Both the position numbers and the translations under genes were made by a program. The notes beneath the pieces are model-generated. The model made no database searches, was not told the DNA's origin, and saw only the letters and a program-made list of their open reading frames with translations. Of a stretch of DNA of 64,000 nt, positions 1-64,000 are shown piece after piece. This DNA comes from Vermamoeba vermiformis (Eukaryota), in assembly GCA_045837725.1 (NCBI GenBank), contig JBEWZL010000066.1:434001-498000 (forward strand), read 5' to 3'. Each line of letters opens with the position of its first letter. Within the stretch, counting starts at the first letter, position 1.

Positions 1-1926
1 GGAAAGCCCGCCGTCTACTTACATATTAGGATTGGCTAAGCCTCGAGGATGCTGTGGTAATGCGAACCAAAAGCCAACAGAACCACCAACAGCAACATTA
101 CCGACAAAGTTGTTCGAGGGATTGGTAATCCAGAACATCGAGGGCCTTTTTATAAATGACACGTTAGTTTGACATTTTAGACATCCAACAGGATTATTTC
201 GAAAAAGAAACGAAGTGTACGCGTGAAAAATTTCAAATTTGACACGTGTCACTTCGTGACATGTTTGTACAAGATGGACTTACCGAACATCGTGAGCTAA
301 TAAAGTATGAGGACGAGCGTGAATAGCCAAGTTGTAGATCAACGTGTTTTGCAGCTCATTGCCGTCTTCAATGAAGAAACAATGACCGGCACTGTTGTAC
401 GCGACGTTCCAGCTAACCATCACGTAGTTCACGCCGTGCAAAGTAATGCAGCGCTGAAAAGTGTCGTGAACACTGTTGTCTTTCACATAACTCTTCGAAT
501 GATTTCCGGCCACGTGGAAGTGGATCGGGTATCGTGCCAAAGTACCGTTTTGTCCCATATGAATGAACTCTGCACCACGAATACGAGCTTCAGTTTGCGG
601 CATAATCATTAGATGGCCTCCCCTATAGTACAAGACAAAATATTTTTAGCCGATTAGATTTCATAGGCTCAATAAAAAGTTGTTCGGAAGTATCGACTTG
701 AAAAGGAAAATTATTTTGAAATGTGTTCAAGGTGGAATATTAGCGTACCAGCCAATAGAACCCGAGTTTCCAGAAATGTCACCAATGACTTTGACATTTC
801 GTGTCAAAAGCCCGACTTCAGCACGCATTTCAATGACGCGATCGTTGACTTGCCAAGTTTGGCCCCAATGCATGTATTGAAGTGTTTCATTTAACACCAC
901 AACATTACTATATCAATATACAAAACGATTAGTATAATCAAATATCATTATTGAAAGAGAATTCGGTAAAGTTTTGAAATCACTTTCGGTCGCGGGATCC
1001 AATTGCCGCGGAGGCAATATATTCACATCAAAACCGTTCACAGAAGTAAAATACCGTTTGAAAAGTCATAAAAATTATATAACAAGCTTATCAAGTTTAA
1101 GTCAAATTACCTCGCAGGTTTTTCAACGATGGTCCTTCGCTCGTGTTGGTGTCTGTCTGAGTACTCGAAGTCAGTGCTGGCAATAACAATTTCATCGCCT
1201 ATTTGCCACTTCACAGCTTCTAACAGCGTAAGTCGGTCGCTGCCTTTGACAGCAGTTTCACCGAGTCGCGTCCAAGTGGGCTTGTGAACGGATCCGTGAA
1301 TGTCCAACTGAGTGCCAGGATAGACTCCAAGAACTTAAAAAAATAATTTTTAATACATAGTTGTATATTAAGGAAACGTATATATAGTTATTTGGAGGTT
1401 TCTCAAGATCAAGAAGAAAATTGAATTCCGAATCTGCTTTACCTTTTGAGCCCATGCCTTCGAACGGCAAGTTACTCCAGTCTCCATGAAGGGTTATGAT
1501 AGCAGTGCTAGTATAATCGCAATCTTCGCTGCCTAAAGGTAGAATGTATGAGTAATTCGTTCATGAATCTGGATCCGCACTGTGTACTGCAAGGAATTTC
1601 TAGTGTTGAGTAAAAATAAGTAAAATTAATACTATACCTATCCATAAGTGACCTCCATTCATAAGATAGATGAAGTGTGCGTCGAGAGTCAGATTTCGTT
1701 CGTCAAAAATCAGCTCTCCTTCAATTTTCAAGTAGTGCATTAAAGGCGGGCTAACATCGAGTAAAATTGATGTGCCACTAGGGATAGTAATGTTTTGCAT
1801 CGTTTGTGTCGGTTTTTGATTCCATGCGGACCATTTTTGCAGTCCTGCACGTTGGTGAGGACAATCCGCATAGATCTTGAGAACAAAAACCGATAAAAAT
1901 ATAATAAAATATGCTTTGTGTTGCAT
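1..1926 (-). CDS. Secreted G8-domain / parallel beta-helix protein (fibrocystin-L/TMEM2-like); multi-exon, 3' end lies beyond the window start
   Basis: Signal peptide MQHKAYFIIFLSVFVLKIYA. G8-like exons (ITIPSGTSILLD..LKIEGELIF; WTRLGETA; WQIGDEIVIASTD; RAEVGLLTRNVKVIG). Motif GQNGTLARYPIHFH. PbH1-like segments RCITLHG, GHCFFIEDGNE and FWITNPSNNFVGNVAVGGS. Confidence 0.9.
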
Positions 1927-2398
1927 GATTATTTACAAAAACTGGTACTAACTACTTTTTGCGAGTTGAAATACTGGAGCGAATAGAAAAGATAATTTTA
2001 CGTTAGATTTCAGTCAAAAAGCTTGTTTCAGAATAACCGGTTCGATGAACAGAATGCAATAATAGTTAAATATTACCCGAGGGTTATTATAAGGCCGCTC
2101 GTCTGTGGATAAACGGACGCTATACATCATTTTGGATGCGCTCTTGATCTCGTTTGCTGCTTACTAACAATGCTGGATCCTCTGTTTAAATATTCGGTTT
2201 GAATTAATACGCAACGAGAACTTGCAAGATTTTGAAAAGTTCAGCTGTGTTTCTCTGATGGATTACTCTCTGAAAAGTGATGGACAACGCCGAAAAAAAT
2301 TTATAGCGCCGACCAGCTTCATTTTACTTCAATGATTCAGCGAAGTCAGACGTTGTACAATTAAATTATCGAAGATAATTCCCTGGTTAAGCATAACC

Positions 2399-2890
2399 AT
2401 GGACATTCCTTTTCAATCGCCTTGCTCCAAATGCTGGAATGAAAATGCTCTTCAGAACGGAAAGTTCGAGTTGAAAATACAACCGCCGTTCATGAAAAGC
2501 GGAACGGAAAGTTTAATTGCCCGAATTCAGAAAGAAGTTGCCGAAGAATTCAACGAGGAAAAGTTCACAAAGAAGGATATAAATAGCGAAGATTGTACTG
2601 ACGCTAAAGTTCCATCGCATCCGAAAATGCGTTACAACTGCTCAACGAACAAACTTAAGTCTATGCGTCAACCTTCTACGTGCCATTGTATACACTGTAA
2701 ACAGATTAAGAAGAGCAAAAACGCTATTGTAAGCGACTTTACGACGTGCCGAAGTAAATGCTGGCAAACAGGCCGATGCATTTGTGGCGCGAAAGTAAAG
2801 TGCTTAATTCGTGTAATGGAGAATACTAAGAAGAGGAGAGGTGCTGCTAAGGCAAGAAGAGTGATTTTAAAGAAAAAATTGAAGATCTGA
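2399..2890 (+). CDS. Hypothetical Cys-rich basic protein (intronless, 163 aa)
   Basis: ATG-initiated ORF with Cys clusters (CSKC; CHCIHC; CRSKCWQTGRCIC) and a Lys/Arg-rich tail. No family recognised. Confidence 0.55.
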   Translation: MDIPFQSPCSKCWNENALQNGKFELKIQPPFMKSGTESLIARIQKEVAEEFNEEKFTKKDINSEDCTDAKVPSHPKMRYNCSTNKLKSMRQPSTCHCIHCKQIKKSKNAIVSDFTTCRSKCWQTGRCICGAKVKCLIRVMENTKKRRGAAKARRVILKKKLKI

Positions 2891-3072
2891 AAGAGCGAAT
2901 GATTGATGGACAAGTACTGTACTTGTACATTAGAACAATTTTTGTATTATAAAATAGATACTATGGCAATATATTCTAGAATCTAATTAAAATTCGAAAT
3001 AATGCAATGCTCTTACTGCCGTCAAAAGGCTAAAAAAAGTATAATTAGGTGCATCTGACAAGGGTGCTGATT

Positions 3073-3610
3073 TTATTTATTTGGAGAATTAATTTTAGAA
3101 TACAATTCTGAAAATAATTTGCCTACCATTGTAGATAATAATTTACAATTGTCAAGCGAAATTAATTTTTTGCCATCTGCTAAAGGATAATCTTTTCCAA
3201 AACTCGGGTCCATAGACTCGTAATTATCTATAATAATTTTACCAGGCGGGTATCTAAATAATACGTGCACGTGTGGGTGTAAGGGTTCTGGATGTGCTGA
3301 ACTACAATGTAGGTTGCCTTCAATTCTGTAATTAACGAGCGAGGCTTGCATATTTTCAACGGCTAATTGTCCTATTATTGACATAGCATCGTTATAAGCA
3401 ATTTGATAGGCTCTGGGCATCTGATGAAAATGAAGACCAAAGATCTGAGCATCTGGTGATGAAACTATGAAGCGAGGCACGCGCTGATCGGTAGGATTTA
3501 ATATGATTTTAATTGTTATGCCATTAATTGGTCCTTCCCAAACCCGGATGTGTTCTGGTTCTTCGGCTTAAAGTTTTGAGAGTAAAATGCTTTGTGGCTT
3601 GTTGTTCCAT
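3073..3610 (-). CDS. Hypothetical protein with HPHVHVLF motif; 5' end uncertain (apparent +1 frame break near 3570)
   Basis: Open frame from about 3567 to 3073 (AEEPEHIRVWEGPINGITIKIILNPTDQRVPRFIV...). The nearest ATG (3610, MEQQATKHFTLKTL) is one base out of frame. Confidence 0.5.
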
Positions 3611-3726
3611 TTGAAAATCAAATTCAAAATAAACAACAACCTAAATTATCTTTTATGAGGGACAATGGAGGGACAATAAGAAGGACTCATTGAACTTCCA
3701 GATCTTCACCATTTTTATTTTTAGTT

Positions 3727-5094
3727 TTACAAGTTTGAGTCGTTTAAGTAATTCCTTCGTATTTCCAATATTGAATCGTGATCTGCAACGCGCATAAACG
3801 ATCCGATAGAGTAATACAACATTTCCAACTTCGGCAAGAACGTGACTAGACTGGCAATCGTTGACATGGACAGTAATTCGTTGCGCGTCATGTCGAGCAA
3901 TTTTAACGATGAAAAACGCGTTAATTGCATCGTAGTGTCTTGATCGACCTTTTTCAGGCCCGATATAATCAACTGGGACAGATCTGGTGGTGCCTGACTC
4001 ATCGCTAAGGCTTTGATGCCGGATCCGGTCACAGCAGTGTGCGCTATATTTAGATCTCGCAAATTCTCCGATTTTGATAAATGTCCGACAGCGATATCAG
4101 AAATTTCATCGCAGTAGGACAGATCTAGCTGCTTGATCTTCGGAAATTTGGAGGTGATAATGATCGCTGCTTCATCTGTCAATCGAAAACATCCCGATAA
4201 GGAAAGACTTTCCAAATTAGGACAACAGACTGTCATACTAGCGATAAAATCATCGGTGACGCGGGTGCATCCATTCAAACTGACAGATTTTATCGATCTT
4301 GATACTCGTTCACTGAAATAATTGTCGTTGAGCCACGTGTTTTGGCTGAGATCGAGATTTTCCAAATAAGGCAACTTCAAGATCGCGTCGAGCAAGTCTG
4401 TAGAATTGCCCAAATTTGAGCACTGCGATAGAACGAGCGTGTTTATGGCTCTATAATTATTTATAATGCCATTTAAATATCTTCCATCAATATTGTTGCA
4501 TTTGATTAATTGCAAACGGCGCAGTCTTTTGGGATCGCACTTGGACAAAGCCAGATCGAGCTGCTTATTTGATATATTTTCGATTACTCGCTCACCTATA
4601 AAAGTGAGGTCTATTAGACCATACCAATATCGTCCGTAGTACCACCACTTATTCGTGAGAGCCAATCTGGTTTAAGACAATTAAATTTAGAAAAACTATT
4701 GTTAACCGGCCACCCCCGAAATGTATATGAAATATAACATTATAGCCCCGCCAGCGCCAAGACGTGGCACGTTTTATGAAATCAGCTGTAAGTAATAGTA
4801 TTAATTTATTTTATTTATCCTATTAATTTTATTGCATACTAATACGTAAGCTAACTATGTATTAAATTTATTTATTTATCACGCGGTGAATTTGTTAAAA
4901 GATAAAAAAATTATTGGCAGGGCTCGAACGTACCTCACGACTTGGGTATAAGTTAAATGTGAAACTATAATACAGATCATATCCATTGGTAGGTCAATGA
5001 AAGCGAGCGGGTTGTCAGACGACTCGTCGATCTTGGCTCGTTTTACGCTTACACTAACGAGATCTTGGTCGTCACTTTCGTAGCTGCGCTTCAT
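3727..5094 (-). CDS. F-box/leucine-rich repeat protein (FBXL-like)
   Basis: Exon 1 has the F-box FIDLPMDMICIIVSHL. Exon 2 has Cys-containing LRRs (LESLSLSGCFRLTD, IKQLDLSYCDEISD). Confidence 0.92.
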
Positions 5095-5211
5095 GTTGGC
5101 TCATAAAAATAATCGTAATAACAATTAATTGTTGGTTTTATGACAAATCTCAAATTGAAAAGTATCGTCTTTTTCGTCAACAAACAAGACGGAAGAACCC
5201 CAAAAAAATTC

Positions 5212-6474
5212 CTACAAACCATTAGCAGCTTTGTAAGCTTGGAGATAAGTATCAATTTCTTCAATGAATCCTATGTGACGCACTGTCCATCCTAAAACAC
5301 GTGTGGCTTTGAACGAAGACGAGACTTGATAAACATCCATAAATTTTTCAAAGTCGTTACTAGCGGCTCTGAACCCTGGTTTGCCAGTGAATCCTGCGGC
5401 CTTTGCAGCGGTCATATATACCTTGATTGAATGTTAGTAATGGAAAGAACAGTAAAAGTAAGCTTTCGTACTTCTTCATTCGTTGGATGTGAGTTGTCAT
5501 TGATGTTGAAGATTTGACCATCAACAATATTAACAGGTGCTTCAACTACGCGTCGATAAGCATCGGCAAGGTCAGCAATATGAATGTACGACGACCTAAA
5601 AGAACAATAAGGATTTTTTCCGTCTGTCATTTTTACACCTACTTGTTTTGGTGGTTGCCAACGAGTGTCACGTGACCTTTCAAAGCATTACCGAACACCA
5701 AGTGACCGAAGCTGCCGGGCATATATTAGTCATCGCCTAATGAGATGGTTTTGATCACTTACTGTCCAGAGCTATTGCCGTAAACCCAGCCAGGTCGGAT
5801 GATAACTCCTCGCACGAGTGAGGAATGAACCAACTTTTGCTCGAATTCATAGCGAGCCTTAGCCCAGGGATGGGCGTTAGGAGCAATAGGCGAGTCCTCG
5901 TCCAAGACTTTGCCAGGCTGATCGCCGTAAACTCCGCCTGAAGTGTACACAAACGTCTTTGATTTGGGTGATCTAAACGAGTTGTCAGCAACGAAATTTC
6001 ATCAAGGTTGATAACTTTGCAGGATATCAAATTGAAACTTTACTGAACTCATGCATTAATATGAAAGATTACGTACTTTTCAGAGGCTTTTTCAATGACT
6101 TCGAGTAAGGTTGGTACGACTCTCAGATCTCCCGTGGCATCAATTATGTAGCTCGCTTTTGCAACTGCGTCTTTATAAGAGGCAGGATTTTTTAAATCTC
6201 TAATTAATTATTAGAAACATATTGGGTTGCTTTAAAGCCTTACCCTTCAATTACTTGTACTTCTTGTTTTAATAGATCCGCTGCTTTGTTTGCTGACCGA
6301 ACCAAAATTGATACTCGGAAACCAGCTTGCCTATAGAAATAATAGGTTATTAGCATATTCTTGCAATCTTTCGGTAGGGAGCTCCCTACCGAAGATCTGA
6401 AAATGTTTTTACCTTAAAGTGATTGCCACAGCGCTGCCAATGTATCCAGCGCCAGCAACAAATACGTGCTCCAT
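5212..6474 (-). CDS. NAD-dependent epimerase/dehydratase family (extended/atypical SDR)
   Basis: N-terminus MEHVFVAGAGYIGSAVA (Rossmann Gly motif). Also FVYTSGGVYG, IIRPGWVYG, SYIHIADLADAY and GQIFNI. Several introns. Confidence 0.88.
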
Positions 6475-6735
6475 TATTTATAAATAGTTCTGACTAATCT
6501 ATTGTTCTATCGAGGCTTGCAATGATTTTTAGTTATGCTGTCCTCCAAGATTTTGTACACATTCCTTCGCCGTGAATTTCGCAGAAAATAAGCCAATAAA
6601 CCATATTGCCGTACCTAAAGAGACCTTCTCGATGGTTCATGAACAAGATCCGGCAATTAAATTTTGCGGCCAAAATTTACCCTGTTGGACGGATCCAGAA
6701 ATGATTTCAAGTATGAAGATTATTTTAATAGTACC

Positions 6736-8875
6736 TTAGTACTTGAATATTTGGGCCCACCACTTTGGAACAATAACATACAATCCATCTTGTCGGATCT
6801 GATTTGTGTCTCGTTCGTATTTCTCGTCTAATAACAATTGGTTAATATTACACGTATTAAATTTAAATTGTTTATGCTTACTCGATAATAAATCTACTAA
6901 TTGCAGCTTCGCACCGGCATTTTCCAAATAAGGCAAGTTAATTTTGCCTTGACCTTCCTCGTCACTAGAAAAATTGTTAGTTACGAAACTACTGGCCTAT
7001 GATGTACGTACGAATAATTTAATACGCATAATCTCCGTTCATTTTTGTACATCCAAGTCCAAGCCAGTAATCTCCAACAAGTATCTAAAAAAAGATCCCG
7101 GGTTAGATCGACCAAAGAAATTTCGTGGTATTGTCGCGTACCTGATCCATATACAGGTTGAATGGACCACTCTCCGTGAACGAATACTTCATGCGTTGTT
7201 ATTGGCAACAGTTTTTTGTACAAATCTTCCACGTAGTCAACCGATGGCTCGGGGTTGCCGCGTCTAATGCACATTTAGTGATTAATTCATTTGACTCTCA
7301 ATTGTACATACCTCATGTGGACGCCTAGTCTATTTCTATATCCATTCATTTGGCCCATGAAATAAAATCTCAAGCCAGGCAAAGTCATGCAAAGTAGTGC
7401 CGCTGCATTGGCTCGCCACGGGGATCCGAAAACATGTACAGCTCTAGCCTCGTCGTGATTTTCAACAACTTTAAATATAATAAGTAAGAAATAATATATA
7501 TAATCGTCATGCAATAGGTCTTACATCGAGCTGAGTGTTGGTGGTAAAATCCATTGTCGCGTGCTTTGTCGGACAAGAAGCCGCGAATATGATCCAAATG
7601 GCCGTGCACTAACAAATCGTACAATTTTTTATCGTAAGTCCAGTCAAATCCAATGCGTTGAAGAATTTCCTATGCAAATTACGATTATTTTAAGTTCAAT
7701 AAAAATACCTTTCGGGATTTGGCTTACTGTCCACGGGTCATAAACTTCAGCTAAGAATTGTACATTCGGGTATAATTTCTTTACGTGTCTAAATGCTTCT
7801 ACCCAAAACTCTTCTGGTAGCCGAGTGAATCCGTTGTTGCGCAAAAAGTCTCCGATCCAGTTCTACAATAACAATTAGAATCTATCGAAATTTGACAATG
7901 ACTTACGTGTTCGATAAAATCGTTCAATATTAAGTGAGCCATATCGCAGCGAATCATGTCTGCGCAAGAACAGATCCGCAAAATATTTTCAATTTGAGCT
8001 TTACGGAGTTCAGTACTGTTTTGATAGGCAAATTAATATTATAATCGTATTAACATAGGTCCATTTTAGCTTACTTCCAATAGTTTAATTGACCTGTATC
8101 CCTAACAGAAAAACAATTAAATTCGCGCGTTCAAAAATCGTTGTCGGTCACGTACTTCCAGTCACCGGGGTTAAATCCTCCGTATATAATTCCGTTGGAT
8201 AAGCCTACATTTGGATGTACGGGGGCACCTGCTTTGGATCTTGCGTACCTATTGGAAGATAAAATGATATGAGTTTGCGCAGATCGAGCTGAAAGTGTGC
8301 GGATCGTACCAGTCAGGGTGAGCTTGAGTCCAGGCACAATCAACGGCGGTATGATTCGGAACGAAATCAAGCATTAATTTAATGCCTATATCGTTCAATT
8401 TCTTTTTTAATCGCTTGAGGTCATCGTCAGATCCAAGTTCTGGGTTGCACGTGTATTCGACAACGGCATACGGAGAGCCTTTGCATATCGTTAAATATTG
8501 TATAAATAATAATGCAATTATATGATAGTACCTATAATGTCAACTTTAGTCGCCCAAGAATGTTCTCGAAGTAGATTTGAGTTTCGGTCAAAATTTAATC
8601 CGTATTGGCCTATCAATAAGAAATTACGATTAATAATATGACCTTTAGAAATATTACAACGATTCCGCGACGCCGTTAATCTTACCAAGTTTCCAGACGC
8701 CCATCAGCCACACGATCGAAAATCCTTGTTCTTTAATCAGCTCAAATTCTTCATCAGGAATTTCTTCTAATTTCGTTATATTTTTTTTGTATTTTTGAGA
8801 CAATGAATAAAGCCAAGGACGAGCGGGAAGTTCGAGCATTGACTCAAACAAATATCCTGTAGCTGGTCTCATCAT
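6736..8875 (-). CDS. Alpha-amylase family (GH13) glycoside hydrolase, no signal peptide
   Basis: GFSIVWLMGVW, GSPYAVVEYTCNPELG, LDFVPNHTAVD (region I), IRCDMAHL (region II), FLAEVY (region III), VENHDEARA (region IV). C-terminus GLYVIVPKWWAQIFKY*. Confidence 0.9.
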
Positions 8876-9065
8876 TAGAAGCTTAAAATGAATGGCTTCT
8901 TCTAGTATTATGAATAATACTAGTACTAATTGTGGAGGAGACAAGGATTGATCAGATCAAAAAGGTAAAAAGTGACCGTTTTCTTTTTTCTCTTTTGAAA
9001 CTCAAATAACGAGCAACAAAGCAACTTCGTGATTTATATCACATGCACATAGTATTATTTTGAAT

Positions 9066-12000
9066 ATGTCGAAAAGGACTGCTGCCGAGATCGGCCTGGA
9101 AGACGAAAGATCAGCTAAAAAACACAAATCAATTAGCTCGGCAAAACAAACGGAAACAAATAATGCATTCGACTTATCAAATGATATTATCCAAAATATT
9201 TTTATTCATTGTTATCTTGAAGAAATAGGTAATTAATTAATTTAATTTGTTTAGCCCTTCGCATAATCTTTCTTTATTGTCAATTGGCTACCTATACAAA
9301 TCAAATATTTAATACATATTTTAGGCAAAATAAGCCAAGTTTGTCGACAGTGGGCAGACGTGATCCGCAGACAAGATTTTTGGAAGGACTTGGTGATCCA
9401 GCACTACGGAAATAATATAGTGCCGCTGTGAGCATTATCAAAATTCGGAGAGATATTACCTGATACGAGCCAATACTTATTACCTACCCTTCCACGTACG
9501 CTATCCCGCGATCCATTTTTTTTTTGCCTAACTTTTTACTGTAGAGGTAAAAAGAAAATGTGGGAATTTTATTGTATTTTTTTTTTTTTTGGGTTTAATT
9601 TTTTTTTTTAATAAATTTTTGGATATATTGAAGCTTTTAAAGAATCAGCCATCAGTCAAAGCCAGAACAGAAATGATGTATGTGTGCCGATCAACTTGTC
9701 GAGATGCTTTGGTCCACAATGTCTGGTCATTACCAATGGACAGTGATATTTTCACGAAAACTTTGCAAGAATTAGCTGAAACAAAGTACTTCTTACATTG
9801 CTTAGCATCAGCACAAAAAGAGATCTCCACCACCAAGAAACAAAACAATGAAAACATCAATGAAGAAGTTGTAGTTGATAATATGAAGGCTCCTAATAAC
9901 ATTCATGACAAGGAAGAGCTATTGGGTAATATGCTCTATCTCCAACCAACCCGTCCTTGGCCATTAGTACCCACAGAGTCAACGCTAACAGGAGGTAATT
10001 AAATTAATGAAAAGAAATACTAGTGTTTTTTTCCTAATATTTTAAATTTGTTTGAACAGAAGCATTCAACATTCTGCACAAATTCATTTACACACGTTAT
10101 TTTGATACCAAAGATCTACAAATGAAGTGTATCATAATAGAAATGTATCAAGAGGCAAGTAGATTGTACACTAGCGCTACAGAACAACTGCTGACGTAAG
10201 TACCTGGATCTGATGTTTTTAAATTGCCTAATGCATTTACTTTAAGAATTGCATTTGATGCTGCAAAAATGTATAAGAAGAACGTAGAGCTGAGTTTTGC
10301 AGGCTATTCATTGCTGATTCGAATGTTCCATGAAAAACTCATCCAGAACATATCTGATGATGTCATGCAGCAAATATTTTGCATTTTGAGTGATGGACTT
10401 GCTCGATTTGGTGGAAGCAGGTACATTCCAATATAGAATACATTTATCACTAAAAATAACCTTGTATTAGTCGGCTGTTTTGTTTGCAAGCCATCTGTCG
10501 ACTGATTAACAATGCAAATCACTCATATAATCAATGATCAACAATTAGAGCTGTTGAACAAAAATGTTTTGGCACTACTGAAGCAGCCTGCAAAATTATT
10601 TTCATCAGAACTCAGTACTAATCTTTGGACTCTCAATTTTACATCTAATTTGTCAATTTCATTTGGCATTCGCATGAGAAAGGTAAGTCAAAGTTTCAGC
10701 TCAAACTAATTTTAAATCTTATCAATTTTATTTTGCCATTCACTGAAACTCATGGCCTTTATTTCTCTAGTATATATCATTGTATAAAGAAGCTATTCTT
10801 CAACTAGCAAAGTCAGAATTGAGAAATAATCCACAAACTGGCAAACCATTCGTATCTCGTGCTGAGATCTTAGCCTTTTATTATTATCTTGCAGTGGAAC
10901 TTAGTATGTATAAGCATAATCTCCTATAATCTAATTTTAAATGATTAATATTAATTATGAAAATTTAGCCAAGGAAATAGGTGGTGAATACATTACTGCT
11001 GAAGTCAAAGAATTTTCAAACACAGTTATTAATAATGGGTTTGGCCTTTCTTTGAGTGAAGCAGATATTGCCGAATTTAGCGCATACGCTTGCAATGCCA
11101 TTTATTATGGAGGACTATGTGATGATCCTGAAAAAGCTTCAAACTTCATCAGAACTCTGTTGACTGAGTTTGATCCAGACATCTTAGCCTATGGAGTTAG
11201 TTTTATTCATGACCAATGTGATTATACATCTGAATTGCCTAGTTACATTCCAAACAATATGAAAGAGTCTGAAGAATCAATACAACAGTTCAATGAACAA
11301 AAGAAGTCTTGGTTCCAAAAACAAAGTACATTAATTCAGCAATGTTTTACTTTCAAAGACTCGTGGGAACAATTAATGGAAGATTACAATGATTATCCTG
11401 AGGATCATCTTGATGAAGAAGCATTGGAAAAAATTACAAAGACAAATGTTAATCCTAATAGGAGACATGAAGGAATGTACTATTCAACAAGAGAGGTAAT
11501 TAATTATTTTCAAAACATATTTGTCTTTTCAACAAGATAGATTAGTACATCTTTATATTAACTGTACTTGCTTTTAGCTCTGCAGCAAGCCTCAACAGAC
11601 TAATATTGTCTCCTTATTGACAGAGATATTCAAACAAGAAGATGGCAAAAAATTCCTTGAATTTGCTCAGCCCACACTGCACATTATTCTGGCAAATATT
11701 CGAGCAAATGGTGCACTTCAATACTGTGGAGCAATTCTCAATTTATATGAATTGTTGGAGCCCCAATTAAGCCCTGTCGATCAACGCTACTACTTGGAAA
11801 TAATTATGCACAGCATTTACAAGAAAAGAAAATTCATGACCCATGAAGATGTTGAACCTTGCCAAGCAATTCAAGAAAAAGTAAGGATTACATACAAAAG
11901 GTTCATATACAAATTAACATTTTTAGGTGCTTCAATGCATTGAAAAATACAATGAATGCCACCCAGCTTTAATCTGCGATCAATTGCGAATGGCCAAATT

Positions 12001-12736
12001 TTATTCACATAAACAAGGTTATTCCTTGAAATCAAGATTGGTAAGAACACCGTTAATGTTGGACCATTAAATAATTTATTTATTTTTAAAACAACAGCTC
12101 TATGGAACTTGGAAAAGAGTCTTAGCAGCAAGTCCAAGAAAAACCTTAGCTGTGGTCGAATGCTCAAGATCCATTATATCTTTGGATAAATTAGTGAGTA
12201 AATATTTACTGTCTAACAGATTGATTAAGTATGTTAATTACAGGCAGCTTGGGAAGAAAAAACATTGATTTTTGCTTCAATTGGCTTTCATTTTGGTGTT
12301 AGATTGGTGAAACGAGGTAACCTCCATCCCATTAATATTGACCAATTATGGTTATTTTGAATCCATGGCTTAAACAAACTAATTGAATCTGGAATTATTA
12401 GTACATGCGCTTGAACATAAATGCCAGCAGCTGATTCAATTGTTGAAGACTGATAGTGAAGCAGACAAGGAAGAAATTGAGTTAGTAGAACGATTTTTAA
12501 TTCTGAAGGAAGTCGCACGCCTTGACTCCAAGACACGTGATTTGTGCTTATTCAATGCACCGTTCAATGAACATGAAAAGGCTTTTCTTCGTGCAATCCG
12601 CCACACTGAATTTGACTTGGGCGATGAGTTGAATGCGCGCGCAAAAGAATTCAATTCGCTGGCAGAATTTTTCAGAATATCGACAGACTTGCCGCAAGAC
12701 CAAAATAACTCTCGCTCATGGTGTGCAATCAGTTAA
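9066..12736 (+). CDS. Large multi-exon protein with an N-terminal F-box and a probably helical body
   Basis: MSKRTAAEIG...AFDLSNDIIQNIFIHCYLEEIG|KISQVCRQWADVIRRQDFWKDL is an F-box split by an intron. Successive + strand exons follow to the stop at 12736. Some internal splice sites are uncertain. Confidence 0.75.
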
Positions 12737-12790
12737 TAAGCACTAATAAAACATACTTATTTAGGGCATTTATTACAATCAATTAATAGC

Positions 12791-13754
12791 CTAATGTTCC
12801 AATGACTTCAATTGACGCATCAAAATGGGTTCGATTCGTTCGACTGGCTCACCAGGGACACAATTGGATGGCGAATTGAAAATTGAGGCTATCGTTAAAT
12901 GTTATTAATACTTAAAATGAGTTAAATAATAATAGCAAATGTAACGTACGATCTTTAATGCCCACGTTGAAGCTGGCGTAAGTAGCTTCGGAATTTACGA
13001 TGACCATTTTATCTTGATAAGTACCCAAAACCCTATTCAATATGTATATGAGCTCATATCGTAACAATTATATGTTTTATTAGGTGCTTACTTGATTGGC
13101 ACGCAAGATTTTTGGGTCGTGGTAACTTCAACGAACGCGATTTGATTAAGTTGATAATTATATGTAGCAACAGGCGTGCTCATCAAATTATAATTCCAAA
13201 CGGATGATTCTCCAGCTAGCGTTCAATAAATTAGATCGCGCATCCGGTCAGATCTGAGGAACTTACGTGGAAAACAAGCCTTGCCAATTGGCGTTCCGGC
13301 GGTGTAAGTGCAAGTACCATTAGCCAAGATAAAGTATCGGCGATATCCTCTAATGGACTGGTATGCCGTAAAGATTAGAAGCGGCAAACTACGAATGAGA
13401 TCCAAAAAGACGTACCGGCTCGTATTTGTTAATCTCTGTAGAAAGGACTTTTGGTGGATTAGAGCCAAATAAAGAGTCTAATTTTTGAATTCGTACACGA
13501 CTGTTGTCAACGTCGAAGGAAATAGCAACAAATGAAGTGGTTGGGCCAGATTCAGAATCGAATCCGAACTCTGCAATCAGTTAATAAGCTGTTAATAATT
13601 TACCGCATTTTACCTTGAGCTTCCCATTGCGTAGGACTACGTAATTAATTAATTTTAGCGATCAAAAAATATTGTAACGGATTTACCTGCAGCAACCGGC
13701 CCAGACGGTACAAATTATGGCGGCAAGGACGGAAAATGTAACGATCGCTCTCAT
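12791..13754 (-). CDS. Ependymin-related protein (EPDR), secreted/lysosomal; many small exons
   Basis: Manual splicing gives signal peptide MRAIVTFSVLAAIICTVWAG, then CCSPTQWEAQ, ISFDVDNSR, GTCTY, KSCVPI and the C-terminal FNVGIKDPSIFNSPSNC. These match the ependymin C-x-P-x-QWE and F-x-x-GI-x-DP-x-x-F-x-x-P-x-x-C signatures. Confidence 0.85.
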
Positions 13755-14059
13755 TATTGTAGTGAGGGTGTACTAACTCGTTGATTTAACTCAAAAAATC
13801 ATTTTTCTGGGGCTATTCGTACATTTTTCTGATCGACTTTTCTTGCGAACTGTACGATTCGGATCTGTCAAAAATTATCGTCAGTATTGCTACGTAATAT
13901 ATATGATGCTTCGTACCATTCTCAGGACTCGTCTAAGTCTTCCAAACAAACAAATTCAAAGATCCATTTTAGATCCGTGTTATCAATACAAAGACGCTTG
14001 ATTTGGATAGAATATGGCTTTGTTCCTATTGTTATATATTACAAGCCAATAGTACATTA

Positions 14060-14961
14060 TTACATTATAATACAACGTGGTTTTTTGTACGGATGCGTTT
14101 GCCGTAGAATTCGGTAATCAATAATTTGCCTTGTTATAGTCTCCATAATATTATTAACTTGCTTAATTTCGTTAATTGAAATTTCCTGGTATTTTATCGC
14201 CCATTGCTCAGCAAACTTTTTCGCTTCCTCGATCGAGACTTTACGCTGTTGGATCAGATCGGTTTTGGTTCCTATTATTATCATAGGCATCTCTTTAAAC
14301 TCCCATCGCAATTTTGATACGTGCCTAATGATGCTAGATAATGATGCAAAACTTGCTGGATCCGTTACTGAAAAAACGAACACAAAGGCAAGCCCGCTCA
14401 TAATTAGCTGCAATATTATTAAATTAGTAAAAATTGACAATAATATAATCGTGTTTAGTATTATTTATGACGTTAATAATTGTTCTAATTAAAAAATATC
14501 GGGACGATCCCGATCGCTCACCTCATCTCGAGCAGCACTTCCATGAATATACCCGGCAACGTCCCACAACTCGAAGCTATATTGCATTGTGTCGACTGTA
14601 AGACTAAATACGCTAAAACGAAGGGGTCGGTTAGAAAAAAATTGGATGTGGAGACTAAATCAATTTGCTGACCTGTATTCGTCTTCTTTTGTCGGGTTAT
14701 AGATATTTGAGTATTCTTCATCGCCAAGGACCTTAATTAATGTTGACTTTCCAACATCTATAATAATTACGACAATTTAATTAAATACCAAAAATAGATC
14801 TGATATTTGTTTCAAATTAATTATTCCTTTTACAACCGTCATTATTAAATTTGATATTATTATAATATTGTCAAGAATATTTAAGTACCTGCAGCGCCTA
14901 AAAAGACTATTCGTTCGAATCTCGGAGATGCGCTCGGCGTTACCTCCGTAGCTGAGTCCAT
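14060..14961 (-). CDS. Divergent Ras-family small GTPase with CaaX box
   Basis: Spliced G1 GAADVGKS, effector region YNPTKEDEY, G3 WDVAGY, FVFSVTDPASF, G4 IGTKTD, C-terminus KKPRCIIM*. Confidence 0.9.
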
Positions 14962-15673
14962 TCGATTATTTAATATTAATTCCTTAGCATAAGTAGATTA
15001 GGCGTTGTCATCCGTTTAATAATAAAACGTGTCTATTCTAAAAATGGTTCTGTTTACTGAACGATCACGTGTTTAAAACTAAAATTGATAAATTTTCTGG
15101 GACTGGATTTGGTGACACGTTCCCAAAGATACTTAGCTTGCATAACCGAATCTTCAAGTATTATAACGCTATTTTTTTATTCATAACTCATAGTGCCGGA
15201 GAACACCCTGTCCACTCTCCATCGAACACGCCAAAAAACCCAGAATTAAATAAAAAGATTGAGATGGGTTGGGCGGACTAATGAACCTTAGATCTGAGAT
15301 TCGACACTAAGCACTTCACAAGGTGTGCAGTGTGATTTGTGCGGCGATCAGTGGTCTCAGCTACCTGCTGCGATTGTGTGCGCAAGAGTGGATCAAGGTA
15401 CGTGCGTCATTCTATAGAACGAAAAGTTTAATTAGTGTTCAGTTAGAAGTGTAAGTTGAAACACATCCGCACTTCGAATTTACGACTTGTCCCAAGATTT
15501 AATCCGTATTTTCCGTCACAAATCCATAAAAAGATCATAATGGGCATAAGTTACCATTCATGAATGAACTATTTCGTAATCAACTCGTGATCGATGAATG
15601 CATTCAGATCTATCTTTTCCTATGCAACAAGGCAATTATTTATTGTATAATTTCACAAATGATCTCTTATCTA

Positions 15674-17960
15674 TTAGTTGTTCTTCGCGAATTTGGGGTT
15701 GATATCAGTCAAAATTGAAGGGTTGAATAACACCGTGGCGGTCACTTCAGCGACACATTGTGACATCTCGTCCAATACTTGTGTGTTGATATTGTCAATA
15801 GTGTCGCAAGCTTGATGGTAGCAAGGCTAATAAAATAATAGTTTAGTAAACAGAAATCAAATTCGAAGAAAATTTGGATTCGTTGACGCGATCCGGATCA
15901 TCAACTTGCAACCACTTACGTCAAAGGCAGTGTTAGCCAAACCGCCAAAGATCTTTCTCTGCTCCATAGTCTTAATGACCTCAGCACCAGTGAACAAACC
16001 ACCAGCGGGAATGCCGTTAGCAATGAAGGCAGCATAGTCCGAACGACCGTCGAACTCGGTCAACATGAAGGCCAAGTCTTGGCTCTGGAAATAACCCTCG
16101 AACAGTTGTTGGATCAAAGCTGAGCCGTGACGCACGTCCTCGGGACCAGAAGAACCGTTGTGAATGCCGCGCATGAAGTTAGGCGAGCCCAACATGTCAA
16201 AGTTGAGGTTGAGCGCGATCTGAGCGAGTTGATCCGGGTGATTGTTCTTCAAATCAGTGACGTAGTAAGTTGAGCCAAGGAGACCTAATTCTTCAGCACC
16301 CCACCATGCCAATCGCAATTGAGCAGGTGAATCTTGCTTGAACATGTTAGTTTCGGCGACGATGCGCGCGAGAGCCAACAAAGTGGCAGTACCAGTGCCG
16401 TCGTCATTGATACCAGGACCAGCGGGAACTGAGTCCAAGTGAGCACCGACGACAACAACAGGTGAAGCAGGACCAGACAAAGGTTCGGCGAGAACGTTGA
16501 AAGTACCGACGTCTGTTGCAAAACTCATGTCAGAAAATCAGAACACAAAAAAAAAGTGCGGTTGGAATTCATCCGTGACCACGAAAAGTAGCGCGAAAAT
16601 TGAAAAAGATGTTCGGTATTGCTTATACAATAAATGACTTACGAGAGGTTTCACCGCTAGCAGTGACGTGAAGAGTGACAGGTTGGATCTCGTACAAATC
16701 CTTCAACAGTTTGCCAGCTTGGTTGCTGAGGAACAACACGGGGAAGGTAACGTTGTCCAAAGTCGAGGCCGTCATGACGCCGCCGTTGTTGTTGTAAACC
16801 AACAAAGCACTAGCTTTGGCAGCCATAGCATTGGCCTGTCAGCGTCACGCAAAGTCAGTGCCTGTCACGTGCTACAAAGTATTAATAAGTCGCGGACTTA
16901 CGGTCTTTTGCACGAAGGGGCAAACGCCTCGCAAAACGAGGGCAATGTTGCCTTCAGGGAAACCGGCCCAATCAACTGCATCGCAACCAAGGTTTTGAAC
17001 TAGCAGAAAAAAATTCGCGTCAGATCCAAGGTATTACCAAATAAGGAAAGCGATTGAAGTAGGCGAGAATAAATTCCTAGATTTCGCCAAGCAAATTGTC
17101 TATTCAATCGGCTATGGTAGGATTGACTTACCGACAGAAATGTTAGCAATAACGTCACCAGATCCGGAGAATTGGAAGCCAACAAAGTCGGTGCCGTAAG
17201 TGAAGTTGGACGGATTTGGAGTCACTTGAGCCAAAGTGGGCTGAGCAAGCTCAACGTACTTGGGCACAATGAAGTCTTGACGCTCGACCTTGTAGTAGCC
17301 GTAGCTGTTCAAGGTGTCCATCACATATTGACCAGTTACGTTGTAACCTAAAAATAGCATTGTTCATTAGAATCTTCGGATCACGTTCTGAAGCAGCAGA
17401 TCCAACCGTAAATTCGAATTTATGCAAGAATAACTTATTAAATATTAATAATATTCTTACCGATGCTTCCAGCGTAACGAGTACCATTATATGCGTAAGC
17501 AATATCTTGCAGTTTTTGCTTAATTCAGAAAGTTAGATACGCTTAAAAATATTGTAATGAATATGAGCATACCAAAGTCGTCATAATTTCTTCGACAGTC
17601 ATGCGAGACGAGAAAGTTTGGTTTAATCCGACGGATACAGGCGCAGCAGTGGGTGTTTCGGAAGTAGGAGCATTAGCAATAGGTGCTGAAGTGGGAGTCT
17701 CTGAAGGAGGAGGTGGGACAACAGTATTGTTGCTGTTCTTCTGTTGCTCTGCAAGCTCCGAACGCCACATCGAGAAAGTAATGGTCGCGCCAATCAAAGC
17801 ACCAAGGATTAAAATGCCCATAATTATTAAAATATACATCCTTCCGCGAGAGCGAACTTGCGGCTATAAATAAGATAAAGATCAGGATCAAATCTCGATC
17901 GCAATTGGTTAAACTTACGTGAGCAGCCACTAAGGGCCGATTTTCGTCGTCGCTGTACAT
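15674..17960 (-). CDS. M28 family aminopeptidase with PA domain and N-terminal membrane anchor
   Basis: VVGAHLDSV, GINDDGTG, WWGAEELGLLGS, LNFDMLGSPN, GRSDY and PCYHQACDT. PA-domain exons precede these. N-terminal TM segment (ILIIMGILILGALIGATITF) followed by a Pro/Thr-rich stalk. Confidence 0.93.
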
Positions 17961-18205
17961 TACTGCAAAGTGTTGTGCTCAATACACGCTGGAAGCAAAA
18001 ATAAGAAGGTAGGTTCTGGCACCGGTGATTCTTGCCTTTTTCTGATTGACAGTTCTTATGACGCCAGAAAATCACCCAGAAATATCTAGATACTATTACC
18101 AGTATTAGTAAAAATGTCAATGTGAGTTATGCACGTTGGTATCGTAATAGAGCTGCGCGCAGCAGATCTTGATCAAGAAAAGAATATTTTTACCTGCCGG
18201 ATCCA

Positions 18206-19157
18206 TTAAGCGTTTTTGCATGCAATATCCAATGCTTCTGTTATCTGTTTCCAGTTGTAGGCAACAAAAACGGTTTTGTCTTGTTTTATCGCAAGATCCA
18301 ACTTGGTAATTGATTTCAAGCTGATGTGTTCTAGTGCGCACAATTGTACGAGTTTAGAATTGTCATCGAAGCTTCCTAATAATATTCCATAGTCCGCTGA
18401 TAATAAGGCCAGTAGATCGTTGAGACTATCCCCAATACAGACGAGTTTCGCAGATTCGTCTTTCGAATCCATCTCCGCTCGAAGCTGCCGGACCTGAACA
18501 GCCTTGTCCTGCGCACTATGAATGCCATGTGTAATATTGCCTAGAAAGTGATAGTTAGCAAAATGAGTCGTAACGAGATCCAGGCCAGTACACGCACCAC
18601 TTGAAATTCCATTACCGTCTGCCTCAAGATCATTTGCATGAACGACGAAGTGAGAGCTATGAGCAGGAAATTGAATTGATAAGAACTCTTTAATAACGAG
18701 TTTGGACCAGCTGAGGCTGAGAACGTGGATCGGATCAGCTCCAGAAATTTCAAGCAGCTTGGTGACCGCTTCGTGCATTCCTTCTTTCGGTTTAATATTT
18801 TTAGCCAAATCTTTAAGCTGAGCAGTGGTTATATCTTGCAAATAGCGACCATCAATCGTCTCTGCACGCATCCAAAGTTAGCTTGCTAAAATCAAGTCGA
18901 AGAGGGTGAGTCGTAATACCTTTAATTGACTTTGATTCGAATGCAGCCATATCATTGAAGTAATTCATCATTGATTTGTTGCTAAGGGCATGAGTCAAAG
19001 CAAGACTAGATTGCTTCGTGAACTCATCCAAATATTTCTTCTCGAATACTTTCCATTGCGAGTTGTTTTTGGTATTCAGCGATGCTATTAAGCTCGTTGT
19101 ATCAGTTGCTGTTAATGTTTCATCGAAGTCAATCACGAAACGCAAGGCAGTGCTCAT
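18206..19157 (-). CDS. HAD-superfamily hydrolase (thiamine-monophosphate-phosphatase/UPF0655-like)
   Basis: Motif I FVIDFDETLT, motif II HVLSLSWS, motif IV CIGDSLNDLLALLSADYGI. Confidence 0.85.
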
Positions 19158-19656
19158 CTGACCGTTTTCTGTCAATAAAAAATTCAGAAATCTGAATTAA
19201 ATCAATATTATTATAGTATGGTGACCCCTTAAATTCTATTTGAACAATGGATTAATTTTCAAAAATTCTCAAAGACAAAAAAAAGTATTGTTGCTGGATC
19301 CGAGTTTACCTTGCTTATTTAATTTGGACAATCTTAGCACAGTTTGCGAACCTTGAGGCAGCTTTCAATAACATAGGTTTTTACAGCCACGTGTGGCTCC
19401 AGTGTCCATTCGTGATCAAATTGAGATAAAACGAAGGAAAACAAAACTTTATTTGCGTTGACTAAAGGTCGCAATGATCACCTTCAGTTCAGAATATTTA
19501 GCGTTAAGTTCCCGATCTCTAGTTACTTCTAAACAGAGACGTTTGGCTGGCGAAGTGGAAATTCCCACGCGGTACAGTATCAAACCATTGTTTTTAAAGG
19601 CCCCATATTCAGTTTATTTTACATTATAGCTCATTGTTCAGATGCAATGTGCATCG

Positions 19657-22384
19657 TTAGTAATCACTGTAACTATTCATTGGACGCTCTGGATGCGTTA
19701 AGCCGTAAGTCTGTAGTGCAAAGTCAGCGTACCATTGTGGCGGTGACAAGAACTCATAAACAAATGACGTAAAGAAGCAGCGTTCTATCGAAATACCATC
19801 CACATCCGTAAGAAAGGCCGTATGAAGAATATGCAAGAACACGTAAACGTCGTCCAGATCCCATCCACAAGCTTTCATAACTTGCTCTAGAACTTCCTTA
19901 TTTGATTCCTCTCTTTTGAACGACCACTCGTGATATCCACCACCAGTAGTCTCGCAGAATTCTCTGTAATACATTCGATGCTTCGGAGAATTAGATTTTA
20001 AATCTCCGACCCAGATGTGCTGCACGGTGTCATCGTACGAGAAGCAAAATTTAAAGGAGCCATATTTAAGTTCAATATAGTGTTCGTTTTTTGGGTCTTC
20101 GAGTTTGCTATTAGTCGCTTGAAATAGCTTGAGTATTTGAGACTGCTTTTTCTCGTCTTTGAGAAACAATGCCCACCGCCATAATTCTTTTTGCCGAAAT
20201 AAATCACGAATTTCTTCTGGATAGCCTTTAAGCTCATGATCCCAATTAACTTGTGCCTCTTCGCTCCGTGGAAACCTTATTCCGTTCTCTATTGCTGTAC
20301 GAAATCGACTCGTAGATCACATCCACGCATTGAAATTTTAGCGGCAGAATTATGGAATTACAGTGCATTTGCGCGATTATGTTTGCAGTCACCGCTCTCC
20401 CGCTTTCATTTGCTTTCAAACTGATTTTGGCCCCTAAAATAAATAGGTCAGAACGGCTTCTGATCTTAGTCTAATACTATTTCTATTCTTAAACTTAAAT
20501 TAATCAGTATTTGATAGCGGTAATTTTCGTACCTTTTTTGACCAACAGCCGTAAAATATTAGTCAATCCAATCTCAACAGTTACTTTAGCAATGTGATCT
20601 GAGATTGTCCTGACTCAGAATATTCATCTCAGGCCTATACACCATTAATCGGATCATTGCCTCATTATGCGTTTCCCAACACGCGACGATATCTTCTTCG
20701 CGGATTTTAGCTCCTAATGTCCAGAATTAGCCTCTAGTCATCCAAAAAAATTCTTTTGAGTAGAACCGTTACCTAATTCAAGCAATTTAATGGCCGCTTG
20801 AACTCGATCATTTTTGATCGCCGTATTGAGCAACGACTTCCCATTGTGGTGATGAATACTTGCGCCTAAGAAATATAACAAGTGTTACTTAACAATGTTT
20901 TAATTGGGGTAGTTGATAGTAGCAATAATAATAGAATAATTTTGCATGGCGTACCATTTTTGACGAAAAATTCTACTTTTTCTGGAGCGTCCCACTCCTT
21001 CAATAAACGATGCACGACATTGGTTAATAATATTTTTCTCGTATGATGCTTTCGAGCTTTGTTCCATGCCGCCTCGTTTTTAATCAACGCCTCGAAAGCT
21101 CCACTGCTGCAAGGATCGTTCTGGATCTGAGACAAGCACGTGAAGCCATTGCGATTTTTCTTAGAAAAATTGATCGGTAATTTCCATACTCTGTCCCAAT
21201 CAGTTGTTCGACTGCACCGAGCAATGTACTTGTGTATTGGTGAAATTAAGTCCGAATTTGGCTTGTTAATGAGTTCTGGAAATGTATCAGCGATGTAATA
21301 AAACACTTCTGGGTCTGCATTGTTCATAGCGTAATGAAGTATATTGTTGCCGAGCGGATCCACGAAGTTGGGATCGAGCAAATTGGTTTGTTTTTTGTTC
21401 AGCTTTTTATCTCCATAAACCACTAGCGCAAGCATATAGAATCTTTCGGCTATACGTCCATCCCTAAAAAGTGAATTTGGAATATTTTCTTAGCGAAATT
21501 CAGATCCGTCCAAATCTTACGTGTACGATATTTTGGCGGGAACTTCAGTTGCAATTGCTTCGCAAACCTTTTCCACTTGATCGGAAGATCGCCAACGCAT
21601 GCTTCGATCGATAGTGACGATGTGGCTAAAAAATTAGAAATTCAGAATTTTTCTCCGAGTTAAGGCTAATACTAGTATGGCGAAAACTATTAAATAAGCG
21701 TTACCAAGAAATATTTGTTGTATTATTATATGATTTTTTAAAAATTACTTACGTAGCGCCAATGTATTCAGCGGCAATGTTGACTTGCTCCTTCGTAACA
21801 ACGTCACTTTGATCCGCTACAAGATGAAGAATGGCAAATTGATGCGTTACTGTTGGTGTAGACTTGAACGTAAGCGGAAAAGTCTTTAAGGTAAGAACGG
21901 GTGAGATAGAATTCAATAATTCGTCTTAGTACTTACGTTTAGATATAGGCTCTCTAGTGACGATTTATCGCGTAATACTGCTAAAAATACAGCGTCTAAT
22001 TGTGCGACTTTCTTGCTTTTTTGGGTACTGAGCGGATCGAAATGCGTAACAGAATAATAATGATCACAGAAAAAATTAATACGTATTCCTGCCAATAACA
22101 AAGCATATTAATGTTGATAAAAGTGAGTCATTAAAATATTATCTAATTTTTGAAGGAAGATTGAGATTATCGAACTTACGATCTCCTTTCGGCGTCTTCA
22201 TTACGTGATCGTACTGAGGTACTATACTATATGGATTTTCGGCATAAAATAAACCCATTAATGCCATTGCATCCTCGCCAATACAAAAGAAATTTAGCTC
22301 ATCCTTGGGCTGAGTCTTTGGCGCAACTTGACTGAACGGAAAGTTCGTCTTTTCAATCTTCCATAAGTCACTATTGCCTTCCAT
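19657..22384 (-). CDS. Tandem family copy 1: degenerate small-GTPase domain + ankyrin repeats + BC/SOCS-box-like motif + C-terminal domain (frame break near 20250-20300)
   Basis: ATG at 22384 (MEGNSDLW). GTPase-like segments LDAVFLAVLRDKSSLESL and VTKEQVNIAAEYIGAT. Ankyrin DPLGNNILHYAM. LPLKFQCVDVI. CTD WRWALFL...GWDLDDVYVFL...PPQWYADF. Confidence 0.75.
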
Positions 22385-22540
22385 GTTGTATGACAACAAC
22401 TACTTATGGAAGTCCTGTGTTCTCCGACAAAATAACAATCGCGGACTAAATCTTACAACTTAAACTTTATTATTTTACTACTGTTACAAAATAGCTTAAT
22501 CATCACTAGAGCTCGAAGAAGAAGAAAAACTATACGAACT

Positions 22541-25224
22541 TTATGAAGCGCTGTAGCTTAAAGAGCCAGAAGACGAGTCGCTCTCTTCATCGGGTTCAGC
22601 ACCATGAGTTCGTCGAGGTTTTCTTCGCGAGTCATAAGACTTGGGTGGGTCAATGCCATAGACCTTCTGCACAAAGTCTTGGTACCATTTAGCAGGTGCA
22701 ATGAGATCATCTACCGGGCTCGGAAAGAAAAAATTCTTTGCCAAGATCTTCGAGATCCGCTGATCGAGGTCCTTTTCCTTTTCAGAACCCGGGAACGCAC
22801 TATAACAGATCATTAAAAATATATAATCGTCTTCGGTTGGCCAGCCAATTGATTCCAATATTTGATGTAAAGTCTCGTAATTAGCCTCTTTGCGGACATC
22901 ATAAGGCTTCATAGATTTTCTCGGATCTCCCTTCGTGTATCTGAGGATTTCGTATTTTGTTTCAGGCGGTGTTTCCGTTAATTTTCCAGGCCAAATTTGC
23001 ATTCCAACTTTGACCATCGTTGTCCAATCTCTTGTGTCGTAAACTCGGCTGTAATTGCATTTTACTGAAAATTCGACGTCTCCCGTATAAATCTGGATTG
23101 ATCTCTTGTCTTCCGTCGATCGCTGAGCTCTATTGATAGCGCTGTATAATTGCAAGTATCGATTTCTGCGAGTTTCATCTTCCAAAAATAGCGTCCACCG
23201 CCACAAATCTTTTTCATGAAACAGAGCTTTAATTTCCTCGGGCCAAGTTGCGGAGATTTTCTCCAGCTCTTCTTTCGACGTTGACCAAGTAAGGGCATCA
23301 ACGCACAAGTACTTCAGCGGAAGTGTAGGGTTGTTACATTGTGCAATGATATTTGCCACGGTCAGTTTTGTAACGGCATTACGCTCTAATTCCAACTTGC
23401 AACCTAATTTGCCATCAGGACATTAATTCAGTGCCCGGTGTGATCTAATATTTTCATTCTATTACCTTTTTTGGCAAATAGACTGACGAGATCGACCCAG
23501 CCTGCATCCACGGCGTAAGTGCATAACGGGTTTAACTGCTCCTTGGTCAGCGCATGTAAATCGAACTTTTTCAAGACAATGTCGACTGGCGGGCGTTTCT
23601 TGCTGCGAAATGCAGCTGTAACGCTCTCAAACGAAACACGCACATCTGAAGATAAGACGATGTAAGATATTTATACCACAATTTCATGGGAGGGATACGT
23701 ACGATCAACCAACAGATTTGCCACTTTAAGCATTTGGTCATTTTGCAAAGCAGCATTGAACATATCTTCTTTCTCATTCGCTCCTGGCGTGAAGATTAGT
23801 ATCAAAAACGATATAAAAAAACCGTCAAAGTTCAATAGTCGTACCGCGGTCGAGGAAAAATTGAACAATTTCGACACCGTGATCCCCGTCCTTCGTAGTC
23901 CTATCGGAGATGTACTTAATGGCCACCGTCGATAATAGCTTTGAAATATTATGGTCCTTCTTGACTTCATTCCAAGCCCTTTCGTTGCTCACTAACGCGC
24001 GAAAAGCGGCGATTAATTCTACCAGTGGGATTTCGCATAATTTTTCAACGCCGGTCAGCCCCTTTTTGTTCCTCGTGGAATAATTCCACGGCAATTCCCA
24101 GAATAATTTCCAGTCAAAGTATTTCACGCTGCCGTGACGACGCAAATGCAGCAAGGCCAAATGATGTAGCGGCGTGTTGCCGAAGATATTCTGCGCATTA
24201 AGAAGTGTTGGATAACTCTTTGCAACGTGCATAAACACATCTAAGAACGGATTATGAATGGATAAATGTGCGATAGTGTTGCCGAGCGGATCAGTTGTTG
24301 TGAGTGGATCCATTTTATGCGTCTGAAATTTCTTCAGTGAGCCCCAACGAGCATCTGCCAAGTATGTATGTTGCTTTAATAGAGTTTTGTGGTCCCTATC
24401 ATAGTATTAATATGCGCATAGTCGAGAGTAGCCAGGCTACTTACGGGATCGAGTAGTCTTTCGTAATTGCGTTACAAAGGTGTTGAATTGTTTGAGTTTT
24501 AGCTTCTTTTGTATTTTCAAGCATAGTAACGTTTGCGCTATTATTATAAGCTTAGTGAGTGCCAAAGAACAGGAAAAAAAAACGGATTCGTTTTGCTACG
24601 TACACTGATCCGATCCACTTGCCAACAGCAGTAAAAATATCGTCAGGAACTGGATTGTTTTCTTCGCTTGGCATTCTATGCATCATGTATCGCTCAGAAC
24701 TTTCGAGTTTAACCGAGTACAAAAAGTTCTTTAAAATTGTAAGAGATCAGGTCAGCTACGCAACAATATTTAAATCTATCTTTTGCCTTACCGAATCAAA
24801 AAGCCCTCCAAATTCATTTTCGTCGAAGCTTGCTAGCGCTAATATGAAGCCTCTGCATTTTGGTACTTGCGGTTTCTGAAAAAACCATGCGTCTTCAAAT
24901 TGCTTCAATACCTCCATATCAACGTCCTTTGATAAGGACTCGGGCCATAAAGAGACTTGGACCTCTGAAATAATAATAATATAAAAATTTTAAATTTAAT
25001 TTTCAAAAAAGTCGTTCGCAGCGAATGTACACTACTATATAAACGTTATATTTTAATACAACGTTCTTACCTTTATTTTTGTAGACCACGGTATAATTGC
25101 TGGCTTTCTTAAGAAGGAGATGTGCTGAACTACCCGAGACACCAATTAAGAAATCCTTCGGGGCCGATATATTTTTGCTTTTATAGCCGTAAGGATTTTC
25201 TTCGAACTTAAAGGGTTGCTCCAT
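22541..25224 (-). CDS. Tandem family copy 2: degenerate small-GTPase domain + ankyrin repeats + BC/SOCS-box-like motif + C-terminal domain
   Basis: LIGVSGSSAHLLLKK, YTVVYKNK|EVQVSLWP, CRGFILALASFDENEF, AVGKWIGS. Ankyrins DPLGNTIAHLSI and NIFGNTPLHHLA. LPLKYLCVDAL...WPEEIKALF. CTD GWPTEDDYIFL...PAKWYQDF. Confidence 0.8.
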
Positions 25225-25553
25225 CGTTACTAAAAATTGCTTAAATTGTTAGTCTTGGTCGAAATGAGTTTTTAACGGCCAGTGCGATTTCAAATAAATC
25301 ATTTCCGTCCAACACAGGAATGCAATAAAGAACCTTACCGAAAATAATGTAGAGTTGCAACCTGAAGATTTTTCCTATCTCACGCGATAACGCAGCAATC
25401 CCGATCGTATCTGGCTGACTGATGGAGAACTCGAACAATCTAGAAAATGAGACAGTAAGTTTTCAACTCGATTGTTAGAATTTACGCGCATAATATTTAC
25501 CATAATAAGTCGCATCCAGTAATTGGAAATAATATTATATTATTTGAATTGTA

Positions 25554-26037
25554 ATGACTCTCTTCCGTATTTAACTAAAACTACGAACCATATTATTCTC
25601 GCTAAGAATTATTTTAATATTATTAGAGCAGTGCTACCGCAGAGTTCAGCGATGTCAATTCTGCATCCGCATCTGTCCTTGCTACTTCTTCAGGTATGAT
25701 TCCAACGTCACATCGATGACTAGTCATTTTATCTCAAGAAGCATCGAGTACCTCTTTTTTTTTGTCCTCTCGTGTTTGACGTGTCACACGTCATCAGAGT
25801 TCTGTTGCAGAACCAAAGCCGACTTTTCGTACGGTGAATGATGATGCAATGGACGAAGAAGATGATGAAAGCAGTGAAGATGAGGACTATGATCATTCGG
25901 AACATTTCTATCAACTAGCCAAGAAGCAGTACGAAGATATTCTTGCTCAAGATCCGACCAACACAGAGATCAAAGAAAAACTTGCCACGTTAATTTACAC
26001 GCATAATTATGCGAACAAGAGACAGAAAACCAAATGA
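25554..26037 (+). CDS. Small acidic protein with a single TPR-like helix pair; 5' end uncertain
   Basis: Intron about 25694-25810 joins SASVLATSS|EPKPTFRTVNDDAMDEEDDES...AKKQYEDILAQDPTNTEIKEKLATL...NKRQKTK*. Confidence 0.5.
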
Positions 26038-26117
26038 AGAATTTATAATAACAGTTCAGTTTTATTTTTTCAAGGCTGATCGCGTTTTTTTTACATCCGT
26101 TAAATTAAGTTTAGATT

Positions 26118-28739
26118 TCAAAGACCAAAGTGTTTAGCAATGAAGTCTTTGTACCAGGCAGGAATCATATGAAAACTTGTTGCACCTTGTCGGTACACAA
26201 AATCTGCGCACTTCATCACGTCCTTACCCTCGGCAGTCCTTCCGTTCATGTGCGAAAACAATACCACAATAAGCACATACGCATCACTATGGTCCCATCC
26301 GATTTCGTCCATGATTTTGTGCAGAATTTCCTTGTGATCTTCACTGGTCTCGGTCCATTCCTCCCAATGCAAGCTGCTCGTAGTTATACCACGCTCCGCT
26401 CGTCGATATTTGTAACGAACTCCATAGGACATTCTGCTCAAGCCATCGAGCCACATTTCAACGCTCTCAGTCGACAATTGACTGTAGCATTTGAAGCTGA
26501 AAGTAAAACCATCGATCGTGAGCTGCATCGCATCTTCTACAATATCAGCGGTGCTCAATGCCTCGTACAATTTGATCAGCAACCTTTGCTTCTTTTTGTC
26601 TTCCACATAAAGAACCCATTGGAGTCTGTCTTGATTTAAAAACAGACTATAAACCTCCTCAGGAACTTCGCCGATTGCACGGTGAATGTTTTTCTCGCCA
26701 TGAACATCATACAACTCATTCACGCACAAGTTTTTGAGCGATATCACCTTTTGTGCATTGGTTCGCGCGATGATATTAGCTGAAGACAAGTAGGCTTTAG
26801 CATTTGCCGACAAGGGAAGAGCAATACCTAACAACACGTGAGCTTTGCGTCAGGGGTTACTATCAACCAGGGTAATTACCTCTTTTAGCGATCTTTTTGA
26901 GAATCGTATTGAATTCTTGTCGAGCGGCATGTGTCACTATAGCATCTGTCGTTTGTTTGCTCAGCTTCAAGAAATTAGGCGTATCAACTAAGTAATCCAT
27001 AGTTTTGCTCCAACCAATTTCGAAGACAGTTTCGAAATCTTTTTCTTGAATTGAGTACCCTACGATTACTACCCGTTAGTACAGAACTTCTTTATGTATA
27101 ATTTTTTTGTACCATTTTCGACGAAGTATTTAACGCAGTTCACGAATCCCCAATGGAAGAACTCATGCAAAGACTTTCCTTCAGGAATAATTCCTAGCAA
27201 AATGGTTATTTTTGGTGTAGCGTTAAGACGGACAAATAAGTCTTACCCTCGGCCATGAATAGCTCGAGTGCTTCAAATCCAAGAGGGCATTCTTCATCCA
27301 ATCTATTCACAACTCTGATTGCAGTCGGAATTTCACAGAATACTTTTTCCAAAATCGTCTTTCGATTCTCAATTCGGTCTTTTGCCATTCCCCAGACCTC
27401 CTTGTTTCGCATCAACTCAAAAACGAGGAGCGGGAAGAGATGGAGATTCTAAGCCATCAAAATTAACGTGCTTGTTTGAAAAGTCGAACGGCAATGTCCA
27501 AGAATTGCTTCCAATCGAGGAATTTGGTGTCGGGGAACCTATCTTCCATAACGCCAATTGAAGTGATCACTGTGTGCCCGTACATATTTGGAAGGTTCAA
27601 TAGCTTCGGATACTCCTTTGCCAGTTTGAAGAAGAGCTTGGTATCTGAATTATGAATCGCCAGTTGAAGAAGAGAATTGCCGATCGGATCGATGACTTCG
27701 AAGTTGGGCTGTTTGATGTCCTCAAGGGCGGATAGTCGATATCTAACCGCTTCCATCAACTTGAATCTGTTGACTATCTCAGGCCTGCCGTACAAATCAG
27801 TTAACGTTACAAATTTCAAAGCTTTACGTACTTGTATTTGGCCACGGCAACTCTTTGCGCAATGCCATCCAAGAAGCTCTTCGCAGCTTCGTGCTCAAAC
27901 AGGCTCGATATATCAGTGGGCAAAATATACCTGATTTAATTCGTCAGCCATCGGCCAGATCTGGCAATTTAGACTTACGAGGCTCCGATCCAGTTTGCTA
28001 CCTTCAGCGCCAATTCGTCAGAAGTATTTGTTTTGTCGTACAAGACAATAAAAGTTATCGCTCCTCTTACTACTCGCGGACTCCACGAAGGAAGTGCCTA
28101 GTGGAATGAATGAATAATTTTTTTTTGCCGATCTCGCGATTAGTTCATTCTTACCGAGTCAAATAGTTTGCTCATATATGCAGAATCTGCCTCGTTTATG
28201 ACTATGGCTGCCGTTATTGAGGAGCCTATTTGAGTAGGTGGCTCTGGGAGCCACGATCCTGCTAGATCTCTTTGTTCGAATTTAATTTTTATCTCTATTT
28301 GCAAAAAAACACGTTATTAAGATCAATATTAAGTAATTGCATGGTAGGTATTTTTAAAATAAAGAGGAAAATTTAAATTAATTTTAGATAATTTAAACTT
28401 ACCTTTGCCGTCCTGATCTTTTCTTACAGAAGTGTAGTCGTGGCCAAACTCATGGTCCACATATCCGTAGCCATATCCATACCCATACCCATAGCCATAG
28501 CCCTGGTCATCGTCACCGTAACTGGCATAACTGGCATAGCTACCGTAAGAAGCGTAACCACCCCGTGGTGGCGCCTGCTTCTTAGTGGTCTCTGGCTTTG
28601 GCTTAGGTTTAGTAGCTGCCACGCGCGAAATAGACTTTTTTTCGGCCGATCCTGAATAATATAAAAAGACCTCGTGAAATTCAGATCGGATGGGAAATAA
28701 TTCGAGCCATCTTTCAGGTTTGTAATCTTTGCTCTCCAT
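26118..28739 (-). CDS. Tandem family copy 3: degenerate small-GTPase domain with Gly-Tyr insert + ankyrin repeats + BC/SOCS-box-like motif + C-terminal domain
   Basis: FGHDYTSVRKDQDGK|EIKIKFEQRDLAG, ITFIVLYDKTN, LALKVANWIGAS. Ankyrin DPIGNSLLQLAIH. SLKNLCVNEL...VPEEVYSLF. CTD GWDHSDAYVL...PAWYKDF. Confidence 0.8.
28461..28560 (-). repeat. Coding short tandem repeat encoding (YAS/YGS)n and (GY)n
   Basis: + strand hexamers agccat/atccat/acccat and a 9-mer actggcata repeat encode GGYASYGSYASYASYGDDDQGYGYGYGYGYGY. Confidence 0.85.
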
Positions 28740-28991
28740 TGCGCACCCAAGAAAATTAATAATTCTGTTTTAACGGCTGAATTTTTAAGCAAAAGAGAAC
28801 AGAATTTCATAATTTGATTTTCCGCACGGTTGAGTCTTTAACCGCCTGGAATTCTAAATTTTGTTCAGCTAATCAATAAGCAATTTACGTATTCTTAAGA
28901 ATTAACTGCTAAATCCTAGAGTTCGCCAAATCAGAACGGACCTTCTTTACATTAATGTTCATCGGCTTTAGATTTATAGGTGCGGTTAGAA

Positions 28992-31809
28992 TTAGATATT
29001 TATGCCAAAGTGCCTCATAACGAATTTTGAGTACCACTCAGGAATCCGGTGGAAGGTGGCTGCAGTTGGTTGTTGAACGAAAGTACTGCACCGGATCTCG
29101 TCTTCACCTTGCGCGTTTCTTCCGAGCAAATGTCCAGACAATACAGTGATGAACACATACGCATCGCTGAGGTCCCATCCGATATTATCCATTATCTTGG
29201 CTAGAATCTCTTCGTGTTCATGCTTAGTCTCGGTATACTCATCATAATGCATGCTGCTCGTAATCTCTGTGTAGTCGTGTCGATAATACTTGTAGTGAAG
29301 GTTAGAACTGTTATCGTTCAATCCATCCAGCCACATTTCGACACTATTCTTTGAGTAATTTTCGTTGTATTTGAAGCTGAAAGTAAAGCCATCGATCGTG
29401 ATCTGCATCGCATCTTCGACACGATCAGCGTTGCTCAATGCCTCGTACAATTTGAGCAGCAACCGTTGTCTCTTTTCATTGTCCAAGTAAAGGACCCATT
29501 GGTATCGATTTTGGTTCACAAAGAGACTTCGAACATCTTCAGGAACATCGCCGATGGCACGGTGAATGTTTTTCTCACCATGAACATCATACAACTCATT
29601 CACGCACAAATGTTTGAGCGATATCACCTTTTGCGCATTGGCTCGAGCGATGATATTAGCTGAAGACAAGTAGGCTCCATTAATTGCGGATAAAGGCAAA
29701 GGAATCCCTGTTAGGAAACTTTAGTATCTACCAGGGCCAGATTTAGAACTTGAGCGCACTTACCTTTTTTAGCAACTTTACGAAGCAAGTCGTTGAATCC
29801 TTTTTGAGCGATATGCTTCACGATTCGTTCATTCGCCTCATTACTCAAACGTTCAAAATCAGGTGTGTCTATCAAATATTCCATTGTCTCTCGCCATCCG
29901 TTATTGAACACAGCTTCAATATCTTTTGCTGGGATCCTGTAGCCTGAATAACAAACACGGTAAATTAACGACGTCGTTTTTATCTTGCGTAGGTATGCAA
30001 CCTTACGTACCACTTTCGACAAAGTACTTCACGCACTCCAAGAATCCACACGCAACGAACATATTCATTGCCTCACCTTCGGGGTTGATTCCTAGAAATG
30101 TCCGTTAATCGCTTGCACCTTAAACCAATAGAACAATGATTGTCTTACCTTCAGCCAAGAACAACTTGAGCGCTTCCAGGGCTTCCTCGTTTGTTCTTTG
30201 AGCGCCTCTAAATGTGAGTGGCAATTTAGCAAATGCACTCGCGAGTAACTCTTGTCTGTTACTAAGTCGTTCCTTTGCGCGGATCCAAACGTCTTTGTTT
30301 CGAAGCAACTCAAACACAAGAATAGGATAAGGCGAAATGTCTGTCCATCTAAGACAATTGAATTCTTTCGGAAATTCGAACGGCAAGGTCCAAAATTTCC
30401 TCCAATCAAAGAACTTAGTCTCCCAGAACCGATCTCGCATGTTACCGATGGAAGATAATGGTGTTTCACCGTACATATTTGGAAGGCTCAATAGCTGAGG
30501 ATACTTCTGTCCCAAATAGAAGAACACTTCGGTATCTGGATTGTGAAGCGCCAGTTGAAGAAGAGAGTTCCCGATCGGATCGACCACGACGTCAAAAGCG
30601 TGGCATGCTTCTAACCTCTTGACATCGTCCAGCGATAGAAATCTCACCGCCTCCATCACCTTGAATCGGTTGACTATTTCTGTCCTTTAAGTATCATAGT
30701 CAATAAACCGCCAAAAAAAAATGTGCGTGTGAACAACATACCTGTACTTAGCGGCTGCAACTCTCTCCGCAATAAAATCTAAGAATGTTTTAGCTGCCTG
30801 GTGCTGGTGTAGCCTCGATATGTTAGCAGGAACAACAGCGCTATGGGAGCGTTAGTAAGGTAAAGCAAGTGTCTTGAAATGACTCACACAGCTCCGATCC
30901 AGTTCGCAACTTTAAGCGCCATGGCGAATTCATCCGTTGTATCGCTCTTATCAAAGACTATTATAAATGATATGGTTCCTTTTTCTACGCGGCGTGCCCA
31001 AGAAGGAAGTGCCTGTAGTTTAAGGTAAGACCACTGGTCTGTGGTCTTGAATGTCAAACTTACAGAATCGAAGAGTTTGCTCATAAAAGCTCGATCTAAC
31101 TTATTTACAAAAATTAATGCTGTTATTGAGCTGTCTATTGAAGAAGCTGGCGGCGATACCCACTTTCCTTCTGAAAGATCTCGTTGCTCAAAGGAAACAC
31201 TCAGATCTAAATCTTAATTAGTCTTTGGTGTAACCGCCATTATACTTTAGACAAAGCCCCATAGACTCCCGCCTTCGACGATGAGCTTATTGAAATAAGT
31301 ATTAGGGCACAGAGAGGATAGCCATTTTAGGCCTTTTTTTGGCGACCATTTTCCGCTTTTTATGCCCAGTTGGTCATAAAGTTATAACTAGCGGTTACAT
31401 TTGGGTGCAGCAATAAATATTAAATTATGCAGAAACTTGTTTATAAGCGAATTTCAAGTCAAATAAATTGTAACGAATTAATTTTAATTATTTCTAATTT
31501 AAATTTACCTTTCCCCTCTTGGTTTCCGAAGAGTGACGAATAACGCTGGGTTATAAAGTCCATTTCCATGTAAGTAGCATAACCAGAATATCCATAACCA
31601 TTGGCATAGCCAGAGTAGCCGGAATAGTAGCCCTCTGAAGCGTATCCGGGTTCACATTGCGCGTTAATCTTGGGCGTTGGGTCAGTAGCTGCAATTGTGA
31701 CTATATTTCCATTGGGACTTGAAGAATGATATAAAATGACCTCGTGATTTTCAGATCGAATTCGAGATAATTCAACCCACGTTTCAGGTTTATATTCTCT
31801 GCTTTCCAT
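28992..31809 (-). CDS. Tandem family copy 4 (closest paralogue of copy 3)
   Basis: MESREYKPETW vs MESKDYKPERW. GNQEGK|DLSVSFEQRDLSEG, ISFIIVFDKSD, ALKVANWIGA. DPIGNSLLQLALH. SLKHLCVNEL...VPEDVRSLF. Near-identical DNA to copy 3 at an offset of about 2880 nt in the last exon. Confidence 0.8.
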
Positions 31810-32077
31810 CGTGCGCGTTAAGTTGTAATTAGCGCTAAAGCGCGAATTTTAATGATTTACCGAACCGAATACGGAATTTGATTAATTTTTTCGTCTTTGG
31901 TCTTTGTGGCGCAATGTCAGTGGAATCAGAATTCGAGCGGACAGAATTACTTCATTGTTACTATTATAAATAAACTATATTTAACTCTTATTGTTGGGTT
32001 CGCATGAATTAGAATAAAATAAACCAAATTTGTGAACGAAGATTCTGACGTTTCTGTAAAGCTTAACAACGATCCAA

Positions 32078-35000
32078 ATGAAAGCCACAATTGTACTTCT
32101 ATTCATTGCAGGCGTCGTAAGTACATTTTTCATGCGTAGAAAACGGATCTAGTTGTTAACGCTTTTTTTTATTAGGTTTTGACATTTAGTAGCTCCGTTT
32201 ACGGCGATTGTGGGTCTACTAAAACTGTAAATTTTACTCCTGGCTCTACCGCGCCTAATTTATTGCGGCTGGATAACCCAAAGGTAAATTCAAAAAAAGC
32301 CAACTTTTTTGGATCTCGTTTACTATTACCCAAATAAATTTCCTATTGCGGGATAAATGTAAATTACGAAGGTACATCGTACCGCGAGAAATCATTAATT
32401 AGGCAAATTATAGCGCGACCCTACTTCAAAATTTACCTCAACATTATTCACTTCGCTTTATATAGCCGTTTGAATCGTCAGATATATGCTAATTGCGAAT
32501 CTAATAGAGCTTGCAAGTATTTATACAACGTGGAAATGCTTACCGCGTTGATATCTCAGCGTCTTCAAAGGATCGACTCGACCAATTAAGTGCCACGCTT
32601 ACTCAAACCAATAACGTGCTCACTTTGGCTGTAGTAAGTTTTGTTTGATCATATAACGACCTGACAACTCCAACGGTTCGACCTTAAATCTTACGGCTAA
32701 ATCCAGGACGATTCCTCCGTCACGATTACTCCCAGCTCACCCGCCAAAGCTTCTTCAGGTATCATGATTGGCTTATTTTAATATGACGCGATATATATGC
32801 TTAAATTGTTAGTCAGAACTAATCAACTGAAAGTGTCGAAAATCATACTTCGCATCCGCAATGTTTTAGTGCTAATTTTCTTTACTAGCATCAAGAGCCT
32901 TGACTTTGATCCAAGTCTCTCTTTCAGTACTCGGCCTTGGCTTCTTACTCGCTGAACGACGTACTCTTTTCGTTCTTGCACTCGTCGCTGCAGTGCTCGT
33001 AACACCCGGTCTCACGTTGCCTACTTGCACGGACTATCAAATTGTTATTACCGTCCCTACTTCGGTGAGACTCACTGAAACGGTACGTTATAATATGATG
33101 TGATAAAGGACTATGATCCTTAAGAAACTGGAATTGGAACACTCAGCTCGATCCTTAAAAAAACCTCATCTGATTAGATCTAGTTCCTAATATCTTTCTA
33201 TAGGCCGAATGCACCGCTGGCAGCGCAAAAACATTTGTTAAGCCTTCTTTCGTGCAAAACGTCGTGTTGTACGAGACCGGCTGGTTTTCATCGCCCATTG
33301 TTTACGACTTGGTAAGATCGAGCAGCAGCTTTGAACAATTCACTTTTATCTTACGTATTTAAAATAGGACAATGATGGCAAGAAAGAAGTAATTGTTGCT
33401 GCAAAAGAAATTACGGTCTACGATAACCAATTCATCAAAATTACTGCTACAACCACTTTGAATGATCGAGTCTATGGCACGCATATTGTTGCAGATCTCG
33501 ATGGTGACGGCGTCGTTGAAATTGCCGCTGGAAGTAGAAGTAAGTGACTACCTTGCAAATCTAGCTGGATTAGGATCCAAAGTACGTCTTTTTTGACTTT
33601 GTTTTTACGGCAGATCAACTATTCGTTTTTGAATGGAAAGGAAAATCTCTTAGCCTAAAGGCAGGCTGGCCCCAATCCATTAGCAGCAACACTAACTTCG
33701 AGATCCGTGGTCTCGCTGCTGGTACGCACCATCAAATGCTTCCAATAATTAACAACCATATACAATTTAAATATGATATTAATAATTGACCTCCCGTAAA
33801 TAATTGCCTCAATAATTCTAATTTATTTTTTTTGTAGCCGATCTGAACGGAGATGGCGACATTGAACTCATTGCTACGACAACAATCACCTCGCCCGATA
33901 AGACTGTTTGGGTATTCTCTCCAAACGGTAAAATCTATCAACCTGTCGGTGGTCATTCACCTGCTTGGCCTCGCTACAATTTGTTGAGTGGAGAAGGAAA
34001 CGATGCGGATGTGAACGGTGCCGGTCAAACAGGTTACGGTAAGCAACTTTATACACGAAAGATAATAATGATAGTACTACTGTATGGACGTCGGAAGATT
34101 TCGTGCTCAAGATCCAGCGTTTGGTCGCGGATCCAGCAATCTTTTTGACCACAATACTTACTTTTTTTATTAGGTGAATATGGTCTCAATGTTGGCATTG
34201 GCAATATCGACGACGATTTGTTCTTAGAAGTATTCACAACATACGACAATCATCGCATTCAAGCCTTCAAGCACGATGGTGTCGCGATCAATTCGTCGCC
34301 GTTCTACACCAACAGAGGAAGCGACTATTTGGGCCAAAGACTCACATGGGGACAAATGTTCAGATTCCCCAATCTTACCGTAAGTATTTTTCTCCTAAAT
34401 AGCCGTCAGTGGTTATGGATCCGTTTAACAATCGGACTTTCCTTTTTAGGTCGAAGAAATGCAATACAACACGCACACTGGACCGTGGTGGGACGTGAAG
34501 ACTACCGATTGGTTGCAATTCACCGATCAAGCACGTAAGTTGAATAACAAGCACACCTATCGCAAGTCGTCACTTTGACACGTGATTTTGCTTAGCCTCC
34601 GTTGCTGACCTCGATGGCGATGGTCTTAATGAAGTGTTGGTCGCACCTTCGATGGAAAAAGGTGAAACTAGCAATGGCTATCCTCGTACAGGCTACGCTT
34701 TGATGTGCTACATGGGTACGTGCACAACAGATCGGTATCAAAAATCCTATTTCGTAACATTGTTCTTAGGCGCTTACGGCGATGGCAGCAACTCCGCTAA
34801 AGTTCATCCTAGCTGGCAAACTCCGCCTCAGAACCAATCACTCTTGATGACTGTGCCTGAGTACCCTCCTTTAGGCAAGTCTCGTGCCCCATGACGATGT
34901 TCAATCTTGCTAATGTTTTGTACACAGCTCCTACTACACCAGTGCCTGTTGATATTAATAACGACGGCAAGCTTGAAGTCTTAGTGTCGCTCAACGATGG

Positions 35001-35542
35001 TCATTTTTACGCGTATGGACCTGACTCCTCGTTCAAGTGGAGGGTTGACATCACTCACGGCAAGAGCCTCATGTTCTGCTCCGAACCAACAGTCGCCGAC
35101 TTGAACCAAGACGGCGTCCCCGAGATTATTATCGCTACCTATGGTGACCCTAATGTTGCTGACAGTGGATATTTGATGGTCATCAGCAACTCCGGATCCG
35201 TTCTCGCAGACATTGCTTTGACCAATCCCAATTTCAGTAAGTTATTAATAACCCTTTTACGTACGCGAAGGTCCTTATTGATCGTTTCAGCTCCTGGTGG
35301 CAACGGAGTCGGCGGTCCTTCGGCCCCTACTGTAGCGGATGTTGATGGTGATGGCTTCCTGGAGATCTTGGTCTTGACTTTTGATCACGGCATTGACGTC
35401 TTTAGTGTCGCGTCTTCTTCTTGTAAGTCACTAGTGAACCATGCGTGGTGATTGATATTAATCATTAATTCACTCAGCCAACTGCCTCTTGTGGCCTGCT
35501 GGTCGTGGTGGAAGATTTAGAACTGGCTACTACACGGCCTAA
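32078..35542 (+). CDS. Secreted FG-GAP/VCBS-repeat (calcium-blade beta-propeller) protein
   Basis: Signal peptide MKATIVLLFIAGV. Repeated DxDxDG motifs: DNDGKKEVIV, ADLDGDGVVEI, ADLNGDGDIELI, GNIDDDLFLEV, ADLDGDGLNEV, VDINNDGKLEV, ADLNQDGVPEI, ADVDGDGFLEI. Ends WPAGRGGRFRTGYYTA*. Confidence 0.88.
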
Positions 35543-35713
35543 TTAATTAATTTCTAGCGATAAGACCGCAATTAATGTTTTTTCGCTCTTCATTATAATA
35601 TTGTATGACCTAAACTTCTTTCTTGGTAAAGTTAGGACTTTTGATCCTCCTTACATTTCAATCGCTAAGAATTGCTATAATTTCTTATTTTATTTACAAT
35701 TTATTCCACGAAT

Positions 35714-38700
35714 TTATCGCTTTCTCTTTCTATCGAGCGAGACCATCAAAACTAACGACAAGATGAAGAAGAACATGCCGATAACCCACATCCACACTAA
35801 ATTCATCGGGAATGGAGTCAATGACAATCCCATCAACGGAAGATGATCTGTGCGTGTCTTTCTGGCTGTTAGCTCTGAAATTGGAAATTTAATTAGTTTC
35901 TGGATGAATTTTCCAAATAAGGAAAAAAATTCGAGTTATTTTTGCTACGTACCACTCGAATATAATACTTCAATGCCCCAGCGTAAGAAAGAGATATTAG
36001 GAATCCAACTTAATGGCGCACCCATCGAGTCCCAAAAGATTAAAGGCGGGAAAGTGCCACTGACAATCGACATCGAAAAAGTGATCATTACTGTGGCAAT
36101 GGCAGCGGCGCCTGCAGGCACTATGACACTGACGAGAAATCCAATGCCTGTAGCTGTGAACCAGGACAATACGAACACTGAATAGTACCGCTCAAAGGGC
36201 ATTTCGAAAGATGCAAATGCCTTAATAAGAGCTGCATAGAGCAACGGCAGAACTGCCAAATTAGGCAATGTCGAAGTAGCTAAAAGAAAACTCGTTAAGT
36301 ATTTGCTCCGAATACATGCAAAGTTTAAACGTACCTTTAGCCAAAAAGTATGCGACAGTATAACCACCCGCAGCTGATTCGCGGAAGTAAACTGCCTTTT
36401 CTGGCAAAAAAGTTCTCAGTGCTGCTACTGATCCGGCCAACGAAATTCCAAGCGTCATCATCAATGTTGCTGGATCTGACATTTTGACACGTGTTAGCAA
36501 AACTAGTTTTGAAAAATTGGGTCTTATATACTTACAAATTTCATCGGTCAGCGGAATGAGCATTGCATTTGACAAAGTTAGCATCAACAGCTGCGAATCT
36601 CGGCACGAAAAGAAAGTTTCAAAAGTGCTGGATGCGTTGATCACGTGAGCGAATTGCATGGGAGAAGGCGCATCAATGTAAGACAAGTTGGAGAAAATGA
36701 GTCCCATAGACAAGCCAATGATGAGAACCAATAAGAAATCAAATGCAATCGTCGCTGGTCGTTTGTACTGTTGCGCCAATCCTCGCTTCAAAAACATGGC
36801 AAATTGCACGAGAATGACGAACAGCATTGGTGGCTTCTTACGGCTTTGACTTTCTTCGTCTTCTAAGAGCATGTAGCCGTCTACTGGATTTTGTTTTGAC
36901 ATAGATCCAGGGTTCAGTGGTTGAAAATCACCAGTACTCGTTGCCGAAGAAAAGCTGGATCTGGCTGAAGCAGATTGTTGTTCCTTTTCTTCGAGTGCTT
37001 TTGCTTCGACTTCGTGTTTACGTTCACGCCATGAAACAGGAATATTAATGTATTCACCATTGTCGTTTGGAATAACACCGCTGATCACATCCATAAAATA
37101 ATCTGAAAAAAAAGCAGGATTGGCACCACTTTCCAAATTTAGTAATTGTAATATCTCGACGTACCTGCAGGATTTTCCATTTGCGGGCAGGTGTAGCCCA
37201 AACCAGCAAAATATTGGTTGACGTAACTCGACGGACCAATGTAACAAGGCACACCGCCAGTGCCGAGCAAGACCAAGTCGTCGAACATTCGGAAGATGTC
37301 CGCGCGCCTAAAACATTATCAGAATTAACGTACGGTTCGAAGAAGACGAAATTTCAGCGAACTTACGGTTGGTGAATGACCGAAACTACGGTCATGCCCT
37401 TGCTAGCCAATGCTTTTAATAGACCGCAAACTTCTTTGCTGCTGCTTGAGTCGAGACCTGCAACAAATGTTAGCACGTGACGCAAGGTCTGTGTCATTAC
37501 TAAATTAGGAAATCTTACCGGAAGTAGGCTCATCCAAAAACAATACGGACGGATTGCCGACCAACTCCTAATAATATAAAATGTTAGAAAATGAAAGGTA
37601 ATTATATAATAAAGATAGTGTTAGTAAAATATAATTAATTAATGTCGTTCGTACCATGCCAATGTTGACTCGTTTTCTTTGACCTCCTGAAATGCCGCGA
37701 ACATTCTCGTCACCAATTACGGAGTATTGAATAGCTATAAGTTTACCATTTTTAGTGATTTTCTTATTAAATCAACGCCCCACTTGAACATACCAGACAG
37801 TCTTAATTCATGAATGACTCGTTCAACGATATCTGCAACTTTAGTCGTACCGTTCTTGATCACCGCTGAATTTTGTAAAATTTCTGCAATGGAATGGTAT
37901 TTAGAACAAATGAAGATATAGACAACAAATTTTTGCAAAGACTTGCCTTTGACGTTCAATTCTCGTAACATGACGTCTTCTTGCGGTACGAATCCCATTA
38001 AGTGCAAGAAATGAGATCTATTTGTATCTCCATTGAACAATACTTGTCCTTCTTGCTTGCCATAATAGGCTTTGCCTGCGAGCACCGTCTATAAAAGGAA
38101 ATGTTAAGCCTCTAAACTCAGCGAGCTCAACTCCATAAGAAAGCACAATCCTATCGTAGTGCCCTTATAGATATAATTACTTGTGTAATATAGATTCACT
38201 CACCATAAAAGTTGACTTTCCTGCGCCGCTCGGACCCATAATCGCTAAAAATAGAGAACTTTAGTTTGACACGAATCACGTGAGTTTAAAGCTAAAATCG
38301 GTGAATTTAGCGGTCGTATACCACCATTAATTAATAATCTATGAGATATTTGATATTCTACCTGTTACACGACCGGATCTGATGGTGCCAGTGACTCCCG
38401 ACAAAACTTTCTTGCCTCCTTTGAGAGTTAAGCCAAGGCCGTCGAACTCAATGTTGACTCTTGGTTCTATGACATTATATTCTCCTTTAAATTTTTCAAC
38501 TGGAACAAAACCAAGTCAGATCGAGCTCGTTACAAATATGTTGGCAACTTGCCGCGACTTACCGCGATTCAATCCTCGTTGATGGTTGTCTTCAATTCGT
38601 TTTTGAACCATAAAATAAACAAATAAGAGCAATCCTAGCGCGATTGCAATTGCTGGAATCAGTACATGACGCTTTTCTTGAAAAGCTGAGCCTTCAGGGC

Positions 38701-39127
38701 ATAAACTGAACCCAGAACATTCTGAAATTGTATGTTAGTCGAGATGTTTAAATATGGCAATAGATCTACCCGTTGGCTCCATAGATAATGCTGGGCAATA
38801 GAATCCAGCAGGACAAATTATTGACGTCGTGACGTTAGGGCAGTAATAACCGGCAGGACAATCCATCGGGCACTGCATCTCCGGCGGACAGTATTGCCCT
38901 ATTTCGAAGTCAATAAATATCGCAAGATCCTTTCGTAAATAAATTTTCGCAATGATTGTTAGTCCGACGACATTGTAATGTAACTTACTTTCGACGCAAG
39001 GTAGTGGTACTCCATCCGGGCAATAGAATCCAGCTGGACATAATATTGTTATGTTGAAGTTAAATTGAGATCGTGCCAGATGAACCAATGAAATTAACAA
39101 AATCGCTGATATGAGCTTGAATGACAT
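35714..39127 (-). CDS. ABCG-family half transporter with N-terminal Cys-rich extracellular domain
   Basis: Signal peptide, CPAGFYCP repeats and a TM segment. Walker A GPSGAGKST, GFVPQEDVM, signature ISGGQRKR, Walker B LFLDEPTSGLDS, VIHQP. C-terminal TMD with YFRESAAG. Confidence 0.92.
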
Positions 39128-40039
39128 GTTCTTCTTGCGTTAAGTGGAGTGGCGTTATATTAAAATTTACAAATAAATAATAATTTATTCAATTTTGTGC
39201 ATAATTCTTTGCAGCGTTGAGATCAGATCCGGTGTCAAACCAAAAATAATCCTGCCTTTTGTTGCGAACACAACTAAACACAATACGACAAATAACAAAA
39301 TCTTGTCTGATGTTGTGTGTTGTTTCGCACAATTTCAAACATACCTATTTTCGCGTTTCGCTTTTTCAGAAGAAGGTCAACTCAATGGTCCCTTGTGAAA
39401 CGCTTTTTGAGGGGATGCATCCGCCCAAATCTTAAGGTCATGCAATAATGCGAACCATCTATGCTTTACTATATATTGGTCAGCATTGCCACGGAGGTAA
39501 TACACTTTTATTTCAAAATTGCGCGAATTGTCGGCATGGTTGGATGACTGGATGCACTTTCTCCAATCCAATCTATAGCCAAAGGCAAGTTTTACATAGG
39601 TTTAATAATGTTTATCTTACTAATTAAATAAATAAAAGGGGGTTTGATTTTGTCGTCGATCGGATTTATCTCTATTAGTGGTCGAGTAAGCCTCAAATTA
39701 ACCCGCGTACATTAACATAATATACGACTTTAAACGTATACATTATACATTGCAGCGTGTATTAAATTCAGAATTACTCGGATCTGGTTGTTTTCGCGTT
39801 TACGATTTTTCGGTGATGGTTCGTCGCAGTAAACTTGCAATCGGAAATAAGTTTCTTGACGCCTTGACTGTATTCGGAATAACCACAATGTGATACGTTG
39901 CGAGGTACATGGTACAAAAATCAAAGTGGATCATAGCCCTTAAGTCTTTCCTACACCATTATTTCCAAAGTCTAACCAGTTAGACTGTCTGGACTTAATT
40001 TAATATTTACTAAGGATAACAATAACAATATGCTAGCAT

Positions 40040-42421
40040 TTACAATTTTGAGTGCAATTTGGGTACATCCGAGGCCTTGACGCGACCAATAACGGTGTCA
40101 GGAGCATACTTCTCAATAACATCAGGCTTGTGAAGCATGTTGAATTCTTCAGTAGCATCGCGACCAGCGTAGATCAAGATGGCCTTCTTGCCTCCCGGGT
40201 GATCCTTCAAGAACTTGGTCACATCCAACACTTGACCGTTGATGATGACCCAGCAGTCGTCGTCCTTGTTGTGCTTAGCGACCTCCTCCAAGCTGTATTC
40301 CTTGTGACGGTCAGCAGCGGGGGCAGCAGAAGGTGATTGTTGAGCGAGTTGAGGGTTTTGTTCGCCAACGGGCAAGGCAGAGGGGCCAGAAACAGCGCCT
40401 TGTTGGTTGTTCCAAGTGAATTCGAGCGTGAACTTGTCCTTAGAGGGCAACACAGTGACCTTGAAGTCACCATTGCCAGCACCACTGACGCCTTGGCCGC
40501 CCTTGTTGATCAAATGGCTGAACAAGTAGCGAGCAGCAGTGGCTCCGGCAACACGACCGAAGACGACGCAACCAAGCAACGAGCTGCCACCGAGACGGTT
40601 AGCACCGTGGACACCACCAGCGACTTCACCAGCAGCGAAGAGACCAGGGATGAGGTTGCGGTTGTTGTTGTTCAAGACCTCGCATTCAGGGTTGATTTCC
40701 AAACCACCCATGCAGAAGTGCAACACGGGGGTGACAATGCTGACGTAGAACTCGTCGTTCATCTTGAAGGGCAAGTTGTGGAAGTATTTCTTGCCGAAGG
40801 GGTCCTTGTTGGCCTTGGCACCTTCGTTGTACTTGTTGAAGGTCTCAGAGAGGACTTGAGGCGAGATACCCATCTCCTTGGCCAAAGCCTCACCACTCTC
40901 GAATCTCTTCATCAAGCCGCGGCCCATGTAGTGCTTGCAGTGCCATTCGATTTCTTTGCCACCAGCACCGTTCAAAATCAATCTGTAAGGACCCTTGTTG
41001 CGCTTCCACATCTCACCAGTGACGTAATCGCGGTGACCCAATTCGTCAGCGAATCTGAGGCCGTCACGGTCGACCAAGAGACCACCAACACCACGGAGAG
41101 CCTCAGCGGCCAAGAACTTGACTTTAGCGTCAGGCTCCTTAGGGTCGACGAGACCGGTCGGATGTACTTGAACCTTCTCGAGGTCAACAGCATTGCAGCC
41201 AACAGCCAAACCCATCTTGATACCGTCACCAGTGCTGTAGTCACCGTTAGTGGTGGGCAAGTCGTAAATGTCGGGTCTGTATTTCTTCAACAAAGAGCTG
41301 TCAGTGAAATCCGCAGCGTAACCACCAGTAGCCAAAACAACAGGGCCGTGTTCCTTGCCCTTAGTACCGTTCTCGACGTGTTCAGTCCTGTAGTAACGAT
41401 ATTGATTAGAATTGTTGTTAAGAAAGATTTGATTGGTCAGAAAGTCGTGCGAGGTCGCGCAGATCGAATGAAAAAAATGAATTTCTACGGCATTGTCTAT
41501 TAATTTAGCCGTATTAAGAATAATTCCATAATATTGGCATCAATGTGTGTACGAAGAAAGAATTACGAACGAAATTGAAAGTAGTCCTGATCGTGCAACG
41601 GCTAGTAGGTGCATCCAAAATTTTTCCATTCAATTACGCAGACAAAAATAGCGAAAATTCTTATAATATAATAAAACTTACTCGACACCGACGACGGTTC
41701 CGTTGTTATCCTTGATCAAACCAGTAACGCGGGTCTTAACCAAGATGCGAGCGCGATTGGGATGACTTTTGGCGATATCTTCCAATTTCTCCATCAAAGC
41801 GTAAGTGATGGTCATACCAGGGAAGCGTTCACCACCACGGTGAGTACGAGGGAATGAGTGGCCACCAAGACGAGAAACCTTGGACAGATCCAACTTGAAC
41901 TTGGTTTGCAACCATTCGACGGCGGGACCACTGTTGCCGGTAAGAACTTGAATAAGCTCGGGGCGAGCAAGCTCACGAGCAGATTTCATAGTGTCCTCGA
42001 AGAAAGCATCGACGCTATCCTACAAATTTAAATATTGTTAGGTCAGATTCAGCGCGGAAAGGCAAGCAGAAGAAATTTCCTTTGAATTGCAGAAAAGATT
42101 TTTATTATAAATAATATGTGGGTAGGAGAATATAAAAGTACTAGTGGCGATAGTAATTGAAACTAATTTGATTTATAATTTTTAAATTTTCATAAAATAG
42201 CATCCACATATTCTCGCATTAGCGGCTTTATTTACCTTGATGCCGGCCTTGATTTGAGTCTTAGTCAAAGCACCGTTGATGCCGGAAGTAGCCTTGGTGG
42301 AGTTACCTCCCATGAAGGAGGACTTCTCGATGACGAGAACATTGCCTCCGTGTTCCAAGACGGTGTGGGCAGCAGAGAGACCAGCAAGGCCTCCACCGAC
42401 GATGATGATTTGGTTAGACAT
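40040..42421 (-). CDS. osm1: Soluble fumarate reductase flavoprotein (Osm1/Frd1-like) fused to a C-terminal cytochrome b5 heme domain
   Basis: IIVGGGLAGL, GGNSTKATSGING, RLGGHSFPRTH, VQVHPTG, AEALRG, HFCMGG, HGANRLGGSSL. b5 domain VAKHNKDDDCWV...HPGG...AGRDATEEFNMLH. Confidence 0.95.
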
Positions 42422-42938
42422 ATTGTTATCTGTAAGAAAGTAAGGATAAAAGTGATAAATGAAACGTCGCTAATTTTTAGGTCCGATCACAATGTGGGAA
42501 ATACCAAAGCACCGTGCACTTTGTGGATATTATTGCTAAACATAGAACAACGATATGTGATAGCATCTTTTACTGGCACTTATGATGCAATCAAGATTAT
42601 TAGAAGAACGCAATCATTTGACAGATACGATGTGGGAACTACAGCTTTGCAGAAGGAGAAATATTATTATTATCATTTAAATAATTAATATACATGCGGT
42701 ACGTTATCATGACACGAATTGATTCTCGTTATGGGCTGTGTCAAATTGAAATCCGATTTTCGATACCGAATTAATTCCGACGGCAAATTAACGCGATACG
42801 ACATTACTTTTGCGATGCGACCAAGTACTACGGTTAGCGTCGACCTAGTCAAATTATAAAGTTGGTTGCAACTCGAGCACGAGATCACGCTGCAATATCG
42901 TAGCATAATTTCCAGCTTTGTTACATTATTTATTTACA

Positions 42939-45900
42939 TCAGTTTTTGGCAATTTTTTTCTGCGTATTTTGCCTTGGGTCGTATTGCATTGATATTGCAT
43001 AGGCTTCATTGTCGGAGATCGGATCCGAGCTAAGGACCTTTGTTAGAGCCAGTTTTACCGTTACAAGAATACCTTACCTTAATTGTACGTCCAAATATTG
43101 CAGTACGGGCATGGCAGGCGCAATGTTGTGAGCCACGCGTTGATAATTAAGCAACTCGTTAATAATGCCAGCCACGATAATGTTGCGCGTAAAGTTGATC
43201 TTTCCATTCATAAATACTGGGTTGCCTTCTTCAGCATACGTTAGATCCGTCAAGTACATTCCCAAGAACGGGATCAGCGGCACTGGTGCAGATCTCATCA
43301 GTTGCCTATTGCTCGGTTAATCGAGGTTTCAAGGCACGTTGTTTAGAATTAACAAACCTTAAACCGGCCCAGTTATTTTCATTTAGCTTTCGAAGCCTAT
43401 CCAATGAGGTAAGTTGTGTCTTGTCGATTTCCTGAAATGGTAATTCAGATTGATGAGCGGGAATGAGCTTAGCAGTAACAATATTTTGACGTACCTTCCA
43501 AGCAGTCCGTAACCGTGAAATGGAAGCGTTGTCTAATGCCGCCATTACAGCTACCATCGTGTCAAAGTTGTTGATCGACACGCATTCTTCGGCCATTTGC
43601 ACGACTTTTCTCAACGCTTCAACACGCTTGTCAAGTTGATCAAACGATAGAATGGTACGTATCAGCCAACTGCTAATCGAGTTTGAGTGATTGATGAGTG
43701 CTAAGACTTGCGGTGAAGTTTTAGCCTTATCACTCTTAGTCCACGCTTGATTGAACAATTCTTCAGCCTTGATCGCTTGAAAGAGGTCTGAGCTCAATAT
43801 GGTCAATTGACTGATCATCTCTTTGGCAGTGAGGGCATTGAAAACTGCGAGTGGGTCTTCGTTGACGTTCAGAGCTGATAACGAGGTCTTCGCGACGAGA
43901 TTGGTGCCACCAACGATTGTATTCAACTTGCGGACTTGTGCTCGTCGTTCTAATTTCTAAACGGTTGAGGGTTGATTAGTAAAATAGATGACGCAAGTAA
44001 TGAGGTTGTACCTTAGTAGTGAAGCTGGACATGAGTGCATTGGCGTACTGTTCGCCCTCGATCTCGCTGACTGGACCTTTAATGAACTCTTCAAATGTGT
44101 GCTCGAACTCTCTGTTATCAAATTCGACGAAGTATTTCTCGATCCAGCTCTTGATCAGACTTAAAACCCTGTGCCAAATATAAGCTTAGGCTACAAGGTT
44201 TGGTATTCACTTACCTTGATCTCACGGGTATCTGTTTCTCAATACGAATTTCTGCAAGTTGATCATCGCTCAGATCTTTTTCTACAGGTGTGATGCAGTA
44301 GCGTTCAATCAACTTGTACAGTAATTCTATTGAGGTCAGGAAGTTCTTGTAGCTCAATAAGAACGCATCACGCACTTTGAGATCTGTTTCAGATTAGAAC
44401 TGACGCTTGTAGCACGACGTATTATATTCTTACCGTCAAATCTATTGCCAGTAATGTCGCGGATCAGTTCGTCAATGCTCGAAACACGGATCTGTGGCAC
44501 TGCATAGCCCGAGGATGGGCGTTGCGTTTTTGTAACGAGATTTGAGGCTGAAGTGGTTTTAGTCACTGGTGCTGAGGACGGTGTTTGACGGGGTTCTGAT
44601 TCTATGTCTGACATGCGCACACCGAAAATGTACTAAGAAATTGTTAGGCGTGATGGGCACAATAGTTGGGATGACATTACCTCAAAAGATGAAACCTCCG
44701 TGGTGAACAATCCGTGGAGTTTCTGTACGCCTTTCATAAACGCGTTATTCTTCCTGGTGAGTTCTTGCAAGATGTCCTCAATTGTTTCATCAATTTCACT
44801 CATGTTGCTCTGGTTGATCGAGTCGTTGATCAGTATCGATGTCAATTGATCGAGCGGCTCTGCAAACGCGTTCATCAAAATACGCAACTCTTCGCGTGCC
44901 CGAATACGTTCGGCGAACAAATCACTGTCTTTCTGCACGGTATAGCTTATTAAAACATGGTCGATAGAGTTAAAGGGTCTGGGTTTAGGGTTACCTTCAA
45001 CGTTTCTAAAAGTTTCTTGCTGGACGCAATTTCCTTCTTCATCATGCTAGAAATACTGTCCATGTGACTGTTGTGCAATTTCAACATCTTCGATAGTGAT
45101 AGCGCGTGCTCAACCTAAAGGTGAAGAGTCAAAACAACGTAGTTATGCAATGAGTTGGTGCATGGAACATACCACGTGGGCAATCTTTTGAATGGTGACG
45201 ATTCTATTGGTTACAACTTCATGGTGCGCAGGCTCCACAATCATGCTCTTTCGAAGTGGCTTTATAATATCAAAGTGGGTCTTACGACTGCTCGCCAGTT
45301 TGGCTTCGATTTGCTCGGTCATGTTGAACGTGTCAAGAGCATCAATCGACTGCTTCTTTCGCTTTTTGTTTCTTGTTAGTCTTTGTGTCAAGACAGTATC
45401 GTCATCTTGACTCAGTGAAGCGCTGTCGCGTTTGATGGATCTCTTGCGAATGTTTGATTCGGATTTTGTTTGGATAAGATTGGCTTTTCGGCCACTATTC
45501 GGAGATTCCGGTGCCGTTAACTTTGGGTCGCTATTTTTTCTTAGTCTCAGCTTGGTTTGTATTTGAAGATTGATTTTCTTCGATCTTTTGAACCATGCTG
45601 CCAACCTTAGAATTGGCGGCACCAACTTTGTGCATGGCAATTGTTGCGCGAGGTTTGTTCAGTAGAGCGGCGTTGGGCTTGACAACCGAAAAGCGATTCT
45701 CGTTGGGAGTGGAAGTGGTCTTCTTAATCAAGGTCGGACTGGTGGAGTTCGTGTTATTGGTTGCGGGGACAGTTTGCTTTTTAGGTGCAGCAGCAGTCTG
45801 GGTGGTGGTTTGATCTGTCGTTGCTGCCATTGGGATTAATCGAGAAGAGGCATTTCCGAGGAGCTCTGACACTACGCGCAGCATATGAACTTGTCGGCCA

Positions 45901-48064
45901 ACAAACTCAGTCGGATCTGACCTCGTAGCTGACCAGTCATAACGTTGATTGTTCAACTCAGCCTGGTGAGTTAACATGATTAGCCAAGTGATTGCTATAT
46001 AGAGTAAAATACGCACAGAGAGCTCCATGAGTTGTTTTTGAACGGATATAGAAGTATCTGCCATTTCTTTAATGGTCAGCGAAATTTTCTCGCGAATGCC
46101 TTTCTCTTTGTCAATCTCAGTTTCAGCGACCTTTGATTTGATTTCCAGTCTCGTTCTCTCGGCGTTGAGATTGGCGATACGGATGTTGACTTTGTTAGCG
46201 ACCTTTTGCTTCATTTTGAAACCTAATAAAGAGGCATGAGTAGAGTTACGAACGAGATCTAGTGAGAGTCTTACCAGCGAATAGACCACCGAACTCTGTG
46301 GCCGACAGGGTTTTAGCAAGTTCTTCGGGGTCTCGTCCTTCGTTGTTTTTAGCGCTTAATACTTCACTTGGCGCGTACTTGAGCAGCAGTCGCACGGTCT
46401 CGAACGAGTCACTCATAACACCGTAGTGCAACGGCGTGTCACCGTTTCTATTAAGTCAGTCAGAAATGAAAGTTCACGCGTTCGACGGACGTACAATGTC
46501 TTTTTCATCATGTCACCACCGTCGTTAATGATGTACTGAATGGCCAGATTGTTGGCTCTGAATGCCGCAGCATGAAGAGCAGTCTCGCCGGCGTTATTTT
46601 GGTGATTGATATCGACCCCTATTGAAAAGTTAGTAGTTATTTGATGCGGGAGTTGCGAATGGATCTGACCTTGCGACTTCATCTGATAGAGCAGCGTGTC
46701 TATTAATGCCGAGTATACATCTACTTGTTGTTCTTTAGGAATAATCTTTGCAAGTCTAATCAGTACAATGTTGTTGTCGGCATCTGTAAGAACTGTTTTG
46801 ATCGTGCCGCTTGAAAGCAACTTCTTCGCAATGCCAAAGTTGCCTATTGATGAAAAGTTGAATAACGCAATGACACAATAGTAATAGTATTATTATTTTA
46901 CCTTCGTTTATAGCAGCAAATATCGGATTGATTCGACTTTTGTCGTTCGACAAGTACTTGTTTATATCGAGCTTCAACGTGTTCATTTGACTAATGATGT
47001 ATTCGACGATATTCTCATAGTCTAGTAACACGAGTATGAGTATTTATAATGGTTGAATGCCCTAAAATAAAAATACGTACTTTTTTCGCACGCAGTCAAT
47101 AAGACTTTCAGCAGTTGTTGCTCGCTCAGTGAGAATATGGTCGCTGTAATAGCATAGCTGTCAGTTTGATGTAATAGTATTAAGCCCGAATATTTTGTAG
47201 CACGTACTGTGCAGCAAGGCAGACACGAAGGAATTTAGCCGTTTTGGAACGGTTAGTGCTTTAGCGTCATTAGCATTAGCTGTTTTATAAAATTTCTTCG
47301 CAATTTCTTCTCTGTTCGTTAGTAGTGCCAAAAATAATGGCGTATCTCCTTCTCTGTATAAAACAAAGATTAGAATACAATGGATCAGTCAATCAATCAA
47401 TTCAATGTAACTCGTACTTATTTTGAATGTTCATATCGGCTTTATGTTTCAATAGTGAAGCAATAGCTACCGTATTAATGTCGTGCAACAGGGACTCGTG
47501 AAGTGCGGTATTGCCAAATTTGTTAATAGAATTAACGTCGAGGCCTGACAATCGAATTAAGAAAATGTGATATGAGTAATAACATTTTCGAATATAGGCG
47601 ACTTACCACTCGCAAGCAAAGCTGAGATCGCATCCTTGAATTTTCGTCGATCGCGCGGTTGTTTGCGAACGAGGATATGTAACAAAGTATTGGCATTGTC
47701 GGTTGTGATGTCAATTTTCGTACGGTCGTCTTTTAATAGCTGAAGGAACACCGATATTTGGCCTGATTAATTAAAAATTAATTAAGAAAATTAATTGCAC
47801 CATTTGCGTTGAACGCAGGTGGAAATTGAATTTTTACCTTTCCTTAGAGCCACAATAACAGCAGGTTGATCATTTTGATCTCGTAGATTCGGATCAATCT
47901 TTTTTTCTTTCAATAATTGCTTTACCGTTTGGTCGTCGCCTAATAATTGATAAATAATGCTGCGCGAGTATATTTACTAACTAACCATCTTGCAGCGCCG
48001 TCCAGAATTGCGTTTCGGTTGGCAATGAAATATTAACTGCACTTTTTGGCGCGATCTGCGACAT
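42939..48064 (-). CDS. Ankyrin-repeat, coiled-coil, RasGEF (REM + CDC25) protein; apparent +1 frame break at about 45531-45540
   Basis: Ankyrin exons (NTLLHILV, GNTALHES, GETALHAAA, GDTPLHYGV). REM-like LRVLSLIKSWIEKYF. CDC25 segments INNFDTMVAVMAAL, ISRLRTAW and PLIPFLGMYLTDLTYAEEGNP. Confidence 0.88.
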
Positions 48065-48308
48065 TCTATTATGTTACCACATTCGCTTAGACACACACGA
48101 AACAAATTATTCGCGCATATGGAATGTACATCAAAGTACACAAGTGACGCATGTTGACAGTTTAAATGATTGCAAAATTTCATTCAGTTCCCACACAAAA
48201 TCTCGGCGTGAGGTTTGGGGGTGCAGACCTACAAAACAATTCGTTGCAAGTAAAAAATTCCAATCGTAGAGTAGATGAGCATATCCAACAAGCAAGTTTT
48301 GCGCACAA

Positions 48309-51300
48309 ATGTCGGAAAGTAGCTCGAGTAGTAGCTCGAGAGAACAGCTACCGCTATCGAACGAAGAGCAAGCACCGAGTTTAACTAAGTAGTCAAGTAC
48401 CTTTAATTCAATCCATTGAGCGTACAGACGCTGCTGTAGAACCAGCTGTTCAAAAGGTAATGGAGATCAACAATTACGCGTCACGGTTGCGATTAATTGA
48501 TTAAAATTTTAAAATCATTTAATTGTAAATTTGATGAGCTTAATAGCATTAACGTGCTATTATCCTCGTTATTAAAAAATCAGGCGTGATTAGATCTTGA
48601 TCAGAAGCAATAATTAACCACCACGTTCTTTGCGTTTAGAAGAAATACAAAGTATACGTCAATGAGCCTGCAGACCCATCAGATAAAGTGGAAGTGAGCT
48701 CGGACAAAATACACCGAAAGCGTTGTCTCAGATGCCTTCAAGCAGTCAAGATCGTACCACGAGTGAAGAAAAATGCCATTAGAACCTCTCGATACACAGG
48801 TGTTAATTATTTTCCTTGGGTAAGCACGCTATTTGATGGATAGATACGCGTTCACAAATCCTTTCAGTTTTTCCACGATCGTGTGCTTCCAACGAGTGTG
48901 CACGCTATTGCAGAGATGTCTCAGTTTCTTGGTAATGTACTAAATATTGATACAGGTCCTTGCAAGACAATTTCGAAGACCTGCCAACGTTTTCTTCTTA
49001 GCAGTCATGATTATAACATTTACTCCTGTTTCTCCGTTGGATCCAGTCACGTGGACAGCCTTCTTCCTACTCGTATTATTAGCCTCAGTATTGAAAGAAG
49101 GAATAGAAGACATTGTAAGTCTCTTTGTTAGCTAAATTTTCCTTATTTGGAAATTCGTCGTAACACGAGCGTTTATTTAGATCCGCCACCAAAATGATAA
49201 AAAAGTCAATCACAGGCCAATTTCGGCGTGGCGCAATGGCGAAGAGATTCGCACACGATGGGCCAAGTTAATTCCGGGCGATATTCTGAAGGTGCGTGAT
49301 GGCGATGAAATTCCCGCTGATTTGATCGTGCTGTCAACATCGCAAAAGAACGGTCAGTGCTACGTATCTACTGTCAACTTGGACGGGTAAGCATTCGTCA
49401 TACTTGGTGTTGCAATACATTTTGAAACAGTACACAAAGGATTTTTTTGTAACCTAATTGCGATTTAGTGAATCAGCGTTGAAAACTCGTCAAGCGGTGA
49501 AAACTACGCACCCGTACAGCGAAGAGAATTTGGTCAATGCCAAAATGATATTGGCTGTCGATGATCCTTCACCGTCATTGACTTCGTTCAGCGGGTTTAT
49601 TCAAGCATCAGACGCAGATGCACGGACTGAAAGAAGTGCTTTGGACTTGAACAACGTGCTGTTGCGAGTAAGTTAGCGTTAAGTATCAGATTAAGTGTTC
49701 ATATCTAACAATGATATATAGGGCACTGTACTGAAGAACACCGAGTACGCGTACGGAGTGATCGTCTACGCAGGAAAAAATACCAAGTACTCGCTCAATT
49801 CTAAGTACGTACACGGAGTGTAACGGGCAGTATTATTATGAGGCTAATCTTTTGATTGTCAGGCGAGGTGCAAGCAAGCGAAGTACCGTTGAACAGAGTT
49901 ACGATAAGTATATCATTGGCAATTTAATCGCGCTGGTGGTGGTTGCATTTGCATACGCTGTTTACTCGACAATTTTCCAAGTAAGGGCAGTAATTAATCG
50001 TCAATAGGGTTCTAACATCTTGTTTCAGGACCAAAACTTGGACGCTCACTGGTACTTGCCGGCTGTGACTGACATTCCAGTGTTCGGTGTCTCGATCTTT
50101 TTCACGTACGTTGCATTGTTGGCTGTATTCATTCCGTTGCCGTTGTATGTCACGTTAGAAGTTGTGCGTGCCGGCCAAGTAAGTATTTATAGCGACAGAA
50201 GTCTCGGAACCCTATTAATCTCTTTTAAAGTTCCGTATTTTTGGCTGGGAGAACTATTTATACGATGCCAAGAAAGACTTTAGACCTGTTTCGCGATCGC
50301 TAAATTTGCACGAGGATTTGGGCCAAGTTCAATACATCTTTTCGGACAAGACCGGCACATTGACGAAGAACAAGATGATTTTGCAAGCGTTGAATATTGG
50401 TACTGATTCGTTCTCTAACAACAAGAAGCTTCCTCAATTGGAAGTAGATGACGAATGGAAAGCAATTGCGCCCATCAGAAACAGAAGATTCGAATGGAAC
50501 GACGAAAGTTTGGTGAAGAGACTCAAGGCACTTTCAAAGTCAGACAACTACGATAGAGATCCTTTATACTTGTCGCTGTTGACCATTGTTTTATGCCACT
50601 CTGCAAACGTATTCGACAAGAATGTAGATGAGACTACAGGTAAGTCCTCGTGAGCTCTAGGATAAACCATACTTACCTTTCAGATATCATCTTCCATTCG
50701 AATTCTCCCGACGAGAAGGCATTGCTCGAAGCAGCACAGAATTTTGGATTCTGTTTTATGGCACGCGATTTCGACACCGTCAAATTGAATGTGTTTGGCA
50801 AGGTCGTGCTGTACACGATACTACACACATTGGAGTTCAGCGGAGAGCGCAAGAGAATGTCGGTTATTGTACAGGAAGATGGTGGAAGAATTCTATTGCT
50901 CACCAAAGGAGCTGACGCCGTAGTTTTATCACGTGCTGCAAAGGATCAACCGCTGATCTCCGCCACCGTTGCACAAGACCAAGCCAATAAGATGGGCAAC
51001 GATTGCTTGCGAACATTGGTCCTAGCCTACAAAGAGCTGGAGAGAGATTATTACAATGAGTGGTACAACAATCATTGGAAGCCAAGCATCGAAGACTTTG
51101 CCAACCGACAGTCTATCATTGACAGGGCCTCAGGTACGTCTCTTTAACGCACGGGCACACCAACTAATTGCTATTTCGTACAGAAATCGTGGAGACAGAC
51201 TTACAAATTCTCGGTGTTACTGGTGTCGAAGATGAACTTCAGGACAACGTTCCGTTGACTATTTCTCGCTTGTTGCACGCTGGAATTAAGATTTGGGTCG

Positions 51301-52989
51301 TGGTAAGTGTTCTACGTGCCATTAAAGGCTATAAGCTTAACGTCGTATTATTTCACAGACTGGTGATAAACAAGAAACTGCGTTCAACATCGCCGTGGCA
51401 TGCAATTTGGTGCACGAGTCGAGCACCGTGTTTTTGCACGTCAAATCAGACGAAGAGAAAGGCAATATTTCCACCACATTGGATAAGATCAAGGCATTGC
51501 GAGAAGAATCTCCAGAGGCAGAGTAAGTGATTGGGATCATCTTCGCTAACTCATAAAATGACCTTTATCTCACCTACCAATTATAGAGGTGCGATTGATT
51601 TGTTGGAACACTCTGAGTGGATGGAAAACAGAGCTTCAGTGAAGCGTGTTGGTCTCGTGCTCGATGGCGAGACGTTGGAGTTCTGTCTCGAGCACTACTG
51701 GAAAGAGATTCTGCCGCTGATGACGAAGTGCGACTCGGTCCTCGTTTGTCGTGCTAGCCCTTTGCAAAAAGAGAAGGTCGTTAAGAACGTGAAGAAGTAC
51801 GATAAAGAGGCCGTGGCACTTGCGATCGGCGACGGAGGCAATGACGTGTCGATGTTGCACGCTGCCGATGTTGGCGTTGGTTTGCCTGGCGAGGAGGGCT
51901 CTCAGGCACTCAGTAAGTTGTCTTCATAGTTGACAGCACTAGCTCAATACTCACGTTATCTTTAGTGGCTGCCGATTTCCAAATTGGTCAGTTCGAGCTC
52001 CTGGACGATTTGGTCTTGGTCAAAGGTCGTTACTTCTACCTTCAAATGTGCATCTTTATGTTCTACTTCTGTTATAAGGTAGCATTACTATTACTTTAAT
52101 ACAGAGTGAGATGTTAACGAGATTTTCAGAGTTTGGTTGCAATCATTTGCCGCTTTTTGTACGTTCCTTTCGCGGCTTGGTCTGGCACGAGCTTTTTGAA
52201 CGATCTTGTCGGCTCTTTCTATCAACTTTGTAAGCACTAAGGATCGCCTGCTACTCTAAGTAGCTAATTAATATTCACAATCACAGTATTCACCTCTGTT
52301 CCCATCGTGCTCTCGGGCATGTTTGAAGAAGACATATCGCCGACATGGCTCTTGAAATATCCGCAACTCTACAAAGAATGCGTTAAGAAGATCTACTTTA
52401 ACATTCGGGTGTACTTATTCTGGATGGCGCTTGCTATCTATCAAGGCGTCATATGCTGGGGTGTCTCGATCCTGACGTACAACGAGTCCGCTAGTTCAGA
52501 CGGAAAATACCCAGGACTCATGGGCGAAAGCACGGTGAACATATCATATGTAGTTGTGGTGGCCAATTTGCAGTTGGCTCGTATATTGAAGTAAGTTAAG
52601 GCTCAGGATCAATTAATCCAGATCTAACCTCTTTTCTTAGACGTTGGGTCTATCCTCATCACATTGCAGTTTATGGCTCGATTGTAGCATACGTTATTGT
52701 AACGATCATGTCCTCTTTGTTCCGAAGTAGCGCTCTGCATCTGATCGGACAGTGGATGTTCACGCAACCGACTTTTTACCTGGGTCTTGTGGTTTGCGTT
52801 GTGGCTTGCTTGCTTCCCGAAGTGTTGTTGAGTTACATTCAACGCAACTATTACCCTCGATTGAGCGACATTGTAGCGGAGAAAGAGGTCGTTAATCGTC
52901 ATCGCACAAAAGAGGCAGATGAGCTGGGCGGCGGATGGACTGAATTGACAAAACGCTCAGGCTCCGTCACAAAATTGGATAAGTTGTAA
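48309..52989 (+). CDS. P4-type ATPase (phospholipid flippase)
   Basis: [104 protein letters not shown]. The first exon is less certain. Confidence 0.95.
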
Positions 52990-53124
52990 TATTCTTGCGA
53001 ATTTTCATTAAACTTTGTATTCTATGCGAGCTGAAGCTAATTTCCTTTTTTAGAAAATTTGTAGCGTAATCGTGCGGAGCACCAAAAGTTCATTTTATTC
53101 ATCTGTTGCTACTAACAGCCACAA

Positions 53125-55513
53125 ATGAAGTGCTTCATTATCGCTACTATCTTCTTAGTATCTTTAGGGCTCTCCGTGGCTCAGTTAGAGCTCGAAGCCG
53201 AGTGGATTCACGTTGGCAAACCTGCAGCGAGCGAAAAAATTTCAATGCTCGTTGGATTGCAACAAAAAAATGTAGAAATATTAGAGGTACGTATTGGAAT
53301 GTAAAGTTAGGTTTTTCTAAAAGAAAAAACTAATTTTTAAATTTAGGCCAAGGCTCTCTCGGTCAGCGATCCAGACTCACCGGAATACGGTACCGTACAA
53401 TATAAACCATTGTATATCCTGCACGTATAATAATAAGATTTTCAGGCAAGTTCCTCTCGATGGAAGAAATTAAAGCTCTCGTTTCTCCAAGCAAGAAGGA
53501 TCACGACATCGTGTTCAACTACTTTGCCCAAAAAGGTAATAGAGCATAATATCGTAATGATAAGGGTTTCTTTAACTCCTTTTTTAGGATGCAAAGTCGA
53601 TACTTTCTCGGATGCCTTAGCCGTTGAATGCAGCATTGCTACCGTGGAGCGAATGTTCAACACTGAGTTCGCCGTCTACAAGCACGAGAAAGAAGGTAAG
53701 GGTAATGAAACTACGTGAAGAATTTTATTAATCTCGTTACAGATGCTCGTCTCGTTCGTCACATGAAGGCATACACTATTCCCCAAGAAATTCTTAGTCG
53801 TATCGATATCTTGACCACCGCTGAGGGTCAATGTCGCATTTTCCAACGCAAGGCCAAAAAGATGAAGGAAAGAGCTGGCCAAGTGTTCCAAAACAGGTAC
53901 GTTGTTGGTAGTAGTGAAAGATGATTTCTGATGGTTTTCCAGATGTAGCAACAGTAGCGCCTCGCCCTACGGATACGTGCATCCTGCCTTCTTGCGAAAG
54001 ATGTACGGCTTCCCCGATTCGCTGTTCCCTGCTGTCAGCAACTTAGCTAGTCAAGCCATTGGCGAGCTCGGTGGCGTTGGATTTCCTTACTACTTGTAAG
54101 AGACCGTTCTTGTAAGGAATTTACTTGCAGGACTAATTTCCGCTTTAGTGACCTTCAAAACTGGGCTAATTTGACTAATACCGAGTACGCGAACTTCACT
54201 AACTTCCCCGGTGGTACTGGCAGCCTTTTTGGTGCAGCTGTTGAGAGTACACTCGACGCTGAATACATTCAAGCTATTGGTCAAGGAGGTACGTAATATT
54301 TGACCCGTCAGCACTGCGATGGGAGTCTAATTATCGTTTTGAAGTTCCAACGTGGTACCATTATGCCCCCGGTTGGATGTTGGACATCACAGTGGCGTTG
54401 AACAACATCTCGAAGATTCCTCAAGTTTTCTCGTTGTCCTATGGTTGGGAAGAGTTCGATCAATGCGACTCGCAATTCACTGGGTACGTTCAATTACTAA
54501 CACATATAAGTCAGTTCCACTTACGTGTCCTACAGTACTGATTGCCACGGATGGACAGCTGCTCAATACATCAAGCGTACTGACGTCGAGTTCGCAAAGC
54601 TCGCGGCTCGTGGTGTCTCGGTTTTTGTCGCTTCAGGTGACGAGGGAGCTCCTGGTGAGCTGAACAATCAGTGCGTCAGTCCTGCTGGTAAACAACGTAA
54701 GTACAGCGTACCTTTGCAAGTGCGACAACTCACACCGTGGCAGTGGGTTCTCTCTACCCCGAGTCATCACCGTGGGTAACTACAGTGTCAGCCACTACTC
54801 CCATCATCACATCGGGCAGCTACGACATTGGCATGCCTCCTTTGTGTGACCAGACTACCTATCCGTGCTTGAATCAGCACGTCGAAGAAGTTGCCTGTCT
54901 GTGGAACAACACTTACTACTACTGGACAACAGGTGGTGGTTTTAGCATTGACACTCCTATGCCTTCGTATCAACAGGCCGCTGTCAAGAAGTACTTGAGT
55001 TTGGGTCCTAGCAACTTGCCCGCTCCTGGCCTCTTCAATCCCAAAAACCGTGCTTATCCTGACATTAGCGCTGCTGGTGCTCGCTTCTTGTATTTGGTCG
55101 ACAACGTAGTGACCGTCGTTGGTACGTTAATAGTTCTAGTAATTAGCACGAAATAACCAATTCACGAAGAGGGAACAAGCGCATCTGCTCCAATCGTGGC
55201 TGCTTTCGTTTCGTTGATTAATGCATATCGAATGGATCAAAACAAGCCTCCTCTTGGCTTCTTAAATCCATTGATTTACAAACTGGGTACTTCAAATCCC
55301 GCAATTTTCAACGACATTACCATCGGAACTAATCGCTGCACCGTCGATGGCTATTGTTGTCCGTATGGATATGACGCAACTAAGGGCTGGGACGCTGTCG
55401 TAAGTCATAATGGAATAACCAAAAAAGATTTTGTGTTAAATTAATTATTTCCGCAGACTGGATTTGGCTCGATCCGCTTCGACAAATTCTTCGAGGTAGT
55501 GAAAAAGCTATAA
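53125..55513 (+). CDS. Sedolisin (S53) / tripeptidyl-peptidase I-like serine-carboxyl peptidase
   Basis: Signal peptide and prodomain VSDPDSPEYGK. Catalytic ESTLDAEY, SLSYG, ASGDEGA, RAYPDISA and GTSASAP. Ca-site GWDAV|TGFGS. Confidence 0.93.
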
Positions 55514-55748
55514 TATTTTCCATTCAAACATTTGGCCTGGATAGAATCTTTGGCTTCGTACCTCATCCCATTAATAAAATATCGTTGCTTGACTTATTTG
55601 TTATCATAGCTAAATATATGATATAATTTTGTGGTTGTGCATCGCACGCGTGTGTTTGTGTCCCGTGTAACGTTTTGGAATTGTTAAACTAAAAAAGATT
55701 TGACACTGTGCAGATTTTTGGCCCAAGTGTCAACGACTACACAGCAAG

Positions 55749-57318
55749 ATGCAGTCAAATTATCGTCTGTTGATCGTAATATTATTTTATACCGCATTAA
55801 TCGCGGGTAATAATGCGCTGGAGGTAAGCCTAAGGATCGAATCCGGATCTAATTACTTAAAATCCAAAATTCAATTTATTATTTGGCTAAATAAAATGTT
55901 TGCTAACATATATTAAATAGATGCTAACAACAGTTGCCTACAGCGATCTAGCAACATTTTCTACAACGAACACCATTACATCCGCTGGCGGAGATTACGT
56001 AATGATGTTTTTGTATCAATCGGGCACTTCAATAGCGATCTTTAAGAGAAATTCAGACGGATTCTACAATCTTGTAAATACAATCAACACAGCGAGCGCG
56101 GTCAGCGGTGTCGCCACGAATGGAAACTGGTTCTCCTACGTCCTTAGCACCGGATCTGCTCAAATCTTTCAGCTCAACGGCGGCTCAATTGTTAATGCGA
56201 CGTCATATTCTAACGCTGGCTTATATACGAACATACTATCGGACGATTCGGTGCTATTTTTAGACACCTCTTCCATCAAGACTTATCAGCTGGTCTCTGG
56301 CAGTTGGACATTGGTGGACACAAGCTCAGTGACACTGCCTGCAAGCACCATGTATCCACCGTACCACTTGACGGATACCACGCTTGCCATCTACGAGTCA
56401 GGAACATCTTTAGTCAAGCTGTACACGAGAAACAACAGTTCGTGGGTCAAGCAGGATCAGTTCTCGTTCTCCACTCAAGTCTCGCGCATCATTTGGACTG
56501 GCGATGACACTGTTGTTTTGACGAATCACTTGAGCGCTAGCGACCCCCAAGGAACTGTATGGATCTACGTCAAAGTGAATAACGTAACGTGGACCAACGT
56601 GAACACAACCACAGCAACTGATATTGGCGTTACAACAGTCGGCTACTTTGGTCAGAGTGTAGCACTTCTCGACCAGAACAACATTGCCGTGAGTGCCCCA
56701 TTCGACGGCATTGATGCCACACGCTACTACGACAGCGGCAGCGTGTTTTTATTGACACGCTCTGGCTCGGGTTCGTGGAGCTACTCGGCTAGATTGCGAC
56801 CGTTATTGCGCGGTCCTGTGTATGGATCGTCGCTTGCTGCAAGTGGACGAGACTTGCTGATTGGTCAATGTGCTCTTCAAACTGACGTGAATGCCAAGTT
56901 AAAGGTGGATTGTTCATTCCACCCTCTCCCGCTCTGCTTTCAAGAGCCGATCAACGTCACTTGCAACGATGTGACATTTGACACGTGCACAACTTTTCCC
57001 AGCTTGTCAGGCCTCGAGATGTTCACGGTCAACAATCCTCTCTGCGGTAACACGGCAAGCAATTTGGACCGCGTGCATTTCAGCGGAGCATCACTGGTCG
57101 TGGACATGACCTTCACTCGCAATTACGTAGCACCCGCAACGTGCAACATCACTCTCACTTGTCCGAGTGCACCCGTTGTGCGCGCTCCTGATGGTAGTGT
57201 CGTGCCTGTAGCACCGCAACCAGGAAAGACTCCCTCTTCAAGCAGCGTCAGCAGTGCAGTTACGTTGTCTTCGTTCGTGATTGCGAATTTACTTTCGCTT
57301 TTGTTAATTGTACAATAG
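55749..57318 (+). CDS. Secreted, probably GPI-anchored beta-propeller surface protein with integrin-alpha-type FG-GAP repeats
   Basis: Signal exon MQSNYRLLIVILFYTALIAG, intron 55824-55920. YFGQSVAL..IAVSAP..SGSVFL and YGSSLAASG. Cys-rich region, Pro/Ser stalk and hydrophobic C-terminus. Confidence 0.8.
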
Positions 57319-57454
57319 AAAATCGAATTGATTGATAAATTTATTATAAGGTTGTGATGAAAAGTTGGACCGCTGGTCCCTTGCTATTTTTGTCAAATTC
57401 AAAAATTGTTCAATTCCAAGCTTCGAGGAAGATACTACAGACCACAGCTGTAAC

Positions 57455-60400
57455 ATGGAGGTGGATAGTGGCGCAACTTCCTTGCTGGATTTGCCGAATG
57501 ACGTTCTCACACAAATCCTTAAATTACTACCGTTAGTTCCCGATGTTTGGAGTTGCATATTGGTAATTTAATACCATTTTTAGCCACAAAATTAGAGCTA
57601 ATTTAATATTTGGGGCGAATCTAGGTTTGCAAGCATCTAAAAAATGTTTGTAATCTTCCAACAATTTGGAACTGCGTCACTGTTCAAACTTCAGCGTTCA
57701 AGAGACGGAAAAGAAATTATTATGATCCTGAGGACGAAAATATGAAGCTCAAGAAAACGACTTTGTCAATTAATCCAAGACAGCTCGTGAAATTTATATT
57801 AAATAATCACGCAAAGGATATAATTGAGCTAGATCTGACTGGTGCAATTTTTGAGACCGAGGTAAATTTGATTTTTAATGAAAGGATCAGATCAAAAAAA
57901 ACTCCATTATTGACCGCGTTATTAATTTTAGCGCGATCATAATAACAGAAGAAAAATATACTCTAGACGAGCTGCTTTGAATGACTCGGAGGAAATTACG
58001 AATCTGCTGACAGATTTACTTCTTCGCCTTCCGAATATTCAACGATTGAGTTTACGAGCTACTGGCTGGGAATCTGGCTCAAAACCATTACGTAAGTCCA
58101 TATCACGATTCAATCTTGATTTTCTGACCCTCATATTGCCCATCAAGCGAACCTCCGCGGATTGGGTCGTGAGTCGACGTTGCGCGAGCTCAATTTGAAC
58201 CAATCAACGCTATTAAATCTTAAACCGAGGCAATTGAAGCGCCTGCTAAAGATTTGCCCCAAGTTAGAGACGCTGTTCGTTGCTGGTTTGTCCTTGGATG
58301 CGAGCAGTGCAGATATTTTAATCAAATACGGCAAAAAACTAAAGTCCCTCGATCTTACGAGCAGTGCCGCTTCGAATGCCCATTTGGTTCGAGAATTGCC
58401 GGATCTGACCTTGCTCATAAGTACGTCGTAGCTTTTACATCCTAACGTTACTGACTCTTACAGACATGAAAAATGAATGGGAAGCGAATAGACTGCCCAG
58501 TGAAGATTTTTCCAGCATACGAGAAAACATTACCGTTGTGACTAACCCTAATTTGAGGTAAATATTACTTCATGGTCTTCACGACGATTTTAACTAATTC
58601 AATTCCTACTCGTAGAAACTCGATTTGGAAGGCCAGTACGGCAGAGATTACGGGCATTATTCCGGCCATTAAGAACTTGACCTTTTGCGATGTGTTCGGC
58701 TCAACGTTATTCCACAAATTTGTCGACGCAGATACCTCTCTGAACACGTCTGCTCTCTTAGAACATCTCGTTAGAAATCTTGGCTTCAACGTTAATGTAT
58801 CGTAAGTAGTACCGTCTATCAAAGCACAAAATACTTAGTCAAATGTAGCGTGGTTGATCGTGATCGCGTGAGAATTAACCCGTGGGTCTCGAACTTCCCG
58901 TACGACACTGCCCACGACAACATGTACGGCGATGTTAACTGGAATCATGCTACCGCTAAGACTCTCGAAGTGGTAAGTCTAGTGACCTATGTTGGTGGCA
59001 TTGTGCTTATTTGTATCAGGGCGACACCGCGTTACATAAAGCCGTAAAAATGAATCGCATTTGGCACGCAAAATAGCTTGATTTCTGTGGGTGCTAATGT
59101 CAATGCACGCAACAAGTACGTCCTACATCGGTCCGTTACACTTGTAAATAACGTTAACATTCGATGTTTTAGGGAGGGCCGAACACCTCTGTGTTACGCG
59201 AACCACGAAGAGGCAGTCCATGAGTTGCTCAAGGCAGGTGCTGATGTGAAAGTTATTGATAGACACGGCTGGTCTGTCGTGATGAATTTCATCGCTAACA
59301 AGTCCCGACTGCCAAATCGTAAGTGAATCTATTGTCCATCATTTCATTAATTATTTGCACGCAGCCCAAGTGCCTGCTGCCGCCAGAGCTCGAATTGTCG
59401 ACGATTTAATTAAGGCTGGTGTTGCTGTTGAACATCGTGCCAAATCGGGACTTTCGGCCCTCGAGGTAAGAACATCAACAAGGAAATGGAGGCTTTACTT
59501 AATGAGTCTTCAGATTGCTTTGCTGAGCGCTGATTGGTCGATGGCCGAGTCGATGTTGAAGCATTCAATACCTCCTAGCAAAGACGTTCCCAAGAACAGT
59601 TTAGGTCCGCTGCACTGTCTCTGTTTAGCAAAGGTTGCAGACGATGGAGTACAAGCCCAACACCAGACTGTGAGTATTAATAGCTGCCACAAAAGGGCGA
59701 GCATTAACAATTGTCCTAGTTGGCGGCGTTGCTCAACTCCGAGTCAGCTGAATTGTTCCGCACCGACGACCAAGGTCAAACTGCCATGCACGTAGCTTGC
59801 ATCATCAAGCGATATGACCTCGCTAATAGAATGTTGGTGTAAGTCTTTGGCTTGGAAAACTAACGCGACATTCACTGACCGGAACAGACACGCGAGTTCA
59901 GAAGAGGCAGTCAAGTTGTTCTCAATGCCTGACAAATCGGGCTATACTGCACTGCACTACGCGTTCTTGCCAGAATTGAAAGAAGAAGCTCCCGATCGCA
60001 ATCTGCCCTCGTACAGCAGAAGCATGTTGGTGAACGGCAAAGACACGTGGGTGAAGAATTTGAAGCAAGTCAAAGCAAAGCTGCCTTCGTTAGTTGTGGA
60101 GCACGAAGAATTTTTCGTGAATCTGATGCAAGTCACCGGTCTCGATGTGAACGTCAAGTCGCAACACAATGAGACCCCGTTGTTGCTCTTGTGCAAGTCA
60201 ATTTGCTCGGACGAAGTCGCTTCTAAATTAGCGCGTCGATTGCTCGAATGCAGCGCCGATCCAAACATTGCTGTAAGCTCTCACCACTTGTTTATATTTC
60301 GCTAGTTTACTGACGGCAGTATCAAGGATGATCAAGGCACAACGCCGTTACAATTAGCAGCGTACGCCCAAAAAGAAGAATTAGTCAAGTTGCTGCTCAA

Positions 60401-62632
60401 GCACAATGCCGATGCCAATTTATCAGATCGCAAAGGAATCAACGCGTTACTTGCCGCTACCATCGGGTGTTTGAAGGTGACAGAAGAATTTGCCGAGCAG
60501 CGCAAGAGAATTGACCAATATAACTCTAACAACGACGAGATCGGCGCTCAAATCGACGATAAGTCGGAGAGGGCTATTCAAAAGGTCCATGGCATCTTGG
60601 ATGCGTTGTTGCCTGTGACAAAGGACGTGAACAAGCCCGAGGACGTAAGTTCTACCATCATTCGATGATGAGTTAAATTGACATCTTATTGACGCAGGTT
60701 TTGGGCAAAACGGCGTTACACTACTTGTGCGCGTGTACTTCTGTCACCGAAGACATCAAAAAGTTTGTCCAGGAGTACGGAGCAAGCATGGAGGTCCGAG
60801 ACATCATCGGCGAAACACCAATCCACGATACGCTGCGAAAGTCTAACTGGCAGAATTTGAAGACCTTGATTGACTTGGGTTGTGACGTGAACTCTGTAGG
60901 CTCACGCGGTTGTTCACGTACGTATATCATACAACATTACAGCTGTGGTCATTCGATTAATGATTGGTTCAACGCAGCTCTCCACAAAGCACTTTCAACA
61001 TCCGAAATCTACCGATTGTCACGAGTCGAAGGAGATATATTTGCTGAGGGCTACAAGATTGTCGGGTAAGCACAACACGCCCTTTGAAAGTCTTGTCTTA
61101 ACGGTGTTGGCAGTCACTCTTTGGTCTTCTATCCCTCGTGGCTTTGGGTGAGCATTGAAGAGGACGAAACAACAGTTAACAACAACAATCGCGTGTATCG
61201 CAACGATTGGGAGTACTACGAGCAAATGTATCGACTGATCTTCGTGTTGTTTACCGTAGCTGACAAGCTGGACTTCAACCTCGTGAATAGCCGTGGTGAA
61301 TTGCCACTTCATTTGGTAATATCGGTAAAGCCTGGCTTAAGGTTGTATCTGACATTCTATATTTAGGCTTGGTTCTTTGACGAGGAAGAACGAGTTTGGG
61401 TCGACACCGTGTTCGCTGACTTCCCGTACGTACCCGAAGAACGTGAGCAAACAAGACCTCGCGTGGGTCATTCCTTTGTTGATGTTGGAGCACGCTACAA
61501 AAGAGCAGCTCAATACGCTCGACAAAACTGGTCAGAGTCCATTCCACGCTTTACTGTGCACCAACTACGTGCGCCCAAGTTATTACTCAACGCGATCACC
61601 GACGTTCAAACCAGGGTATGTGACATGTATTCTGTAAATGAGCAGTATTAACTCCTGCGTAGTGTGACAAAGATCGTCAAGATGTGCTTGGACAAAGGTG
61701 CCGATATTGCAGTTACGACTTCAGACGACGAGAACAGTCTCACTATGGCTTGCAGGAACAATGTTTACAGTGATATTCTAGAGCTTTTGCTTAACCACAG
61801 CACCAGCGGTAAGTCACTCTTCCGAAGTCTTTTATCTTCTAATTATGGCTCAGAAGCGTTGGGCAACACGGTTGACAGCAGCGGTGACACGCTGTTGCAT
61901 AAAATCCTCAGTGTCAATCGCGATACCCGCGACGAAAATGACGCTGCCGTTACTCTGCTTCTAGAGCGGTTTCCGGAGCTCATCAACGAGTACAATAATG
62001 AAGGCTTTACACCGCTGATGGTCTTTATCAAGGATTTCGATTACAGCAGTTACAACAGGGTACGAGAGACTATTCGCAATCCTTAACAGGACCCTAACAA
62101 TTGGCACAGGGAACTCCACCCAAGTCGAAAGTCAGCGAAACTCTGTTGAAGTTCAAAGGCATCGATGTCAATGCACGCAGCCAGAGCACGGGTGAAACTG
62201 CACTGCATTTATTGTGCTCGTGGTGGTTCCCGTTCAGCATTTTTGGTGCATTCTACAACAACTCTGATTTGTTTTACCACCTCGGAAATGATAACATGCT
62301 CGTTCAACTGATTGAGGGTAAGTCACTTAAAGTTTTGGCAGAGCATCTAACAATTCGACGTAGCCGGTGCCGATCCGTCTATTCAGGATAATTCCGGAAG
62401 AACTTGCTATGATATTTTACCAAACCTTCGCCAGATTGTAGATAAATATGGACAATTCATGCTTCGGAAGGCAAAATTATCCGCTCTTCCCAAGCTGGAG
62501 CAAGAACTGGGTGAGAATCAACAAACGAGAATCTTGGACATGCTTCAAGTTACATTTGCACATCCCCAACATGGTGCCAATAATGATCAGAATGATGACG
62601 ATAATGATCTTGGATTTGGTTTGTTTGACTGA
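57455..62632 (+). CDS. F-box + LRR + multiple ankyrin-repeat protein with a ribosomal P-stalk-like C-terminal motif
   Basis: F-box LLDLPNDVLTQILKLL..|VCKHLKNV. LRRs (LPNIQRLSL, CPKLETLFV, LKSLDLT). Many ankyrins (GDTALHKAV, GRTPLCYA, GYTALHYA, GTTPLQLAA, GKTALHYL, GETALHLL). Last exon 62364-62632 ends NDDDNDLGFGLFD*. Confidence 0.85.
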
Positions 62633-62707
62633 AAATGGAGGGTTTGTTGGGTCATTTTATAATAAATATTGGGGCTTGTTTTACATAATTAGAAATATAT
62701 ATATTAT

Positions 62708-64000
62708 CTACAGGTCGGCAGATTGACTGGTGCTTGTATGCGTGTTAACCCCAGCGAGCGACTGACGCGTCTGACGATTCTTGGACGCGTTGTTCGATTT
62801 GTCCGTGGAGGAGTTACTGGAACCATTCTTGCGGAAGAAGATCAACGACTGCATCAAGTCGAGAGTGTCCAACACTACGAAGATACAGAACCAGAGAGAG
62901 CCGCGACCTGAAGGTGAGGACAGGCCAGTGATAACTACAGCCAGGAACAGTGCTGCATTAGCGATCAAACAGATTCCAACACCGATAGCCCTGAACGTGA
63001 TCTGTTATTTGCTAGTCAGTACTTTCATCAATAGAGGCAATACTACAGAAGAACTTACGCGTTCAAGTCGCTTCTTGGTGCTTTTTTTATGTTTTAAAAT
63101 GACGATGATCTTTCCTGCGGTGACCAAGTAGAATATGGCGAGACCAAGGGAGACTGCTGCGTTGAAAGACCCGTTGACTTGAGTCCAAGTGGTTGTCGGC
63201 ACCGCTACAGAATGTTTAATTCAAACTGCTAAATTGTACTTTTTCTTGCAGCTACGTACTAATTGGATAAACGAAAGCAATGGCACGGAGTGTTCCGAAT
63301 GCGATCTCACAACCAAACAACAGGCCGATAATGATGAAGAAAGGCACTTTGAATTTACCCACGAGTTGGTTGACATTGAGTGACATGCCGTGGATGACAT
63401 CGTGCCTAATAAAGGCATCGTTAATATCAAACCAAGAACCGGACGATAGAGTTAACTTACCAATAGAAGGTGATGAGAATAGTGACCGTTAGTGTGAACG
63501 GTTGCGACAAAGTCCATAATGCATGGCCAGCTGAATACGGGTAAATTTGCCGAGAAAACAGTGGATCCACTACAAGAAGATGGTTAAGACCAAATAGTTA
63601 TATTCGACAACGTAGCACCGCAATGTTACAAAAATGAAATCTAAAAATACTCACCGGCAACGTAAGCAAAGCGAACTAAAAAAATAGTTGGTTAATAAAT
63701 AACTCACCTTGATCGTTTAAAGATCAGACTGACTTATATTTCCCGAAATGATCAACACCAAGCAAATAATAGGCAATTTTCGGCGTGTTCCGTGCGCCAA
63801 CAAGTTAAGCATAAGGTTCACTGCGCTAAATACAATCAAGAAAGCGGAGTAGGTGCCCAAAAACGCCGAGAAGAATGGCATAAAGGTTTCGTTCCATATT
63901 AACCAAGGATTATTGCCTAATAAAAATATTGAATTTAGCAAAATTTATACAGTCGAAAATTAATCTAAAAAAGGGTTTTCTGAATTAAACGTGAATTAAG
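62708..64000 (-). CDS. Multipass membrane protein (possibly 7TM-like); 5' end lies beyond the window
   Basis: Consecutive hydrophobic exons (FFSAFLGTYSAFLIVF; LPIICLVLIISGNI; AAVSLGLAIFYLVTAG; LWFCIFVVLDTLDLMQSLIF) with a Ser-rich tail. Confidence 0.7.

What the first reader, a model, noticed from the sequence alone, without database searches (positions are those of the whole stretch)
62364..62632. F-box/LRR/ankyrin protein ends in a ribosomal P-stalk mimic (DDDNDLGFGLFD*)
Seen: after the intron ending at 62363, the frame runs open (AGADPSIQDNSGRTCYD...HPQHGANNDQNDDDNDLGFGLFD) to TGA at 62630-62632. The ORF track does not show this frame. Established: eukaryotic P0/P1/P2 stalk proteins end in (EE)SDDDMGFGLFD. 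That peptide recruits translational GTPases such as eEF1A and eEF2 and is the docking site for ribosome-inactivating proteins such as ricin A, Shiga toxin A1 and trichosanthin. Inference: an SCF substrate adaptor with a free stalk-like tail could act as a decoy that captures and ubiquitinates stalk-binding toxins or effectors, or could target elongation factors in translation control. I do not know this domain architecture, but stalk-like tails on other non-ribosomal proteins may have precedent.
Basis: partly seen in the sequence, partly recalled or inferred. Interest (0 to 1): 0.9.

Follow-up and report, generated by a model that had tools for sequence, protein, structure and literature searches.

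The report
Ribosomal stalk tail on ankyrin protein
A protist gene for a very large ankyrin-repeat, probably F-box, protein ends in the short peptide that ribosomal stalk proteins use to bind translation factors; relatives keep that peptide under selection, but this copy has two single-base frame breaks upstream of it.

Summary
Exon 62364-62632 (+) joins the previous exon through a split codon and reads AGADPS...NDDDNDLGFGLFD, with TGA at 62630-62632. It is the last of 22 exons of a gene starting at ATG 57455. The last intron is removed in contigs of run X5 and in RNA reads of X23.

GFGLFD is identical in two other lineages, P0005 and P0008/L003-L005. Against L003, LGFGLFD has 3 synonymous and 0 amino-acid changes, while the 17-codon linker before it has 6 replacements and 2 gaps. 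Chance expectation is about 5e-4 per 30,000 proteins.

The protein is not a P1/P2 relative (no Pfam match). Ankyrin repeats are solid; the F-box (18.0 bits, cut-off 20.5) and LRR are below threshold.

The window's copy has two +1 frame breaks, a TAG at 59074-59076 and one near 61432. Relatives lack them, so this allele may not make the tail.

Best reading: a selected stalk-tail mimic used as a docking peptide. Binding, clients and Skp1 coupling are untested. Five literature searches found no natural precedent. A 98-aa ORF on two viral contigs carries SSSSDDMGFGLFD.

The parts
57455..62632 (+). Whole gene: 22 exons, 21 GT..AG introns of 43-70 nt (median 50), spliced length 4091 nt
   Evidence: Model from consensus splice sites. 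15 of the 21 introns coincide with joints listed for X5 contigs, and a 16th (59670-59719) appears in table 5c; 4 further joints were not shown.
57455..57562 (+). Exon 1: start codon and first half of an F-box-like motif (LLDLPNDVLTQILKLLP...)
   Evidence: Pfam F-box E 0.0026, 18.0 bits (cut-off 20.5), profile positions 1-18 of 43; F-box-like E 0.014. The second half would lie in exon 2 (57625-57861), which alone gives no Pfam hit.
58148..58420 (+). LRR-like exon (…LRELNLNQS…CPKLETLFVAGLSLD…LKSLDLTSS…)
   Evidence: Only a sub-threshold Pfam hit, LRR_At5g56370, E 0.0073, 16.4 bits against 27. No hit at E<=0.01 on the in-frame exon.
59070..59076 (+). Frame break 1: the entering frame meets TAG at 59074-59076 after 412 codons; the downstream frame is +1
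   Evidence: open segments 57455-59076 frame 0 and 59054-61773 frame 1. X1 DNA contigs leave out 1 base at 59074 at full depth and have C>T at 59069; X5 agrees with the window here (0 of depth 5.39). The homologue P0015 reads continuously through this ankyrin repeat.
59020..62317 (+). Ankyrin-repeat region, exons 8-21
   Evidence: Pfam Ank/Ank_2/Ank_4 above cut-off on several exons. In the homologue P0015, Ank_2 scores E 2e-47 with 7 stretches.
61430..61435 (+). Frame break 2, inside exon 61367-61615: a second +1 shift
   Evidence: segments 59054-61773 frame 1 and 61287-62632 frame 2. X1 leaves out 1 base at 61432 at full depth. X5 has one base fewer somewhere in 61366-61602, exact position not shown. 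In L005 and L003 the same exon is one continuous frame.
62318..62363 (+). Last intron, 46 nt, GTAAGT…CTAAC…TAG, phase 1
   Evidence: Joint 62316>62363 in an X5 contig; loose ends of 4 X23 RNA reads. An intron lies at the same codon position in L003 and L005. P0005 is the spliced protein of a relative.
62364..62632 (+). Last exon: end of the last ankyrin repeat, a conserved region, an acidic linker and the tail
62594..62629 (+). Tail DDDNDLGFGLFD (acidic cluster plus LGFGLFD); stop TGA at 62630-62632
   Evidence: GFGLFD is invariant in 3 of 3 close lineages. Against L003: 0 non-synonymous and 3 synonymous codon changes.
62661..62666 (+). AATAAA, 29 nt after the stop: a possible polyadenylation signal
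   Evidence: Sequence only. The consensus is recalled, and its use in this organism is not shown.

Best explanation
The finding is the real, expressed last exon of a 22-exon gene. The protein has an F-box-like start, an LRR-like stretch and about 900 residues of ankyrin repeats, roughly 1,360 residues in all. Its extreme C-terminus copies the binding core of the eukaryotic ribosomal stalk tail: an acidic cluster followed by LGFGLFD. In P1, P2 and uL10 that core is described as the short linear motif that docks translational GTPases and stalk-dependent ribosome-inactivating proteins.

Selection keeps the peptide in this clade. I infer that it works as a free docking peptide. It would bring proteins that have a stalk-tail pocket onto the ankyrin scaffold and, if the F-box is genuine, to an SCF ubiquitin ligase. 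The most likely clients are the cell's own translational GTPases. Alternatively it competes with the ribosome for those proteins.

Shown here: sequence, splicing, conservation and the selection pattern. Inferred: binding, the identity of the clients and coupling to ubiquitination.

In the window's own allele, two single-base frame breaks upstream stop translation after 412 codons. If the assembly is right, this copy is a young loss-of-function allele of an otherwise constrained gene.
For: - Sequence and frame.
- Splicing into this exon: X5 contig joints at 15 listed introns, including the last one, and 4 RNA reads of X23 running on into AGADPSIKD. P0005 is the spliced protein of a relative.
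- Conservation: GFGLFD is invariant in the window, in P0005 and in P0008 (= L003, L004, L005), while the linker varies.
- Selection, window against L003 over the last exon: 39 synonymous and 18 non-synonymous codon differences plus 3 gaps in 90 codons. LGFGLFD has 3 synonymous and 0 non-synonymous changes. The preceding 17 codons have 6 non-synonymous changes and 2 gaps.
- Selection between strains: 27 synonymous against 5 non-synonymous among the 32 exonic differences in the 40 listed rows; 87 further rows were not shown.
- Chance: 5e-4 expected per 30,000 proteins for the motif alone.
- Literature: SDDDMGFGLFD is the conserved stalk peptide. GFGLFD is the part seen in the ricin A pocket, and C6 binds at 18.8 uM against 2.3 uM for C11 (PMC5086656, passages). 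MGFGLFD is called the partner-binding short linear motif and the charged part the regulatory one (PMC11624264, passages).
- Domains: ankyrin repeats; F-box half-hit.
Against: - No binding test of any kind was possible.
- The F-box is below Pfam's cut-off, and the LRR is one sub-threshold hit.
- No PDB or NCBIfam hit for exon 1.
- The more distant homologues P0010, P0015 and P0016 end in EEEDAFDLFN, EEENADDLGL and DDDENGFM, not GFGLFD. The family's core function therefore does not need exact stalk mimicry.
- The tail has no serine, whereas the stalk's charged part carries phosphoserines. The residue before G is L, Q or L where the stalk has M.
- The linker before the tail is short, about 17 residues.
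- The window's allele is frame-broken twice, and X5's transcript contig shares the first break.
- Only three close lineages were available.
Confidence: 0.5

Rival explanations
1. The tail is a conserved acidic-plus-hydrophobic C-terminal motif whose partner has nothing to do with the ribosomal stalk. It could be an intramolecular latch on the protein's own ankyrin groove. It could also be an acidic FxxΦ-type motif of the kind bound by clathrin-adaptor ear domains; that motif class is recalled and was not tested. On this reading the exact match to GFGLFD in one clade is convergence on a short peptide.
For: The deeper clade keeps the same position and an acidic run but has different hydrophobic ends: EEEDAFDLFN, EEENADDLGL and DDDENGFM. 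There is no serine and no long hinge as in P1/P2. No P1/P2 domain is present.
Against: Six of six residues are identical to the stalk core, at the extreme C-terminus and behind an acidic cluster. P is about 1.7e-8 per C-terminus, and 5.5e-11 with the acidic cluster. The six residues are invariant in 3 of 3 lineages despite near-saturated synonymous change.
Confidence: 0.33
2. The tail is a decoy that captures stalk-dependent ribosome-inactivating toxins or effectors met by a bacteria-eating protist, and hands them to SCF for ubiquitination.
For: Free stalk peptides compete with ribosomes for ricin A (PMC6162817, title and abstract in the search listing). GFGLFD alone binds ricin A (PMC5086656, passages). 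The architecture is F-box-like plus a display scaffold.
Against: There is no evidence of any toxin exposure, of binding, or of rapid evolution of the kind expected in an arms race; the gene is under purifying selection. The F-box is unproven. The allele is dispensable in at least this strain. Endogenous GTPases are far more abundant ligands.
Confidence: 0.1
3. In this window the gene is a recently inactivated allele, a transcribed pseudogene. Translation ends at TAG 59074-59076 and the tail is never made. This can hold together with any of the functional readings for intact relatives.
For: The spliced message falls into three open segments of 412, 718 and 368 codons, separated by two +1 shifts. 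X1 DNA contigs lack one base at 59074 and one at 61432 at full depth. The other 10 of the 12 listed indels lie in introns or the 3' UTR. X5, a different strain and study, agrees with the window at 59074. L005 and L003 are continuous at the second site, and P0015 is continuous at the first.
Against: Everything else in the downstream frames is intact and strongly constrained (27 synonymous against 5 non-synonymous). The breaks are therefore very young, or, for the second one, an assembly error. X5 has one base fewer somewhere in 61366-61602. The raw reads of the window's own assembly were not available.
Confidence: 0.55
4. The tail is an artefact of the gene model: it belongs to another gene, for example a P1/P2 gene, or to another frame or terminal exon.
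For: None was found.
Against: One X5 contig joins 62109-62316 to 62363-62638. X23 RNA reads cross the same joint. P0005 carries the ankyrin exon and the tail in one spliced protein. There is no Ribosomal_60s match.
Confidence: 0.02

Closest known systems
C-terminal tail of the eukaryotic ribosomal stalk proteins P1, P2 and uL10/P0 (…EESEESDDDMGFGLFD)
   Same: Extreme C-terminal position. An acidic cluster followed by [M/L]GFGLFD: 8 of 11 residues are identical to SDDDMGFGLFD and the last 6 are identical (motif from PMC5086656 and PMC11624264, passages). The tail sits behind a low-complexity linker.
   Different: No P1/P2 N-terminal domain (no Pfam Ribosomal_60s hit). No phospho-acceptor serines. 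L or Q in place of M. A short linker of about 17 residues in place of a long hinge. The tail is attached to a protein of about 1,360 residues with ankyrin repeats and an F-box-like start.
F-box proteins with repeat domains (FBXL type), and ankyrin plus F-box-like (PRANC) proteins of poxviruses and Orientia (names recalled)
   Same: An F-box-like LPxxΦΦxxIΦ motif at the N-terminus followed by LRR-like and ankyrin repeats. Orientia ankyrin proteins carrying PF09372 appear only as distant ankyrin hits.
   Different: The F-box is not above threshold here. PRANC proteins have the opposite order, ankyrin repeats first and the F-box-like part last (recalled). My searches found none described with a stalk-like tail.
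Synthetic stalk-peptide mimics used to block ricin A and Shiga toxin binding to ribosomes
   Same: A free peptide with the stalk C-terminus competes for the toxin's stalk pocket (PMC6162817 and PMC11418909, titles and abstracts in search listings).
   Different: Those peptides are man-made reagents. This one is a natural, selected peptide on a cellular protein.
98-aa ORF on two IMG/VR viral contigs (L001 6508-6804 +; L002 498-794 -), ending SSSSDDMGFGLFD
   Same: A canonical stalk tail on a protein with no Pfam Ribosomal_60s match at E<=10.
   Different: It is small, about the size of P1/P2, has serines before the acidic run and has M before GFGLFD. Atlas feature neighbours are 60S acidic protein clusters at 0.84-0.86, below the 0.9 bar, so it may be a diverged viral P1/P2. 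It is unrelated to the window's protein.

Membership tests
Ribosomal stalk proteins P1/P2 (Pfam PF00428 Ribosomal_60s) | N-terminal dimerisation domain / match to the family profile | tested here: not met
   No Pfam family for P0001 at E<=1 or for P0002 at E<=10. The PDB sequence search gives only ankyrin-type hits.
Ribosomal stalk proteins P1/P2 (Pfam PF00428 Ribosomal_60s) | Extreme C-terminal [M]GFGLFD behind an acidic cluster | tested here: met
   DDDNDLGFGLFD followed by the stop. The motif is as given in PMC5086656 and PMC11624264. M is replaced by L here, by Q in P0005 and by L in P0008.
Ribosomal stalk proteins P1/P2 (Pfam PF00428 Ribosomal_60s) | Phosphorylated serines in the charged part (EESEESDDD) | tested here: not met
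   There is no serine in the last 25 residues of the window protein, P0005 or P0008. The feature is as described in PMC11624264.
F-box protein / SCF substrate receptor | F-box domain above the curated threshold | tested here: inconclusive
   Exon 1 alone: PF00646 at 18.0 bits against 20.5, E 0.0026, profile positions 1-18 of 43. An intron splits the domain, and the spliced protein could not be given to the tools. No PDB hit.
F-box protein / SCF substrate receptor | Binding to Skp1 | not testable with these tools
   No Skp1 of this organism is held and no whole genome is held.
F-box protein / SCF substrate receptor | Repeat domain for substrate binding after the F-box | tested here: met
   Ankyrin repeats score above Pfam cut-offs on several exons. 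The LRR is sub-threshold only.
Functional mimic of the stalk tail (short linear motif mimicry) | Motif kept by selection while its flanks drift | tested here: met
   GFGLFD is invariant in 3 of 3 lineages. There are 0 non-synonymous and 3 synonymous changes in LGFGLFD, against 6 non-synonymous changes and 2 gaps in the 17 codons before it.
Functional mimic of the stalk tail (short linear motif mimicry) | Binds the stalk's partners (translational GTPases, GCN2, stalk-dependent toxins) | not testable with these tools

The most novel reading that the evidence does not exclude
There may be a class of natural 'stalk-tail display' proteins outside the ribosome. One example would be this cellular ankyrin/F-box ligase adaptor. 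A second, independent example would be a small protein of a large DNA virus. Both would present the P-stalk C-terminal peptide to capture whatever docks on the ribosomal stalk. In the protist this would make an SCF ligase that senses, titrates or destroys translational GTPases or incoming stalk-dependent ribosome-inactivating toxins. That would be a surveillance or regulatory layer on the GTPase-associated centre that has not been described.
Probability: 0.12. Interest if true: 0.9.

Novelty: new variant of a known kind. Interest (0 to 1): 0.6.

Why it matters
The stalk tail is one of the most conserved peptides in eukaryotes. It is the common handle for elongation, initiation and release GTPases, for GCN2 activation, and for ricin- and Shiga-type toxins. 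A natural non-ribosomal protein that displays the same handle under purifying selection, probably on a ubiquitin-ligase adaptor, would give a testable entry into two questions: whether cells regulate or police stalk-binding proteins away from the ribosome, and whether predators of bacteria defend themselves against stalk-dependent toxins. The viral ORF with a canonical tail suggests the idea may reach beyond one gene family. If the tail binds nothing of the kind, the finding is an instructive case of convergence on a short motif.

Tried and rejected
**Tools unavailable**
- No whole genome is held for the window. A proteome-wide tail scan and a comparison with the organism's own P1/P2 tails could therefore not be done.
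- The genome search on the viral loci: the records are not held.

**Gene model**
- My first gene model, a minimum-intron dynamic programme, was wrong at several introns. I replaced it with the consensus-site model that X5 joints support.
- One donor was mis-set and corrected.

**Searches that added nothing**
- Metagenome scan with P0002: 78 pattern matches, none confirmed. The second scan, with alignment A1, gave L003-L005.
- The search for homologous proteins with P0008, 'near' lengths: only the query itself.
- With P0001, 'longer' lengths: 1 hit among 53 candidates, and no annotated full-length protein.
- With P0010 residues 640-889: 118 hits. Only P0010, P0015 and P0016 are true homologues; the rest are generic ankyrin proteins.
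- PDB sequence search with the last exon: 7 hits, all but one ankyrin-repeat or designed-repeat proteins (the seventh, 5xg5 MITSUBA-1, aligns weakly to the linker), none to stalk proteins because the tail is too short.
- PDB search with exon 1: 0 hits.
- NCBIfam: nothing for the window's pieces.
- Atlas with the last exon: only ankyrin leads below 0.9.
- Viral scans for the E/D variants of the pattern: 0 and 0.

**Ideas rejected**
- A Euplotes-like +1 ribosomal frameshift at AAA-TAG (59071-59076; the motif is recalled). Rejected because the second break has no such site, and because X1, L005, L003 and P0015 simply read through.

**Not run**
- Complex prediction and structure prediction. An archaeal stand-in is a poor test: stalks are reported to be compatible only with homologous GTPases (PMC11624264, passage).

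**Not used**

**Literature**
- Five full-text searches found no natural non-ribosomal stalk-tail protein: 'GFGLFD'; 'GFGLFD'+'mimic'; 'ribosomal stalk'+'decoy'; 'P-stalk'+'F-box'; 'P-stalk'+'short linear motif'.
- I saw search listings only, except for passages of PMC5086656 and PMC11624264. Supplements were not opened.
Full report
**1. The observation**

Read from 62366, the + strand gives GADPSIQDNSGRTCYDILPNLRQIVDKYGQFMLRKAKLSALPKLEQELGENQQTRILDMLQVTFAHPQHGANNDQNDDDNDLGFGLFD and then TGA at 62630-62632. Read literally from 62364, the frame is wrong.

The intron 62318-62363 is 46 nt and has GTAAGT, a CTAAC branch-like site and TAG. A six-frame scan of the 64 kb window finds this as the only stalk-like tail. 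With the gene's own residue frequencies, GFGLFD at a given C-terminus has P = 1.7e-8, which is 5e-4 expected per 30,000 proteins. With at least 4 of 6 acidic residues before it, P = 5.5e-11.

**2. The gene**

The window is eukaryotic DNA with 41% G+C and short introns. Its other genes are ordinary: an M28 peptidase, a FAD/cytochrome-b5 enzyme, an ABC-2 transporter piece and another LRR protein.

From ATG 57455 I built a model of 22 exons and 21 GT..AG introns of 43-70 nt, median 50. My first automatic model was wrong at several introns and was dropped.

- Exon 1 gives a half F-box: PF00646, 18.0 bits against a cut-off of 20.5, E 0.0026, profile positions 1-18 of 43. An intron splits the domain, and I could not hand the spliced protein to the tools.
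- The LRR call rests on one sub-threshold hit. The in-frame exon gave nothing at E<=0.01.
- Ankyrin repeats are solid on many exons and in the homologue P0015.

The safe label is therefore 'ankyrin, probably F-box, possibly LRR'.

**3. Expression and splicing**

One search found runs holding the stretch, and four of them were laid.

- Contigs of X5 are labelled RNA only by a guess and are 95-99+% like the window. They lack the introns at 15 listed GT..AG joints. All 15 coincide with introns of my model, including 62316>62363. A 16th appears in table 5c, and 4 more were not shown.
- One X5 contig covers 62109-62316 plus 62363-62638. It has four substitutions and none in the tail.
- True RNA reads of X23 come from a 90-95% alike relative. 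They include 4 reads that run from 62315 straight into sequence encoding AGADPSIKD.
- P0005, from the representative library, is the spliced protein of a relative (…LIEAGADPAIKDN…GDDQGFGLFD).

**4. Conservation**

Three close lineages are available:

| Lineage | Source | C-terminus |
|---|---|---|
| Window | P0001 | …NDDDNDLGFGLFD |
| Relative 1 | P0002/P0005 | …NEDGDDQGFGLFD |
| Relative 2 | P0008 = L003, L004, L005 | …NDDGDELGFGLFD |

GFGLFD is invariant, the residue before it is L, Q or L, and the linker drifts. L003 and L005 have an intron at the same codon position.

Codon by codon against L003, the last exon has 39 synonymous and 18 non-synonymous differences and 3 gaps in 90 codons. LGFGLFD has 3 synonymous and 0 non-synonymous changes. 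The 17 codons before it have 6 non-synonymous changes and 2 gaps.

A deeper clade (P0010 at 44% identity, P0015, P0016) shares the whole C-terminal module and an acidic end. It finishes EEEDAFDLFN, EEENADDLGL and DDDENGFM. I cannot tell whether the last two are truncated. P0011 and P0012 are more distant and lack such an end. An acidic-hydrophobic C-terminus therefore looks ancestral, while the exact stalk core is a feature of the window's clade.

**5. The frame breaks**

The spliced message of the window is 4091 nt. It falls into three open segments:

| Segment | Frame | Codons |
|---|---|---|
| 57455-59076 | 0 | 412, ending at TAG 59074-59076 |
| 59054-61773 | 1 | 718 |
| 61287-62632 | 2 | 368 |

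DNA contigs of X1 are 95-99+% alike. They leave out one base at 59074 (with C>T at 59069) and one at 61432, both at full depth. The other 10 of the 12 listed indels lie in introns or the 3' UTR, and 9 rows were not shown. Without those two bases the message would be one frame of 1,362 codons plus a stop, provided no unlisted exonic indel exists.

- L005 and L003 read the second site in one continuous frame.
- P0015 reads through the ankyrin repeat at the first site.
- X5, from another strain and study, agrees with the window at 59074. It has one base fewer somewhere in 61366-61602.

Among the 40 listed substitutions (87 were not shown), 32 are exonic. Of these, 27 are synonymous and 5 are not, in the frames I assign, including downstream of the first break.

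The gene has therefore been under purifying selection throughout. The first break is probably real and young. The second may be real or an assembly error. As assembled, this allele stops after 412 codons and would not make the ankyrin part or the tail.

**6. What the tail is**

The literature I read in passages says the following.

- SDDDMGFGLFD is the conserved C-terminus of P0, P1 and P2.
- GFGLFD is the part seen in ricin A's hydrophobic pocket. It binds alone at 18.8 uM, against 2.3 uM for the 11-mer.
- The acidic DDD contributes, and for trichosanthin it is needed (PMC5086656).
- MGFGLFD is described as the partner-binding short linear motif. The charged serine-bearing part is described as a regulatory one.
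- The archaeal counterpart binds eIF5B, EF1A, EF2 and ABCE1 (PMC11624264).

The window's tail has the binding core (M>L) and an acidic cluster. It has no serine, no long hinge and no P1/P2 domain. It is thus not a stalk protein, but it carries the stalk's docking peptide.

**7. Mechanism**

My best reading, at 0.5, is that the peptide is a selected mimic that docks proteins with a stalk-tail pocket onto the ankyrin scaffold. If the F-box is real, it also brings them to SCF. The cell's own translational GTPases are the most likely clients because they are the universal and abundant ligands.

Rival readings:
- The toxin-decoy version is possible but has no specific support (0.1).
- A stalk-unrelated acidic-hydrophobic motif remains a serious rival because of the deeper clade's different ends (0.33).

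Nothing about binding could be tested. No genome, no partner sequence of this organism and no way to submit the spliced protein were available.

**8. Novelty**

Five full-text searches found work on toxins, autoantibodies, synthetic peptides and GCN2. None found a natural non-ribosomal protein with this tail, and none found an F-box link. These were search listings, plus passages of two papers; supplements were not seen.

Scanning IMG/VR for DDxGFGLFD-stop found one 98-aa ORF on two contigs of 69.5 and 187 kb, ending SSSSDDMGFGLFD. It has no Ribosomal_60s match at E<=10. Its Atlas neighbours are 60S acidic protein clusters at 0.84-0.86, below the 0.9 bar. The E/D variants of the pattern gave nothing.

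**9. Verdict**

The architecture is partly confirmed. The function is open, and this allele is probably broken. It is a new variant of known kinds: short-linear-motif mimicry, and repeat-bearing F-box-like proteins. Interest 0.6.

Noticed in passing
L001 6508-6804 (+) and L002 498-794 (-), IMG/VR contigs of 69.5 kb and 187 kb: A 98-aa ORF, identical on both viral contigs, ends …SETDDSSSSDDMGFGLFD, a canonical stalk tail. It has no Pfam Ribosomal_60s hit at E<=10. Atlas feature neighbours are 60S acidic protein clusters at 0.84-0.86, which is a lead only. Neighbouring ORFs include a papain-family protease, a PQ-loop protein and a WH2 motif, which looks like a large virus of eukaryotes.
   Followed up: partly
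window 59071-59076: The first frame break has the form AAA-TAG followed by a +1 frame. This resembles the slippery-stop +1 frameshift sites known from Euplotes (recalled). I take it as coincidence, because relatives lack the extra base.
   Followed up: partly
window 3727-4668 (-): Another ORF has clear LRRs of the kinds found next to F-boxes: LRR_4 at E 1.7e-9, and the At1g61320/AtMIF1 and Zer-1-like LRR families. It may be a second F-box/LRR-type gene in the window.
   Followed up: no
window 62700-64000 (-): A convergent neighbour gene on the minus strand starts about 70 nt after the stop of this gene. X5 depth jumps to 93 in 62723-62900, against 3-9 over the ankyrin gene.
   Followed up: no
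window 54701-55444 (+) and 55921-57318 (+): Upstream neighbours are a gene with a GTSASAP serine-peptidase-like motif (no Pfam hit for its first part) and a 465-aa single-exon ORF with an FG-GAP repeat that ends 137 nt before the ATG of the gene studied. The spacing is very compact.
   Followed up: no
P0006 (160 aa): A fourth lineage of the gene is visible only as a gene call that reads from the penultimate exon into the intron. Its tail could not be seen.
   Followed up: no
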